DNA of 64,000 bases, taken from positions 32,001 through 96,000 of the forward strand of contig CAWJKV010000006.1 in assembly GCA_963843555.1 (NCBI GenBank). The letters are read 5' to 3'. Source of the DNA: an uncultured Methanosarcinales archaeon (GTDB lineage Archaea > Halobacteriota > Methanosarcinia > Methanotrichales > Methanotrichaceae). The notes under the pieces were generated by a model. It was not told the DNA's origin. It saw nothing but the letters and a program-made list of their open reading frames with translations, and ran no database searches. Of this stretch, positions 1 through 64,000 are shown in pieces. Every line of letters begins with the position of its first letter. The stretch's first letter is position 1. The translations under genes and the position numbers were made by a program.

Positions 1-108
1 TGGCACGGGAATGCCGATATTTATCATCTCACCCAGGCTTGCACCCTTGCCGCCCACTGTGGAAAGATCATTCTTTCCCACTTCTTCCAGCCATACAACA
101 GCGTCCAT
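1..108 (-). CDS. ppsA: Phosphoenolpyruvate synthase, N-terminal part (runs off the window)
   Basis: Manual reverse translation gives MDAVVWLEEVGKNDLSTVGGKGASLGEMINIGIPVP, the VGGKGASLGEM...GIPVP signature of the PEP synthase/PPDK N-terminus. An alternative in-frame ATG lies at 120. Confidence 0.85.
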   Translation of the reverse strand, partial: MDAVVWLEEVGKNDLSTVGGKGASLGEMINIGIPVP

Positions 109-287
109 CAAATCAACCATCCAAAGTCGTGATTCTTCATTGTAACTACTGTATCTACTTACTGTATCTACTGTATCTGCTCACCCATCCCTCATAACAT
201 TATATGAAGCTTTCACACGACATATGAAATATTTATTAAAACATATACAAAAGCATATATCCTGGAAAGGGCTGACACAACTGTTGC

Positions 288-1439
288 ATGTTTAAACATT
301 TTTGCGGGGCGGCAGCGGCAAGAGAGATGCTTCTCGATCGATGCATACCCTTGCAGCGCACTGAGCCTCTGACTGGCCAGCAGGCAATAGATCGGGTTTT
401 GTCGCAGGACGTCGCCTCTCCTGTGAGCCTGCCGGGCTTCGAGCGGGCCGCCATGGACGGCTTTGCAGTCAAATCCGTGGAAACAGGGGGCGCGAAGCCC
501 AACGCTCCCGTTTTTCTGATAGATTTTCTGCCGCTCAGAACCGGCATGCCCGTTCCCGGTGACTACGATGCCGTGGTGATGCTGGAGGATGCCAGGCAGC
601 ATGGCCCGACTCTGGAGGTCACGGCACAGCTGCACGCTTACAAGAACGTCTCCCGCATCGGCGAGGATATCAGCCAGGGGGAGATGGTCTTTTCCGCGGG
701 CCACGCCCTCCGGCCCCCGGATGTGGCTTTGCTCTCGGCGCTGGGAATTGATGAGGTGCAGGTCTATGCCAAACCCAACGTCGTCATAATACCCACGGGA
801 GGCGAGCTGGTGGACGTCTTCGCCCGGCCCCTCCAGCCAGGGGAAGCCTACGAGATCAATGGTCTCATGGCCCGGCTCTATGCAGAAAAATGGGGTGCAA
901 ACGCCAGGAAAATGGAGATCGTGCCGGACGATGAGCAGCAGATTCGCGAAGCCATCCAGGCCAATCTGGATAGCGACATGATCATAATCATCGGCGGGAC
1001 GTCCGTTGGAGAAAAGGACTACGCACCGCGTGTTTTGGCCGATATGGGAGAGCTGTACGTGCATGGGGTGCGCCTACAGCCAGGGAAGCCCACCGCTTTT
1101 GGAGCCGTGGCCGGCAAGCCCGTAGTCTGCCTGCCCGGCTATCCTGTGGCAGCGCTCTCCGACCTCTATCTGTTTGTCAGGCCCGCCTTGAAGAAGATGG
1201 CTCATCTGAACGATGCATTGCCCAAGATCTCTGCCAGACTGGCCCGCAAGATTCCTTCCAAGGCTGGCTATCTAAGCCTGGTCCGGGTGGCACTCAAGGA
1301 CGGCGAGGCCGAGCCCATCATGATCTCCGGCGCAGGAATCCTGAGCTCTGTGACCCGGGCGGACGGCTTTGTGATAGTGCCTGAGGATCTGGAGGGATTC
1401 GAGGCAGGGGAGACTGTGGAGGTTATTGCCTTCGAGTAG
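288..1439 (+). CDS. moeA: Molybdopterin molybdotransferase MoeA
   Basis: Motifs P-F-RAAMDGFAV, TGGEL, GGTSVG, PGKP and LPGYP. Confidence 0.93.
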   Translation: MFKHFCGAAAAREMLLDRCIPLQRTEPLTGQQAIDRVLSQDVASPVSLPGFERAAMDGFAVKSVETGGAKPNAPVFLIDFLPLRTGMPVPGDYDAVVMLEDARQHGPTLEVTAQLHAYKNVSRIGEDISQGEMVFSAGHALRPPDVALLSALGIDEVQVYAKPNVVIIPTGGELVDVFARPLQPGEAYEINGLMARLYAEKWGANARKMEIVPDDEQQIREAIQANLDSDMIIIIGGTSVGEKDYAPRVLADMGELYVHGVRLQPGKPTAFGAVAGKPVVCLPGYPVAALSDLYLFVRPALKKMAHLNDALPKISARLARKIPSKAGYLSLVRVALKDGEAEPIMISGAGILSSVTRADGFVIVPEDLEGFEAGETVEVIAFE

Positions 1440-1723
1440 AAAGGCCCCAAAACGGACTTTTGATGCACCCCGCCTGAGCCTTCCAAAACGTCTAAAGATA
1501 AGGGGAATGGTTCACAGATTGTCCCCGCGGCCGCGGTTTGTGGGTCGGTACGGCCTTGAGTGCGCCCCGTCACTCAAGCTTTCAAGCATCGGGTTACACG
1601 CTGGTTTTTCAAGATTATGAGCTTTGCCAACTAATTTCAAATTTATAAACAAAATTTCATTGCTTTTTGCTCACTCCAGCCCGATACGCCCGAACCGGTG
1701 GCCCGTCTCACGTTTCCCTTGGA

Positions 1724-4700
1724 TCAGTCTTCACCCCGGGGTACTTTGCTGCAAGCCTCCAGAGCATCTCTTATCGCCTCTATTCTGGCGGGCTTGCTTA
1801 TGTAGCCGTCCATCCCTGCCGCCAGACACCTCTCCCGATCGCCCTTCAGTGCAGATGCCGTCATAGCGATGATCTTAGGCCCGCCCCCCGGCCAGCGCCG
1901 GCGTATCTCCTTTGTCGCCTCCAGACCATCCATCTCAGGCATCTGCACATCCATAAGTATGACGTCGTATGCCCTGGCCTCCAGGGCCTGCAGCACCTCC
2001 TTGCCGTTGGCTGCCACATCCGCCGCACTGCAGCCCAGCTTATTAAGCATCTTCTTTACCACTATCTGATTGACCTGGTTATCTTCAGCAACCAGTATGC
2101 TCAAGCTTGGGTCCAGCTGTCCCTGGTAATCGGAGACCGGGAAAGCCGCAGGCTTGACGGTATCGATAGGCCCGCTTATGATAGGTTCAGCCCCGAATAT
2201 AAAATGAAATACTGAGCCCTTGCCTTCTTCACTCTCAACCCACATTCTTCCCTCCATCATCTCCACCAGTCTCTTGCTTATGGCCAGGCCGAGACCGGTT
2301 CCACCGTACTTTCGTGCTGTCGAAGCATCAATCTGGCTGAAGGACTGGAACAATCGAGGCATCTTATCTTGAGGGATCCCAATTCCAGTATCTTTTACGG
2401 CAAAATGGATTTCATATTTGCTTTCTTCTGGGCGTGTGCTGGATACATGGATAGAGACTTCGCCTTTTTCTGTAAACTTCACTGCATTATTGAGCAAATT
2501 GATTAAAATCTGGCTGAGCCTGGTTGGATCACCCAGGATCATATTGGGTGTATTGTCTTCAATAGTGTACCCTATGCTCAGCCCTTTTTCGGAGGCACTT
2601 GCCGAAACAAGATCCAAAGATGCCTTAATGCAGCTTCGCAGGTCGAAAGGCTGATACTCCAGCTCCAGCATGTTCGCTTCGATCTTCGTGAGATCAAGGA
2701 TATTGTTTATGATAGCAAGTAGCGTGTCCCCGCTGGAACAAATAATCTCCAAGCACTCCCTCTGCCCCGGTGTGAGAGGTTCATCCAGCATAAGACCTGT
2801 CAAGCCTATGACTGCGTTCATGGGGGTACGGATCTCATGGCTCATATTGGCCAGGAACTCGGACTTGGCGCGCGTGGCCGATTCAGCCTCCTCCTTGGAC
2901 CTTTGCAGTTCTTCCTCGGCATGCTTTCGATCTGTTATGTCGCGTATGGATTCGATCGCTCCCCAGTAATTTCCCTCCAGGTCGTAGAGCGCTGATGCGC
3001 TTCCCAAGAGATACGCCATGCCACCTTTCAGCATGGGCGTGTGGGCTTCACCAATCAGAGAGCCATCTTCTTGCTTTTTTATATTATTATATCTCGCTTC
3101 AATATCTGAATCGGGCCTATTTGCCAGATCTATGAGCATGGGCCTTGGCTCACCATAAAAGGGAAATGCGTATTCATAATCTCCTTTGCCCAGTATCTCC
3201 TCGGCCTTGACATTCGTCATCTTCTCTATGGCACGGTTCCAGGCGATCACCCTGCCCCCTTTATCGATAACAAAGGTAGCATCGGGCAGGAAGGCAATGA
3301 TATTCGCTAGACGGCGCTCGGACTCTCTTAGAGCGCTCTCAGCGGTCTTGGATGCGGTGATGTCCATAGCTACATGGACCACTCCCGTGATATTCCCGTT
3401 TGCATCCTTAATGGGGCTGCTGCGAGACAACCATGTCTTGCCGTCGGGAGTGACCAATTCGCCCTCCTGGCATTGACCCATCTGAAGAGCTTTGACGGCT
3501 GTGCAACCCGAACATGGTTCGTTGAGGCCGTAGAAGCTCTTAAAGCAATGCCCCTCCATTATTTCATCATTGGAAAGACCTGGTCCTGATGCCTCAGGCT
3601 TGAGGGTATTAATCCAGATGACGCGCATCTGAGGATCAAGGTAGGCGACAGTAACACCTTTCAAGCCGCCCAAAATCGCCGCCTTCTCCTGTTCGGAATT
3701 GCGTAGAGATTCCTCAGCTAGCTTGCGTTCCTCAATCTCGGACAGTGTCGTGGTAAGCAATTGATTTCTCTCATCAAACACCAATTTCTGGCGCATGAAC
3801 ATCAGAGCGATGATGAGCGCAACCGAGGCAGCTATTGTGGAATAGCTGATGGAGCGTGAATAATCATAACCCCATATGAGAAGAGAGAATGCTGCCCCAA
3901 TTCCGAGATATGGCAAGTAGATGGTCGAGGCAGATCCATCAATTCTTGAGTTGCTCGAGGATTTCAGTGGATCAAAAGAGAGAGAGCTTGCCAGCAGCAA
4001 ACCTGCCAGTCCTATCATCAGGTTGCTTGTTATCCAGGTGGTATCGAGAAGGCCTCCGGAGACATAATTTCCATCCTGTATCCGGATGCTGAAAACTGCA
4101 TCCACAATCAAAAATAATACCATGCTGATGGCTAAAAGAAGTGCAGGAGTACGTCCCGGAGAATCGAGCTTTCTGAAGAGCAGCTCCATCAGAGCAAGAA
4201 ACAGAACCAGATCCATGACAGGATAGGCCGTCGAGACCACCAGGTCAAGAGTTATGCCCTCTGCAGAGGCAACAATGGGGCCGATAAGGAAGACCCAGAA
4301 AATTAAAGTGGCCGACACTATAACGATTGCCGCATCCAGGAGGATTTTGAGCCGTTCCCTGGGTGAGAGAGGTACTTCAGGCAAGAGGATGATACCCACA
4401 GCAAAAAGAGGGTACATCATCAGGTAGCCAAAATCTGCTACAGAGGGAAATGGAAACTGGTGGAAAACTAGCTCGATTACAGCCCAGGACGCCTCACCGA
4501 AGGTGTTGAAGATCAGGGCAACACCGAGGACTGTCCAGGCCTTTCTGGAACGGCCTTCCTGATGCCGTGCTGCATACAGCAATCCTGCCGCAGCCAGGCC
4601 GGAACTGACAACTAGAATCAAATCACCGATCGCAAGCACCCACTCTTCGTCCTCAAAAAAGGTCAATAAAATCAAATGGACCAGCACGATTGAGACTGCC

Positions 4701-4771
4701 AGGATGACTGCAGTGCGTAAAGATGCTCTCTTACCCACCTCTACAGGGCTTAATATCTTAATCTCAACCAC
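1724..4771 (-). CDS. Membrane-bound hybrid sensor histidine kinase/response regulator with PAS domains
   Basis: Multi-TM N-terminus, two PAS/PAC regions, H-box [15 protein letters not shown]-boxes DTGIGI and GGTGLGL, C-terminal receiver domain ([11 protein letters not shown]). Confidence 0.93.
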
Positions 4772-5625
4772 TCCGGATTGTTATGATTTGAGCTCTGAGA
4801 CGAAAAAGCTTTTGGTGGTTCATATCTTATACGTAATTTGACAAGCGTATATCTTACCAGAATAATGATATAATAATCTATAATAAACTTGATCTTAGCC
4901 TGTTAATTACCATGATTTAAGATTGAAAGTCAAGTTATTCCATAAAGAAAATCTATACAAACTTCGAATCAGGAAAAGATTTTTTCGTCTAATTTGAGCG
5001 CGATCCGAGAGCATGATTATTTAAAGAATTGTGTATGGATTCTGGCAAAGCTCATGATCTCCTCTGGAGGAGCATAAAGCTGAAGATAAGCTACCAGGAC
5101 AGAAAATGGTGTGCAGGATAGCGATGAGGCCGAAGTGACCATGTGCGAAGTGAACAACGGGAGGCAAAAGACGATTTCTACCAAAACAATGGCATACGCA
5201 AGGGCGTCCAGCTAATTCGTCATGCAGACATGCTCAAGAACTGGATGATAGACGAGGGAAAAGCGGCAAAGTCGGGTTAGAAGATCGGTCCATCTGTGAC
5301 TCTTGCCAATAGAATCATGATCCTGGTAGAGCTGGACGAATGGGAGCACCAGTCCATGCCACTCACAATCTCGGATCCTATCGCGAGCTGTCTGTCATGT
5401 TTGCTGACTACTTCGAGAGAGATGCAAGCCATCGTCGATGACACTCTCGGCGAGGAAGAATCGATCCTGAAAAAGCTGGGGGGCTAAAAAGGAGCAAATT
5501 CAAGGAAAGAATTCAGATCTACGATGAATGGGAGGCAAATCCACTTCTATCCTAACATTTCTCCGATCGCCATTCTTCTTTTTCTTCTTTTTTCTTTTCT
5601 TCTTTCAACGTTCGACTCCCTTATT

Positions 5626-6726
5626 TTACGGCTTTTGCCTCTTTATCAGAACCTCTTCAAGCGGTCTTCTCGGCGTATGCTCCTCGACACCACCCCTGGC
5701 AAAGCCCAGCCGGAAGGTCTGCTGCACATATGGCATATCTGTACCATTTGCAGGCATTAGCCTGGCTAGCTCTTGCTTTGTCTCCGGCACCTCCAGCGCC
5801 TGGCCCATAGGCTGCAGGCTCAAACCCAGAGCGGTGGCCGCAAGCCAGAGACGCTCGAGAGTCTGTCCGGCCATAACTCTGGATTCATTATCGTCTCTGC
5901 CGGTGCTGATGAAGCCCAAATAGGGTGTACTATTTATCAACTCGATGTCCTTTCTGATCTGCTGGGGTCCATTGTCCAGAAAGACAACCTCCATCTGACT
6001 GATTTTGGCCTGAATGCCTGTGGGCCCCATACCGCCCTGGCTCAGCCAGCGACCCAGTTCGCTCTTGAAGTCAACATCAGAATACTGGATCTGATCCGCC
6101 CGCAATGTAAGATTGAGGAACTTTTTCTTGGTGGCAGAATCGGTGACAAGGTCAGTTCGAGCATCCTGATCTGAGCCGAGCTTTTGCAGTGTTATCAGGT
6201 CGGCGTATTCGATGGCCCTCTCCTCATAGGGATTGCGGTTTGTCTGGCGGAGAACGATGGCGTGAAAGAGACGGGGATCCAGAGAGGGCAGAGCCTGAGC
6301 CTGGGGCTGCAATACAACTCTGGCCACAAGATCCTGCGGCCCTGGGAAGTAGGTAATGCTGTAGTTATAGCCAAAATGGTCTGCTGCAACCCGCAAATTT
6401 TCCAGAGCGGCGCCAAGGCTCAGGTACAGCTCCCTTTGGTCCGCATCTGCAACCTGCAGCCATCTCGATCTGTCGGCAAAGACATCGATCTCATTTTCTG
6501 AGACATTGAACCTCCAGGGCTGGGTGTTGTAGTTAGAGGGTGCGAGGATGGCATATCTGAGCAGGAAAGTCAGCCGCTCTTCTGAGCTTGCGTTGGCTGG
6601 AAAGTCACTCTCATTTACACTCCAGGCTTCCAGTGATGCTTTGGGCTGTGTTAGGACCCCTGCCAGTAGCATTCCTAAGATCAAGAATATGGTTATTATC
6701 ACAGTCTTAGCCGTTGATTCTCCCAT
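5626..6726 (-). CDS. Nitroreductase-family (Acg-like) protein with N-terminal signal/TM segment
   Basis: LAPSNYNTQPWRF, RQTNRNPY and AGQTLERLWLAATALGL motifs. Confidence 0.82.
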   Translation of the reverse strand: MGESTAKTVIITIFLILGMLLAGVLTQPKASLEAWSVNESDFPANASSEERLTFLLRYAILAPSNYNTQPWRFNVSENEIDVFADRSRWLQVADADQRELYLSLGAALENLRVAADHFGYNYSITYFPGPQDLVARVVLQPQAQALPSLDPRLFHAIVLRQTNRNPYEERAIEYADLITLQKLGSDQDARTDLVTDSATKKKFLNLTLRADQIQYSDVDFKSELGRWLSQGGMGPTGIQAKISQMEVVFLDNGPQQIRKDIELINSTPYLGFISTGRDDNESRVMAGQTLERLWLAATALGLSLQPMGQALEVPETKQELARLMPANGTDMPYVQQTFRLGFARGGVEEHTPRRPLEEVLIKRQKP

Positions 6727-7004
6727 TGACTTTCGCCCTCATTCATTTGGCTTGCAGCAGCTATGTGGAAGCAAACGAAATATACCCTGCGGTAGGCTCT
6801 TGGAGCCAGAACCGCAAATTGTAGATTAATTTGACCCAGGTTCTTGCTGATGAGTAAGACCAAAGAGGAGGCTTTGAAGCCGCACTTACGAGGATGATGA
6901 TTCTGCGCAAATAGTAGTTCTGGAGAGAGCACATCGCCTGATTTTACTCCAGGAATATCATCCGTCCCAAAACAGTTATATCTACATTTTTCGGTCCTGA
7001 TGCC

Positions 7005-7556
7005 ATGAAAGAATGGAATAAGATCTTAAGAGTTATGGTACTGCTCTCCATCTTCTTGGTTCTCGCATCGGTCGCGAATTCCCAGATGAACCGGGATAGT
7101 CCATTTCTGGGTGGCAAGCTTCCCAGGACAGCCGACGAGAGCGTAGCCAATAAAGGTCCGCAGCCCGGGTCTTCGTTCACGATCTCGGAGCCCTTCAACA
7201 ATCAAGCAGTTTCGGATTTGGTGATTTCCCCCGATCAGCAGAATACGACCTGCAATCAAGTCTCATTCCTGTTAACTCTGACTCCATCTACCAGCGGCTC
7301 AACAGGATATCAATCGGTGAAGGTGAGGGTTTTGGAAAACCGCATCGGCTCGCCTAAGGCGGTTGCTGAACTGACTCTACTCATGCCTGTTTCTGGAGGA
7401 TCAGTTCAAGAGACCATCGGCTTCTCGAGTGATGCTCAGGCAGCGGGGCAGAATATTACCAATCAGATAACGGTCAATGCAGACCCCGATAATGAAATCA
7501 AGGAGACGAATGAGGGAAATAATGGCCTGACCATTAGCGGGACTTGCTCGGGATAA
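7005..7556 (+). CDS. Secreted protein with CARDB-like C-terminal domain
   Basis: Signal peptide; VNADPDNEIKETNEGNN is the typical CARDB C-terminal motif. Confidence 0.7.
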   Translation: MKEWNKILRVMVLLSIFLVLASVANSQMNRDSPFLGGKLPRTADESVANKGPQPGSSFTISEPFNNQAVSDLVISPDQQNTTCNQVSFLLTLTPSTSGSTGYQSVKVRVLENRIGSPKAVAELTLLMPVSGGSVQETIGFSSDAQAAGQNITNQITVNADPDNEIKETNEGNNGLTISGTCSG

Positions 7557-7739
7557 TGGCCAGAAGGCAAGTTGAAAGGAAGGTATATGTTTAGCCCTCT
7601 TGCGATTCATCCAAAGTGAGAACGTGTGGCTTGAGGGCACAAATCGCATAAAAATGGGCCTGTTCCTCGATTTCATGAAATGTCAGGCAACAGCTTGAAA
7701 TGGAAGTACGTTGATCATCGATATCGAGGTGATAGATGA

Positions 7740-8231
7740 GTGTGGACGAGGCTGATTTGTCTGATGATCATGGCTATGGCAATCCCCAGCATGCAGGGTG
7801 AGATGCCACTGGCCTACACCGCGGCCATGAACAACGCCGGCCAGAATGATATCCTCACCATCAAGAACTATGATACCGGTGCAACCATGACCGAAGCCTA
7901 TACTGATGTCGAGCATCTGAACAGAAACACACAGGTCAGAACCGGATCATATGCCACGAACTCCTCTGCCCAAGGCTCATCAGCGGCAGACGACTGCCCG
8001 GGTTGCGGCTCGGGAGGCGGCCTGGAGGCCAGCATCAATTCCAATGTCATCGGCAAGGCTCATATCGCCTGGCAGTCTGTTGATCCCAGCATTTCCAACC
8101 ATGGCCGCCATCCGCTCATAGGCCGCAGCGTGGAGGATCTGACCGGCGTATTCTCCATTGAGAAGTTCATCCAGCTCTGGTCCGGCAGCCGGCCCGGAGA
8201 GATAAGCGTGGACTGGCTGCCTTGTTCCTGA
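7740..8231 (+). CDS. Secreted hypothetical protein
   Basis: Signal-peptide-like N-terminus and a GAGGTGA SD upstream; no recognised domain. Confidence 0.65.
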   Translation: MWTRLICLMIMAMAIPSMQGEMPLAYTAAMNNAGQNDILTIKNYDTGATMTEAYTDVEHLNRNTQVRTGSYATNSSAQGSSAADDCPGCGSGGGLEASINSNVIGKAHIAWQSVDPSISNHGRHPLIGRSVEDLTGVFSIEKFIQLWSGSRPGEISVDWLPCS

Positions 8232-8280
8232 GAACAATATTCACTGAGCTCTTGACCTCCGGAGCAACCTGTATAAATTT

Positions 8281-10248
8281 CTATCTTGGAGTCATGGCGA
8301 TCTCCACAACCAGGTCGTTGTAATCTTGTCCTTGAGAGTCGTAGAGATCTTCCCAGCGAAGCTGGCATTTGGCAGGATCCCAGAGGCAGTTTGATGACAT
8401 GCGATTTGCCATCCCCATTGAGGCTGCTGTCAGTGTAATAGAAAGTTCCGTCCTGGCCTGGAGTGCGAAGACCAGCCTTGTCCCGGCCGGATAGTCTCCT
8501 ACCTCAAAGCTCTTGCCCACATTCCCCTGAATGGAATCAAAGAGCAGCTTCTTCTCCGGCTGGTAGAGCCAGAACTGGTTATGGTAGGGCGTACTCTTGC
8601 TGACCAGCCTTGCCATGACGTGGCTATCCTTGGCCAGAACGACATCTTCGCGGATGATAGGTATAACTTCAATCTCCAGCAATGAGGTCCTTATAGTTCT
8701 TCTTGGCAAGGCCAAAGGATGCCTCCCAGCGCAGCTCCCATTTGTTGTAGCCTGTGGGAAGCTTACGCACGTGGCTCAGGAAATCTGGATTTTTCACCTG
8801 ATCGGTGTAGTAGGTGTAGCCTTTGTCGGTCTTGAAAGCGAAGGTGAGCTTGGTGCCGGCAAGGAAGGTTCCCAGATCGACTGCCTTTCCCAATGGGCTA
8901 TCAAGAGCAAAGATCAACCGGTCCTCTGGAGAGCTGAGCCTGAATTCTTCTTTTGTGGCAGCGAGCCTGCTCTTGAAGGTCGCAAATACCCTTCCGTCTT
9001 TGGGCATCACAATATCTTCGGTAGCGGGACTGAAGATCTCGATCTCCATTACCACGTCGTTATAATCCTTCTCGCCCAGACCGTAGAGATCCTCCCAGTC
9101 CAATTCCCACTTGTAGGTTCCTGCACTGACTTTCCGGACATGGTCGCAGGCGTCAGCATTCAGTATCTGATCGCTGTAATAGATATTCCCATCCGAGGTC
9201 TTGAGGGCAAAAGTTAACCGGCTTCCAGAGGGATACGTTCCCAGATCGTAGAACTTGCCGATCTCCGAGTCCTGGGCCCTGAATATCAGTTTGCCTCAGG
9301 GTAATGAAGCCAGATCTCATCGTCCAGAGAGGTGTTTTTGCTCTTGAAGCGGACGATGACCCGGCCCTGTTTGGGCATGATCAGATCATCGTCCGCAGTG
9401 AACAGTACGGCATAAAAAGCGAAACTGCTGCCCATACCGCATTCGCCATAGCCGATCTTAAACCATCCGCTTTCCCCCCATCCCGTCCCCCAGCTATTCT
9501 TGCAGATCCAGCAGCTATTGGCGTCATCGAAGCCCACGACGCATACGGCGTGGTCGCCAATATACCCGCCATAGGAGGCCCTGTAGACTCCTCTCTCGTA
9601 GTAGAAAAAATCCTCGTAGACATTCATGCCGGCGATGAGAGGGCCGCGAGTAGCGAGCCATTCCTTGGCCTGGGAAGCAGCTCAGAGCCTTCCAGCTTTC
9701 TATTTTGATTATCCTTTTGTCTCTGTCCGGGCAGCTGCTGGTCTGATCGCCTTCGTAAGGGAAGCATTTTTCATCGGGAATGCCGCTTGGCCTGGGCATA
9801 TTTCAAGGCAGGAACGAAGTTCCAGCCACGACCACAGCAATTGCCGCAGCCCCGGAAGAAGAGATCGGCCTCGGAAAGGTCGGGATTGAGATCGGGATCT
9901 CTCTTGAAGATCTCCAGATTGGATTCAATGGTGGCGACTGTGGCAAAGGCAACGCATGAGCCGCACTGTTTCTGATCTCTTACGGGTGTGGTCCAGTTCT
10001 TTCCCGAGACGTTTCTCCAATCCCACTGCGTCGGATAGATGGCGACATTACCCGGCTCGGCTGACCGAGCATGCTCTCTTATCCATCAATTCCCGAATCC
10101 TTTCTTTCTCATCTTCGGGAACTACAAGGCCAAGATGCCTCACTTTTGCTTCCCTGGTCAGGCCAGAAACTGATGTGGCGCCGGCAACCCAGGAAAAGCC
10201 CTTTCCACTGATGTTGCTTCGTATTGCATTGATTTCGTCTATTCCCAA
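8281..10248 (-). pseudogene. Papain-family (C1A) cysteine protease with repeated C-terminal DUF4114-like domains; several frameshifts
   Basis: Fragments across frames: WDWRN...PVRDQKQCGSCVAFA (catalytic Cys), DHAVCVVGF (His), WICKNSWGTGWGESG (Asn), followed by repeats ending WEDLY..G..DYND(V/L)V. Confidence 0.8.
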
Positions 10249-10471
10249 TCTTGAAACCCCCTGTATATCCTTAAGCCGAATACCAATATAAACTTTCGTT
10301 TTTTTAATATAATCTCATAGTTAATGATGTTTGCGCAAGAAGAGGATAGGGACGGAAAAGAATCCCCACAGGATTGTGAGCAAGATAATACCTATCAGTC
10401 CATAACAAACTTCAGGAAGAAAGTTATTAATAGCCAGCCTGACGTTAGTGTGCCGAGGAGGATTCCAGGCT

Positions 10472-10964
10472 ATGGAGATACTGGTAAAGAGATCTGCGCG
10501 ACGCAGGAAGACCATCCAGGCCAGAATGGTCGGCGGAAAGATGGAAGTCCTGGCACCTGCATCTATCTCAGACGCCGCCCTGCAGGGTCATATCGAAAAG
10601 CTGCGCTCCCGGCTGGAGAATAGAGTCTATCCCAAGGATGACTCCCACCTGCATGAAAGAGCAAACATTCTGAACCAAAGATATTTTCAAGGTAGCCTGG
10701 CCTGGAACAGCATCCAGTACTCCACGCGCCAGGAGCGGCAGGCGTGGATCATGCAACTGCGCCGCCAGGACCATTCGCATAAGCGACAGGCTGGCCAGGC
10801 TCCCCCAATGGGTGGAGGATTATGTAATTGTGCATGAGCTGGCTCACCTCATAGAGCCCAACCACGGCAAGAGGTTCAAGGCGCTGGTACGTAGATATCC
10901 TCTGGCGGAGAGGGCTATCGGATTTCTGATGGCATCGGAGACTCTGGATAGAGAGAGAAGTTAG
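10472..10964 (+). CDS. YgjP/SprT-like (DUF45, M48-like) zinc metallopeptidase; one frameshift near 10740
   Basis: N-terminus VKRSARRRKTI; after the shift, TIRISDRL...DYVIVHELAHLIEPNH (HExxH). Confidence 0.8.
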
Positions 10965-11182
10965 TTGGATTCCATTATCTGACCAATGCCCAAACAATTA
11001 TCCCTAAATCTACTTATCCATAAAACCATTTCTCCATAAAACCGCTCTCAAATAATTCCGTTTCTTGCCAACTCCACTTCAGCCATCATTCTGATCATCG
11101 GATCCTCCGGATCGTTATTACGACATTTATTTATACCGAGATGCTTGACCTGAAATGCACTGTACGTGGAGGTTAGACGGCG

Positions 11183-13240
11183 TTGAGATTCCTCATTTTC
11201 ATCATTCTTATTTTTCTGCTCGTTTCTGAGGGAGCGGGGCTTGGAAAGGCAAGAGTTGGTTCGAAGAAGAGCAGTATGAGCAGCACTCTCATTTCCAGGG
11301 ATCTGCTCTTCGGCAATCCGGACCGCATCACGACCCGCATCAGCCCTGACGGCTCGAAGTTGAGCTTTCTGGCCCCGGAGAACGGAGTCCTAAATGTTTT
11401 TGTGGGGCCGGCAAACTCCCCGGAGTTGGCCCGACCAGTCACCAATGACACCTCTCGCGGGATACGCAGCTACACCTGGGGTTACACCAATGAGCATATC
11501 ATCTACCTGCAGGACCGCAATGGAGATGAGAACTGGGGAGTATACAGCGTCAACTTATCCAGCGGAAAGACTCTTGATCTCACACCGTTTGAGGGCGTTC
11601 GGGCTGAAATCCTGGCTCTCAGCCCCAAGCATCCGGAAGTTGCCGTCATAGGCCTGAATAAGCGGGACCCGGAGTATCATGACCTTTTTCGGTTGAATAT
11701 CGAGACAGGCGAACTGACAGAGCTCTTGGAGAATAAGGACTTTTCCAGCTTTGAGGTGGATGATGAGTTCAATGTGAGGCTGGCGAGCAGAATGAACCCG
11801 GAGGGCGGAAGCGACATCTTCAGACTCGCTGGGGACAAGAGCCAGGAAGTCTTCCTGAAGGTCAAGATGGAGGATGCCCTGAGCACTGGCTTCTTTGGAT
11901 TTGACAAGACACGTGATGTCATTTACCTGGTCGATAGCCGCGGACGGAACACCGCAGCTCTATACGCACTCAATCTCTCGACGGGAGAGAGAGATCTCCT
12001 GGCCGAAGACCCCCAATCGGACTTCAGCGGATTGATGACTCATCCGACGGAGAAGAACGTGCAGGCAGTGGCCTTTTACTATGACCGGATTCGCTGGACG
12101 GTACTTGATCCGGCCATTGCCAAAGACTTGGACTATCTGCATAATGTCGAGCACGGGGACATGATGGTCGTGAGCCGGAGCCTGGACGATAAGCACTGGA
12201 TCGTCGCCTTCAATGCTGACAACAGTCCATCGCGCTACTATCGCTATGACCGGGATATTGGCAAAGCCGTCTTCCTATTCACAGACAGGAAAAAGCTGGA
12301 AGGCCATAGTCTGGCCAGAATGGTTCCCGCCATCATAAAATCGCGGGACGGTCTGGATCTTGTCAGCTATTACACTCTCCCTCCGGCCAGCGATAAGGAT
12401 GGTGACGGATATCCCGACCATCCTCTACCACTGGTTCTGTACGTGCACGGCGGGCCCTGGGGTCGGGACTACTGGGGTCTGGATCCAATTCACCAGTGGC
12501 TGGCAAACCGGGGATACGCCGTTTTGAGCGTCAACTTCCGCGGCTCGACCGGTTTTGGCAAGAGCTTCGTCAATGCGGGAAACCTGGAGTGGGGCAAGAA
12601 GATGCATGGCGACCTCATCGATGCCGTAAACTGGTCTATTGAGAAAGGCATCGCAGATCCCGAGAAGATCGCCATCATGGGAGGAAGCTATGGAGGCTAT
12701 GCCGCTCTGGCCGGGCTTACCTTCACACCCAAGACCTTTGCCTGCGGAGTGGATATAGTAGGCCCCTCCAATCTGATCACCCTCCTGGAGACCATACCGC
12801 CCTACTGGAGACCGGTGATTGAGCAGTTCACCAAAAGAGTGGGCGACTTCCGAACGGAGGCTGGCCGCAAGCTGTTGCAGGAACGCTCACCTCTGAACTA
12901 TGTAGAGCAAATTGAGCGACCGCTACTGATTGGCCAGGGAGCCAACGACCCCCGGGTCAAGAAGAATGAGTCAGACCAGATCGTCAAGGCCATGCAGGCC
13001 AAGAATCTGCCTGTGACCTACGTTCTCTATGCCGATGAAGGTCATGGATTCGCCAGGCCTGAGAACAGGCTCTCCTTTTACGCCATCACCGAGGCATTTT
13101 TGGCAGAGCATCTTGGCGGAAGCTACGAGCCTATCGGCCAGGACCTGTCGGGCGCCAATCTCACCGTGCCTGCTGGTATAGATGCGGTTCCGGGACTTGG
13201 CGCCGCCCTGAGAGATAAATCTCATGCTGAAGAGCTTTAA
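11183..13240 (+). CDS. S9 family peptidase (prolyl oligopeptidase/acylaminoacyl peptidase-like)
   Basis: VHGGPW, GGSYGG nucleophile, GANDPRV and DEGHGF catalytic motifs. Confidence 0.93.
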
Positions 13241-13245
13241 TGCTG

Positions 13246-14532
13246 TTACAGCGGCGGACCGCCGCTGTGTATGCAGTTGAATCCAGGACAGCCAGCCAGT
13301 CGAAATCGGTGAAGCTTTGAGGAGTTAGCGGGAAGTAGGTCGAGTTCCTTTTACTGCCCGAGCGAGTCGGAAGAGCTGCGATTGCCGGGGCTGGAAGCAC
13401 ACGGCCTTTGTGAGTTGGAATGAACCGCCCCGGCCCCAGCACGGCAGTCAGCCGCGCCTCAAGAGTCCCGGCTTCGGGCTGGCCGATGCCATTGGCATCA
13501 GAGATGCCTAACGCCGTTCCGATGACGGCATAATGCTGGCCGAAGATCTGATCGAGGTGCGATCCCGCAGGCCACCATATCAGCAGGTCGGTTCCCAATT
13601 GCCATTGTGCTTTTCCGCGTTGCAGATGGCTGTTGTGAGCGAAGGCAAGCACTTTCCCCCGACCGCGCTCATGAGAAACCATGTACGCCAGATTATCCGC
13701 CATCATGAGGTCGCGAATGCCGAGACCTTCGACGATCCGTTTGCTCGACGAGCGCGCGAGCGTGGCATGATAGTTCAATAACTGCCGTGCGACTGTTGCA
13801 TACTGCTCGGCTTCCAGATAGCGGCGTTCATTGCTCTTCGCCACCAATTCTGGACGGCGCAGGCGCAGTTCTGAAATAAGATCCTCCGTCTCAATTCGCA
13901 GCGCAGTTGCGGCTGGGGAGCAGCCTATCGATTTCGCCGGATCCATCATTGCAGCAGGATTCTCCCAATCGGCATCCCGGCCAAGAAGCTCTTCGATGCG
14001 CTGGCGGCGCTCCTGGCCGCCGCTATTTTCAATCGAAGCAAGGTAATCGAGAACAAATTGAAGGACCTGTCTTGGACTATCGCTGTCCGTACATTTCAGT
14101 CGGACTATCGAAGCCAAAGAACTGGAGTTTGATGGCGTGCGCGGGATCGGCATTGTACCGCCGCATCCACTCCACGAGTTCTCGATTCGCGTCGAGCCGG
14201 CCGAAGCCGTGGCTAAATCCGGCCTCCTGCACGGCTTCGTACGATGCCGGGCCGCGACCGGCAATGTACTCATTCACCACCCGCGCCCTGGGGAAACTGC
14301 TCTCGATGGCAATGGCGCTGTAGCCATGTCTCTCCACCAGGCGCTGGAAGAGCCGGTTGCGGAGTATAAGAATGTCCTCGCCGCCGTGGAGAGCTTCTCC
14401 AAAGCCGAGCAGCTCCACAGAGCCGCCCAGTGTAGATATGACCCTGTCGATGGAGGCGTTGAGGGCGTGGGACGAATCGATGGAAAACGGAATCGCTTCG
14501 TGTTGAATCCATTCGTCGAGGGTGGCATACAT
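13246..14532 (-). pseudogene. Erythromycin esterase family protein, frameshifted
   Basis: LGFGEALHG...RNRLFQRLVERHGYSAIAIES; RDLMMADNL...VLAFAHNSHL; split over ORFs 14077-14622 and 13161-14273. Confidence 0.8.
13248..13268. terminator. Perfect inverted repeat at the junction of convergent genes
   Basis: ACAGCGGCGG-A-CCGCCGCTGT between the 3' ends of the S9 peptidase and the erythromycin esterase. Confidence 0.35.
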
Positions 14533-14581
14533 GGCACTGGAATTATGTACAGCATCGGAACCTAACATCTTCTCAAGACCT

Positions 14582-14899
14582 CTATTCGCACGCCCTTTTG
14601 CCCCGCATCCGGAAGTATCCAAACATCATGCAGACGTCTTCAGCCTGACCCATCTGCTCGAACTGCTCGCAGGGCGAACCCCGATAACAGGGCAGGTGGT
14701 GGATGGTACAGACCGCCACCCTTCCCTTTCCCTCGACTTCGGCCTCATAGACGAGATGGGGGCACGTCTTTCGGGCAGGCTTGAAGATCATGGCCTCCGT
14801 GTCATCCGGATTGAGCGTCCCTTCGGGAAGTATCGACCTCGGGTTGATGATGAAGATATCCAGATAGAAGCAACATTGGCCGCAGCGCTTGCATATCAT
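14582..14899 (-). CDS. YkgJ-like CxxCxxCC cysteine-cluster protein
   Basis: MICKRCGQCC...CPHL...CTIH...C. Confidence 0.7.
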   Translation of the reverse strand: MICKRCGQCCFYLDIFIINPRSILPEGTLNPDDTEAMIFKPARKTCPHLVYEAEVEGKGRVAVCTIHHLPCYRGSPCEQFEQMGQAEDVCMMFGYFRMRGKRACE

Positions 14900-15057
14900 G
14901 GAAGTTCTTATCGATATATGGCGGTCTATGTTAATTATCATTTGCGATTCCCTGTTTACATCTGATCTAATTCAAAATTCGCCAGAGAGGCCAGACGGGA
15001 ACAGTAATTGACTTAAGGTTTCAAGGCCCAATAATTTGCCCAGGAGATCCTGAGATT

Positions 15058-15615
15058 ATGAGAATTCTGGTACCCCTGGCAGAGGGCTTCGAGGAGATCG
15101 AGGCCATAAATGTTATCGACATTTTGAGGCGCGCTGATGTGGAGGTTGTGACGGCAGGACTGAAGGACGGACTGGTGGAGGGTGCCCACAAAGTTCGGGT
15201 GATGCCCGATACCAGCCTGGATAAGATCGACTTCAAAGATTTCGACGGCCTGGTCCTGCCCGGCGGGGCTCCCGGCTTTATCAATCTGGGAAATGATGAG
15301 CGCATTTTGAATATGGCACGGGAGATGGATCGCGCCGGAAAGGTCGTGGCAGCGATATGCGCTGCACCCTCGGTCCTCATCAAGGCCGGAGTCCTGCAGG
15401 GCCGCAGGGCTACTGTCCACCCTTCGGGAAAGAAAGAGGTGCAAGCCTGCGCAAAGTTTTCTGAAGACAGGGTGGTTGTGGACAAGAACCTGATCACCAG
15501 CCGCACTCCGGGAACGGCCATGGAGTTTGCCTTGAAACTGGTGGAGGTCCTGGCGGGAAAGGAAAAGATGCTGCAGGTCAAGAAGGAGACGATGGCCATC
15601 TGCCAGGGGGATTAG
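15058..15615 (+). CDS. DJ-1/PfpI (ThiJ/YajL-like) family protein
   Basis: GFEEIEA, LPGG and AAICAAP motifs. Confidence 0.92.
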   Translation: MRILVPLAEGFEEIEAINVIDILRRADVEVVTAGLKDGLVEGAHKVRVMPDTSLDKIDFKDFDGLVLPGGAPGFINLGNDERILNMAREMDRAGKVVAAICAAPSVLIKAGVLQGRRATVHPSGKKEVQACAKFSEDRVVVDKNLITSRTPGTAMEFALKLVEVLAGKEKMLQVKKETMAICQGD

Positions 15616-15724
15616 AGGGGAAGCGGTAGGGATATCAAATCATGGGCTCCGGCTGCTTTGTTTCTGGGGCCTGAATTAGGCCAGACAGCTACGCTAGCCT
15701 ATTTTTGCGGGCTGGGCAGATTGA

Positions 15725-15850
15725 GTTGTCACCCATATCGATGATCCAAAGGCCAAGCTCGACGCCCTTAGACGCCACCAGGCGGAGACCGCCGCCTGGC
15801 CGGGGGTTGCCGCCGGCTGTGCTGAGCGGGCCTTTCGGGGAGAGCTTTGA
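15725..15850 (+). repeat. Degenerate 3' end of type I R-M specificity subunit gene (hsdS tail), copy 1
   Basis: Translates, with small indels, to VVTHIDDPKAKLDALRRHQAETAA..LPPAVLERAFRGEL*, the HsdS C-terminal helix ending AFRGEL. Direct repeat of 17756-17848. Confidence 0.7.
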
Positions 15851-15900
15851 TGAGGAAAAGGCTTACATCTTGCATTTGCTAATACTATCAAGAGGATCAT

Positions 15901-17232
15901 ATGGCAGAAGGAATAACACGCATCTCTGTAAAGGGCTTCAAATCCCTGGCGGAAGAGTGCTCCATAGAAGTTCGTCCCTTGACAATACTGGCTGGAGCCA
16001 ATAGTTCGGGCAAGTCGAGCATAATGCAGCCATTGTTGATGATGAAGCAGACCCTTGAGGCCACATATGATCCGGGAGCCCTCTTGATCGCCGGTCCGAA
16101 TGTCCTTTTCACCTCGACGGAACAATTTCTCACTAAATCAAATGGCAAAGCCGGCGATAGTTTCAAAATTGAGTTTGATCTAAATAGCTCGTTCTCACTC
16201 AGGGAAACATTCAAAAAAGAGCCAAAAAAAAGCCTTGAGATCGCTGAAATGACTTACATTGAAGGAGAAAAGGCTGTAACAACTTTGCGCCCTGGACTGG
16301 GACATAAAGCCCTTCTCTCAACAGTTCCCTGGCTCGTGGATGTATGGAATAACTTCATAAAAACACAAGGCAAGAAAATTGAAGATGAGCTTGAATTAAG
16401 GACATATCGCATTCGTTGTTTTTTGGATATAGGATATTTTCCAATTATGAAAGCAGATGATGCAACATATGTATCACCCATTCTCATCCAATACATGTCC
16501 GACACCTTCGGGACGCCTCTGCGTGGAATACTCCACATATCAGCTCTGCGGGGAAATCCTCAACGCACTTACAAAATCACAGCCATAACATCACAATTTC
16601 CAGGCAAATTTGAGGATTATGTAGCCAGTATCGTATATCATTGGCAGGTTTCAAAAGACGTAAGTCTTAAGGAGCTTGGAAAAAGCCTTGAACTTCTGGG
16701 ACTGACTCGCAAGATAGGAGCCAAAGCTGTTGATGATACTCAGGTTCAGCTTCTTGTCGGGCGTCTCCCTGCGAGTTCAATCAATACCGCAAAAGATATG
16801 GTGAGCATCGCAGATGTTGGATTTGGCGTATCCCAAACCTTGCCGATTCTTGTTGCACTTCTCACGGCAGAGCCAGGCCAGCTGGTCTACATAGAGCAGC
16901 CCGAGATCCATCTGCACCCGAAGGCTCAAATGGCGATGGCACAAATTCTGGCGGACGCTGCCAACCGCGGCGTCCGAGTGGTGGCAGAGACCCACAGCTC
17001 CCTATTGCTCTTGGGCATCCAGTCTCTTGTCGCTGAAGGCAAGCTTCTGCCTGACAACGTTAAGCTCCATTGGTTCAAAAGGAGGCCAACTGACGGTGTT
17101 ACTGAAGTCACCAGCGCTGATTTGGATAAAGCCGGTGCTTTCGGCGATTGGCCAGAGGATTTCTCTTCCACTGAAATGGATGCCGATACTCGTTACATAC
17201 ATGCAGCCGAGGCCCGCCTGGAGCCGAGTTAA
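15901..17232 (+). CDS. ABC-type/AAA_21 ATPase with DUF3696-like C-terminus
   Basis: Walker A GANSSGKS, signature-like VGFGVSQ, Walker B YIEQPEIHLHP, H-loop ETHS, C-terminal WPEDF. Confidence 0.88.
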   Translation: MAEGITRISVKGFKSLAEECSIEVRPLTILAGANSSGKSSIMQPLLMMKQTLEATYDPGALLIAGPNVLFTSTEQFLTKSNGKAGDSFKIEFDLNSSFSLRETFKKEPKKSLEIAEMTYIEGEKAVTTLRPGLGHKALLSTVPWLVDVWNNFIKTQGKKIEDELELRTYRIRCFLDIGYFPIMKADDATYVSPILIQYMSDTFGTPLRGILHISALRGNPQRTYKITAITSQFPGKFEDYVASIVYHWQVSKDVSLKELGKSLELLGLTRKIGAKAVDDTQVQLLVGRLPASSINTAKDMVSIADVGFGVSQTLPILVALLTAEPGQLVYIEQPEIHLHPKAQMAMAQILADAANRGVRVVAETHSSLLLLGIQSLVAEGKLLPDNVKLHWFKRRPTDGVTEVTSADLDKAGAFGDWPEDFSSTEMDADTRYIHAAEARLEPS

Positions 17233-17756
17233 TGTCATCTGCGGATTCTAAGCGCCTGGTCATCGACGCATCCGTAGCCACATCAACGGGTGAGCGAGGC
17301 CAAAGAGGTGAACTATGCCAGGCCTTTTTGAGAATCATGATAGATAGGACACTTCATCGCCTGGTCATGACGAAAGAGATAGGAACTGAATGGGATATAC
17401 ACTCACACCCTTTCGCTCGTCGCTGGAGAAGAAGCATGAATGCTAAACGAAGAGTAGATCGGCCAACAGTAGATCGTGATCCCATATTAACGCAAAAGAT
17501 CGTTCGGGCAAATCCACCGGAGAAGGCTCTTTCTGCTATGGAAAAAGATATGCGTCTCATAGAAGCGGCAAGAGCAACGGATAACTGTGTTGTCTCTCTC
17601 GATGACACGGCCAGGAGATTTTTTTGCGCGGCTTCAAGCGGCGTTGGCGAGCTCAGGCAGATTTTGTGGGTAAATCCAGTTAATGAAGACGAGACACCAA
17701 CCAAATGGTTGATGGATGGGGCTCCGAATGAGGAGCGGCGGCAAATACGCCCATGA
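17232..17756 (+). CDS. PIN-like domain protein coupled to the ATPase
   Basis: LVIDASV...KDMRLIEAA...VVSLD acidic pattern; start overlaps the ATPase stop (TAATG). Confidence 0.7.
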   Translation: MSSADSKRLVIDASVATSTGERGQRGELCQAFLRIMIDRTLHRLVMTKEIGTEWDIHSHPFARRWRRSMNAKRRVDRPTVDRDPILTQKIVRANPPEKALSAMEKDMRLIEAARATDNCVVSLDDTARRFFCAASSGVGELRQILWVNPVNEDETPTKWLMDGAPNEERRQIRP

Positions 17757-17848
17757 TCGACGCCCTCAAGCGCCACCAGGCGGAGACCGCCGCCTAGCCG
17801 GGGCTGCCGCCGGCTGTGCTGGAGCGGGCCTTTCGGGGCGAGCTTTGA
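17756..17848 (+). repeat. Degenerate hsdS 3' end, copy 2
   Basis: In-frame IDALKRHQAETAA*PGLPPAVLERAFRGEL*; near-identical to 15761-15850. Confidence 0.72.
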
Positions 17849-17910
17849 ATCGAACAAATCGATCTTTATCTCTCGAAAGCTTTTTTAGCTCCAGGCAGCA
17901 ATCTACTATC

Positions 17911-18120
17911 ATGAATTTCAAGGTTGTTCTTCAGGAGGCCGAAGAGGGTGGCTACATAGTGAGCTGTCCAGCACTTCCTGGATGTCACTCCCAGGGCGAT
18001 AATGTGGAAGAGGCTCTGAAGAACATCAAAGAAGCAATAGTGGGCTGCCTGGAATCACTGGCAGAAGAGCGAACAAGGTTGATGGGCTCTTCTGGAAGGA
18101 TCGTAGAAGTAACGGTCTGA
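17911..18120 (+). CDS. HicB-family antitoxin
   Basis: EEGGYIVSCPALPGCHSQGDNVEEALKNIKEAI. Confidence 0.9.
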   Translation: MNFKVVLQEAEEGGYIVSCPALPGCHSQGDNVEEALKNIKEAIVGCLESLAEERTRLMGSSGRIVEVTV

Positions 18121-18126
18121 CTTTCG

Positions 18127-18171
18127 ATGTCCCAAAAGCTGCCCGTGATTTCCGGCAAAGAGGAAGGCTAA
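18127..18171 (+). pseudogene. Truncated HicA toxin N-terminal stub
   Basis: MSQKLPVISGKEEG* immediately after hicB matches the KLPxxSGKE start of HicA proteins; it ends where the opposite-strand PIN gene ends. Confidence 0.6.
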
Positions 18172-18626
18172 CGCCAAGATCCTTTGCCTTTGGGCAACTC
18201 CACAAAGGCTTCTGTGGAATAAACAAGCACTCCCTCCAGGCCATGAAAATGCTTATCGTTGGACCACAGCGGGCAGCCCAATTGTAGTGCAAGGGCCAAA
18301 AACGGTGTGTCTTTCACATCCCTTTCCTTCATGAGATCAAAGGCCAAGCCGATCTTTGAGGAATACATCTCAGAGGGCACGACATTCACGGATTCAAGAA
18401 CGAACTCCAAGGCGAAATCGAAGCTATTGGTTTGCACATGTCTGGCCCGCTTGGAGATTATGTACTCGCGATAGCAATCGATCTCGCTCAAACCATCCTC
18501 TGGATAGTAAAAGTTGCAGGCATTGGATCTAAGAATCTTACCTGTCAAGGAGCTGTCTTTTAAAAGAGCCGAGATGAGGATGTTGGTATCGACTACAATC
18601 CGTACTTTTTTCTTGTTTCGCTCCAT
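18168..18626 (-). CDS. PIN-domain toxin (VapC-like)
   Basis: IVVDTNILISALL...DVKDTPFLALALQLGCPLWSNDKHF. Confidence 0.88.
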   Translation of the reverse strand: MERNKKKVRIVVDTNILISALLKDSSLTGKILRSNACNFYYPEDGLSEIDCYREYIISKRARHVQTNSFDFALEFVLESVNVVPSEMYSSKIGLAFDLMKERDVKDTPFLALALQLGCPLWSNDKHFHGLEGVLVYSTEAFVELPKGKGSWR

Positions 18627-18802
18627 GCCCGCGCTCTTGCTTCTTCAAGTGCTTCCAGATCTTCCTCACCCAGGGACAGCTCCTCTTTGCATCTCTCAAA
18701 GAGCGCCCACTTCAGCTCTTCTTCCTTCACAAGGTTCTCGATCCTCTTCTTTAAGTATGGCGCAGGGAGACCTTCGGGAACCTTGACGATAATTTCATCC
18801 AT
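18593..18802 (-). CDS. Putative antitoxin upstream of and overlapping the PIN toxin
   Basis: 69-aa charged protein overlapping the toxin start; typical TA layout. Confidence 0.7.
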   Translation of the reverse strand: MDEIIVKVPEGLPAPYLKKRIENLVKEEELKWALFERCKEELSLGEEDLEALEEARARAWSETRKKYGL

Positions 18803-19064
18803 TCCAATTACTGGGCTATGCCTCTAAGACTATTATAGCTTTCCCAGCCTTTGCCCAAACCTATCCTCTGCTTCCAGAAATCGTCGACTGCCGCATTGCC
18901 CCAAGAGGCGGCGTTGGTGCAGCCCGGCAAGGCTTCAGGCAATTTGAATGGTTTTTTAAGAAAAGATATCATCCGCGGTCGAGACCGAGGGGCCGTGCGT
19001 CCGCGTAGAAGGAAGCGGACCTGCCACGGGCGAGCGCGGGCGGATGCATTCGGAGGACATGTAT

Positions 19065-21700
19065 TTACGAGCCCGGGTTAAGTTGCTCCAGCTCCTTGGC
19101 CCTGGCGAAGGCAGCATCGGCTTCGGTGGTCCTTCCAAGGGCTTCAAGAGCGAGGCCTTTGCTATACCAGACCAGAGAAAGGTTAGGATCTATTCCGATG
19201 ACCTCGTCGTAAGCCTCGATCGATTCATTGTATTTGCCCAGACTATAGAGGGCGAATCCTTTGGCACCCCAGGCTACGGAAAGATTGGGATCCAGAAGAA
19301 TGGCCTCATCGAAAGCCTCGATGGATTCATTGTATTTGCCTTGTTTACCGAGAGCAATGCCTTTGACAATCCAGGCTGAGGAAAGATTGGGATCGAGCCT
19401 GAGGGCCTCGTCGGAAGCCTCGATGGATTCATTGTATTTGCCTGTTTACCGAGAGCAGTGCCTTTGTTATTCCAGCCATTGCATAGTTGGGATCGAGCCG
19501 GATAGCTTCATCGTTGGCTTCGATAGATTGATTGAATTTGCCCAGGTCATAGAGCGCAAGGCCTTTGTTGTACCAGGCATTGGCATATTGGGGATTGATT
19601 CTGATGGCTTCATCGTAAGCCTTGATAGCCTCATCGTATTTGCCTAGAACAGTGAAAGCATTGCCTTTGTTGTTCCAGGACTCGGAATTATTGGGATCAA
19701 GCCGTGTGGCTTCATCATAAGCCCTGATAGCCTCATCGTACTTGCCAAGGCCATAAAGATCAATGCCTTTGCCGTTCCAGGCATAGACATAGTTGGGATC
19801 AAGTCGAATGGCCTCCTCAATCGCTTTGATCGACTTATCATAATTGCCCTGGATGCCGAGTGCATTTCCCTTAATATACCAGGTTGTTGCATCGTTCGGA
19901 TCCAGCCGGAGGGCCTCGTCACTCGCCTCGATCGACTCATTGTACTTTCTCTGGTAATAGAGAGCAACGCCTTTGCTATTCCAGGCTGCCGCAAGGTCTG
20001 GATCTAGTCGGATGGCCTCATCATACGCCTTGATAGCCTCATCATACTTGCCTTGGGTACCAAGCACATTGCCCTTATTGCACCAGGCGGCGGCGAGGTT
20101 GGGGTCGAGACGGATGGTCTCGTCATATGCCTTGATAGCTTCATCATACTTCCTCTGGTGATAGAGAGAAGTGCCTTTGTTGCTCCAAGCGGCCGAAATT
20201 TTGGGATCTAGCCGGATGGCCTCGTTACTCGCCTCGATTGACTCATTGTACTTGCCCTGCTTATCAAGAGCGATGCCTTTGTTAAGCCAGGATGCAGCAA
20301 AGTTGGGATCTAACCGGATAGCCTCATCACATGCCTTGATAGCCTCGTCGTACTTACCCTGGTTATAAAGGGCAAAGCCCTTATTGGACAATGATGCCGC
20401 GAAGTTGGGATTCAGCCTGGTAGCCTCATCGAAAGCCTCGATAGATTGGTTGAATTTGGCCTGGCTAAATAGAGCAAGACCTTTGTTGTTCCAGGCCATT
20501 GCGAGGTTGGGATCGAGTCGGATGGCTTCATCATAGGCCTCGATAGATTGCTTGAATTTGCTCAGGTTATAGAGAGCATTGCCTTTATTGTTCCAGGCCA
20601 TTGCGAGGTTGGGATCCAGTCGGATGGCTTCATCATAGGCCTCGATAGATTGGTTGAATTTGCTCAGGTTATAGAGAGCATTGCCTTTATTGTTCCAGGC
20701 CATTGCGAGGTTGGGATCCAGTCGGATGGCTTCATCATAGGCCTCGATAGATTGGTTGAATTTGCTCAGGTTATAGAGAGCATTGCCTTTATTGTTCCAG
20801 GCCATTGCGAGGTTGGGATCCAGTCGAATGGCTTCATCGTAAGCCTCGATGGATTCGTTGATATTTGCTCAGGTTATGGAGAGCATTGCCTTTATTATTC
20901 CAGGCACCTGCATAATTTGGGTCTAGTCAGGATGGCCTCATCGTAAGCCTCGATGGATTCGTTGATTCTGCCCAGGTTATCGAGAGCATTGCCTTTATTG
21001 TTCCAGGCCATTGCGAGGTTGGGATCCAGCCGGATAGCTTCATCATAGGCCTCGATGGATTCGTTGAATTTGCTCAGGTTATGGAGAGCATTGCCCTTAT
21101 TATTCCAGGCACCTGCATAATTTGGGTCTATCAGGATGGCCTCATCGTAAGCCTCGATGGATTCGTTGATTCTGCCCAGGTTATCGAGAGCATTGCCTTT
21201 ATTATTCCAGGCCATTGCGAGTTTGGGATCCAGCCGGATAGCTTCATCATAGGCCTCGATAGTTTCGTTGTATTTTGCCCAGATCATAGAGCACAAGGCC
21301 TTTGTTGTACCAAGCCATTAGAATAATTTGGGTCTATTCGGATGGCCTCATCGTAGGCCTCGATGGATTCGTTGAATTTGCTCAAGTTATGGAGAGCATT
21401 GCCTTTATTATTCCAGTGTAGCATGCACCGTTAGGATCGAGATTTATGGCTTCATTAAATGCCTCGATGGATTCATTGAATTTGCCCAGGGCATAGAGTG
21501 CAACGCCTTTGTCGTTCCAGACTGCTACAAGATTTGGATTCAGCCTGAGGGACTCGTCATATGCCTTGACGGCTTCGTCATACTTGCTCTGGCATATAAA
21601 GTGAAATGCCTTTGTTGAACCAGTCTTCTGATGTCTGCTGACATTGTGCTGACGTCATAAATATCAGCAGAAGGATGAAAACAGCATAGACCAATCTCAT
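19065..21700 (-). CDS. Large secreted TPR-repeat protein, split by several frameshifts
   Basis: Starts MRLVYAVFILLLIFMTSAQCQQTSEDWFNKG; many 34-aa repeats (AWNNKGNAL...YDEAIRLDP); ends ALGRTTEADAAFARAKELEQLNPGS*. Confidence 0.85.
20479..20830. repeat. Near-identical 102-bp tandem repeats (TPR units)
   Basis: The unit gcctttattgttccaggccattgcgagg... recurs at 20581, 20683 and 20785, with a related unit at 20479. Confidence 0.9.
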
Positions 21701-22116
21701 AAATCCATAGGAAGTATGTACAGAATATATGCCTGTCGGATTTCAAAAAGGAGAGGAGCTGGATTGTGCCTCCTCGACCCAAGCTTGCAGACAATCGTTA
21801 AGGCCCATATTTCGGGGAGCCATCACCTGGGGGGCTGAAAGTTGGCTAGACTGCAAATGTAGAGGTTGAGACGGTTCCACAAAGATTACGGCCGCGGACG
21901 GCGGGTCCCGCATGCGTGCACGTGGGCTCGGGCGAGCGTGGCAAATGCCGTCAAATCCCAGAGTCCATACTCTCAGAATCGGACCTGTAATTGCCAGGTT
22001 GCCAGTGACACTCTTGCTCCCGCAGCCTCAAAGCATTGGGCCTGAGAAACTATTTATGCATAGAAGACATACAAATACAGTAAAATAGAGAGCTTTAGAT
22101 GCTATGAGGTGGAAAA

Positions 22117-22488
22117 ATGCCAAGTATAGTTCACTTTGAAATACCTGCAGATGATATCTCGCGGGCAAAGACATTCTACTCCAACCTTTTCGGCTGGAAG
22201 ATCGAGCCCATGCAGGGAATGGGAACGGGAATGGGAATGGAATACTTGATTATCGATACTTTTGGCGCTCCCGGAGGGGGCATGATGAAGAAAATGCGCC
22301 CTGACCATCAAATCACAAACTACATCGGAGTGCCATCTGTTGACGAATACGCTGCGAAAGTCGAGAAGCTGGGCGGCAAGATCATCGCACCAAAGATGGC
22401 CGTTCCGGCTATGGGCTATTTCGTTGTCTGTATGGACACTGAGAACAATATCTTCGGCATCTGGGAGACGGATCCCAAGGCAAAGTAA
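22117..22488 (+). CDS. VOC/glyoxalase family protein
   Basis: IVHFEIPADD...AKTFYSNLFGW...DTENNIFGIWE; GAGGTGG SD. Confidence 0.9.
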   Translation: MPSIVHFEIPADDISRAKTFYSNLFGWKIEPMQGMGTGMGMEYLIIDTFGAPGGGMMKKMRPDHQITNYIGVPSVDEYAAKVEKLGGKIIAPKMAVPAMGYFVVCMDTENNIFGIWETDPKAK

Positions 22489-22720
22489 TAACTCCAGAAT
22501 GTTGGTTTAGCTTCCTCACCTATTTTTCTCCATAGGCGTAGTGCCGATAGGATCCCTTTCTGTTATAGATGGCGGGCAAAAATCCTCTTCTTGTGATTGC
22601 GTCCCAGGATTTAGCATGAAAGATGGATCGCATCGCTTGCTAGGAAGAGGCCAAAGCTGAGGGCTGGTGGCAGTTCTGGCTGCAAGGGATAACGATCTCA
22701 AAAAATAGACGAGAAATGCT

Positions 22721-22954
22721 TCATTCACCCATCCGGAACTCCTGGGGCCATTGCCCATCCTCTTCGTAGCAGGCTTCCTGGGTGCGGACATCCTCAAATC
22801 GATTCTGGATCATCTCATCCACCTCCGAAAGCCTGATTCCGAAGACCTCCGCCAGGATCGCTTTGGCTGTCTCTAACTCCATGGCCCTCAGATCAGGTAT
22901 TGGCTTCTTCTGTGGCCGCATTAGATGCTCAAGGATTCCTGCCATGATCGACAT
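22721..22954 (-). CDS. Small hypothetical protein
   Basis: 77-aa ORF with plausible composition; no recognised domain. Confidence 0.5.
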   Translation of the reverse strand: MSIMAGILEHLMRPQKKPIPDLRAMELETAKAILAEVFGIRLSEVDEMIQNRFEDVRTQEACYEEDGQWPQEFRMGE

Positions 22955-23260
22955 ATCCTACGTGTAAGGTTAAGTAGTTTTGCCGGAAAAAGATAACAGG
23001 AAAGCATTTTTACATAATAGAAAGTATGAATAAGATACAAATGAAGAAATGAAGATCCCCGGCAGCAAGGCGCGGGGATAGCACAATATGCAAGCACAAT
23101 ATGCAAGCAAAATTGAAGACATCTGTTGCCGTATCTGCCTTCACCCGTGCTCGATCTCGTCCGTCTGGGAGAGGAGCTGCGGAAGAAAGCCCTTTGGAGC
23201 ACAAATCCAGAAACAGGAAGAACAAGCTCTGCCAAATCCATCAAATGACTCCATCGCCAA

Positions 23261-23338
23261 GTATCCAAGCCCGCCCGGCGTTGAGGGCAGCCCCGTCTCG
23301 ACCGCGCGCAACACCAGCGCGCGGCACCTCACCAGAAG
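23261..23338 (-). repeat. GC-rich dispersed repeat (family B), inverted copy
   Basis: The reverse complement contains gccctcaacgccgggcgggcttggatac (one mismatch to the 35.65-kb copy) and a CCGCGCGC/GCGCGCGG hairpin. Confidence 0.7.
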
Positions 23339-23613
23339 CAACAACAAGAAAAGACGCAAGCGACACCCTGGCCGGAGTCCTTAAAAGCCTTATACCTGCC
23401 CATTCCCATGCGCGCCCGCTCAGACCTGGCAGCAGCTCTGCACCGAGCAGCACGCCGAGATCACAAGCCCCTGGGGATCTGCACAAAATGAAGCGGGCAA
23501 TTCATCGTCTATCAGGAAACTTCGGATCTGAAGATAGCAGGCTGCCTGGAATCTCGGGCGTAGAATAATGGACTAAGAGCCACAATTCTTGAAGAATCAG
23601 GCCATTCCGAAAA

Positions 23614-24480
23614 CTAAATCAGAGGCTCCGGCTGCTTCGCCTCCGGCGCCAGCGGCAGGCCCGCCCGGTGCAGGACCAGAGGGCCGGAAAAGTGCAGAGC
23701 CCTATTCAAGATCAGCCGCTTTCCCTCCTGGGTTAGAGCGAAGACGGGAATGGAGATGCCGATCTGCATCTGGGCTCTTTTTCCCACCTCCTCACGGACA
23801 GCGCGGGAGGCGCAGGACCAGACGAGGTCGCAGCTCTCCGCTAGCGCTCTGGCCTCGCTTTCACTTATGCCGGTGGTATGAACAGCCAGGATGATTGAAC
23901 GAATTCCCAGCTCAGAGTCCCGCTCTTCTGCAGCGCCGTCGGCATCATCTGCCCTGGACCCGGCGATGGTCACTGCAATCTTCTTGTAATCCCGCCGATA
24001 CTGCCATCTCAAATCCTCGAACCTGATCCATGGTCGCCCTGCCGGTCGAGCAGAGATGCAGCCCCTCTTCTCCAGCCCATTCTGTATCTCCTTTATCGGC
24101 TCAGTCTTGACAAGGCCCGTCATATGGGCTCCGATAGCCTGCAACACATCCGGCCTTGTCGCCACGACCGTTCCCGCGCCCTCGCAGACCAGCACCGCAG
24201 CATCTATCAGCCCCTCTTTCATGGCATCCGCCAGGATCTCGGAGGCGCCGAAGCTCACCGGCATTTTCTGCAGCTCCAGAACCCTTTCCGGGCCGTACAT
24301 GCCCAGCTCCTGCATGTGGCCTTCCAGTACGCGCTGCACAGTCTCGCGGCTCTCCTCCTGGATGCCGTACAGATTGCGCCTCAGCGGGCAGCAGCGAACC
24401 TGTGGCTCCGTCAGAACCTCGATCTTTCCATCCTTGACCCTGACCAGGGCCTTGGCCATCTCCAGCAGATGCTCGGACAT
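23614..24480 (-). CDS. Methanogenesis marker 8 protein (DUF2099); internal compensating frameshifts
   Basis: MSEHLLEM..ALVRVKDGKI..CPL...FGASE...VCEGAGTV...AVHTTG...CASRAVRE; the segment near 23.95-24.06 kb reads out of frame. Confidence 0.82.
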   Translation of the reverse strand: MSEHLLEMAKALVRVKDGKIEVLTEPQVRCCPLRRNLYGIQEESRETVQRVLEGHMQELGMYGPERVLELQKMPVSFGASEILADAMKEGLIDAAVLVCEGAGTVVATRPDVLQAIGAHMTGLVKTEPIKEIQNGLEKRGCISARPAGRPWIRFEDLRWQYRRDYKKIAVTIAGSRADDADGAAEERDSELGIRSIILAVHTTGISESEARALAESCDLVWSCASRAVREEVGKRAQMQIGISIPVFALTQEGKRLILNRALHFSGPLVLHRAGLPLAPEAKQPEPLI

Positions 24481-24502
24481 TTGGACCATTCCAGAGATAA
24501 TT

Positions 24503-24661
24503 TTACCTGGCAATCTTGGTATTCGTTGATTTGCAGCGAGGGCACTCTACCCTGTAACCAAAGCCCTTGAAGAGCAGACTACAGTCCAGGCACCTGTAAT
24601 TCTTGGCAAAGACTTCTTCCGTGCTTCCCAGATCCACTCCACAGCCGCAAGTGGCACACAT
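24503..24661 (-). CDS. Small Cys-rich zinc-ribbon protein (52 aa, absent from the ORF track)
   Basis: MCATCGCGVDLGSTEEVFAKNYRCLDCSLLFKGFGYRVECPRCKSTNTKIAR*. Confidence 0.75.
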   Translation of the reverse strand: MCATCGCGVDLGSTEEVFAKNYRCLDCSLLFKGFGYRVECPRCKSTNTKIAR

Positions 24662-24722
24662 AAAAAAAGAGATGGCCTTTTGATGGTAAATAATTAATCT
24701 AGAAAAAGAGATGGGCCAGAAT

Positions 24723-26009
24723 TCACACCCTCGGCTCCAGCCTTCTTCTCACCGATTCCGCATGCGCCATCAACCCTTCCGCCTCCGCCAGAGTGGTTAT
24801 GGTATCCTCCAGGCCCAGCAGTCCGTCATCAGTGATCATCTGCACAGTGATCTTCTTGGTGAAGTGGTCCACATTCAGTCCCGAGAACACCCGGGCATGG
24901 CCGGAGGTGGGAAGCACGTGATTCGTGCCGCTGGCATAGTCGCCTGCGGCTACAGGCGTATACTTTCCCAGGAACACGCTGCCAGCATGGCGGATGGATC
25001 TCAACACTCCCATAGGATCTTTGGTGATGATCTCCAGATGCTCCGGGGCAAAGGCATTGGAGAAGTCCACAGCCTCATCGATGTCGTTGGCCAGGAGAAC
25101 GGCACTGTGATCCAGGCTCTGCTCTACGATCTCGCTGCGAGCCGCGCCCGGGGCCTGAATCTGCAACTCCTCGGCTACGGCGCTCGCCAGGAGATCATCC
25201 AGGGATACGAGGACGGAAATGGATTTGGGATCATGCTCTCCCTGGGCGATCATATCTGCAGCTATGACTCCCGGGTCTGCCGTCCGGTCGGCTATGATCA
25301 GAACTTCGCTCGGGCCCGCCGGAAAGTCGATCTCCACAGTGCCCCTCATAAGCATCTTGGCCGCTGTAACGTAAATATTGCCCGGCCCCACGATCTTATC
25401 GACTCGCTCTATCGTTTCTGTGCCGAAGGCCATGGCCGCAATGGCCTGAGCGCCGCCGAGCTTATAGATCTCATCGGCACCGGCCATATCTGCGGCGACG
25501 AGGGTTAATGGTGTTATCGACCCGTCCTTTCCAGGGGGTGTGCATACCACAATCCGTGGAACATCCGCCACCTTGGCAGGTATCACACTCATCAATGCGG
25601 AGCTGGGATACGCAGCCCTGCCGCCCGGCACATAGGCACCCACGGAATCTAAGGGCACTACCTTCTGGCCTACAGAAACCCCTGGAGAGACCTCGTTCAT
25701 CCAGAACTCGTGCTCTTTTTGTTCGCTATGGAAATGAAAGATGTTATCCGCCGCCTCGGCCAGAGCTTCGAGAAGCCTTTCTTCCACCAGATCGTAAGAC
25801 GCATCAATCTCTTCCTGGCTCACACGCAGGTCATCAATCTGTGCCCCTTCGAACAACTCAATATATTTGAAGAGCGCCTCATCTCCTTTCGATCCGACAT
25901 CCATAATAATATCATTTACTGCGGAAAGGACATCCTGCAATCCCGCATCTCGGGAGAGAAGGGCCCGCAGATCCTCGTCTTTCAGCTCTTCCAGCCGTTT
26001 GATTATCAC
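24723..26009 (-). CDS. hisD: Histidinol dehydrogenase
   Basis: [49 protein letters not shown] start after GGAGGT. Confidence 0.96.
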
Positions 26010-26088
26010 TTTTAAGACCTCCAATTGCCAAATATTATCAAAAGTTATTTTGCACAATGGAAAATATCGAACAATCTCGATCAATTGA

Positions 26089-27759
26089 TCAGGCAGAATT
26101 GCTCCTTCCCCGCTGCACCCGGTAAAGGGAGACAACCCTCTCCTGAGTATCTGCCTCCTCCAGAGACTTGTCATCCCTCACAGCGACCAGCCTAGGAAAC
26201 CGCAATGCGTATCCTGAAGAGTAGCTCTGACTCTTTTGTATCTCCTCGTAGGCCACCTCGAAGATCACAGCCGGCTTCAGCTCCACTTCCATGCCCTTCT
26301 GCACCAGGATCAGTTCCCGGAACATCTCTGTCAGGTCCGCCAGGGCTTCGTCTGTCAGTCCTGTGGCCACCCAGCCTATGTCCAGCAGCTTACCAGTGGC
26401 CTGATCCAGGCATCCCAGGCGGTAGGACCCCAAAAAGCTGGCCCTGCGGCCTTCGCCCCATTTTGCGCCTATTACCACCAGGTCTAAAGTCTCCATAACC
26501 GGCTTGATCTTCAGCCAGTTCTTACCCCTCTTTCCCGGAGCATAAACAGAAGTTGGATTCTTGAGAATCAGCCCCTCATGGCCCGCATCCAGAGCCTGGC
26601 GGTAGATCTTTTCTGCCAACTCCGGGCTGTCGGACAGGATTTGACCCGCCATGATTGAGGGATCGGCGATCTTTTCCAGAAGCGTTCTTCGTTCGGTCAG
26701 GGGCAGATCCACCACACTCTTGCCATCCAAATAGATCAGATCGAATAAGAAAAGGTGGAGAGGAACCTGGAGAGCGAGCTTTTCCACATTGTACTTCCGG
26801 CGAAACCGCTTCAAAATCTCCTGGAAGGCCATGGGTCGGCCGTCTTTGCCGATGGCCACGACTTCACCATCCAGTATGACGCTATCCGCCCTAACTCGTT
26901 TTGCAGTCTGCACGATCTCCGGCAGAGAGTCTGTAACATCCTCCAGGCGGCGGGAGAAGATGCGCACCTTCTCCTTATCTTTATGGATCTGCACACGGGC
27001 GCCGTCGTACTTCCATTCGATGGCGGCAAGGCCCAGCTCCTGCAGAGCACCCTGAATTCCCTCACCAAGCTGGGCCAGCATCACCTTGATGGGATGATTG
27101 ATCATCACACTCAAGTCCGAGAGCGTGCCGCGCTTGCCACTGACCGCCACCAGACCCATATCGTTGGTGAGGTTGAAGGCCTTCTCTACATCGGCTGAGT
27201 TTCTGGCAAAGGCCCTGGCAATAGCATCTCGCACGCCCCCAACACCTATGCCGATCCTCATATCCTCTATGGCCAGACGGGCGATGTACTGTGCCTCCAA
27301 CGAATTGGCCTGGCTGAAGAGGAACTGCAGGTTCTTGACTTTGGCACCCTGGCTTCTCTTGCCGGACGCCCTGGCAACCGCCAGTAACCTCTGATAGACG
27401 TCCTTAATGGATAGTGATTCCTCTTCCACGAAGGCGGCAAAACCGATCGGCTTTCTCTTCTCCACGGCAGCAGCCGCGACAAGACCGGGATCGCCCGTGG
27501 CCCGCAGCATATCCGAGATCTGCTCGATCGAGCAGCCGCAGGCGCGGGCCAGTGCTTCATAAAGGATGCTGGGCCCAACTCCAATAACCAGATCAAGGCT
27601 GGGGGAGAAGAGGGTGCCCATGATGAAGCGGGAAGCGATTGCGAGCTCATCCTCATCAAGGTCCCTCAGGAATGCCGCGACTTGGTCGATCTTCTCCAGG
27701 GAGCCAGACACCCCCTCAACCTTCTGGCAGAGCTCTGCAAATCGTTGGAAGCTGGTCAT
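26089..27759 (-). CDS. lig: ATP-dependent DNA ligase
   Basis: EWKYDGARVQIH, EGLILK, WLKIK and LRFPR motifs. Confidence 0.96.
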   Translation of the reverse strand: MTSFQRFAELCQKVEGVSGSLEKIDQVAAFLRDLDEDELAIASRFIMGTLFSPSLDLVIGVGPSILYEALARACGCSIEQISDMLRATGDPGLVAAAAVEKRKPIGFAAFVEEESLSIKDVYQRLLAVARASGKRSQGAKVKNLQFLFSQANSLEAQYIARLAIEDMRIGIGVGGVRDAIARAFARNSADVEKAFNLTNDMGLVAVSGKRGTLSDLSVMINHPIKVMLAQLGEGIQGALQELGLAAIEWKYDGARVQIHKDKEKVRIFSRRLEDVTDSLPEIVQTAKRVRADSVILDGEVVAIGKDGRPMAFQEILKRFRRKYNVEKLALQVPLHLFLFDLIYLDGKSVVDLPLTERRTLLEKIADPSIMAGQILSDSPELAEKIYRQALDAGHEGLILKNPTSVYAPGKRGKNWLKIKPVMETLDLVVIGAKWGEGRRASFLGSYRLGCLDQATGKLLDIGWVATGLTDEALADLTEMFRELILVQKGMEVELKPAVIFEVAYEEIQKSQSYSSGYALRFPRLVAVRDDKSLEEADTQERVVSLYRVQRGRSNSA

Positions 27760-27768
27760 GCTCTTGAT

Positions 27769-28776
27769 CTAGAATATAGTATCGATGCGCTTTGTCCTGT
27801 AGATGCTTACGATGTCGGTGAGAATGGCCGAAGCCGTCTCGATGGAGCCTGCGCCAAGACCCGATACGGTGATAGTTCCCGACAGATCAGTGTAGATGGC
27901 CGCCGAGTTCAGAGTCCCTGCCACGCAAATGGGGCTGTCCAGCGGCACCAGAGTGGGCCGGACGGTCAGCGCGGGCACGTCTCCTATGAGCTTTATGGCA
28001 TAGCCCCTTTTCTTGGCCAGGGCCAGGGCCTCGGGAGTGACGCCGGTGATCCCAGTGACGTCCACATCACTGTATTTGATGTTCATATCGAAGAGCGAAT
28101 TGGCCAGGATGACGACCTTTCCCGCGGTATCCACGCCCTCCACGTCGTAGCTGGGATCGGCCTCCGCAATACCCAGATCCTGGGCCTCGCTCAGGGCATG
28201 AGTGTAGGGTATTCCCTCCTCTGTCATCCGGGTGAGGATATAGTTGCAGGTGCCGTTGAAGATGCCGCGAATCCCCAGAATGGTGTTGCCCACCAGAGTG
28301 CGTTCCACCAGGCTGATGAGGGGCATGGTGCCGCCTACGGTGGCCTCAAACTTCAGCATGACACCGTTGTCCTCGGCCAGTTTTTTGAGGCTACCGTAGG
28401 AGACAACCAGAGGCCCTTTGTTTGAGGTCACGACATGTTTGCCGCTGGAGAGAGCTGTCTCCATGTGACCCAGGCCGGGTTGACCGTGCACTATGTTTGT
28501 CGGCGTAACCTCTATCATAAGGTCTGAGTCTATGGCGGAAATGGCCTCTTTGCCCTTCATGCCGGAGGTGGCAACGTTTGCCAGGGTCCTTTCGCCCAAG
28601 ATCTTATCCGCGTCTACTCCACCTTCAGAGACCACAGTGCCTGTGTGATCTGTGACGCTAATCAGCAACAGGTTCAATCCCATATCCCGGAGCATCTTCT
28701 TCTTGCGGTTCAGGACATCGACCACACCATGGCCGACTATGCCGTAACCCACCAGGGAAACCTTAACATCTCTCAT
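27769..28776 (-). CDS. hom: Homoserine dehydrogenase
   Basis: GYGIVG, VVTSNKGP, FEATVGG, GIFNGTCNYIL and AEADPSYDVEG. Confidence 0.95.
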   Translation of the reverse strand: MRDVKVSLVGYGIVGHGVVDVLNRKKKMLRDMGLNLLLISVTDHTGTVVSEGGVDADKILGERTLANVATSGMKGKEAISAIDSDLMIEVTPTNIVHGQPGLGHMETALSSGKHVVTSNKGPLVVSYGSLKKLAEDNGVMLKFEATVGGTMPLISLVERTLVGNTILGIRGIFNGTCNYILTRMTEEGIPYTHALSEAQDLGIAEADPSYDVEGVDTAGKVVILANSLFDMNIKYSDVDVTGITGVTPEALALAKKRGYAIKLIGDVPALTVRPTLVPLDSPICVAGTLNSAAIYTDLSGTITVSGLGAGSIETASAILTDIVSIYRTKRIDTIF

Positions 28777-29291
28777 ACTGCCTCAGTCTCGATCGGCTCA
28801 ATCACAAGCAGCTTCTTCTCTTTTCCTACGTTGCGCAAGATTGTCAAGGCCTTCTGGATCTCTGCCTTGCCGGTGGCGCGAATCTTGAGGTAGGCGGAGG
28901 AAGGCTCACTAACTCCCGGCATGGTCAGGGAAAGGTCCATGACCTCGGCAAAGCCGGTGGTGTCGATCCGGTTTATAGTGTCTCCCAGGTCACTGTCCAG
29001 CACATGGCCCACCAGCACGACAGATACTGCCTCGATGAAGCGGTCCTCGCCCGCCCGCACCACTGAGATGCCGCTCTCCTTGAGCTGCGCCTGGACGGCC
29101 TCGATCTTGGAGCGGTCCATCTCCACAACGAAGCGAACCGGGATCATACCCCGGGGAGTCTTGCGGTCCCTGTGGTGGACCACGCTGATGATGTTGACCT
29201 TATTATCCCTCAAGGGCTGCATCGCCAGTAGGAGCTGGCCGGGAATATCCTGCAGCTCTAAATCCATGGAAAGTCGCATAGCATTCCTCAT
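28773..29291 (-). CDS. ACT-domain protein paired with homoserine dehydrogenase
   Basis: LELQDIPGQLL...NIISVVH; overlaps the hom start. Confidence 0.85.
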   Translation of the reverse strand: MRNAMRLSMDLELQDIPGQLLLAMQPLRDNKVNIISVVHHRDRKTPRGMIPVRFVVEMDRSKIEAVQAQLKESGISVVRAGEDRFIEAVSVVLVGHVLDSDLGDTINRIDTTGFAEVMDLSLTMPGVSEPSSAYLKIRATGKAEIQKALTILRNVGKEKKLLVIEPIETEAV

Positions 29292-30168
29292 AATTTGCTG
29301 ATTTCTCTGGTCTGGTTAAAGGAAATAAACCTTGTGTAGACAGGATCTCTGTGGTCAAGGATTTGCCCGGTCAAATGGATGACGAATCGAGCTTGTTGGC
29401 GCGAGAATAATAGCGGCTTTCTTGTGTCAGAAGATACTTAAAAAATAGCAGCAGATGACGAAATTTGGGATTTGGTTTGTCGGATCAAAACAGCCGCTTG
29501 ACGCTCACCGGTTACATTACCGTCGGAGGCCGGTCTTGCGCGGATCCATTAACATACTCCTACATAATTAACATTAAATACCAGTTCTGCGCGGCGGATG
29601 ACGGGGCCCAAAGCCCAGGAGCCCCCTCTGGACCAGGGGAACGCTCTAAACTTCCCGGGCTAATCATGAACGTTCTGCTTCCATGAGATTGTCAAAGGAT
29701 ATTGATGCCCCGAGATACTTAGAAGGGAGCTAGAAACAAAAGAGCGATACATCTCCTCTGACGGTTCTCAAGAGACGGGGCCTTTCACTTCACATCTGTT
29801 TATCACAATCGTCTATATCCATCATAAAATCTAAAGTGACCTTCGCAGTCAGGGAGACAATTCCCTCCAGTTTTCCCGAATCTGTCCGCAACAAGACGGG
29901 CCTGTGATAAGAGGCATGAGCTGAATTGAGGTGCCGATGTTGTTTGGATACCCATGACTTCGCCAGGAACAAGCCAATCAAACATTACCAGGAGTTTGCA
30001 CCGTTTGGCTGGCCGGGCCGACGACCTCCATCCGTCAGTGATGATGGAATAGAGCTTGAGTGAGAACAGGTCGTATTTCGATTGAGCCTGAAAAAGCAAG
30101 TGAAGCAGAAAAATAATCCCGCAGCAAACTAAAAAACTTAAAGAGAAAGGACCGGGAGACTCCAAGTC

Positions 30169-30813
30169 CTACCTCGTCCAGACCGATCCCGCAAAGCCTC
30201 CTGTCTTGGATGTGGCGACAATCCTGTTGTTGGACTGGATTTGGAGCGTCAAAAGGCCATACTGCATGATGCTGCCTTTGGGGACATCAGTCCAATCCGC
30301 ATTTATGGTACTGCCACTGATAGTGCCACGCATTACATTGGACCAGTCTGGAGCGTTGGGATCGTGCTCGCCATACCACCAGATAGTTGTTCCAAACTGG
30401 CGAATATAGTACATGCCGCCGTCATCGCAATTCCAGACGCCGGTCAAGTCTACCGAAGCGACGCCCGTGGAACCTTTAACGCCGGAGTCGCAGCAGTCGT
30501 TCGGAGTGGCAGCGGGAATTCCGTTCTTTAACCAGCACCTGGCGTTTGGTCCCTGCACGCCGGGCTTGACATAAGTGAAGGCCCGGCAATTAGGGTCGCT
30601 ATTGCAGGCCTGTTCGCAGAGGCTCGGGTTGGCGCTGCCGAGGTCAAAACTGTTGTAGTCCATCCCAGTACGATCGGTATTCGTTTCAAGAGCAAAGGAC
30701 TCAACAAGAGCAATCGAGACAAAAAAAATAACCGCGATCGCTGACAAGGATACTATCTCTTTCTTCGATCTGTTGAGGATCATTCTGCAAATCCCTCCAT
30801 GGTATGTTAACAC
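30169..30813 (-). CDS. Secreted PAN/apple-domain protein
   Basis: Signal peptide; NTDRTGMDY...CEQACNSDPNCRAFTY...CWLK...CCDSG. Confidence 0.78.
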   Translation of the reverse strand: MLTYHGGICRMILNRSKKEIVSLSAIAVIFFVSIALVESFALETNTDRTGMDYNSFDLGSANPSLCEQACNSDPNCRAFTYVKPGVQGPNARCWLKNGIPAATPNDCCDSGVKGSTGVASVDLTGVWNCDDGGMYYIRQFGTTIWWYGEHDPNAPDWSNVMRGTISGSTINADWTDVPKGSIMQYGLLTLQIQSNNRIVATSKTGGFAGSVWTR

Positions 30814-30974
30814 TCTTTTTCTGGGCCCGGTTAGTACTTTAAATTAATTGTTTTTTGAAGAAGTTATAATTCATAAAAGCCTTGTTTGAACTGTTGATCA
30901 AAGAGGATTCCTATTTGGTCATACCACAAGTTCAGATGCTTGCAGGGACAACGATCGCACTTTCTTCCGGGGTT

Positions 30975-31040
30975 CCGCGAGTCGGCCTGCGGGCCTCCCG
31001 CGCTATGGTTGGGGCGCCGCTCCAGGCCGCGGCCGGCCGA
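30975..31040 (+). repeat. GC-rich dispersed repeat (family B)
   Basis: 30975-31009 is identical (35 nt) to 35610-35644, and similarity continues beyond. Confidence 0.8.
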
Positions 31041-31180
31041 GCGACGGCGGTTAAGCTGCAGACTGAGGTACGAGATGCCTGGATGGCATATGCCTCCGAC
31101 GCTGCCGCAGCCCTGACAATTGGGTGGATGCCAATGGACTGCCTCTGCCGCCCAACGAACTAAAAATAGCTTTTTATGGA

Positions 31181-31460
31181 CTCGCCCATGCCGCGCGGTG
31201 GCTCATGCTCATGAGCAGGGGAATGCCATAGAGGATGTCCAGTGATGCCAGAGCGTTGATGCTGTTACCGAGGCCCGAGTTCTGCATGAGCAGGGCAGGC
31301 CTTCAGCCCCACTCATCCAGGCTCCGGCGCACAGGCCCATGCCCACCTCCTCGCGCGTAACGGGTGGACGATATCTGGGTCTTTGCCCACGATGTCCAGC
31401 AGCTCCTGCAGGTTGACGCAGGGGACAGATGTCACGAGGTCTATCTTGGCGCGCTTCGGG
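31181..31460 (-). pseudogene. comD: Remnant of sulfopyruvate decarboxylase alpha subunit (ComD-like)
   Basis: Across frames: [67 protein letters not shown]; lacks a start and the C-terminus. Confidence 0.72.
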
Positions 31461-31684
31461 CGCGATAGATGGCGAGACAGTGATCCATTTTTATTCTTTT
31501 CTACCCAGCCTGGTCGAAAAACCTTCTGCAGGCAATTGGCATGATTGGATTCTATAGAGGTCTTCAGAACCGTGTGGTGTTTCATTCCTGTCGGCATATT
31601 CTATTACTTAACAAGAAACTTTAAATCCTAAAAATAACGCAGTACTAAAAATAGGTATATAGAAAGATATTTAGGATGATATGA

Positions 31685-32543
31685 ATGGCTTTCGTCTTGA
31701 TTAAGGGGACCTTTCACGTGAAGGGCTACAGCCCGGACGGCGACTCGATCCGTTTTCTGGCAAAGAATTCTGATAACTGGAAAAAGCTCTCCGGCCCGGC
31801 GGTGGAGCTGAATGCCCGGGGACACGCCCAGCTGCGCATAGAGGCGGTGGATGCCCTGGAGACCCACTACCAGGGATATCATCAGCCGCTCAAGCTGGCC
31901 AAGGCGGCGGGCCGCTATCTTCTCTCATATCTTGGGATTCAAGAGGTGGTCTGGGATGAGTCCCAGACGAGAGTGATCAAGGCAGAGGACGGGACTGAAG
32001 GGTACATCCTGGCCCGCAGCACAGAAGCGAACCGCCGTCCTGTAGCTTTTGTATTTGCTGGCGGGATCGAAGAGAGAGACGGCTCTCTGATCAATCTGGA
32101 CGAATCAATCTTGAAGAAGAGCCTCAACTGTGGCCTCATAGCCCGGGGCTTGGCCTATCCAACCTACTATAACGGCCTCTTCTCTGATCTGCGCATTCCC
32201 ATGACCAAGGCTATGGCCCACGCCAGGGCAGAGGGAAAGGGTATCTGGCCTTATGATGTGACCACAAAAGGCTTCTCCGTTCCCGACTTAAAGCCGATCA
32301 CAGAAGAGACAGTCATCCTTCCCAAGCTCTTCCGCCGCCTGGTGGACTACATGGGAGATGGAGGGATGATGAATGGCTTCAGGGACCATCTCCTGGCAAG
32401 ATGCGAGCCTCTGGTCAGAGTAGCAGCAGGTCCATTTCACAAGGCTGGATGCCGTGGTGGAGGTCAAAGGAGATAAGGTAAGAATGACTGAGTCGCCGGA
32501 GAACCTGATATTTCTGGACAAGGTTCTCTGCAAGAAGAGCTGA
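31685..32543 (+). CDS. Thermonuclease (SNase)-like nuclease; frameshift near the 3' end
   Basis: PDGDSIRF, LRIEAVDALETHY, GLAYPTYY, ARAEGKGIW. Confidence 0.7.
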
Positions 32544-32634
32544 GGGGCGAGCGGGCGGGATATATCCCTGGTTGGCTGGGAGAGATCCGAAGCCCGGTCA
32601 ATCTATTTATCCCAATAACAACATACAATATTCC

Positions 32635-33051
32635 ATGCCCATCCTTCGAGAAGATAAGGACCTGAAAAGCGCCTTTCAGAATTGCCGCACCATCTGCGTC
32701 GTCGGCATCTCGCCCGACCCCTACAAACCCAGCTACTTTGTATCCGATGTGCTGCAGAGCCGCGGCTTCAAGCTCTATTTCGTAAACCCCAATTATGCTG
32801 GCAGGACCATTCTGGGTGAGAAGGTCTATGCCTCCATCCAGGATGTCCCGGATGAGATCGACATTCTGGATGTTTTCCGCAGACCTTCGGCTGTGCCGGC
32901 TCTCGCCGAGGAGGCCAAGAAGAAAGGCTTCAAGGTCTTCTGGATGCAGCCCGGAGCAGAGAGCCCGGAGGCCATAAAGAAGCTGGATAAAGAAGGATAC
33001 AGCGTGGTCGCGGGAAGGTGCGCCAAGATAGAATCCAGTAGGCTTTTATAA
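32635..33051 (+). CDS. CoA-binding protein (YccU-like)
   Basis: TICVVGISPDPYKPS, VNP, DILDVFR and WMQPG. Confidence 0.9.
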   Translation: MPILREDKDLKSAFQNCRTICVVGISPDPYKPSYFVSDVLQSRGFKLYFVNPNYAGRTILGEKVYASIQDVPDEIDILDVFRRPSAVPALAEEAKKKGFKVFWMQPGAESPEAIKKLDKEGYSVVAGRCAKIESSRLL

Positions 33052-33167
33052 AACCATTCTGACAAGATATGGGTGCCAAAATCACCTTCAAGAGAGCATC
33101 AAAAGATATTTAAGACTCAAACATCCTCAGCAAAAGCTAAATAGCCAGGCCGGCAGTACCCTAATCG

Positions 33168-34038
33168 ATGTTCTCCGGCTGGGATGAGTACCACCTGATC
33201 AACAGGGAGCTTGCCGAACTGGCGAAGAGCTTGCCCGATTCCCCTTTGGGAGAGATAATCAGCTATGTGCTCTCGGCTCCCGGAAAGAGGGTACGGCCCC
33301 TTATTTTGATCTTCTCTGCCCAGGCTTTGGGTGGATCAGCATCCCAGGCCGTGAATGCGGCTCTAGCCATTGAGCTAGCTCATGCTGCATCCCTGGTGCA
33401 TGACGATATTCTGGACTATGGCATAGAGAGAAGGGGCTCGCCGAGTGCCTTGCAGCGCTTCGGGCCCGAGGCCTCCCTCCTGGCGGGCGACTATCTCATC
33501 TCCCGATCGATCGAGCTGGTTTCGCACTATAGTCAGCCAGTAATCAGCGCTTTTGCCAGGGCCTGCATGGACATGTCCGAAGGAGAACTGATGGACCTGT
33601 CCAGTGCCGTCTCTTCAAATGATTATTACCGGTGTATCTCCAAAAAAACTGCCTCGCTCTTTTCGGCTTCCGCCAAGATGGGAGGCCTCATAGCCGGGGC
33701 ATCTGAGGAGGATGCGGCCAGGTTTGAGTGCTACGGAATGCACCTCGGTCTGGGCTATCAAGTTCTCGATGACCTGGAGGAGTTTCTGGGGCTGGATCAG
33801 GGAAAGTCATCCCAAAAGACCTCATTCACTCTTCCACAGAATTTATTCCAGCCAGTACGGGGAAGCTGCTGCAGGGCAGATGTGCATAAAGGTCATCGAA
33901 GACCATAATAGCTGGGCTAAAAGAGCCCTGTTGGAGTCTTCCGGCAGAGAGGATATCAAATCCCGTCTGGAGAGCATCGTTGACGATATGACCTGCCGGG
34001 GATTGCAAAGATGCAGATTGCAGAAAAGCCTCTGCTGA
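33168..34038 (+). CDS. Polyprenyl diphosphate synthase (trans-prenyltransferase); frameshift near 33840
   Basis: GKRVRP, HAASLVHDDILD...RRG, KKTASLF, GLGYQVLDD. Confidence 0.88.
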
Positions 34039-35163
34039 AGATTGAGGCCTCTGCAGATGGCTCCGGCATCCAGCTAACTCGCCCGCGGCCCTGCTGCACC
34101 GCTGGCAAAGCCGGTCATGGACCGGATCAATAAGATCTTCAATGATGAGAAGCCCATCAGCTCCGGCCCTGACAAATTCATCTTCTCGACCTGGGTTCCG
34201 CCTGCACCAAGCCTTGCTTTCGACCGCATGCTCTCCGCTCAGGTAGGGGCGATGATCCATAGGCCCGTTCCAGACCAATTTTCTATAGCCGTCATGAAGG
34301 CCTGCCCCAATGATTGCATCCACTGCAGCGCGCCATCCCGCCAGGGAGAGATACTGGAGAGCGAGACCGTCAAGAATGCAATCTCCCAGGCTCTGGATAT
34401 GGGATCGTACCTGATAACCTTCGACGGGGGCGAGCCCATGCTGCGCCGGGACCTGCCGGACCTGGTCACGTCTGTGGACGAGCGGGCCGTGGCCACCGCT
34501 TTCACGAGCGGCTACCATCTCACGCCGGAGCTGGCAAAGCAGCTGAAAGAGGCCGGGCTTTATGCTGTGCGCATCAGCATCGACAGCCCCTTCGAGAAGG
34601 AGCATGACCGGGTGCGTGGCCGCTCTGGGCGCCTTCCAGGATGCCCTCATCCGGCGTTCGGAATGCGCTGGACGCCGGTCTCTTGGTGGACCTCTTCATG
34701 GTGACCTCTCCGCACAACATCGACCATCTGGAGGAGGCGTTCGTCTGGCTGCCGACTTAGGCGCGCATGAGCTTTCCTTTTACGAGATCGTGGCGGTGGG
34801 ACGCTGGGCTGCCCATGAGGACGAGGTGCTGGACGTAGACGATGTGGCAGGCTGGAGCGCTTCCATAAGGAGAAGAATAGAACGAGCGGAGCCGGAGGAC
34901 CCCAGGGTCACAGCTCTCCCCTACTTGCTCGAGCCCGAAGATGTTCGGGTGCTTCGCAGGACGGCGGTGGATTCACGTGGACGGCTCGGGCGAGGCCCTG
35001 CCCTGCGCCTACATGCCCCTGACCTTCGGGAACATCAAAGAAAAGAGTCTGAAGGAGATCTGGAAGGAGATGACGCACATATGGGTGGTTCAAGGGGAGA
35101 TGCTCCTGCCAGATGAGGGACCCGAAGTTCAGAGAAGCGCATAAGGGGATTCTGGGGAAATAA
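34011..35163 (+). CDS. Radical SAM/SPASM-domain protein; several frameshifts
   Basis: CPNDCIHC, FDGGEPMLR, ISID; C-terminal GCFAGRRWIHVDGSGEALPCAY...GNIKEKSLKEIW; start overlaps the prenyltransferase end. Confidence 0.82.
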
Positions 35164-35172
35164 TTCGAGCAA

Positions 35173-35424
35173 ATGAAACTTAACATTGTCATAGAGAAAG
35201 ATGATGAAGGCAGATATGCAGCCGAGTGTCCCGACCTTCCAGGTTGCCTTTCAGAAGGAGAGACCCTGGAAGATGCTCTGGAAAACGTTTTCGAGGCAAT
35301 AATCGGGTGCCTGAAATCCAGGCTCAAAGAACGCAGCAAGCGGCTTAAGATAACTTCATTCGATCGCAGGTTGGACATATTGCTGGATCTGCAAGGCAAC
35401 TCATATGTGCAAGTTTCTATGTAG
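35173..35424 (+). CDS. HicB-family antitoxin (no adjacent hicA seen)
   Basis: DDEGRYAAECPDLPGCLSEGETLEDALENVFEAI. Confidence 0.88.
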   Translation: MKLNIVIEKDDEGRYAAECPDLPGCLSEGETLEDALENVFEAIIGCLKSRLKERSKRLKITSFDRRLDILLDLQGNSYVQVSM

Positions 35425-35609
35425 CATTTCGGCCAAGGCTTGCTGAAGGTCTCTCCAGGCCTCTTGGGGTCGGGCAGCTCATGCCCATACCGGCTCAGTG
35501 ACAGCGAGACGCTTGGTGGCAAGTATGGCTATATTGTTAAGATTGGAAAACAGATATAGCTTTTGCAGTTGCAGGAATGGCTTTAAGTCTCGAACATTCT
35601 TTTGGGATG

Positions 35610-35677
35610 CCGCGAGTCGGCCTGCGGGCCTCCCGCGCTATGGTGGTGCGCCCTCAACGCCGGGCAGGCTTGGATAC
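35610..35677 (+). repeat. GC-rich dispersed repeat (family B)
   Basis: Shares 35 nt with 30975 and its 3' part with the inverted copy at 23261. Confidence 0.8.
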
Positions 35678-35822
35678 ACTTCCGGGAACGGTTGATAGAT
35701 TGAATTATTGCGCTCGAAGCAGCCGGTGTTTCTTGCTTGAGATCCTCGACCATTGGCCGGAAGGAAGAAATTAAAAAGAATTAAATGGAATGGCAGAATA
35801 CAATTGGATAAAAGGAAGAACA

Positions 35823-36083
35823 ATGTCTGAAGCCATTCGCCTGAAGAGTGTCGGACGCAATTTGGAGAAGCTCCTCGAAGGGCTATCTCTTGGAGAATCC
35901 ATTACCTTGATAGGACCGGAAGGATGCCCTGTAGCCCTGCTTGTATCGCTCAATCCAGGAAATATCGTGAAAAAGCCAGATGTCGATTGGGATTCCAGGA
36001 TGGATGACCTGGCCCGAAAGGTGAGCCGTGCCTGGAAGGGTGAACGAAGCGCTGTGGATGTCCTCTCGGAGATGCGAAGGTGA
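35823..36083 (+). CDS. Putative antitoxin (Phd/YefM-like N-terminus)
   Basis: NLEKLLE...GESITLI...PVALLV; GTGA overlap with the downstream PIN gene. Confidence 0.65.
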   Translation: MSEAIRLKSVGRNLEKLLEGLSLGESITLIGPEGCPVALLVSLNPGNIVKKPDVDWDSRMDDLARKVSRAWKGERSAVDVLSEMRR

Positions 36084-36512
36084 AGTGCACTATCGACGCC
36101 AGCGTCTTTGTCGCTTCTGCACGGTACGATGAGCCTCGCTATCTCATAAGCCGAGAGTTCTTGCGAGAGGCACAAGCTTATGAGATCTATTGTCCCTCAC
36201 TCGTCCTGGCAGAATGCGCTGCGGCTATTGCCAGGCAGACTGATGATCCGTCGCTGGCTGAAGAGCTTGTTTGCATAATTAAAGATTTTCCCGGCATCAA
36301 TCTCATATCTCTTGATCTCCCGTTAGCCCGAAAGGCTTCAAAGATTGCACCTAAGGAATCGATTGAGAGGTGCTGACGCGGTTTATGCTGCCGTTGCGGT
36401 AGTTTTTGATGCAATACTGATCTCTTGGGATCAGGAGATGCTGAAGCGCTGTCCTCAGACAGTGAAGACAATCTCGCCAGACCAATGGCGCCAATCACAT
36501 CAGCCTAGCTGA
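36080..36512 (+). CDS. PIN-domain toxin (VapC-like); frameshift near 36355
   Basis: TIDASVFV...LAECAAAIAR; after the shift, LRGADAVYAAVA...LISWDQEM. Confidence 0.82.
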
Positions 36513-36552
36513 AAAATTCTGTCTTATTATTATGAGGTGGTCCAAGGAGGCA

Positions 36553-36675
36553 ATGGGCAATCTCCAACCATATTACGACTTCGATAAGCTGATCGCCACA
36601 ATCGCCATGACCAACAGCGCGGCAGTAGTGACAAGGGATGAGCATTTCCGGAATTATCCCCCGAAGAGGGGTTAG
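36553..36675 (+). pseudogene. C-terminal fragment of another PIN toxin
   Basis: DFDKLIATIAMTNSAAVVTRDEHF. Confidence 0.6.
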
Positions 36676-36689
36676 GGGGCCTGCACGGC

Positions 36690-36916
36690 CTGATGGCCAT
36701 AGAGCTGAAGCCGCGAGCAACGATTTTGCCTACAATGGCCAGAGGGAGCTCTATTTGCGCTGGCTGGACAGTATGAGCGCCGGCCGGGAGAGAGCCAACC
36801 ATCGGCCAGATATTATGTGGCGAGAATAACCGGGAGCAAGTAGAGCTGTTGAGCTCGACCGGGGCGAGATCTGGGAGGAGATCGACGACAGCATGCCCCG
36901 CGTCTACTTCCTGTAA
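36690..36916 (+). pseudogene. Remnant of YhcG/DUF1016 PD-(D/E)xK nuclease C-terminus
   Basis: Across frames: AIELK...AYNGQRELYLRWLD...IGQILCGENNREQVELL. Confidence 0.62.
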
Positions 36917-37382
36917 ACGGATTGTTTTCAGTCTATAAACAAAAAGTCAATAGCACGCAAACATAATGCCACGCATGCTCACAGAGTTATTCAAGACTGA
37001 GGAGCGAGCCAGGGCCCTGCGCTAATGTGATGTTTCGCAGTGCCTTCAGCGTGGCCGAGGTCTCAAGGCCGTAGGCGTCACCTGGGCTCGTTTCTCGCTA
37101 TTTTCGCTTCCGGGAAATGCACAGCCTGCCTCCTGATAGCATGTTTAGAGAAGATGCAGAAGGATTCGAGCCAGCAGGCTGACAGCGAAGTCAATCTGCC
37201 GGTGCTGACGCCCGAAAAGTTTGGCGAGAGATCTCGCTTTGCGGCCCCAATCAATTATCAGATCGCAGGAAGGGATATGACGATAGTGCTTGGGCTGTCT
37301 GTTGTAAAACGCTTTCTTCTTCCAACTCTGCGACGGCGAACGCGTGGTGATATATCATGCACAAAACAGCCTCATTGATAAC

Positions 37383-37778
37383 TCATTTCCAGAATTGCCA
37401 CCAATGCTTAAGGCTATCAGCCATCACATATACGGAGCAGCGACCACCCAAACTTTTGTTCCACCACTGACAGTATCTCTCCAGACATACCAATCGTGTT
37501 AGCGGGCAAATCTTTTCAGACATCTTATAACTTCCAACGTTTGGTTGTTGCTTGTATCGCTGCACGGCAGCTACTTCTGGAGAGACTACTGTAATCTCCG
37601 AGGCTTTCTTGGCTTCGGCAAGAGCGCTTTCATCAATCAACGGCTGGTGGCCAGCGGCTGGTGCATTGTCACTGGTTTCTGGCATCTGGTTGCTGGTAGC
37701 TGGCGGCTTGTCGCTGGTGGCTGGCGACAATCCTTCAAAAATCGCGGCTCTGCCTTTGCCGATTGCTTCTTTAGTCAT
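37383..37778 (-). CDS. ParA partner protein: ParB-like N-terminal peptide, repeat linker and Cys-rich C-terminus
   Basis: MTKEAIGKGRAAIFEGL; PATSDKP-type repeats; CPLTRLVCLERYCQWW...GRCSV; overlaps the parA stop. Confidence 0.75.
   Translation of the reverse strand: MTKEAIGKGRAAIFEGLSPATSDKPPATSNQMPETSDNAPAAGHQPLIDESALAEAKKASEITVVSPEVAAVQRYKQQPNVGSYKMSEKICPLTRLVCLERYCQWWNKSLGGRCSVYVMADSLKHWWQFWK
37641..37724. repeat. Array of 12 tandem 7-bp units (NNNCTGG / CCAGNNN)
   Basis: cggctgg tggccag cggctgg tgcattg tcactgg tttctgg catctgg ttgctgg tagctgg cggcttg tcgctgg tggctgg. Confidence 0.85.
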
Positions 37779-38532
37779 TCAGAAATTCCTCCGTGAACTG
37801 TTGGTATGCCCTGGCTCCAAGAGAAAAAGGAGCATAAAGGACGACAGGCTTGCCGAAACTTGGCGCTTCGGCAACACTTATGTTACGTGGGATTGTGGTC
37901 TTGAATACTTGTTCTTTGAATTGCTCATGCATCATGTTAATAGCCTCGCGGCTATGATTGGTTCTAACAACCATAGTAATTAAGAAATGTATCTGCGGGC
38001 GGTGGCCCATGTACTTTTCAACATCATTCATTGTCTGTATCAGATCCGCTGTGCCTTCAAGTGAGCTGTACTCCGCTTGCATAGGCACAATGACCTCACT
38101 GCAGGCCAACAATCCGTTTAAAGTGAGTACGTTCATGCCCGGCTCGCAGTCGATTATTACAAAATCGTAAGGCTGGTGGCTGGAGGCTGGCAGCTGGTCT
38201 AATAGCCTCTTTAGAATAGATCCGCGGGCATTCTTTCCAACCAGCTCTTCTTTTGCGCCGTCCAGCTCGATGTTTGCAGGAATGATATCCACATTATCGA
38301 TAGGGGTGGAGCAGATTATCTCGGAAAGAGGTTTCTCATGCACTAGAGCGTCGTAGATTGTGCTTTTCAATTGCCGTTTATCCAATCCAATTTGGACGGT
38401 AGCTCCTCCTTGAGGATCCAAGTCAACGATTAGTATCCGAAATCCTTTCTGAGCAAGGCAGACCGCCAGGTTGTCAACGGTCGTGGTCTTGGCGGTCCCT
38501 CCTTTACGGTTGATTACCGCGATTATCCTCAT
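37771..38532 (-). CDS. parA: ParA/Soj family ATPase
   Basis: Deviant Walker A NRKGGTAKTT, VDLDPQG, FVIIDCEP, IPRNISVAEAPSFG. Confidence 0.93.
   Translation of the reverse strand: MRIIAVINRKGGTAKTTTVDNLAVCLAQKGFRILIVDLDPQGGATVQIGLDKRQLKSTIYDALVHEKPLSEIICSTPIDNVDIIPANIELDGAKEELVGKNARGSILKRLLDQLPASSHQPYDFVIIDCEPGMNVLTLNGLLACSEVIVPMQAEYSSLEGTADLIQTMNDVEKYMGHRPQIHFLITMVVRTNHSREAINMMHEQFKEQVFKTTIPRNISVAEAPSFGKPVVLYAPFSLGARAYQQFTEEFLND
38170..38197. repeat. Four tandem 7-bp units inside parA
   Basis: aggctgg tggctgg aggctgg cagctgg. Confidence 0.8.
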
Positions 38533-38554
38533 TCAGTGTATATAACATCTCAAT

Positions 38555-38590
38555 GATTTAAGAGGCTTTTTGCTGGCATCTGGTAACTGG
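38555..38590 (-). promoter_or_regulatory. parA promoter (BRE/TATA) abutted by three 7-bp units
   Basis: Minus strand reads ccagtta ccagatg ccagcaa aaagcctCTTAAAT, with the TATA-like box about 25-30 nt before the ATG. Confidence 0.6.
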
Positions 38591-39014
38591 TCACATATGA
38601 AGAGCAGAAGACTGAAAATCCATGCAGAGTACTCTTCTGAACTTGCCAAGCAAGGTACCATGATCGCCTGGCAGCGAGTCCGAAGAATATTCCATTCATA
38701 ACCAGAAAGATGTCCAGGGAAGTCCCTCAGAGCCATGTGACCGAGCATAAGCCTCCAGGGCTGCAGAAAAGATGCCGATCCAGTTGAAATACCGGTCGAC
38801 ACCGAAACAGAAGATCCCAAGAATTACCAATAACCTAAATTGCAGGGCGCCCTGCATCCCATGGCAGAAGGCATCGGGAAGCTGGAGGAGATTATCGAAT
38901 GCAAGTGCCTATCGCAGATAGGATCTCGGAAATGGCGAATGAGAACCGTGAGAGGCTGCATCGGAAACTAGACTCATCTAAAATAGCCCATGACAGTGGA
39001 TCTGTGGTGGACAC

Positions 39015-39200
39015 ATGACTGAGCAAAATCGCAAGTATGTAACGAAAGAGATCGGCAAGCTCCTCTCGGATATCTGGCGGATCAAAGGTCTGGCGGAGCA
39101 AGAATACGGCCCACATCACCCCATCACAAAAAAGCTCGCCAGCATGCATACCGATGCTCAGGAATTGCTGCAGGAAAAATCTGGAGCCCCTAATCGGTAG
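39015..39200 (+). CDS. Small hypothetical protein (61 aa)
   Basis: Helical, charged ORF with GGTGG upstream; no recognised domain. Confidence 0.55.
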   Translation: MTEQNRKYVTKEIGKLLSDIWRIKGLAEQEYGPHHPITKKLASMHTDAQELLQEKSGAPNR

Positions 39201-39326
39201 ATCTACAAAGTTGGCCCTCGTGGCTTCATCACATCCATCTGCGGCGTGATTCCGGCAGAATCTTCTTTCAACCGCAAACTACAAATATCTATAACGATTA
39301 TATAGATAGTTTGCCGCTTCATGCAA

Positions 39327-39790
39327 GGGGTGGCGGGCGTGTCGTGGGCTTAACCAGGCCGATAATGCTCTGTTGGCAAGGCTGATTTGATCGCTGTCCC
39401 TCCGGGGGGCGGCTTGCGGTCGCTTACAGATCAGATCGCTTCCTTGTTCCAGGAGATGCATGTCGTCGTGGCACTGCATTCGGGCTTGAGAGCCTGTGAG
39501 ACTGAAACTTCGGCAACAAAAAAAGTTGCGCACTGTAACAGGTGCAGTACTCTGTCGAAGGATCTCGCGCTAATACACGACCGGGGCATGTTGCGGCACA
39601 AAGCCAAGGCGAGAGGCGAGCGTGAGGCCCAGTGAGTTCGGGTTCCTAATTTGTGGACGCTGTGTTCGATTCCAGTGCGAATGCCGCCTGTTGGCATAAT
39701 GTCAAGCTCCGGGCAGGGCCAGGTCATCACTTCGGTGAGCGGCTCCTCTAAAAGGGCGCTGTGGATTTCGGCGCTGGCCCACCTGAGTAT
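39327..39790 (+). ncRNA. Candidate large structured non-coding RNA (unidentified)
   Basis: TTATATA box at 39298-39304, many G-U-containing helices, a cUUCGg hairpin, possible end-to-end pairing and a pyrimidine-rich tail; no convincing ORF. Confidence 0.5.
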
Positions 39791-39893
39791 CGCTTATGCT
39801 GTTCTCTGTCTTTCCCTTTGATGATGACGATTCTTGCTCTCGATTCTTCCCTAGTCGAAAACCTTAAATATAGACAATCGACGTATAGAATCT

Positions 39894-39960
39894 AGGCGAA
39901 AGTCGACGGCCTATTTTCTCCCTCCTTCATCCTGATGACTTTTGCCTCCCTCCTTCTTAT
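39894..39960 (+). ncRNA. Candidate small regulatory RNA with anti-SD motifs
   Basis: GAAAA-CCTTAAATA promoter upstream; stem AGGCGAAAGTC/GACTTTTGCCT; CTCCCTCCTTC in the loop and again at the 3' end. Confidence 0.5.
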
Positions 39961-40416
39961 CGATCCAACACTTCATGATGTTCATTGCATCCGATTTCAT
40001 CCTCAGATTCTCGAAAGAAAGGCTTAAAGGCCACCCCGTTCCTTCAAGAACTCCCGCCTTGGGTGCATTCACAATATGACTATGGCGGAGAATATGGGGA
40101 GTGACCCTTCCACCCGGGAGAGCTTCTGTTTCCTTGAGATCTCCTGAACCTCAGCCTCAGTGTTCTGTGAAAAGGCGGACAGCTCTCCTATCGAAAAAGA
40201 GCGACTTCTGGCCTGGCACACCTCTCGGCCTGGAAATGCCCGGGTCTTCAAGAATGGCCTTTTTCAATCCCTAGCTTCTTCCGAAAATCTGCGGCGATGC
40301 CTCGGCTCGCATGGCCCTTTTTGAAGCAGACTTCTGGATAAATGGTGAGCCACATGATTGATCAGGAAGTGATTTGAAAGACCATCGTTACCTCCTCTTG
40401 TTAACTGTAAGAAAAG

Positions 40417-40506
40417 CGTCCCGACCGGGATTCGAACCCGGGTTGAAGGCTTACTGCGCCAAAAGTGCTCCGCAGGCCTCCGGGATGTCCACTACCCCAT
40501 CGGGAC
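40417..40506 (-). tRNA. tRNA-Arg(GCG) with 18-nt intron at the canonical 37/38 position (40452-40469)
   Basis: Acceptor GTCCCGA/TCGGGAC, anticodon stem GAGGC/GCCTT, T-loop GTTCGAATC; the intron CGCA pairs with TGCG to form a bulge-helix-bulge. Confidence 0.93.
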
Positions 40507-40536
40507 AAAACATCCCTCATGGCATGCTTCAGGTTA

Positions 40537-41322
40537 TTAAGCTTGTTGGCTTGTCACTCTGGTCTGCGCTGTCCGGATGGCTCTCAGAAAGTCGATCTTT
40601 CGAAATTCCGGCCAGTAAGGCGCACAAAAGTACGCTGCGCATTCATTGCCGTTGGCCTGCCAGGGCAGGAAGTTGGAGGTGCGAAAATCCCCTGCCGTCC
40701 TGATGATCAGATCCACTTTGGGCACGGCAATGCCATCCTGAGGATAGAGATGCTGAGCAATCAGCTCCTCGTCCACCTCTCGGGCCTTGATCTTTCCCTG
40801 CTTAACCAGTCGCGCCAGCGCCCGCACGGTGTCTACAAGCTCGGGCTGGCCGCCATAGGCCAGGGCTATATTGAGATACATCTTCTCGTAGTCTCGCGTG
40901 GCTTCTTCAGTGCGAACAATCTCCTGTTGAAGGTCCTCGGGCAGCATCTCCACTCTGCCGATAGCTCTCACCCGTACTCTGCTGCCGTGAATCTTTTTGG
41001 AACGATTAAGATCTATGAACTTCCTCTTGATCAAATCAAAGAGATAACGCTTCTCTGCCTCTTCCCGGGCAAAGTTCTCCGTAGAAAAGGCATAGAGGGT
41101 GAGATGCTTGACGCCCACCTCCAGGCACCAGTCGGAGACCTTATCCGAGGTCTCGGCGCCAAGGCTGTGGCCGAGAAACTTGGAGAGGCCTCTTTGCATG
41201 GCATACCTGCGGTTTCCATCCTGAATTATGGCCACATGCTCCACAGGCTCTCCGGCAAGAATCTGGGCCATAAGACGCCTTTCATAAAAGGAATAGGCAG
41301 GGTTTCTGAAACTGAAACTCAT
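40537..41322 (-). CDS. uppS: cis-prenyltransferase (undecaprenyl diphosphate synthase family)
   Basis: HVAIIQDGNRR, YAFSTENF, AYGG and IIRTAGDFRTSNFLPWQ. Confidence 0.95.
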   Translation of the reverse strand: MSFSFRNPAYSFYERRLMAQILAGEPVEHVAIIQDGNRRYAMQRGLSKFLGHSLGAETSDKVSDWCLEVGVKHLTLYAFSTENFAREEAEKRYLFDLIKRKFIDLNRSKKIHGSRVRVRAIGRVEMLPEDLQQEIVRTEEATRDYEKMYLNIALAYGGQPELVDTVRALARLVKQGKIKAREVDEELIAQHLYPQDGIAVPKVDLIIRTAGDFRTSNFLPWQANGNECAAYFCAPYWPEFRKIDFLRAIRTAQTRVTSQQA

Positions 41323-41444
41323 TCATTTTATTAACTTCGCGAATTAGTATTTAAATAATTCCTCTCTGCCAGGCGGAAAATGGCCCGGAGATTTTCCTTC
41401 TAGGGCAAGATACTAATAGCTGATGACTTACTTCCTTACTCCGG

Positions 41445-41518
41445 GGGCCTGTGGTCTAGCTGGTTATGACATCGCCTTCACACGGCGGGGATCACGCGTT
41501 CGAATCGCGTCGGGCCCA
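41445..41518 (+). tRNA. tRNA-Val(CAC)
   Basis: Acceptor GGGCCTG/CGGGCCC, anticodon loop TTCACAC, T-loop GTTCGAATC. Confidence 0.95.
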
Positions 41519-41686
41519 CTCACATTATTGCTCGACACAAGCTTTAACTATTTAAGGGTCATTTTTAGCAGCGATGGTGCAGAAGGTTGCTTTGGTTATT
41601 CAGGGCAGAATGCATCTCTAGAGATGTCAGACGGCCCGATGATTCCAATAATCTTTAGGTCCATAATTATTATTTGAGGTGATAAG

Positions 41687-42010
41687 CTGTATAATAGAGG
41701 TCGTGGAAGGGAGGAAGAAGGGGCCGTAATAACAAGGGTCCGCCTCCCTCGCAAACAGGATAGAGAGATATTTGGTCATGTAGAAAGCTTGCTTGGCTCC
41801 AATCGCATAAAGGTCAGAGGCATAGACGGCGTAACCAGGATGGCCCGCATACCCGGCAAGATGAAGAAGAGAATATGGATCAGAGAGGGCGATGTGGTCA
41901 TAATTATACCCTGGGACTTCCAGAATGAGAAGGCAGATGTAGTCTGGAGATACACAGGTCCCCAGGTGGACTGGCTGCAGCGCAAAGGGTTCCTGAAAGG
42001 CACTTCATAA
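41687..42010 (+). CDS. eif1A: Translation initiation factor aIF-1A (apparent CTG start)
   Basis: RVRLPRK...GHVESLLGSNRIKV...ARIPGKMKKRIWIREGDVVIIIPW; the frame opens at CTG 41687 just after SD GAGGTGA. Confidence 0.92.
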   Translation: MYNRGRGREEEGAVITRVRLPRKQDREIFGHVESLLGSNRIKVRGIDGVTRMARIPGKMKKRIWIREGDVVIIIPWDFQNEKADVVWRYTGPQVDWLQRKGFLKGTS

Positions 42011-42026
42011 GCCGGGCATATAAAGC

Positions 42027-42899
42027 ATGAGCAGGCGCACCAAGGATGAAGATTTCGATACCCGCATAGATGTTCTTCGCACCAGGATAAAAGACTCTGA
42101 TGACCTGAATGTCCATGATGCCGTCTTCGATAAGCGCACCTTGATGGACCTTTACAGTCTGGCCAGCAAGGGAGTAATCGATGCCCTGGGCGGGTCCGTC
42201 TGCACAGGAAAAGAGGCAAATATTTTCAGGGCCATCGTGGGCGAAAAAGAGCTCGCCCTTAAGATTTATCGCATATCCACCAGCAACTTCACTTCTATGC
42301 AGGACTACTTGCATGGAGACCCGAGATTTGGAAACGTGAAGGGTACGAAAAGTGCCATCGTCTCAGCCTGGACTCGCAAGGAGTTTCGTAACCTTTCCCG
42401 GGCTGAAGAGATGGGTGTGCGTGTGCCTCATCCCATTGCCATGAAGGACAACATCCTGGTCATGGATCTCATAGGTCATGGCGAGCATGTTGCCCCACAG
42501 CTGAAAGATGTTGATTTGGAACCCGGCGAAGCAAAGCGCATTTACGAAAAGATTGTGGAATATATCTCAGTGCTCTACAATGGAGCGGGCCTCGTCCATG
42601 CCGATTTGAGCGAGTTCAATATACTTTATGATGAAGGCGAGCCGGTAATAATAGATATGGGTCAGTCGGTTACATTAGACCATCCCATGTCCCGGAAATT
42701 CCTGGAGCGCGATATCGCCAACGTGACTCACTATTTCCAAAAAAAGTATGCAATAGGCTCGTCGGAGGAGATCTGGGCCCGGCTTCGAAAAGACAAGGAT
42801 GTTGCAGATCAAAAGAAAGAAGCTGATCAGATGAAAAGAGCAGATCAAAAGAAAGAAGCCGATCAAATAAAAAAAGCAGATCAAATGAAAGGAGACTGA
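42027..42899 (+). CDS. rio1: RIO1 family Ser/Thr kinase
   Basis: TGKEANIF, KIYR, WTRKEFRNL, LVHADLSEFNIL and IIDMGQSV. Confidence 0.93.
   Translation: MSRRTKDEDFDTRIDVLRTRIKDSDDLNVHDAVFDKRTLMDLYSLASKGVIDALGGSVCTGKEANIFRAIVGEKELALKIYRISTSNFTSMQDYLHGDPRFGNVKGTKSAIVSAWTRKEFRNLSRAEEMGVRVPHPIAMKDNILVMDLIGHGEHVAPQLKDVDLEPGEAKRIYEKIVEYISVLYNGAGLVHADLSEFNILYDEGEPVIIDMGQSVTLDHPMSRKFLERDIANVTHYFQKKYAIGSSEEIWARLRKDKDVADQKKEADQMKRADQKKEADQIKKADQMKGD
42804..42893 (+). repeat. Five 18-bp tandem repeats in the RIO1 C-terminus (ADQxKx)
   Basis: gcagatcaaaagaaagaa-type units x5. Confidence 0.85.
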
Positions 42900-42902
42900 T
42901 CA

Positions 42903-43445
42903 ATGGATATCAAGATTCCAGAGGAACGTATAGGTGTGCTGGTGGGCCCGGGCGGGTCGATGAAGCACCTCATCGAAGAGAAGACCAAGACCACTCTTGA
43001 GATCGACAGCGAGACCGGCACGGTCTCCATTGCATCTGCCGAAGATCCGTTGCAGGGCCTGAGAGTTATGGACCTGGTAAAAGCCATCGGAAGGGGCTTC
43101 TCACCAGAAAGAGCATTGGCCATTCTGGATGACGAGATGCTGATGCTCGATGTGCTTGACATCTCCAAGATGGCCAGCACCAAGAGCGATATGGAACGCA
43201 TCAAGGGCCGCATCATAGGCAAGGACGGAAGGTCGCGCGAGATAATGGAGAGGCTCTCGGGCACCAAAGTTTCGGTGTACGGCAAGACCGTAGCCATACT
43301 AGGATATCCGGAGCAGATTCGAGTCGCACGCACGGCCATAGAGATGCTGCTTGACGGTGCTCCCCATGGCAATGTCTATAGCTTTTTGGAGAAGAAGCAC
43401 CAGGAACTGGCCAAGGAAGAGCTGAAGGAGCAGGGTATCCTTTAA
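42903..43445 (+). CDS. KH-domain rRNA-processing protein (Dim2/Pno1 family)
   Basis: RIGVLVGPGG, AIGRGFSPE and GRIIGKDG. Confidence 0.92.
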   Translation: MDIKIPEERIGVLVGPGGSMKHLIEEKTKTTLEIDSETGTVSIASAEDPLQGLRVMDLVKAIGRGFSPERALAILDDEMLMLDVLDISKMASTKSDMERIKGRIIGKDGRSREIMERLSGTKVSVYGKTVAILGYPEQIRVARTAIEMLLDGAPHGNVYSFLEKKHQELAKEELKEQGIL

Positions 43446-43615
43446 AGCTCTTTTTTCGCTTCTTATTTACCTTGCCTATCAAATTCGTCCTTGATATGCG
43501 TACCGATATCGACTCAGATGCGGCAGAGGATGAGCCTCTCTCAAGCGGCTCGGCCAGTGCTTTCCAGCTTATGAGCTTATATACATGATCTCCAGATTGA
43601 TCCTGCGAGGATAAA

Positions 43616-45259
43616 TTGGACTTCCAGTTGCAGCTTGATTTCTCAGATTGGCTGTTGATAGCCGCGGCCCTGATCGGCTTGTATTCCATCGTTCTTTTGC
43701 CCTTGAGGGATAGTGAGAAATGGCGGAGCCGGGGATTAACCGTTGGGGGCCTGCAGGGCATTCCTCTGGTAGTTTTTCTGCGCACTACCAGGGGATTGAA
43801 GCTCTTAGACCGGCTGAGCCGTCCCAAAATGTTCTGGAGAATCGTGGCCTCTGCCGGCGTCCCATTGGTTGTCTTATGCATGGGCTTCTTTTTGTTTCTG
43901 GTTCTGCAAATGACCTATCTAATGATCCAGTCACCACCCCAGCCCAGCAGCTATAACGCACCCAGAAATATTCTTCTCATTCCAGGCTTAAACCAGTATA
44001 TACCCTTTGTCTGGGGTTGGATAGCCCTCATTGTGACCATGGTGGTACACGAGTTCGCACATGGCATCCTGAGCCGCGTAGAGGGCGTGCGAGTTAAGTC
44101 CATGGGCATTATTGCCCTTTTTTTTGCTCCCATAGCCGCTTTTGTGGAGCCGGACGAAGAGGAGCTCTTCGGCACCGAGGACAAGCCGCCTCTGGTGAGC
44201 AAAGGCGCAAGGATCAGGATTCTGTCTGCTGGTGTCATTTCCAATTTTCTGGTTGCGGCTGTGGCTATGGCCCTCTTCTTCGGGCCGGTCATAGGGTCCA
44301 TATCGCCTGTAGATAGGGTGATAGTAGTAAATGTAGAGGACGGCTCTTTGGCTCAGGAAGCCGGTTTTGAGAATGGCATGGCACTTTTGGATGTGGATGG
44401 AAATAAAATCGGAGGTCTCGATCAGTTTTATGGCCATCTCAGCAACTCTTCGGAGATGACACGGGTCCTCTTCGATGATCAGGAAGAGAATCTTCCGCTT
44501 TCCGGCCAGCCGGCGCGGGGCATCATGGTGGCCTCTATCTACGCAGGCTCACCCGCTGAAATCGCCGGCCTCCCTGCCAGAAGCGTCATCTCCAAGGTCG
44601 ATGGAATGGAGATCGTCAACCTGGAGGGTTTCAGAAGTCAGATGAACACGACCCGTCCCGGCCAGATTATCGCCATTACCACGGGTGAGGGCAGGATCTA
44701 CCAGATAAATCTGACTTCAAATGAAGCTACAACAGAGCAAAACGGCACCGGGTTCATCGGCATTGGCATCTCTGGCAATGCTGTTTATTCCGGCGGCGCA
44801 GTCTTCCAGGAGGCTCCTGCCAGGCAATTCTTGCAGGTGCTCAAGGCCATACCCAGTAGCGGAATGCAGGGATTTGCATATATGCTAAGCCTGCCCTTTG
44901 CCGGAATTCCCGGATTTACCCAACAAGGTTTCCCGGGCTTTAGCGGCTGGCTAACCACCGTCTTTGAGCCCACCGGATGGGCCGAGCCTCTGGGTGGCAA
45001 GTTATTCTGGATAGCAAACCTGCTTCTCTGGATAGGTTGGATCAATCTCTACGCCGGCCTCTTCAACTGTCTCCCGGCGGTGCCATTGGATGGGGGGCAC
45101 ATCTTCAGAGATCTGATACAATTGGGCTTTGAGAGAGTGGTCAAGCCCAAAGAGGCAGAAAAGCTCACCAAGACGGCAGTCGCGCTTTTTACCTGGCTGG
45201 TATTGACATCCCTGCTCATAACTTTGATCGCGCCATTCACTCATTGGCTACCTATTTAG
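43616..45259 (+). CDS. Site-2 protease (M50) with PDZ domains
   Basis: VHEFAHG, AFVEPD, NCLPAVPLDGG. Confidence 0.92.
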   Translation: MDFQLQLDFSDWLLIAAALIGLYSIVLLPLRDSEKWRSRGLTVGGLQGIPLVVFLRTTRGLKLLDRLSRPKMFWRIVASAGVPLVVLCMGFFLFLVLQMTYLMIQSPPQPSSYNAPRNILLIPGLNQYIPFVWGWIALIVTMVVHEFAHGILSRVEGVRVKSMGIIALFFAPIAAFVEPDEEELFGTEDKPPLVSKGARIRILSAGVISNFLVAAVAMALFFGPVIGSISPVDRVIVVNVEDGSLAQEAGFENGMALLDVDGNKIGGLDQFYGHLSNSSEMTRVLFDDQEENLPLSGQPARGIMVASIYAGSPAEIAGLPARSVISKVDGMEIVNLEGFRSQMNTTRPGQIIAITTGEGRIYQINLTSNEATTEQNGTGFIGIGISGNAVYSGGAVFQEAPARQFLQVLKAIPSSGMQGFAYMLSLPFAGIPGFTQQGFPGFSGWLTTVFEPTGWAEPLGGKLFWIANLLLWIGWINLYAGLFNCLPAVPLDGGHIFRDLIQLGFERVVKPKEAEKLTKTAVALFTWLVLTSLLITLIAPFTHWLPI

Positions 45260-45368
45260 GGGCTGGAGACAGGGGCTCATGTCAATTGCCGGATCGCTGG
45301 CCTCTCCTTTCGAGACGTCAGTTTTAAACCCATTCAGAATTGACAGATTACCAGGCAGGTAAATCCTT

Positions 45369-46411
45369 ATGAGAATATGCGCGTTCTGGCATTTGGCGGT
45401 CTTGGCAATCCTGATGACACTGGCGGTCACGGGCCAGTCTTCAGGAGATCGTGGATCTCTATTCCGGTGTTGACTCTGCCGATGTTACGCTGAATGGAGA
45501 TGTTGCGGGCAAGGTCTCTTCAATTGGATCTGATCTCCGACGGAATGGTGCTCATGACCCGGAATGTGACTCTGGACGGTCCAGGAACCTGGATTGTGCG
45601 CTGGTCGCCATTCGATGCCAAGAGCGGCAACTATGATGTTTGCGCCCTCTTATGGAGAGACGGGACCAGGGACTCCAGGAAGTGCTACAGTTTCTATTAC
45701 GGGGGAATTGAGCCCGTAAGGTTCGATGTACGCGATTTCTATGCCGACTCTCGCGGCATGCATCTCGCCATAAGTGCCAGCGATCCGACTGTTGCGGATA
45801 TTTATTATATGCTTCTTCAGGGAGACAAGGCTGTATATGTAACCAGGGAAAAGGCGGTGCCGATCACTGGCAGCATGGGTATGCCGATTCAGAAGGATTA
45901 TGCCTGGAAGCCCATCCTGGAGAATGGTCAGGAGTATGCAGGCCGGGTGAAGATAGTGGAGCTTAATCACAATCAGAGCAGGGCCTTTATGAACTCCTTT
46001 CGGGCTGCCGATGATGCAATGATAACTGAGACCTACCAGGATGAGACCGGCGCCAGCGCCACAGTAGTTGGCAACTCTCGCGTTCCCTTTGAGGGATCTC
46101 TGAGGTTTATACTCTCGCAAGAGGGCAGGGTGATCAACACCACAGAGAAGAAGACGCCCGTGCTCCTCACAGGGGACGATGAGACTGTTGAGATCACCTG
46201 GAACAGGACACTCGATCCGGGAGTCTATCAGCTCCGCACCGTTTTGGTAGGACAGAGCGGAAATGTGATGGATTTGCAAGAGAACATTATTGAGGCCAAA
46301 CCCATAGTCAGGAGCAACGCCACCGATGTCGCAGAGACTGCCGCCTTTCCTTCTGGCCTAGCCGCACTGGCAATGCTCTTGATGGTTTTTCTCAGGCGCA
46401 GGAAATGTTGA
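45369..46411 (+). CDS. Cell-surface protein with C-terminal TM anchor and basic tail; frameshifts near the 5' end
   Basis: Signal peptide from ATG 45369 in a different frame from the main ORF 45494-46411; ends ALAMLLMVFLRRRKC. Confidence 0.7.
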
Positions 46412-46454
46412 AGGGGAGATAGAAAGGAGATCAATAAATCAAGGGAGGGTTATC

Positions 46455-47000
46455 ATGCAAAAAATTATTGCCTGCTTTATCTGCATCTTGGCGCTGCTGA
46501 CCATAGCAATGCCCGCCATAATTGCAGAAGACAATCAGAATTCCACAGGGAACATCACATTGAATCAGACACAAAATGCCACAGGGAATATCTCACTGAA
46601 TCTGACACAAAATATCACACAGAGCATCTCACCGGGTATTGCCCAGAACCTGACCCAAAACCAAGACACAATCCAAACAGGTGCACAGAATGCTAACCAG
46701 CATACCAGGGTCTTGCGCGCCGGTTTCGAGAAGACAAGGCCTCTGAACAACCTGGATGCATACGGCAATAAGTCCACATACAGCATACCGGCCAGTAATG
46801 TAAGTTCTGCATTCAATCTTAGCCAGCGCCTGGGCAATATATCCAGATTCGCCTACAATACCGACATCTACAAACCAGTCTACAATGTGAGCCAGTACTC
46901 AAGGACAAAGCCCACCTATGAAGTTCCCGGCACTCCGTCCAAGCCGGTCTACAGCATCTCCGGATATCCGGTGATCAAGGCTTCCAACAGCATACCTTGA
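46455..47000 (+). CDS. Secreted Asn/Gln/Thr-rich hypothetical protein
   Basis: Signal peptide, many NxT/S sequons and a GGGAGGG SD. Confidence 0.75.
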   Translation: MQKIIACFICILALLTIAMPAIIAEDNQNSTGNITLNQTQNATGNISLNLTQNITQSISPGIAQNLTQNQDTIQTGAQNANQHTRVLRAGFEKTRPLNNLDAYGNKSTYSIPASNVSSAFNLSQRLGNISRFAYNTDIYKPVYNVSQYSRTKPTYEVPGTPSKPVYSISGYPVIKASNSIP

Positions 47001-47118
47001 AGGACGTTCCCCGCTCGCCAATGCAATTGAATTGAAGATCTAACAAAAGGCGGAAGACCTCCAGAATAGATCGGAAAAAAAGAAAACGGTTAGAGATGAA
47101 TCCTCTGAAGAATTGTCT

Positions 47119-47526
47119 TCAGAGGTACTTCTGAATTTTCGCCGCCAATGTGGTTTTGGGATAGGCCCCCACCAGTTTGTCTATGAGCTTGCCGTCCTTG
47201 AAGACCATCAGTGTGGGAATTGCTGAGATCCTGTATTTGTTGGCGGTTTGCATGTTCTCGTCGACGTTCAGCTTGCCGAAGACGACCTTTCCCTTCATCT
47301 CTTCTGCCAGCTCCTCGATGATCGGCCCGATCGTGCGACAGGGACCGCACCACTCTGCCCAGCAATCCAGAATAAGGATCGGATACTGGCTTGAAGCTTT
47401 TTCTAAAGTTGCATCTGTAACTACAATGGGCTTACTCGGCAGTTCTACGCCAGGTTCAGTGGGTTTCTTCATCTCGCTCATCATCTTCTCCTTTTTCTTC
47501 TTTTTTATATCTTCCAGCTCATCCAA
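47119..47526 (-). CDS. trxA: Thioredoxin
   Basis: WAEWCGPC and IPTL motifs. Confidence 0.93.
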   Translation of the reverse strand: MDELEDIKKKKKEKMMSEMKKPTEPGVELPSKPIVVTDATLEKASSQYPILILDCWAEWCGPCRTIGPIIEELAEEMKGKVVFGKLNVDENMQTANKYRISAIPTLMVFKDGKLIDKLVGAYPKTTLAAKIQKYL

Positions 47527-47529
47527 AGC

Positions 47530-48132
47530 TCAATCCTCCAAGCTTTCTTTAGCCTTTATCAGGAGTGATTTGAAGTGATTCAGGTCCGCGGGCATTATCT
47601 CAAAAGGGAGGTTAGTGAAATCAAAGAATTCCAGTAGCTCTTGCTCGCGGGAAGTTGCATCTTTCAGGGTGTCCATGTAGACGGTTCCCCGAAATGAGCC
47701 CATATGCAACCTGGCCTCCATCTGATCCCAGCCCAGCTGTCCAAATATATCCCGCCATGCATCCAGCCAGCCTGGCGAGAGGTAGAAGAAAAGCCCTTCA
47801 TTGGCCTTCTTCTCCATGACCTTGCGGGTTATGAAGGCATCCACGCAGCTCTGGCATTCGACAAGTTTGGCATGGTAGGGCTCGAGAATGTCATCAATCC
47901 TGGGATGGCACTGGCCATAGGCCACAATTATGCCCTCGCAGCCGTTTGTTTGAGCCCTCTCCAGCTCTGCCTGGAGAGCGGCTTTTAGGTCATCGAAGTT
48001 AACGTGCAGACCTGGCCCGAGGTAGTGCTCTTCAAATGGAAATCCCAGATCGCCCTTCAACGCCTCGATCTCCTTTTGAAAAACGCCGCAGGCGATGATT
48101 GCATCCATAGCAGCAGTATTATGGGTACTCAA
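47530..48132 (-). CDS. DUF1638-like protein
   Basis: IIACGVF..E, LGPGLH, AYGQC, CVDAF, FYLSPGW. Confidence 0.75.
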   Translation of the reverse strand: MSTHNTAAMDAIIACGVFQKEIEALKGDLGFPFEEHYLGPGLHVNFDDLKAALQAELERAQTNGCEGIIVAYGQCHPRIDDILEPYHAKLVECQSCVDAFITRKVMEKKANEGLFFYLSPGWLDAWRDIFGQLGWDQMEARLHMGSFRGTVYMDTLKDATSREQELLEFFDFTNLPFEIMPADLNHFKSLLIKAKESLED

Positions 48133-48165
48133 TAGGATATATCTGTGATCCTTGATCCAATCGAT

Positions 48166-48570
48166 CTATACCGGGTCCAGAATCCTGATAATTCCCTGGT
48201 TGGCGTCGACCTCGACCAGAGTGCCGCTCTTCCACTGCAAGACCTCTTCCGGCACCCTGTCCACCAGCGGGATGCCGCTGATAATGGCTCCCACGGCCAC
48301 AATGGGCTCAGAGCAGAGGTTGATCATAGCTATTGGGGCAAGTTTCCTCTTCTTGAGCTGATATATGACATAGGAGCCCACGGTAGAGCCCTTACCTCCT
48401 GGAAAGACGAGCACCTTTCCGGCGAGGCTTATGCCGAAGAGCTCGTGAGCGGGATCGACTACTATGCCGGTTTCCGGATTGACATTGCCCAGGAACGATA
48501 TGGCTTCCCTTGTCACCAGCGCGGGACCAGCAGCACAGCCGGAAGCGACTTTATGGCATAAGATCTCCAT
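48166..48570 (-). CDS. Aconitase X small subunit (DUF126; phosphomevalonate dehydratase small subunit)
   Basis: ISFLGNVNPETG...GKVLVFPGGKGSTVGSY. Confidence 0.9.
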   Translation of the reverse strand: MEILCHKVASGCAAGPALVTREAISFLGNVNPETGIVVDPAHELFGISLAGKVLVFPGGKGSTVGSYVIYQLKKRKLAPIAMINLCSEPIVAVGAIISGIPLVDRVPEEVLQWKSGTLVEVDANQGIIRILDPV

Positions 48571-48574
48571 TTTC

Positions 48575-49759
48575 TCATCTCCCTCCCGTGGCTTCATCTA
48601 TGCACTCTTCTGTGCTTCCCAGGCCCGCCTGAACACCGCCCAGGCCCGGTAGGTAGACCAGAGCCTTGCCGGAGTTGACCATCATCTTTCTGAAGCCTTC
48701 AGTGGCAGGGGAGACAACCATGCAGGTATCACAGAAGACCCGGGCCCCGCTCGCCTCGATCTGTGCTACCAGATCGGGACAGTCATCCCGGATCTTGCGG
48801 GCGGTGCACACCCACAGCTCTTTTTGGACCTTTCGGCCTTCCAGCAGACGGGCGATGGTCTCCAACTCCTCTCGAGAGCAGTGGGGACAGCCCAGGGCCA
48901 CGATATCCGCATCGCACCCCCGGTATTTTTCGTAGACTTCCTCGATATCCTTTCTGCCCAGGGCTATCGTCTCAATGGGCTCTGACCCGTCGGGCGGAAC
49001 TGGAGTGACCGATCTATGAGAAGAATCTTCCACGTAGTAGAGGGCCACGGAACCACTGGCAGCCATGGCCGCCCCCAATGCCTTCAGCTCGTCCGAGCTG
49101 GGCCTCGTCCGTAGCCGAAATTGAGGAACTCCATCCTGGACGATTCTGCCCGTCAGAAATCCCAGAGCTCCAAAGTCCGAGCCCTGCAGATCTGCATCCA
49201 CAACCACCAGGTGGGTGGGCCGACGATATTCATCCAGGTGGTAACCATAAAGCGCCGTCTTGCCCACCAGAGCCGCAGCCAGAGCGGACGGTCCTCCTTC
49301 GCGATTGGTCCGGGCTCCGATTATGGAATTAGCATAGGAGACGGCCGAGGACTCGCTCCAGGCCAGGTGATCGCCCTTGGAGGCGAGGCTATCATAAATC
49401 TGATAAGGCGTGCAGGTGCAATCAATGGTGACGCCAAGTTTTCGATAGGCTTCGATGGTGGCCATCTGCCGGGAGGCGAACTCCTGGCTTATGCCCATCT
49501 CTTTCCAGCGGCAGAGGTCCATGCCCGCCGGATTAAGGATGCTAGGAACGACCACCCGGCCCTCCAGGTCGGAGATCCACTCCAGCCCGGCTTCGCCTAT
49601 ATTCTTGAAAGATACTCCCGCGATCTGCGCAGATCTGACAGGCACCAGCCTCTCGGCCCCAAAGATCTCTCCCAGGGCCACCAGGATCTCCATCATCCGG
49701 CAAAGGGTCTCCCCCTTTTCGCCCTGATAAATGCCTTCTTCCTCGCGGGATAGGTACAT
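48575..49759 (-). CDS. Aconitase X large subunit (DUF521; phosphomevalonate dehydratase large subunit)
   Basis: CTCTPY, AWSESSA, GARTNREGGP, GCPHCS and DTCMVV. Confidence 0.9.
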   Translation of the reverse strand: MYLSREEEGIYQGEKGETLCRMMEILVALGEIFGAERLVPVRSAQIAGVSFKNIGEAGLEWISDLEGRVVVPSILNPAGMDLCRWKEMGISQEFASRQMATIEAYRKLGVTIDCTCTPYQIYDSLASKGDHLAWSESSAVSYANSIIGARTNREGGPSALAAALVGKTALYGYHLDEYRRPTHLVVVDADLQGSDFGALGFLTGRIVQDGVPQFRLRTRPSSDELKALGAAMAASGSVALYYVEDSSHRSVTPVPPDGSEPIETIALGRKDIEEVYEKYRGCDADIVALGCPHCSREELETIARLLEGRKVQKELWVCTARKIRDDCPDLVAQIEASGARVFCDTCMVVSPATEGFRKMMVNSGKALVYLPGLGGVQAGLGSTEECIDEATGGR

Positions 49760-49818
49760 GACTCTTGCCTCTGGCTTGTTGGTATTAATCCTTTCCAGAA
49801 ATCCGTTTCCAGACCAAC

Positions 49819-50742
49819 CTAGACCAACCGATACAAAGGATGCCCCGTCCCGGGCAGGATATCAAGGTCCCGTACCGCCTCGGCAACGAGAATGTCGGCC
49901 AATGCCGCCGCCGGAAAGATAAAGTCGCTATTCTCGATGGGCCCGTAAAGCAGATAATCACCTGCCGATAGGAGCTGCATGGCTGCGGCGGCAGCATCGC
50001 AGCACTTTCTGGTGCTTATCTCCTTTTTGCCGAGCCACGGCCAGGAGCTCACTGCATTGTGAATGCCTGAACCCACCGGCAGCCCGAGGCGCGCTTTGGC
50101 CACGACGGAAAATCGCAGCGACTCTCCTGCACCGCTGCCCAAAGGCACGACCCCTGGATCGATGAGCAGATTAACGAATCCTAATTCCCGGGCCAGGGGG
50201 ATTAAACCCTTCTCCAATACCGAGCCTCCCGTCTCCAAGACCCGCAGGGCGCCTTCCACGCCTGGCTCGCCTGGATTGTAGGCTAGCATGATGGCACTAT
50301 CAATCTCGCTATCCAGCATGGCGCCCGCCTCCACATCGTCTGTGGCCAGGCTTATGCTGTTGTAGATGGCCCGATCCCCGTAGCCCAGCTCTGAAACCAG
50401 AAGTGCGGCTGAGGCGCGCGTGACACTATCCGCTGAGTCGATGATGAACGGTCCCTCCCAGACCTGCTCTGCAAAATCAAGATATCTCAGAAAGGCCTGA
50501 CAAGTTCGAGCGTAGATATGCAGGACAGCGGGGCAACCCGTATCCTCGGACAGCTCAGCCTGGCGGGCGACGAGCCTCTCAGCCGCGGCATGGTCGAAGA
50601 TGCCCAGTTCTTCATTCTCGACGATCCTGTGCCCCTGATAAAAGATGGTGCCGCATAGGACTGTGGCCAGCTCGCCCGGCTGGCCTCCGAACTTCACGCC
50701 CGCCACATTCACTATGGACTGCTCGCACTTGAATCTAAACAA
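49819..50742 (-). CDS. mtxH: MtrH-like methyltransferase (MtxH)
   Basis: MFRFKCEQ...FGGQPGE..TVLCGTIFY..GSGIHN..LYGPIEN. Confidence 0.82.
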   Translation of the reverse strand: MFRFKCEQSIVNVAGVKFGGQPGELATVLCGTIFYQGHRIVENEELGIFDHAAAERLVARQAELSEDTGCPAVLHIYARTCQAFLRYLDFAEQVWEGPFIIDSADSVTRASAALLVSELGYGDRAIYNSISLATDDVEAGAMLDSEIDSAIMLAYNPGEPGVEGALRVLETGGSVLEKGLIPLARELGFVNLLIDPGVVPLGSGAGESLRFSVVAKARLGLPVGSGIHNAVSSWPWLGKKEISTRKCCDAAAAAMQLLSAGDYLLYGPIENSDFIFPAAALADILVAEAVRDLDILPGTGHPLYRLV

Positions 50743-50746
50743 TTTT

Positions 50747-51352
50747 TCATCCCTCTACTGCGATCTGCCAGGCCCTTGTGTCCATGAAGACTCTTGCTCC
50801 GAAGAATAGATCGCCCTCTCCCATCAGTATCTCCTGCAATGCAGCCTTTCTTTTTACTACCTGGAAGGCCTCTTCAGGATAAGGCTTCGCGAGGAGGTTG
50901 TACTTGGAGACGAGCCTCCTGATCTCATCCATATTCTCAAGGCCGATGCAGTCTATCAGCGCCACCTGGTCCTGAAAGCGCTTGATAGCCTGGGGCGGAA
51001 GATTCTGGATGAAAGGTATAGCCCCCTTGGAGCCTATTATCCTGCCCTGCTCGTCGATGCCATTCTTGTGCAACGCGAGAATCGTATCGCCTGGCAAATG
51101 GCCCTTCGACTCCACGCCGCAGATGATGAGGAATCGTATGTTGCAGTTGGAGATCACGTTGGCCACGATCTTCTCCACGCCCAGGTTCTCCGTCTTGCAC
51201 TGGCCAACTATGGCGGCTCCACTAACCAAAAGCGGGCTAGCCAGGGTAGTAACCGCTACACCCGTATTTGGGTCGCCCACCAGATAGTCGCCGCGCACGG
51301 GCGGCCAGGGATCGTCATAGCCTCGTTTGGTGTTGCCGTCTTCCGCTGTCAT
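50747..51352 (-). CDS. mtxA: Soluble MtrA-like corrinoid protein (MtxA)
   Basis: [34 protein letters not shown] corrinoid His; no C-terminal membrane anchor. Confidence 0.82.
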
Positions 51353-51543
51353 ATATCTCCTGCTGGCATCTGGAAAGACCGATCAGCATTTATTTTTTCC
51401 GATCTTAAGAGAGAGAGAACCCCCCGTCTTTGAGGAACAAATATGAAAAATTGAAATATCAGAATGGTAAATAAGTAAACTTGATCAGGAAATGGTAATA
51501 ACTACTTGCGAGACTAATCTTGCCAAGAGATGGTGGCACTAAA

Positions 51544-51921
51544 ATGGCCTCTTACAAAGAAAGGATCCTGGAAGTTATCGGAGAATCGGAAGTAGGTCTT
51601 ACCACGGTTGATGTGGCCAAGAAGGCGGGTGTCAGCAAGACCACGGTGATCAAGTACCTCTCCGTGCTCAGCTCCGAAGGGGAGGTTGAGTTCGTGGAGA
51701 TAGGCCCATCCAAGCTCTGGAGGACAAAAGGCGCGTGCTTAAAGCGTGCGGAGGAGAGAGAAGCGACATTGAACGTCGAGGCGTTTCCTATGATGGATAT
51801 AGACTTCCACAAGGGCGAGGACAAGACCGTCTATTTTTCATTCCGGGTCAATCCAGATCAGATATGCGCACTCATGAAGCGCGCCAATAAATGCATCTGT
51901 AAAGTTGCAGACACATATTAA
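51544..51921 (+). CDS. Winged helix-turn-helix regulator
   Basis: LTTVDVAKKAGVSKTTVIKYLSVL..EG. Confidence 0.8.
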   Translation: MASYKERILEVIGESEVGLTTVDVAKKAGVSKTTVIKYLSVLSSEGEVEFVEIGPSKLWRTKGACLKRAEEREATLNVEAFPMMDIDFHKGEDKTVYFSFRVNPDQICALMKRANKCICKVADTY

Positions 51922-51936
51922 TCGAGGAATAAATAA

Positions 51937-53307
51937 ATGCCGAGCGGTGCGCAGATGTCCATACCAAGGGAGATCAAAGACTTCTTCAGGATTGAGAACG
52001 GTCAGACGCTTCTCATCAAGGGTCTGCCGGGAACAGGCAAAACCACACTGGCCCTGGAAATCATGAACAGCCTGTGCGAGGATAGAAATGGAATGTATAT
52101 ATCCACTCGTATAGATCCGCGCCGGCTCTATGCCACAAATCCGTGGGTCGAAGAGGTTCTCATGCCCAAGAACGTGGTGAACGCGACTCAAACCAAGCTC
52201 CTGGAGAGCCTGAAGGGGATGGGCAAGGATCTATCCAACTATTACGCAGTCCTGGACTTCTTCAAGGTCTTCTTCGACGAGACCGAGGAGATGGATAATC
52301 CCATGATCATCATCGATAGCTGGGATGCAGTCTTGAATTATACTTCTCACCTCATAGGCGAATCTCAGCACAGCTTCGAGCAAAACATCTGCGAGTTTGC
52401 TCGCGATCTGGATACACATCTCATCTTCGTTTCCGAGTTCTCCAATGTGATGCCTTTGGACTACATCGTGGACGGAGTGGTGACCATGGAGCAGTTCCGC
52501 CTGCCCGGCTATGCAAAAGGGAGCATGAGAACCCGCTATGTTCGCCAGATCAAGCTGGATAAGCTGCGGGGGGTGGAGATCGGTCAGAAGACCTATACAG
52601 TCACCTTGCATGGCGGCAGGTTCAGGTTCTTTGAACCCTACCGGGAGCATAAGGATGCCCAGATTGCCATTGACGGAGTCAGGGTTCCAGACCCCGCCGA
52701 AGATAGAATCTCCACCGGGATTCCAGATTTCGATACTGTCACGGGGGGTCTGAAGTACGGATCATGCAATGTGCTGGAGATAGACCATGGTGTGGGCAAG
52801 AGGTACTATCAGATCCTAACGGCCTTGGCGTCAAACGCCATTAAAAACGGTCGAGGCGTCTTTATCCTGCCCAGCATCGGCTATCAGCTCAGCTCGCGGG
52901 ATATCTTTGTGCCCACCAACGTCATCGTCTCCCAGCCGGAAGGAGATGACCCGGTTGCATGGGGAAAAGATCTGCTGGAAAAGTGGGATGTATTGCGGGA
53001 GAGAACAGGCCGTCCCATTCTGAATATCATCGGTCTGGACGCAATCGAGTTCTGCTTTGGCTACAAAGCTGTTCTCAACCTGACCAACCTCATGATACGC
53101 TACTGGAAGGAGACAAACGACATAAATGTGTTCGTGGTGAAAAGTGGCCAGGAGAGTATGAACATGGCCATACATACGGCAGATACCTATTTCCTGGTCA
53201 ATGAACTGAACGGAGGGCTCTGCTTGTATGGAGTCATACCGAGAACCGAGCCGTACAATATGTTATTGGAGGACAGGAACAGGATCAGTCTGACTCCCAT
53301 GGTCTAG
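51937..53307 (+). CDS. GvpD-like / KaiC-RecA superfamily ATPase
   Basis: LIKGLPGTGKTT, IIDSWDA, DYIVDGVV, KLRG; second degenerate domain starting ISTGIPDFD. Confidence 0.78.
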   Translation: MPSGAQMSIPREIKDFFRIENGQTLLIKGLPGTGKTTLALEIMNSLCEDRNGMYISTRIDPRRLYATNPWVEEVLMPKNVVNATQTKLLESLKGMGKDLSNYYAVLDFFKVFFDETEEMDNPMIIIDSWDAVLNYTSHLIGESQHSFEQNICEFARDLDTHLIFVSEFSNVMPLDYIVDGVVTMEQFRLPGYAKGSMRTRYVRQIKLDKLRGVEIGQKTYTVTLHGGRFRFFEPYREHKDAQIAIDGVRVPDPAEDRISTGIPDFDTVTGGLKYGSCNVLEIDHGVGKRYYQILTALASNAIKNGRGVFILPSIGYQLSSRDIFVPTNVIVSQPEGDDPVAWGKDLLEKWDVLRERTGRPILNIIGLDAIEFCFGYKAVLNLTNLMIRYWKETNDINVFVVKSGQESMNMAIHTADTYFLVNELNGGLCLYGVIPRTEPYNMLLEDRNRISLTPMV

Positions 53308-53386
53308 CCTCATCTGTTCCTTTTCTTTGATTTTCCGAATCTTATTTGTCCAGTTTTCGTGCTCTTATTCTCTCCGTTCTCCCTCT

Positions 53387-53902
53387 TCAGGCTCTGGCCA
53401 GGCTCTTTGCCTCGCGGGCGATCTTTGTTGCGGCAGCCTTTCGCATCATCTCCATAAATTCTCTCTGCGTGGCAAAGATCAGAGTTCCTGATGGACAGGC
53501 ACGTACGCATGCAGGCTCGTCCAGGTCCTTGCAGCGGTCGCATTTCACGGCCTTGCGCACCTCCGCCTGGCGGCCTATGACGCCGTAAGGGCAGATCATG
53601 GCGCACATCCAGCAGCCTACACACTTCTCTTCATTGCGATCAACAACTCCGGTGACGGGGTCCTGAAACATTGCACCGGTACGACAGACGGCGACGCAGG
53701 ATGCATCCAGGCAGTGGCGGCAGAGAAGGGGTACATTCTGATTCTCGGCCTTCTCTACATAGATCCGGCGTATGGGTCCCGGCTTCTCGAAGATTGCTCC
53801 AAAGAGGCTCTGAGAGGTCGAGTGCTCCACAGCGCAGGCCATCTCGCAGGACTTGCAGCCCAGGCACCGATCCAAACGTACGAATATCTCTTTCATCTTC
53901 AT
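53387..53902 (-). CDS. cooF: CooF-like 4Fe-4S dicluster protein
   Basis: CLGCKSCEMAC, CRHCLDASCVAVC, CVGCWMCAMICP, KCDRC...CVRACP; overlaps the cooS stop. Confidence 0.85.
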   Translation of the reverse strand: MKMKEIFVRLDRCLGCKSCEMACAVEHSTSQSLFGAIFEKPGPIRRIYVEKAENQNVPLLCRHCLDASCVAVCRTGAMFQDPVTGVVDRNEEKCVGCWMCAMICPYGVIGRQAEVRKAVKCDRCKDLDEPACVRACPSGTLIFATQREFMEMMRKAAATKIAREAKSLARA

Positions 53903-55752
53903 CACGCCAGTCCCAGCTTTTTGCGCTGGCCATCGATGTGATCGATCATGAGGTTTGCCGCCTGGAAGGGATCCGGCTCCACTGCAAAGCATGCACCTAC
54001 CACATCCCTGGCGCCTGAGGTGAGCAGTGCTGCCACAGCTGTGCTTCCCATGACGGGGGGCATGGTTCCCAGCACTGTGTACACTCCTGATCCCACGGCG
54101 TAGGTGCCGATAGCCACAGCCTTCTCGCTCATCCATTCCGGTGCGGCGGCGGCAGCAGGCAGGTCGCTTATGTCCACGCCCAGAGCATTTGCTATGGCCG
54201 CAGCAGCCACAAGAATGCGGCTGATGTCTACACAGGAGCCCATATGCAATACAGGCGGAATGCCCAATGCTTTGCAGACTCCCTTCAAGCCGTCTCCAGC
54301 TTTGTCCGCAGCCTCGGGCTGGAGCAGACCGGCTTTGGCGCAGGCCTGGGCGTTGCACCCCGTGGTGACCACAAGGACATTGTTCTTGATGAGTTCTTGA
54401 ACCATATTGATGTGGCCGTAGTCGTGCGTTATCTTGGGATTGTTGCAGCCGACAACGGCCCCAATGCCGCGAACAGCTCCACTCTTAATGGCATCCAGGA
54501 GCGGATCGAGACTGCCGCCCAATGCTGAGACGATCGTCTCCACCGAAAAGCCTACCATGCACTTAGATCTAATCTCAGGGATATGGACTCTGGCCGGATC
54601 CCGGTTCCGGTAGTTCAGGACGGCTGTCTGGACGATTGCTCTGGCCGTCTCAAGAGCCGTCTCCTCGTGGAATTCCATATGCGAAGCGCCTGGGAACTTG
54701 GCTTTGGGCGAGGTGGATATGAACTTGGTATGGAAACAGCCGGTAAGCGCTCCCAGGGCCGGCATGATGCACTGTACATCCACAACCATGGCATCCACGG
54801 CCCCCGTGGCCACAGCCAATTCTTGTTGCAGGAAGTTGCCAGCCACGGGCACGCCCTGGCGCATGAGAGCCTCGTTTCCTGTGCAGCAGATTCCGGCCAC
54901 GTTGATGCCTTCTGCCCCCTCTTTTCTTGCCAGCTCGATCATCTCCGGGTCATGGGCTGCCGCCACAACCATCTCCGAGAGAAGAGGCTCGTGGCCGTGT
55001 ACAATGACGTTGACCTGGTTGGGCTCCAGAACTCCCAGGTTGGCCTCGGAGAATGCTGGTGTGGGTGTGCCGAATAAGACATCCTGCAGCTCTGTGGCGA
55101 TCATGGAGCCACCCCAGCCATCCGCCAGGGCCGTTCGCAGGCCTTGCAGTATCAGGTTAACATAATCGTTGTCCACGCCCATGGTCGTTCTGTGCATGCA
55201 CTCCACGATCTCTCTGTCAATTCCGCGGGGCTCGATGCCCAGCTTTTTCCATAGCTCCAGCCTTTGGGGAGGAACACGGCGGGTGAACTGGATGGGGCCA
55301 TCTTGCTTGCCAAATTCAGCAAGAATGGCAGATGCTAGCGCCGCCGGGCTGTCCACGCTGTACTCCTTCATCAGACGTTCCAGCTTGGCCGGATCCTTGA
55401 TGCTGTAGGATGGTGCTTTGCCCTCCACAACGAGCTGGAAGGTCCGGGCTACATCCCGCGCGTGGTCGGAGTGAGCTGCCGCACCTGCCGCTATGCTGCG
55501 CAGGAGGTTTCGGGCGACTATGATATCCGATGTCGCTCCGCAAACCCCCATGCTGGCACCCTCCCCAAAGGGATCGATGCGACAGGGGCCCATGTTGCAG
55601 TTGCGACAGCATAAGCCCAGCTCCCCAAAACCACATTGAGGTTGCTGTTTATCTGACCGATCCCATGCAGTTTCCAGGCCGGCCCTCTGGCAGACCTCGA
55701 GCATCTCCTGGCTGGCAGGATCTATGGATCTATTGCGAACGTCCTTGACCAT
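53902..55752 (-). CDS. cooS: Anaerobic CO dehydrogenase catalytic subunit
   Basis: QCGFG...CCRNCNMGPC, HGHEP, GICCTGNE, DVQC, GCNN, MGSCVD and MSEKA. Confidence 0.95.
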   Translation of the reverse strand: MVKDVRNRSIDPASQEMLEVCQRAGLETAWDRSDKQQPQCGFGELGLCCRNCNMGPCRIDPFGEGASMGVCGATSDIIVARNLLRSIAAGAAAHSDHARDVARTFQLVVEGKAPSYSIKDPAKLERLMKEYSVDSPAALASAILAEFGKQDGPIQFTRRVPPQRLELWKKLGIEPRGIDREIVECMHRTTMGVDNDYVNLILQGLRTALADGWGGSMIATELQDVLFGTPTPAFSEANLGVLEPNQVNVIVHGHEPLLSEMVVAAAHDPEMIELARKEGAEGINVAGICCTGNEALMRQGVPVAGNFLQQELAVATGAVDAMVVDVQCIMPALGALTGCFHTKFISTSPKAKFPGASHMEFHEETALETARAIVQTAVLNYRNRDPARVHIPEIRSKCMVGFSVETIVSALGGSLDPLLDAIKSGAVRGIGAVVGCNNPKITHDYGHINMVQELIKNNVLVVTTGCNAQACAKAGLLQPEAADKAGDGLKGVCKALGIPPVLHMGSCVDISRILVAAAAIANALGVDISDLPAAAAAPEWMSEKAVAIGTYAVGSGVYTVLGTMPPVMGSTAVAALLTSGARDVVGACFAVEPDPFQAANLMIDHIDGQRKKLGLA

Positions 55753-56224
55753 ATCAGTACCTCTATAATTACGGCAGAGTATAAATCAGGACAAATTCCG
55801 CCTGCAACTATTTAATGTTAATCTTATTTTATTATAATTATTTCGCAAGAAAAATTTTCGAAGGACTGAAGAAACCATGTGTTTTATAAAGACATGCATA
55901 TCATCGTTGAGCTGGCCAAAGCGGTGATGACCGGAGAGTCTCGTCCTATACGACCTTGACGTTCCAGGCGGTAGATTCGGCAGTGCAAGCGATGTTGCTT
56001 GAGAAGAGACAATCTGGGAAGGAAGGGATTTGCGCCTTGGCTGTGCGCCCTCACGGGTGGTTATTGGCTGGGGTCATCCTTCGCGCCGGAATTTCTTTTG
56101 ACCAGCTTGACCATCTTCCTTCCCTGCTCAATTGATCCCTATTCGCCAGGCATTAAACCGCAGATTGGTTCATACCGCTGATTATCCCAGCCAGATCATC
56201 GGTTGCATTGCTGAGATTTTGCGT

Positions 56225-57667
56225 TTACTGATTCAATGTCGTGGTAACACCGGTCAGGTTTTGAGTCGATTGCTGCAAAGAATCAGCAAATCCTGTCAGG
56301 TTGGCAGATGCATTTGTTCCTATCCCGTTATTGGCGATGAATCCTAAAGTTGATTCCGGGTCTGAATAACCCACCACGAACCCGAGGAAGAGGCCACCGA
56401 AGAAGTCCTCAATGGTGACTATCTTCTGAACACCACTCTTTCGTGCAAAGGCCACGACAACCATTGCGCTGAGGATGATGGCCAATAGAAATCCCGCAGA
56501 AGGATCGGGTTTGGGCTCAGCAAGTGTGAAGCGAACTGCATATCCGGTAATGCCACCAAGTATCGCACCGGCCAAAATGGCCATGAGGTCGGCCTGGATG
56601 GTCAATTCGGATCTAACAGTATCCAGGTGCTCTCGATAGTCTACTCCGTACTTGACTTGAATCTCGAGGTTTAAGGCTATGGGTGTAAAAAGCCAGCGAC
56701 TCTTTGTTTTGAAGACGAATTGCTTGATGATGGAGTCGTCTGGCTGCAGAAGAATAGGCTGCGGCTTCAGACCCACCTTCAGATATTGCAGATCAGGAGT
56801 AGCGATGCCCTGAGCTACACGGCTCTCTGGGTTGCCATTATCTGCCTGCCCTCCTGTCAAATTTTCTAAGAATTCGCTAAGGGCATCCTTCCACCCCTTT
56901 CTATTTTCTTGGACACATGTTTCGAGAATTCTCTTCGGCGAAAAGTCCATGAGATCTACAGGAATCTGAGTCTCCACTGAATACAAAACGATTGGGACCT
57001 CAAAGGGATTTATAATTTTGACGAATACTGAGAACTCGTTACCAGCAATGATAATAGCTCTACCCTCATCAACTTCTATCTTTAAGTCTCCTCTTGATAT
57101 AGAAGGTTTGGCTAGCTGCTCTGAAGGCGTATTTACAATCGTTCCCGAAAACTTTCCAACACTATGCAGAAGGCTGAGCTCGGACATAAGCTGCTTTAGC
57201 ACATATTCCTGTTTGGAGAAGTACTCCTCCATCTTTGTCATTGTATCCGTTTTGGCCAACAGTTTTTCCATGAGGGGCTCGAAGATGCGTTTATCGAACT
57301 CTTCTGCCTCCAGCAGAGTGTGAATTGCGGGAATCAAATCCCCTTCTCTTGGAATGGAAGTCTTCAGGCAGCTCAGCATGAGGTCCTTCTCTCCAGGCCA
57401 GACGTTGGAGAGAACGTCCTTTATTGCATCCTCATCTCCATCGGGTTTCCTCCAATAGTGCTCCACCAGAGGATCTAAGTTGATCTTGATGAGGTAATCG
57501 ACTATTCGCTGAGTTTTTACTTCTTTGAGAATCTCAAAGACATTCTTTTCCATAATCCTTAACTTCTCATCTACTCTTGCTTTCAACATCTCCATAGTCA
57601 ATATTTGAGAGACATCCGGCTTTGTTACAGGATTGCTTTGTTCGCCTGCCATATAGACCCCTTTCAA
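56225..57667 (-). CDS. Hypothetical protein with three C-terminal TM segments
   Basis: 480-aa ORF, AT-richer than its neighbours; helical N-terminus, beta-rich middle and hydrophobic C-terminus. Confidence 0.75.
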   Translation of the reverse strand: MKGVYMAGEQSNPVTKPDVSQILTMEMLKARVDEKLRIMEKNVFEILKEVKTQRIVDYLIKINLDPLVEHYWRKPDGDEDAIKDVLSNVWPGEKDLMLSCLKTSIPREGDLIPAIHTLLEAEEFDKRIFEPLMEKLLAKTDTMTKMEEYFSKQEYVLKQLMSELSLLHSVGKFSGTIVNTPSEQLAKPSISRGDLKIEVDEGRAIIIAGNEFSVFVKIINPFEVPIVLYSVETQIPVDLMDFSPKRILETCVQENRKGWKDALSEFLENLTGGQADNGNPESRVAQGIATPDLQYLKVGLKPQPILLQPDDSIIKQFVFKTKSRWLFTPIALNLEIQVKYGVDYREHLDTVRSELTIQADLMAILAGAILGGITGYAVRFTLAEPKPDPSAGFLLAIILSAMVVVAFARKSGVQKIVTIEDFFGGLFLGFVVGYSDPESTLGFIANNGIGTNASANLTGFADSLQQSTQNLTGVTTTLNQ

Positions 57668-58098
57668 TATTCTATAATCATGCTTTTGTCATATGTCATC
57701 AAGAACAGTATTTTCTTCCCGGGTTACTGGAACCGTATTGGTTGACACTGAATTTATCGAAATGACTATATAAGAAGGATACTCTTAACTACAAAAACGT
57801 TTTTATTTTCTTGTATTTTAATTATATTATTCGATAGTTGACTGAGATAGGCTTAATTGATAAATATTTTGATAGTTTATTTCCGTGTTCAATCTACTCA
57901 TTAATGGATTTGCGACACGAAAACATTTGCATTTAAGAAATATTTAACAGTCTGGACAGCTCACGGTAACAAGCCCTGCAGATATGCTCGCGCGTGCTCA
58001 GGGGCGCGCATGGCTGCGGTACCGCAGGCGCGCTTTTGGTGAGACTGCAGAGGAAGTATTGCCATAGCCATTTCCTTGCGGATAGGGCAGACCGCTTT

Positions 58099-58440
58099 TC
58101 AGTGTAATGCCCGGACGTAATTCGCATGATATTGGATCGGAGATCCGGAAGCTCATGCTTCAATACATCATCCGCAATTTCCCAATCCACGCCGAAATAG
58201 TGGTGTGGACAAGCTTGTTTCTCATGCCAGTCATTTCCCTCCACGGTATCTCCGGATGTGACTTCAACAGATCCTCAGAGACATTTCTGGAAGCCTCTCC
58301 TATGATCTCCAAAGACTTCAAGCACGCCCTGCTGAGAATCTTATCGCCCACCAGGTTCTGCAATTCAACGCCAGCACAGTTATCAGTGAGGAAATCTTCT
58401 CATCGTGCCTCAGGAGCTCTCTGTCCTTATTCAGACCAGA
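58099..58440 (-). pseudogene. HEPN (DUF86/HepT-like) toxin, frameshifted
   Basis: LEIIGEASRNV...HPEIPWREMTGMRNKLVH.YFGVDWEI (Rx4H). Confidence 0.8.
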
Positions 58441-58707
58441 TCACATCCTTCTCCACATATGGCCGGATGCGAGGGTGCAAACCCTTGACAGTGACAAGGT
58501 CCACCTTTCTTTCGAAGAGATCTTCGAGATAAAAGGAGAGGTTCATGAAGTTGCGGAAGGTCGGCTTCTCGAACTCCGCCAATATGTCAATGTCGCTGGA
58601 TTCCTCTGTTCTCCGCGTGAGAAGGAGCCGAAGATGCCAGTCCGTTTTACTGCAAAGCCAGACTTAATATCCAGGATGTGGCTTCTGAGGAGGTCTATTG
58701 CTTCCAT
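58427..58707 (-). CDS. Minimal nucleotidyltransferase (MNT) antitoxin; one frameshift
   Basis: GIFGSFSRGEQ..SDIDILAEF...LEDLFERKVDLVT. Confidence 0.82.
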
Positions 58708-58765
58708 GTTCAATCCAGCTCACTAACTGTTCTATGACGCTAAAAAGATTACTATTTGCCCATTT

Positions 58766-61207
58766 CTACTCCCCCTCAATCCTCTTCTTCCTCTCCTCCG
58801 CCTCTTTGGCCGCCTCCATCTTGCCCAGCACCTTGGCCACCGACCCGATGGCCTCCAGATAGCGCACCATCTGGTCCAGGTAGTTTATCAGATCCCCCTG
58901 GTAGGCGTACATGCCGTACTTGTCAGAAAACTCGTCAATGATCCCTTCCGGGCTCTTGCCTTCCGCCCGCAACTCCAGGATTCGCAGCGAGATGTTCTTC
59001 TGAGCACAGCCGCAATAGGGAGCCTCCTTGCAGGTGCAGCGCAGGAAGTCACGGGAGAAGTCCAGACAGTACTTCTGGATCTTCCTCTCCAGATCGTTAA
59101 GGTCGGAGCTGCTCAAAAGATCCAGAAAAGAGCCATGCAGCGCTCGCTGAGAGATCTGCATGCGCAGCTTCACAGAGATGCGTTCTGCGAACTTCAGGTA
59201 GAGGGCCTCGAAGCTCTCCAGGGCCACGGCTACATCCAGCGGTGACTTGCCCTTCTTAAGCTGCGAGGCGATGATTGTCACCTGATCTGGCGTCAGGAAA
59301 TGGGCGGCTGCTGCGGCGCCAAGGGGCGTGGGCTCAATGCCCTTGACGAGATCCGCTTTTGCCAGCGATTTTAGAGAGCAGTCCAGATCATCCAGTCCCA
59401 GTGTCAGCTCGTGCAGCTTCTCCAATTCCTCTCTGGTGCGCGCTGCCACGGCATTTGCCAGGACCTCTTCCAGCTGCTGCTCCTGGGAAAACTCCGGCGC
59501 CACATCCTCCATCGTCCCGTGTAAAAGCAACAGGGCCATCTCATCCTCAGACTCGCCCCTCGCGGAGGAGAAACGTCGGCCCGGCTCGGCCAGAATGTAG
59601 ACCAGGCCCTTATCGTGGTATCCCGGCCTTCCTGCCCTGCCCAGCATCTGGTTGAACTCCTGCACATTCAGCCATTTGATGCCCATGGCCAGAGATTCGA
59701 AGACCACCTGCGAGGCAGGAAAGTCCACGCCTGCCGCGAGGGCGGCCGTGGTGACGACGGTATGGACTTTTCCCTGGCCAAAAAGCTCCTCGATCCTCTT
59801 TCTCTCCGGGTATTGCAGACCGGCGTGGTAGGCGGCAGCTCCGGGAATGGATTGGGCCAGGTTGTAGCAGTTCTTGCGGGAGTTGGTGAAGATTATGGTC
59901 TGGCCGCGGTAACCTGTCGACGACGTCAGCTTCTGGGCCTCGCTGGCCAGCTCCCGCAAGAGCTTCTTCTTTTCCGGTCCTGAGGAGAATATGAGATGGC
60001 GCTCGATGGGAACCGGCCGCACCTCGTACTCCACGAGCGTCGCCCCCAGGCGTTTGGCCAGCGCACCTGGGTTTCCTACGGTGGCGGACAGGAAGATGAA
60101 CTGTGCTCGAGGTGCCGCATTCTTCAGCCGGGCGATCATCCCCGCCAGCCGGTGGCCGCGCTCTGCATCCTCCAGCATGTGAACCTCGTCGATCACTACC
60201 GTTCCTACTCGCCCCAGGCTCTTCTTGGAGCGTATCACCTGGTCGATGCCCTCATAGGTCCCGGCTATGATGTCGGCATCAAGACTCTGGGCGATCTTGC
60301 GGCCTTTTCCCAGGCGAATGCGGGATACGCCCACCCGGATGGAGGTCTGAAATCCCAGTTCGTTGTAGATGGAGAGCTGATCGAACTTCTGGTTGGCCAG
60401 GGCAACAAGCGGCACCAGAAAGAGCAATTTACCCTTGCCTTCCAGCAGATTCTTGACACCAGCCAATTCTCCGACAAGGCTTTTACCAGTGGCCGTGGCA
60501 GAGACGACCAATTGGTGCCGGCCTTCCAGGAGGCCTGCCTGAACCGACCTGGACTGGACAGGCAGGAGCCGGGTCAATCTGCGGCGCAGCAATTCCATGA
60601 GCTCTTTGGGCAGGTGGAGTGACTCCAGCGGCAGAGTGGGCTCTTCGCGGCTGGCGGGGATGATGTCGAACCTTGTCAGCTCCGGCTCCAGCCTTTGCAA
60701 GGAAAGCAAGCCGATCACGTCGTCCAGGTTCCGTCTCTTCTTCAAGATCCTGGCCAGGTGGGCCTTGGCAGCGCGGCCCAGATGCCGGAAATCCGCCTCT
60801 CGCAGCAATTCTGCAGCAGCGCAGTTCTCGCAGATGCGCGCTCCTTTGTAGGTTATGGCCTCCAAGGGTACGTAAGTCACTTTGCGCTGCCCGAGACAAT
60901 GGCTGCAGACCTGAACAAACCGGTATTCGAGCTGGTAGGACTCCAGCAGCTCGACGAACTTCTTTTCCAGTACCGAGTCTCCACGGGCAAGATATATGGC
61001 ATCCGCTTTGCGAAGCAAACGCATTGCGTCCTCGGGTGGAAGGTACTTCTCCGCGTCAGTTTCCTTTTTGACTAAAAACTTGAAGACCCTCGGCCCTTGC
61101 GGCATATCCTTCAGTCTCAGATGTCCTTCAAAAAGAGTCTTGCTGCCGCTTTGGGGCAATAGCAATATGCGAGACCGATCCGCCTGAGCCAAAACCTGAA
61201 AAGTCAT
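58766..61207 (-). CDS. Archaeal DEAD/DEAH-box (SF2) helicase with C-terminal Cys-containing domain
   Basis: SATATGKS, DEVH, LSATV, YHAGL, QMLGRAGRP; CTC..PYCGC. Confidence 0.9.
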   Translation of the reverse strand: MTFQVLAQADRSRILLLPQSGSKTLFEGHLRLKDMPQGPRVFKFLVKKETDAEKYLPPEDAMRLLRKADAIYLARGDSVLEKKFVELLESYQLEYRFVQVCSHCLGQRKVTYVPLEAITYKGARICENCAAAELLREADFRHLGRAAKAHLARILKKRRNLDDVIGLLSLQRLEPELTRFDIIPASREEPTLPLESLHLPKELMELLRRRLTRLLPVQSRSVQAGLLEGRHQLVVSATATGKSLVGELAGVKNLLEGKGKLLFLVPLVALANQKFDQLSIYNELGFQTSIRVGVSRIRLGKGRKIAQSLDADIIAGTYEGIDQVIRSKKSLGRVGTVVIDEVHMLEDAERGHRLAGMIARLKNAAPRAQFIFLSATVGNPGALAKRLGATLVEYEVRPVPIERHLIFSSGPEKKKLLRELASEAQKLTSSTGYRGQTIIFTNSRKNCYNLAQSIPGAAAYHAGLQYPERKRIEELFGQGKVHTVVTTAALAAGVDFPASQVVFESLAMGIKWLNVQEFNQMLGRAGRPGYHDKGLVYILAEPGRRFSSARGESEDEMALLLLHGTMEDVAPEFSQEQQLEEVLANAVAARTREELEKLHELTLGLDDLDCSLKSLAKADLVKGIEPTPLGAAAAAHFLTPDQVTIIASQLKKGKSPLDVAVALESFEALYLKFAERISVKLRMQISQRALHGSFLDLLSSSDLNDLERKIQKYCLDFSRDFLRCTCKEAPYCGCAQKNISLRILELRAEGKSPEGIIDEFSDKYGMYAYQGDLINYLDQMVRYLEAIGSVAKVLGKMEAAKEAEERKKRIEGE

Positions 61208-61220
61208 TGTAAAATAGACG

Positions 61221-62012
61221 TTATCCTGACGCAAGGTCTATGAGCTCATATTTCAGGCCCTCGGTCTCCAGGCGCGTGAGCAGCCCTGGAATCTGCTCAT
61301 CCACGCTGACGATCAATGAACTGATGCCGTGGTATGCCGCCTCTACTGCGAATTCTTTGGCCCCGAAGATCACATCGGGCTCTCGTCCTGCCTTTCGCAG
61401 CGCCACCAGGGCCTCGATGCCCAAACACCCAACCATCTTCTCTCCAGAGAGATGCCCTTCCAGGAGCTTCAGGTCCACCTTTCTCGAGCCTCCCATCTGC
61501 ACTCGCGGCACTTTGCAGAGAGTTATATGTCCTTCATCCAGGCTTATCAGCCCTCGCAGGTCTGAGACGCCCACATCCTCACCGGCGACGGCTTCACTGA
61601 TGACGACGCCACTGGCATCTATATCCTCTTTTTTGTTGGCATATAAAAGGCCGCTTCTCATCTCCAAAGATACACGTTCGCCCTCGGCAAGATCAAATTC
61701 AGCTATTGCCGTCCAGACGGAGACGTGGCTAATGATCTCCTCCATCACCACTCGGGCATAACGCTTCAGTTCGGCGGCATTCTCCAGCAGCCACTCCACG
61801 CCCTCTTTGGTGATGCTGTAGCGCATCCGGCCATCGGTTGTGACCAGCCCATCCGCCACCAGCTCTTTGATGTACTCGGAGATCGCCTGGGGGGTGACAC
61901 CCAGTTTCTCAGCCACTTCTTTTTGGCGAAGGTTAGGCTGATGGGCGGCTATCTCGACGAGAATCTGAAAACGAGAGCTTTCCCTCTTGCTTTGCAGCAC
62001 ATTGGCCATCAA
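61221..62012 (-). CDS. Winged-helix (MarR-like) transcriptional regulator
   Basis: QKEVAEKLGVTPQAISEYIKEL. Confidence 0.85.
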   Translation of the reverse strand: MMANVLQSKRESSRFQILVEIAAHQPNLRQKEVAEKLGVTPQAISEYIKELVADGLVTTDGRMRYSITKEGVEWLLENAAELKRYARVVMEEIISHVSVWTAIAEFDLAEGERVSLEMRSGLLYANKKEDIDASGVVISEAVAGEDVGVSDLRGLISLDEGHITLCKVPRVQMGGSRKVDLKLLEGHLSGEKMVGCLGIEALVALRKAGREPDVIFGAKEFAVEAAYHGISSLIVSVDEQIPGLLTRLETEGLKYELIDLASG

Positions 62013-62527
62013 AAATCCTCTTCGTAAGGCTCAATGCGCTGGCCCCTCACCGCCAGACCTTCCGTCCTCTTGGCCACACCGCGAATGAAGATTTGACTTA
62101 CTCCCAGCTCCCGAGAAAGGTTGGAGAGAGAGCTATTACCGCCGTCGACCATCTTCTGCAGCTTCTCAGTCACAACTCGCAGCTCCTCATCTGACATAAA
62201 GGTGAGGCTGATCAGCTCGCTCAGATCCTCCATTGAGGCCCCAAAGTTGGCCTGTATGCGAGAGTAAGTGGAATGGTACTCTTTCTCAGGACTAGCCCCG
62301 GGTTCCGGTACCCTCCACTTGGTCTCCACAAGGCCGCTCTTGCGCAGCAACGCCACGCTTCTGTGAACGCTTGACTCGTCTCCCACAAGCGAAACTAGCT
62401 CGCGCTCAGTATGCCAGTCCCGGCTCAATTCATCGAAGATTTTTTTATGGACATTGGAGCCGAAGGCTTGCAACAATGGGACCAGATCTGAAGGGTCGTT
62501 GATGATCCGCGTTCTCTTTCCCGTCAC
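62009..62527 (-). CDS. ArsR-like HTH protein
   Basis: INDPSDLVPLL...GLVETKWRVP...PEKEYHS. Confidence 0.78.
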   Translation of the reverse strand: MTGKRTRIINDPSDLVPLLQAFGSNVHKKIFDELSRDWHTERELVSLVGDESSVHRSVALLRKSGLVETKWRVPEPGASPEKEYHSTYSRIQANFGASMEDLSELISLTFMSDEELRVVTEKLQKMVDGGNSSLSNLSRELGVSQIFIRGVAKRTEGLAVRGQRIEPYEEDF

Positions 62528-62579
62528 AAAGAACCTCGCATTGGTATTATGTCTCTGGTTTGATAAAGCTTTTGAAGAT

Positions 62580-64000
62580 TCAAATCAGCCTGACCGTCTC
62601 CAGATTCATGGGCGCCATGGTAGGTATTCTGTATTTCTTATAGATGGAGCTGGCCAGATCGAGGCAGTTGCCCTCATCGCCGTGGTTGGTGAGAACCCGG
62701 CCGGGCTTGGGATAGATGCGTCGCATATACTCCATGAGCTGCTGGCGATCGGAATGGCCGGAGAATCCATCCACCGTGGTTACCTCCAGGTTAATCTTCA
62801 CCGTCTGGGTCCTGCCCTCCACAGAGAGAGGCAATTCCTTCCAGCCCTTCTGAATGCGCCGCCCGAGAGTTCCTTCCGCCTGGTATCCAACAATGACCAA
62901 CGTATTTTTCTCATCCGGGCCGAGGCGCTTGAGATACTCAATAACCGGGCCACCGTTGAGCATGCCGCTCGTCGCCAGAATAACACATGGGGGCCCTTCA
63001 ATTATCTCCGTCCTCTGCTTGGGGCTTTCCACCTGCACAAAACACTTTGCCAGGAATGGATTGATTCCTTTGTGGAATATGAGATCTCTTAGATCGTTAT
63101 TGAGGTACTCGGGATATGTGGTATGAATGGCAGTAGCCTCAAAGATCATGCCATCCAGACAGACCGGCACCTCATCTATCACCTTCTTTCGGATGGCCTC
63201 TTCCAGAACCACCATGACCTCCTGGCTGCGGCCTACAGAGAAGGCGGGAATGATGACCTTGCCGCCCTTATGAATGGTTTCCTTGACCACATTTATCAAA
63301 GTGACTTCCGCTTCTTTGCGCGATGGTTGAATGCTGTTGGCCCCTCCGTAGGTGGCCTCGGTCACAAGGGTTTCCAATCGCGGAAAATTGCATACTGCCG
63401 GATCAAAGAGCCTGGTTCTCTCGAACTTATTGTCTCCGGTGAAGGCTACGTTGTAAAGGCCATCTCCAATATGAAAGTGGGCAATGGAGGAGCCCAGAAT
63501 GTGGCCGGCATTGTGCATGGTCAATTTGGTGTCGGGAGCAATGTCGGTTACATCTCCATAGTTGAGGGTTATAGTATGCTTGAGGGCCTCGCGAACCATT
63601 GAAGAGTCGTATGGCAGCCTCTTTCCTTCGCGGCCGGCTATTTCAATGTAATCGAGCTGTAATAGCACAGCCAGATCCCTGGTGGGAGGGGTGCAGTAAA
63701 TAGGTCCTTCATAGCCGTATTTGTAAAGCATGGGAACAAGGCCTGCATGGTCCAGGTGAGCGTGTGTCAAGACGACGGCATCGATCTGGTTAAGTGGATA
63801 GACCTCGGGTACATAGAGAAAAGGCGTGGCAGAGTCATCTGACCCCACATTTACGCCGCAATCGATGATGATGCGAGACTCCGGCGTTGACAGAAGCATG
63901 CAGCTTCTGCCCACCTCGCGGCAGCCTCCTAATGTGGTTATTCTGACCCATTGGTCCTTGGAAGCGATATCTCTGTGGATCTTCCTGCCCACGGTACGCA
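62580..64000 (-). CDS. beta-CASP ribonuclease aCPSF1 (FttA); N-terminus outside the window
   Basis: [32 protein letters not shown] and NHGD. Confidence 0.94.

What the first reader, a model, noticed from the sequence alone, without database searches (positions are those of the whole stretch)
37383..38590. Candidate undescribed partition system: ParA + Cys-rich adaptor + 7-bp centromere-like arrays
Seen: parA overlaps a 131-aa gene. The same 7-bp unit (CCAGNNN on the coding strand) occurs in tandem three times: 3 units abutting the parA BRE/TATA (38570-38590), 4 units inside parA (38170-38197, encoding a loop read as QLPASSHQP) and 12 units inside the partner gene (37641-37724). A period of 7 nt is not codon-based, and it also occurs in non-coding DNA, which points to selection on the DNA. 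Known: type Ib partition loci use small centromere-binding proteins that bind iterated repeats and autoregulate the promoter (e.g. omega on heptads in pSM19035). ParB/Spo0J proteins activate ParA through an N-terminal LGRGL-type peptide, and the partner starts AIGKGRAAIF. The partner has no recognisable ParB CTPase or HTH domain; it ends in a C-x6-C-x4-C-x10-C domain. Inference: this is a ParA-adaptor-centromere system with a new DNA-binding module, acting on the chromosome or an integrated element.
Basis: partly seen in the sequence, partly recalled or inferred. Interest (0 to 1): 0.85.

Follow-up and report, generated by a model that had tools for sequence, protein, structure and literature searches.

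The report
SegB with swapped DNA-binding domain
This is an archaeal DNA-partition gene pair of the known SegA/SegB kind with its likely 7-base binding-site repeats, but the partner protein has lost half of its DNA-binding fold and carries a conserved cysteine-and-tryptophan tail instead, which likely re-aims the ATPase at the membrane or another non-DNA cargo.

Summary
The arrays are real: all 3 strict (CCAGNNN)≥3 runs of the 2.68-Mb genome lie here. The system is not undescribed. The partner's closest intact relatives are SegB (profile to PDB 7DV2, E 7e-14), and a 7-bp triple just upstream of segA is the published Sulfolobus segS layout. Related segAB cassettes, mostly on mobile DNA, share locus-specific heptads between promoter and segB linker (11 of 14 loci); this scan noted such arrays before on other DNA. 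What is new is the partner. It keeps the ParA-activating N-terminus, but its ribbon-helix-helix is cut (profile positions 13-54 of 78; base-reading Lys is Glu) and drifting (dN/dS 0.5-1.2), and is replaced by a 46-residue Cys4 module ending WWQFWK under purifying selection (dN/dS 0-0.17). The module also occurs as free small genes, and a second SegB lineage carries the same swap. Best reading (0.4): a centromere-binding protein turned into a membrane or cargo adaptor for ParA, with the arrays largely inherited. No fold or binding could be shown.

The parts
37302..38598 (-). segAB-type cassette, the unit shared with relatives while flanks differ
   Evidence: 95% over 1299 bp to G076, where it lies on another contig than both flanks; contig loose ends at 37377-37380 and 38594-38598
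38570..38590 (-). promoter-proximal heptad triple (segS-type site, likely operator)
   Evidence: 1 of 21 columns variable in 4 orthologues vs 28 of 102 four-fold sites, p 0.011; one contig about one unit shorter
38554..38569 (-). likely BRE and TATA box, about 26 bp before the parA ATG (leaderless)
   Evidence: sequence, conserved in alignment; assignment from recalled promoter rules
37771..38532 (-). parA/segA, Soj-like ATPase, 253 aa, Walker A KGGTAKT
   Evidence: dN/dS 0.08-0.27
38170..38197 (-). 4 heptads inside parA, coding a 4-residue loop insertion
   Evidence: 6 of 28 columns variable, not below background
37383..37778 (-). SegB-derived partner, 131 aa
37728..37778 (-). N-terminal peptide (res 1-17), predicted ParA activator
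   Evidence: 1 of 17 columns variable in 7 homologues; role inferred from SegB residues 1-21 (PMC8682754)
37641..37724 (-). 12 heptads coding the disordered linker
   Evidence: dN/dS about 0.5-1.3 in most pairs
37524..37640 (-). RHH remnant (res 47-85): helix 1, strand, helix 2; Lys52-equivalent is Glu61, Trp56-equivalent is Val65
   Evidence: profile match E 2e-7, positions 13-54 of 78; 19 of 39 columns variable
37383..37523 (-). Cys4 module (res 86-131, begins with Met) replacing RHH helices 3-4
   Evidence: 4 of 46 columns variable; dN/dS 0-0.17; free-standing relatives
37386..37418 (-). C-terminal Trp-rich basic helix, candidate membrane-targeting sequence
   Evidence: highest interface score and hydrophobic moment 0.5-0.6; helix in a low-confidence model
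39266..39961 (.). multi-copy IS-like remnant upstream (context)
35173..36376 (+). HicB-like gene and a broken antitoxin-PIN pair downstream (context)
40416..40506 (-). tRNA-Arg(GCG), 3' end facing the variable region; no att duplicate found (context)

Best explanation
This is a SegAB-type partition cassette whose SegB has lost the second half of its DNA-binding fold and is fused to a conserved Cys4-Trp module, so that it likely works as an adaptor that ties the ParA ATPase to the membrane or another non-DNA cargo rather than to a centromere. Shown: SegB ancestry; truncation; purifying selection on ParA, on the N-terminal peptide and on the Cys module but not on the RHH remnant; a second SegB lineage with the same module. 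Inferred: the heptads are segS sites written by the ancestral RHH protein (operator at the promoter, centromere in the segB linker); the swap arose by deletion-fusion to a small neighbouring gene; ParA-ATP binds the nucleoid, the N-terminal peptide triggers hydrolysis and release, the four cysteines bind a metal, and the WWQFWK helix inserts in the membrane.
For: SegB ancestry: P0011 to 7DUV E 1.6e-4; profile of 21 partners to 7DV2 E 7e-14; window partner 60% identical to intact P0015 over residues 1-77. Derived state: the Cys-type ParA clade (100/100) is nested among ParAs with intact SegB partners (100/97, 100/99). Loss of DNA reading: K52 and W56 equivalents changed, helices 3-4 absent; K52A abolishes binding in Sulfolobus (PMC8682754); remnant 19 of 39 columns variable vs 4 of 46 in the module, Fisher p 5e-5. 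Module is a unit: free 55-73-aa ORFs in 5 genomes, small proteins P0019, P0020, P0023. Convergence: P0008, P0009, P0024 join it to the N-terminus of another SegB (54% identity to the L079 SegB over 52 aa) with no RHH trace (3 of 3 score below 0 bits). Tail: best interfacial segment of the protein, like the RocS sequence KKGFFARLFG (PMC13042908); A/D ATPase partners use an N-terminal region for the ATPase and varied cargo ends (PMC11407121).
Against: No fold for the module (pLDDT 48 and 56) and no known family, so metal and membrane binding are analogy only. The promoter triple is still conserved (1 of 21 columns, and that change keeps the palindrome), and the linker array is below four-fold divergence in 4 orthologues (11 of 84), which fits a protein still binding them. 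No cargo genes are conserved next to the cassette. Loci of the second lineage could not be fetched, so its link to a parA is inferred. No locus with intact segB directly followed by the free module was found.
Confidence: 0.4

Rival explanations
1. The Cys4 module is a new DNA-binding domain that took over the heptads: the cassette still autoregulates and partitions DNA.
For: Promoter triple conserved, p 0.011, with homology breaking just upstream of it; module is basic (net +4, sequence) and conserved; no intact segB found in the own genome (82% complete) or in G076 (68%).
Against: Arrays predate the module; internal arrays erode (parA array 6 of 28 columns variable; L038 linker); one contig has a shorter promoter array; the same module sits on a second SegB whose linker shows no such repeat peptides; free relatives are not beside parA (0 of 5 loci).
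Confidence: 0.2
2. Decoy or interference module: the fused protein and ParA disturb or borrow the partition machinery of incoming segAB elements, and the arrays are bound in trans by their intact SegB.
For: Intact segAB is patchy (29 of 105 genomes, up to 4 matches per genome) and lies among integrase, primase, ArdC, Hfq and toxin-antitoxin genes (5 of 5 contigs scanned); the cassette sits by TA genes near a tRNA 3' end.
Against: No intact SegB with this specificity in G000 or G076; does not explain selection on the Cys module.
Confidence: 0.2
3. Stranded relic of a mobile element; the fusion is an accident with no function.
For: 1.3-kb orphan among IS remnants, no replication or integrase gene nearby, different neighbours in G076 and in L036-L038; found in 2 of 105 family genomes.
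Against: Both frames intact in all 5 aligned loci, partner 131 aa in 7 of 7 clusters; dN/dS 0-0.17 in the module at pS up to 0.38; same swap in a second lineage; variants present in several wetland and sediment runs.
Confidence: 0.15

Closest known systems
SegAB/segS of Sulfolobales (Saccharolobus solfataricus SegB 7DUV/7DV2; S. acidocaldarius segS)
   Same: Overlapping parA-partner operon; homologous partner; conserved N-terminus, variable linker; phased 7-bp site directly upstream, triple unique in the genome ([AGNGTNN]3; TCTAGA-S-TCTAGA). Relatives L025/L026 carry TCTAGA-S units.
   Different: Different unit (RCCAGY-N); arrays also inside both genes; no dispersed sites; RHH cut and replaced by a Cys4-Trp module; ParA closer to bacterial Soj (E 1e-51 to 1e-40) than to 7DUT (5e-14); cassette mobile; lineage not among those listed for SegB in the sections I read.
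Type Ib plasmid partition, delta/omega of pSM19035 and ParF/ParG
   Same: ParA plus small N-peptide/RHH protein on heptad or short repeats near the promoter (RHH likeness stated in PMC8682754; autoregulation recalled).
   Different: No sequence match of the partner; delta only E 2e-10 to this ParA; RHH not intact here.
Cargo adaptors of ParA/MinD ATPases (McdB; HpaB of Haloferax)
   Same: N-terminal ATPase-contacting region joined by a flexible linker to a cargo-binding end.
   Different: No homology found; cargo unknown; HpaB keeps an RHH.
RocS / TubY / MinD membrane-targeting helices
   Same: Short basic-aromatic helix at the extreme C-terminus (TubY seen in a search listing only).
   Different: No HTH or coiled coil; tail follows a Cys4 module; membrane binding untested.

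Membership tests
SegB | gene overlaps the 3' end of a ParA-type segA | tested here: met
   8-bp overlap
SegB | sequence homology to SegB | tested here: met
   via relatives; direct search gave no hit
SegB | C-terminal signature K/R-D/N-P-K/R-I-G/T-V/L-WS | tested here: not met
   reads KASEITVVS; Lys52 position is Glu in 7 of 7 close clusters
SegB | complete ribbon-helix-helix with helices 3 and 4 | tested here: not met
   profile covers 13-54 of 78; the rest is the Cys module
SegB | conserved N-terminal SegA-activating peptide | tested here: inconclusive
   conserved (1 of 17 variable); activity not testable
SegAB/segS | phased 7-bp site directly upstream of segA, rare elsewhere | tested here: met
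SegAB/segS | site-specific DNA binding by the partner | not testable with these tools
   needs EMSA or ChIP
SegAB/segS | chromosomal role: dispersed sites, origin proximity | tested here: not met
   doubles not enriched; cdc6 hits on C5, C4, C18, none on C6 (draft genome)
ParA/Soj ATPases | AAA_31 domain with deviant Walker A, A' and B | tested here: met
   Walker A reads KGGTAKT; motif names recalled
ParABS (ParB/Spo0J) | ParB CTPase and HTH domains | tested here: not met
   no Pfam or NCBIfam hit
RocS/TubY membrane anchors | C-terminal amphipathic membrane helix | tested here: inconclusive
   low-confidence helix
RocS/TubY membrane anchors | N-terminal HTH and coiled coil | tested here: not met
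   no such domain

The most novel reading that the evidence does not exclude
Archaeal SegB has twice, independently, traded its DNA-binding domain for an uncharacterised Cys4 metal module with a membrane-targeting tail, turning a DNA-partition cassette into a ParA-driven positioning system for the membrane or a protein cargo: an evolutionary intermediate between centromere-binding proteins and cargo adaptors, still carrying its old centromere as a fossil inside its own genes.
Probability: 0.3. Interest if true: 0.75.

Novelty: new variant of a known kind. Interest (0 to 1): 0.5.

Why it matters
ParA/MinD ATPases position DNA and protein cargos through unrelated adaptors, and how an adaptor changes cargo is not documented in the papers I read. 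Here the ancestral (RHH) and derived (Cys4-Trp) forms are 60% identical over the shared part and differ by one swap, so the switch can be tested with two small proteins. The family also extends SegB to mobile DNA of a methanogen family, with several natural pairs of RHH strand and heptad unit that make a SegB recognition code testable. The heptad/SegB architecture itself is known and had been noted by this scan elsewhere.

Tried and rejected
AlphaFold2 of the partner (pLDDT 48) and of the module (56): too weak to use; Foldseek on the latter gave nothing. Homodimer-plus-zinc prediction of the module: no verdict, score 0.02, not evidence either way. ESM Atlas: no usable hit for the partner; only unnamed hypothetical clusters for P0019. 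No real hit for the module in phage records or viral contigs (short matches judged chance); none for intact P0011/P0015 in plasmids, viral or genome contigs or P0009 in genome contigs. Cluster-member names could not be looked up. The 'parA 3prime' row was out of frame and is discarded. Frameshifted-SegB origin of the module rejected: substitutions are synonymous in the Cys frame. No att duplicate of the tRNA 3' end. The one RNA run (X20) has contigs over both genes and none over the promoter, but contigs of one study do not show transcription. The k-mer co-variation test does not reach significance for this locus itself (p 0.076 at k=5, 0.21 at k=6). A weak second profile match in the own genome (C8, E 0.002) was translated but not resolved. 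Paper searches with no hit: 'WWQFW', 'WWKFW'+'membrane' (76), 'SegB'+'Methanothrix' (81); 'SegB plasmid methanogen partition' gave 7 general papers (105, listing only).

Full report
Observation. In the 2,683,679-base genome only 3 strict CCAGNNN runs reach 3 units, all within 1 kb here. Simulated half-genomes gave 5 triples in 6 runs and no longer run, so the promoter triple alone could be chance; the cluster is not. The unit is better read as RCCAGY plus one spacer, a pseudo-palindrome of period 7, and the single change seen in an orthologous promoter (L036) makes a perfect palindrome. No call named the host; it is an archaeon, and from recall of its genes a Methanothrix-like methanogen.

The partner is SegB-derived. 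A search gave 16 proteins among 19 candidates: 7 close full-length clusters, 6 that share the N-terminus, linker and a KITVFSP strand but end in a different domain, and 3 that share only the Cys module. One of the 6 hits SegB 7DUV (E 1.6e-4); a profile of 21 such partners hits 7DV2 at E 7e-14. That profile matches the window partner over positions 13-54 of 78 (E 2e-7). Aligned to the S. solfataricus numbering, Lys52 is Glu, Trp56 is Val, and everything after the Lys75-Met-Ser77 position is replaced. PMC8682754 (sections 21, 22 and passages) reports that K52A abolishes DNA binding, that helices 1-4 build the dimer and that residues 1-21 activate SegA. So this is not an intact SegB, but it comes from one.

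The arrays are segS-type. bioRxiv 2025.04.15.649018 (parts 1-3 of 8 and passages) maps SegB binding to three AGNGTNN repeats at -25 to -6 of segA, unique in the genome; PMC12284271 (section 6 and passages) gives TCTAGA-S-TCTAGA. In the host family the SegB profile finds 29 of 105 genomes (18 of 64 good ones) and 8 of 401 across the phylum. I took 14 of 30 parsed loci, one per lineage: words repeated in the segB linker were enriched in the same locus's 100 bp upstream of parA in 11 of 14 at k=5 (p<0.01; own upstream ranked first in 11) and 9 of 14 at k=6; this locus itself was not significant. Units differ by lineage (TAATTA, CTTAAG, TCATGA, TCTAGA). The papers explain linker growth by GA tracts or 14-residue repeats and list Sulfolobaceae, Thermococcus and Methanobacteriales; their supplements, which hold the species lists, I did not read. 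Earlier notes of this scan describe the same intragenic arrays on other DNA (unchecked AI notes).

Context is mobile. Intact cassettes lie beside integrase, primase, ArdC, Hfq, transposase and toxin-antitoxin genes (5 of 5 contigs; 53 selected ORFs scanned). Here the cassette is a 1.3-kb unit from the promoter array to just past the partner; in G076 it is 95% identical but on another contig than both flanks, and L036-L038 have other neighbours. Contigs of public runs leave the window at 37377-37380 and 38594-38598; listed contigs bridge the fusion point in 2 of 4 runs, with no listed loose end there (93 records and 18 loose ends not shown). No cdc6 lies on this contig.

What selection keeps. 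Across 5 loci dN/dS is 0.08-0.27 for parA, 0-0.29 for residues 1-17, 0-0.17 for the Cys module, but 0.51-1.17 for the RHH remnant in 9 of 10 pairs (0.10 in the closest pair). Among 7 proteins 1 of 17, 4 of 46 and 19 of 39 columns vary. A ParA tree of 30 rows (L018 and L028 left out, start not parsed) nests the Cys-type clade among loci with intact SegB, so the swap is derived. The module starts with Met and exists alone: 5 ORFs of 55-73 aa among 392 genomes of the class, none beside parA, and small proteins elsewhere (10 hits, two of them Trp-repeat noise). Three proteins join it to the N-terminus of a different SegB and keep no RHH: a likely second, independent swap, though their loci could not be fetched.

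What still points to DNA binding. The promoter triple varies at 1 of 21 columns against 28 of 102 four-fold sites (p 0.011); the linker array at 11 of 84 (coding, so confounded); the parA array at 6 of 28. L038's linker is more eroded and one of 2 runs covering the promoter appears about one unit shorter. Something may still bind the promoter array: the fused protein, an intact SegB in trans, or a basal factor.

Mechanism. Most likely ParA-ATP coats the nucleoid, the conserved peptide stimulates its release, and the new C-terminus holds the adaptor elsewhere. The last 11 residues have the best membrane-interface score in the protein (recalled scales), resemble the RocS and MinD tails (PMC13042908, passages), and similar WWxFW ends occur in short frames near segAB on 3 other contigs; 4 of 36,304 frames in the genome end so. 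PMC11407121 and PMC13722703 (passages) describe the peptide-linker-cargo plan of such adaptors. These steps are inferred; structure prediction failed.

Verdict. Known kind (SegAB with heptad segS), new variant (RHH replaced by a selected Cys4-Trp module, probably twice). Searches found no description, within an open-licence library only. Interest 0.5.

Noticed in passing
L075:251-1773, L076:1465-2991: SegB-family gene directly behind a non-ParA AAA+ ATPase instead of parA in two genomes of the same class.
   Followed up: no
L074:303-2746: segAB convergent with a cdc6-like ORF, a possible origin-linked copy in another family of the phylum (cdc6 label from recall).
   Followed up: no
L007, L008, L011, L023: SegB proteins with two tandem RHH domains; L007 has a linker of over 900 bp made of heptad-containing repeats.
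   Followed up: partly
L025, L026: Methanogen segAB loci whose arrays use the same TCTAGA-S unit as the Sulfolobus ChIP consensus.
   Followed up: partly
L003, L012, L014, L015, L025, L081, L084: Small Hfq-like gene recurs near segAB on these mobile stretches; L080 also has a TBP gene.
   Followed up: no
L014:227-340, L080:5593-5700 and 6967-7077, L081:11006-11164: Short frames ending in K-rich WWxFW motifs near segAB.
   Followed up: partly
window 39266-39961 and 35590-35679: Multi-copy IS-like remnant and a short repeat with about 20 copies in the genome.
   Followed up: no
window 34117-35116 and 36080-36510: A radical-SAM-like gene (label from recall) and the PIN gene are split by frameshifts.
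   Followed up: no
window 19285-21623: 102-bp tandem array, about 22 copies, TPR-like period.
   Followed up: no
L085:1819-1866: 13 residues identical to the fusion point in a closed frame of a viral contig; DNA differs at third positions and beyond; judged chance.
   Followed up: yes
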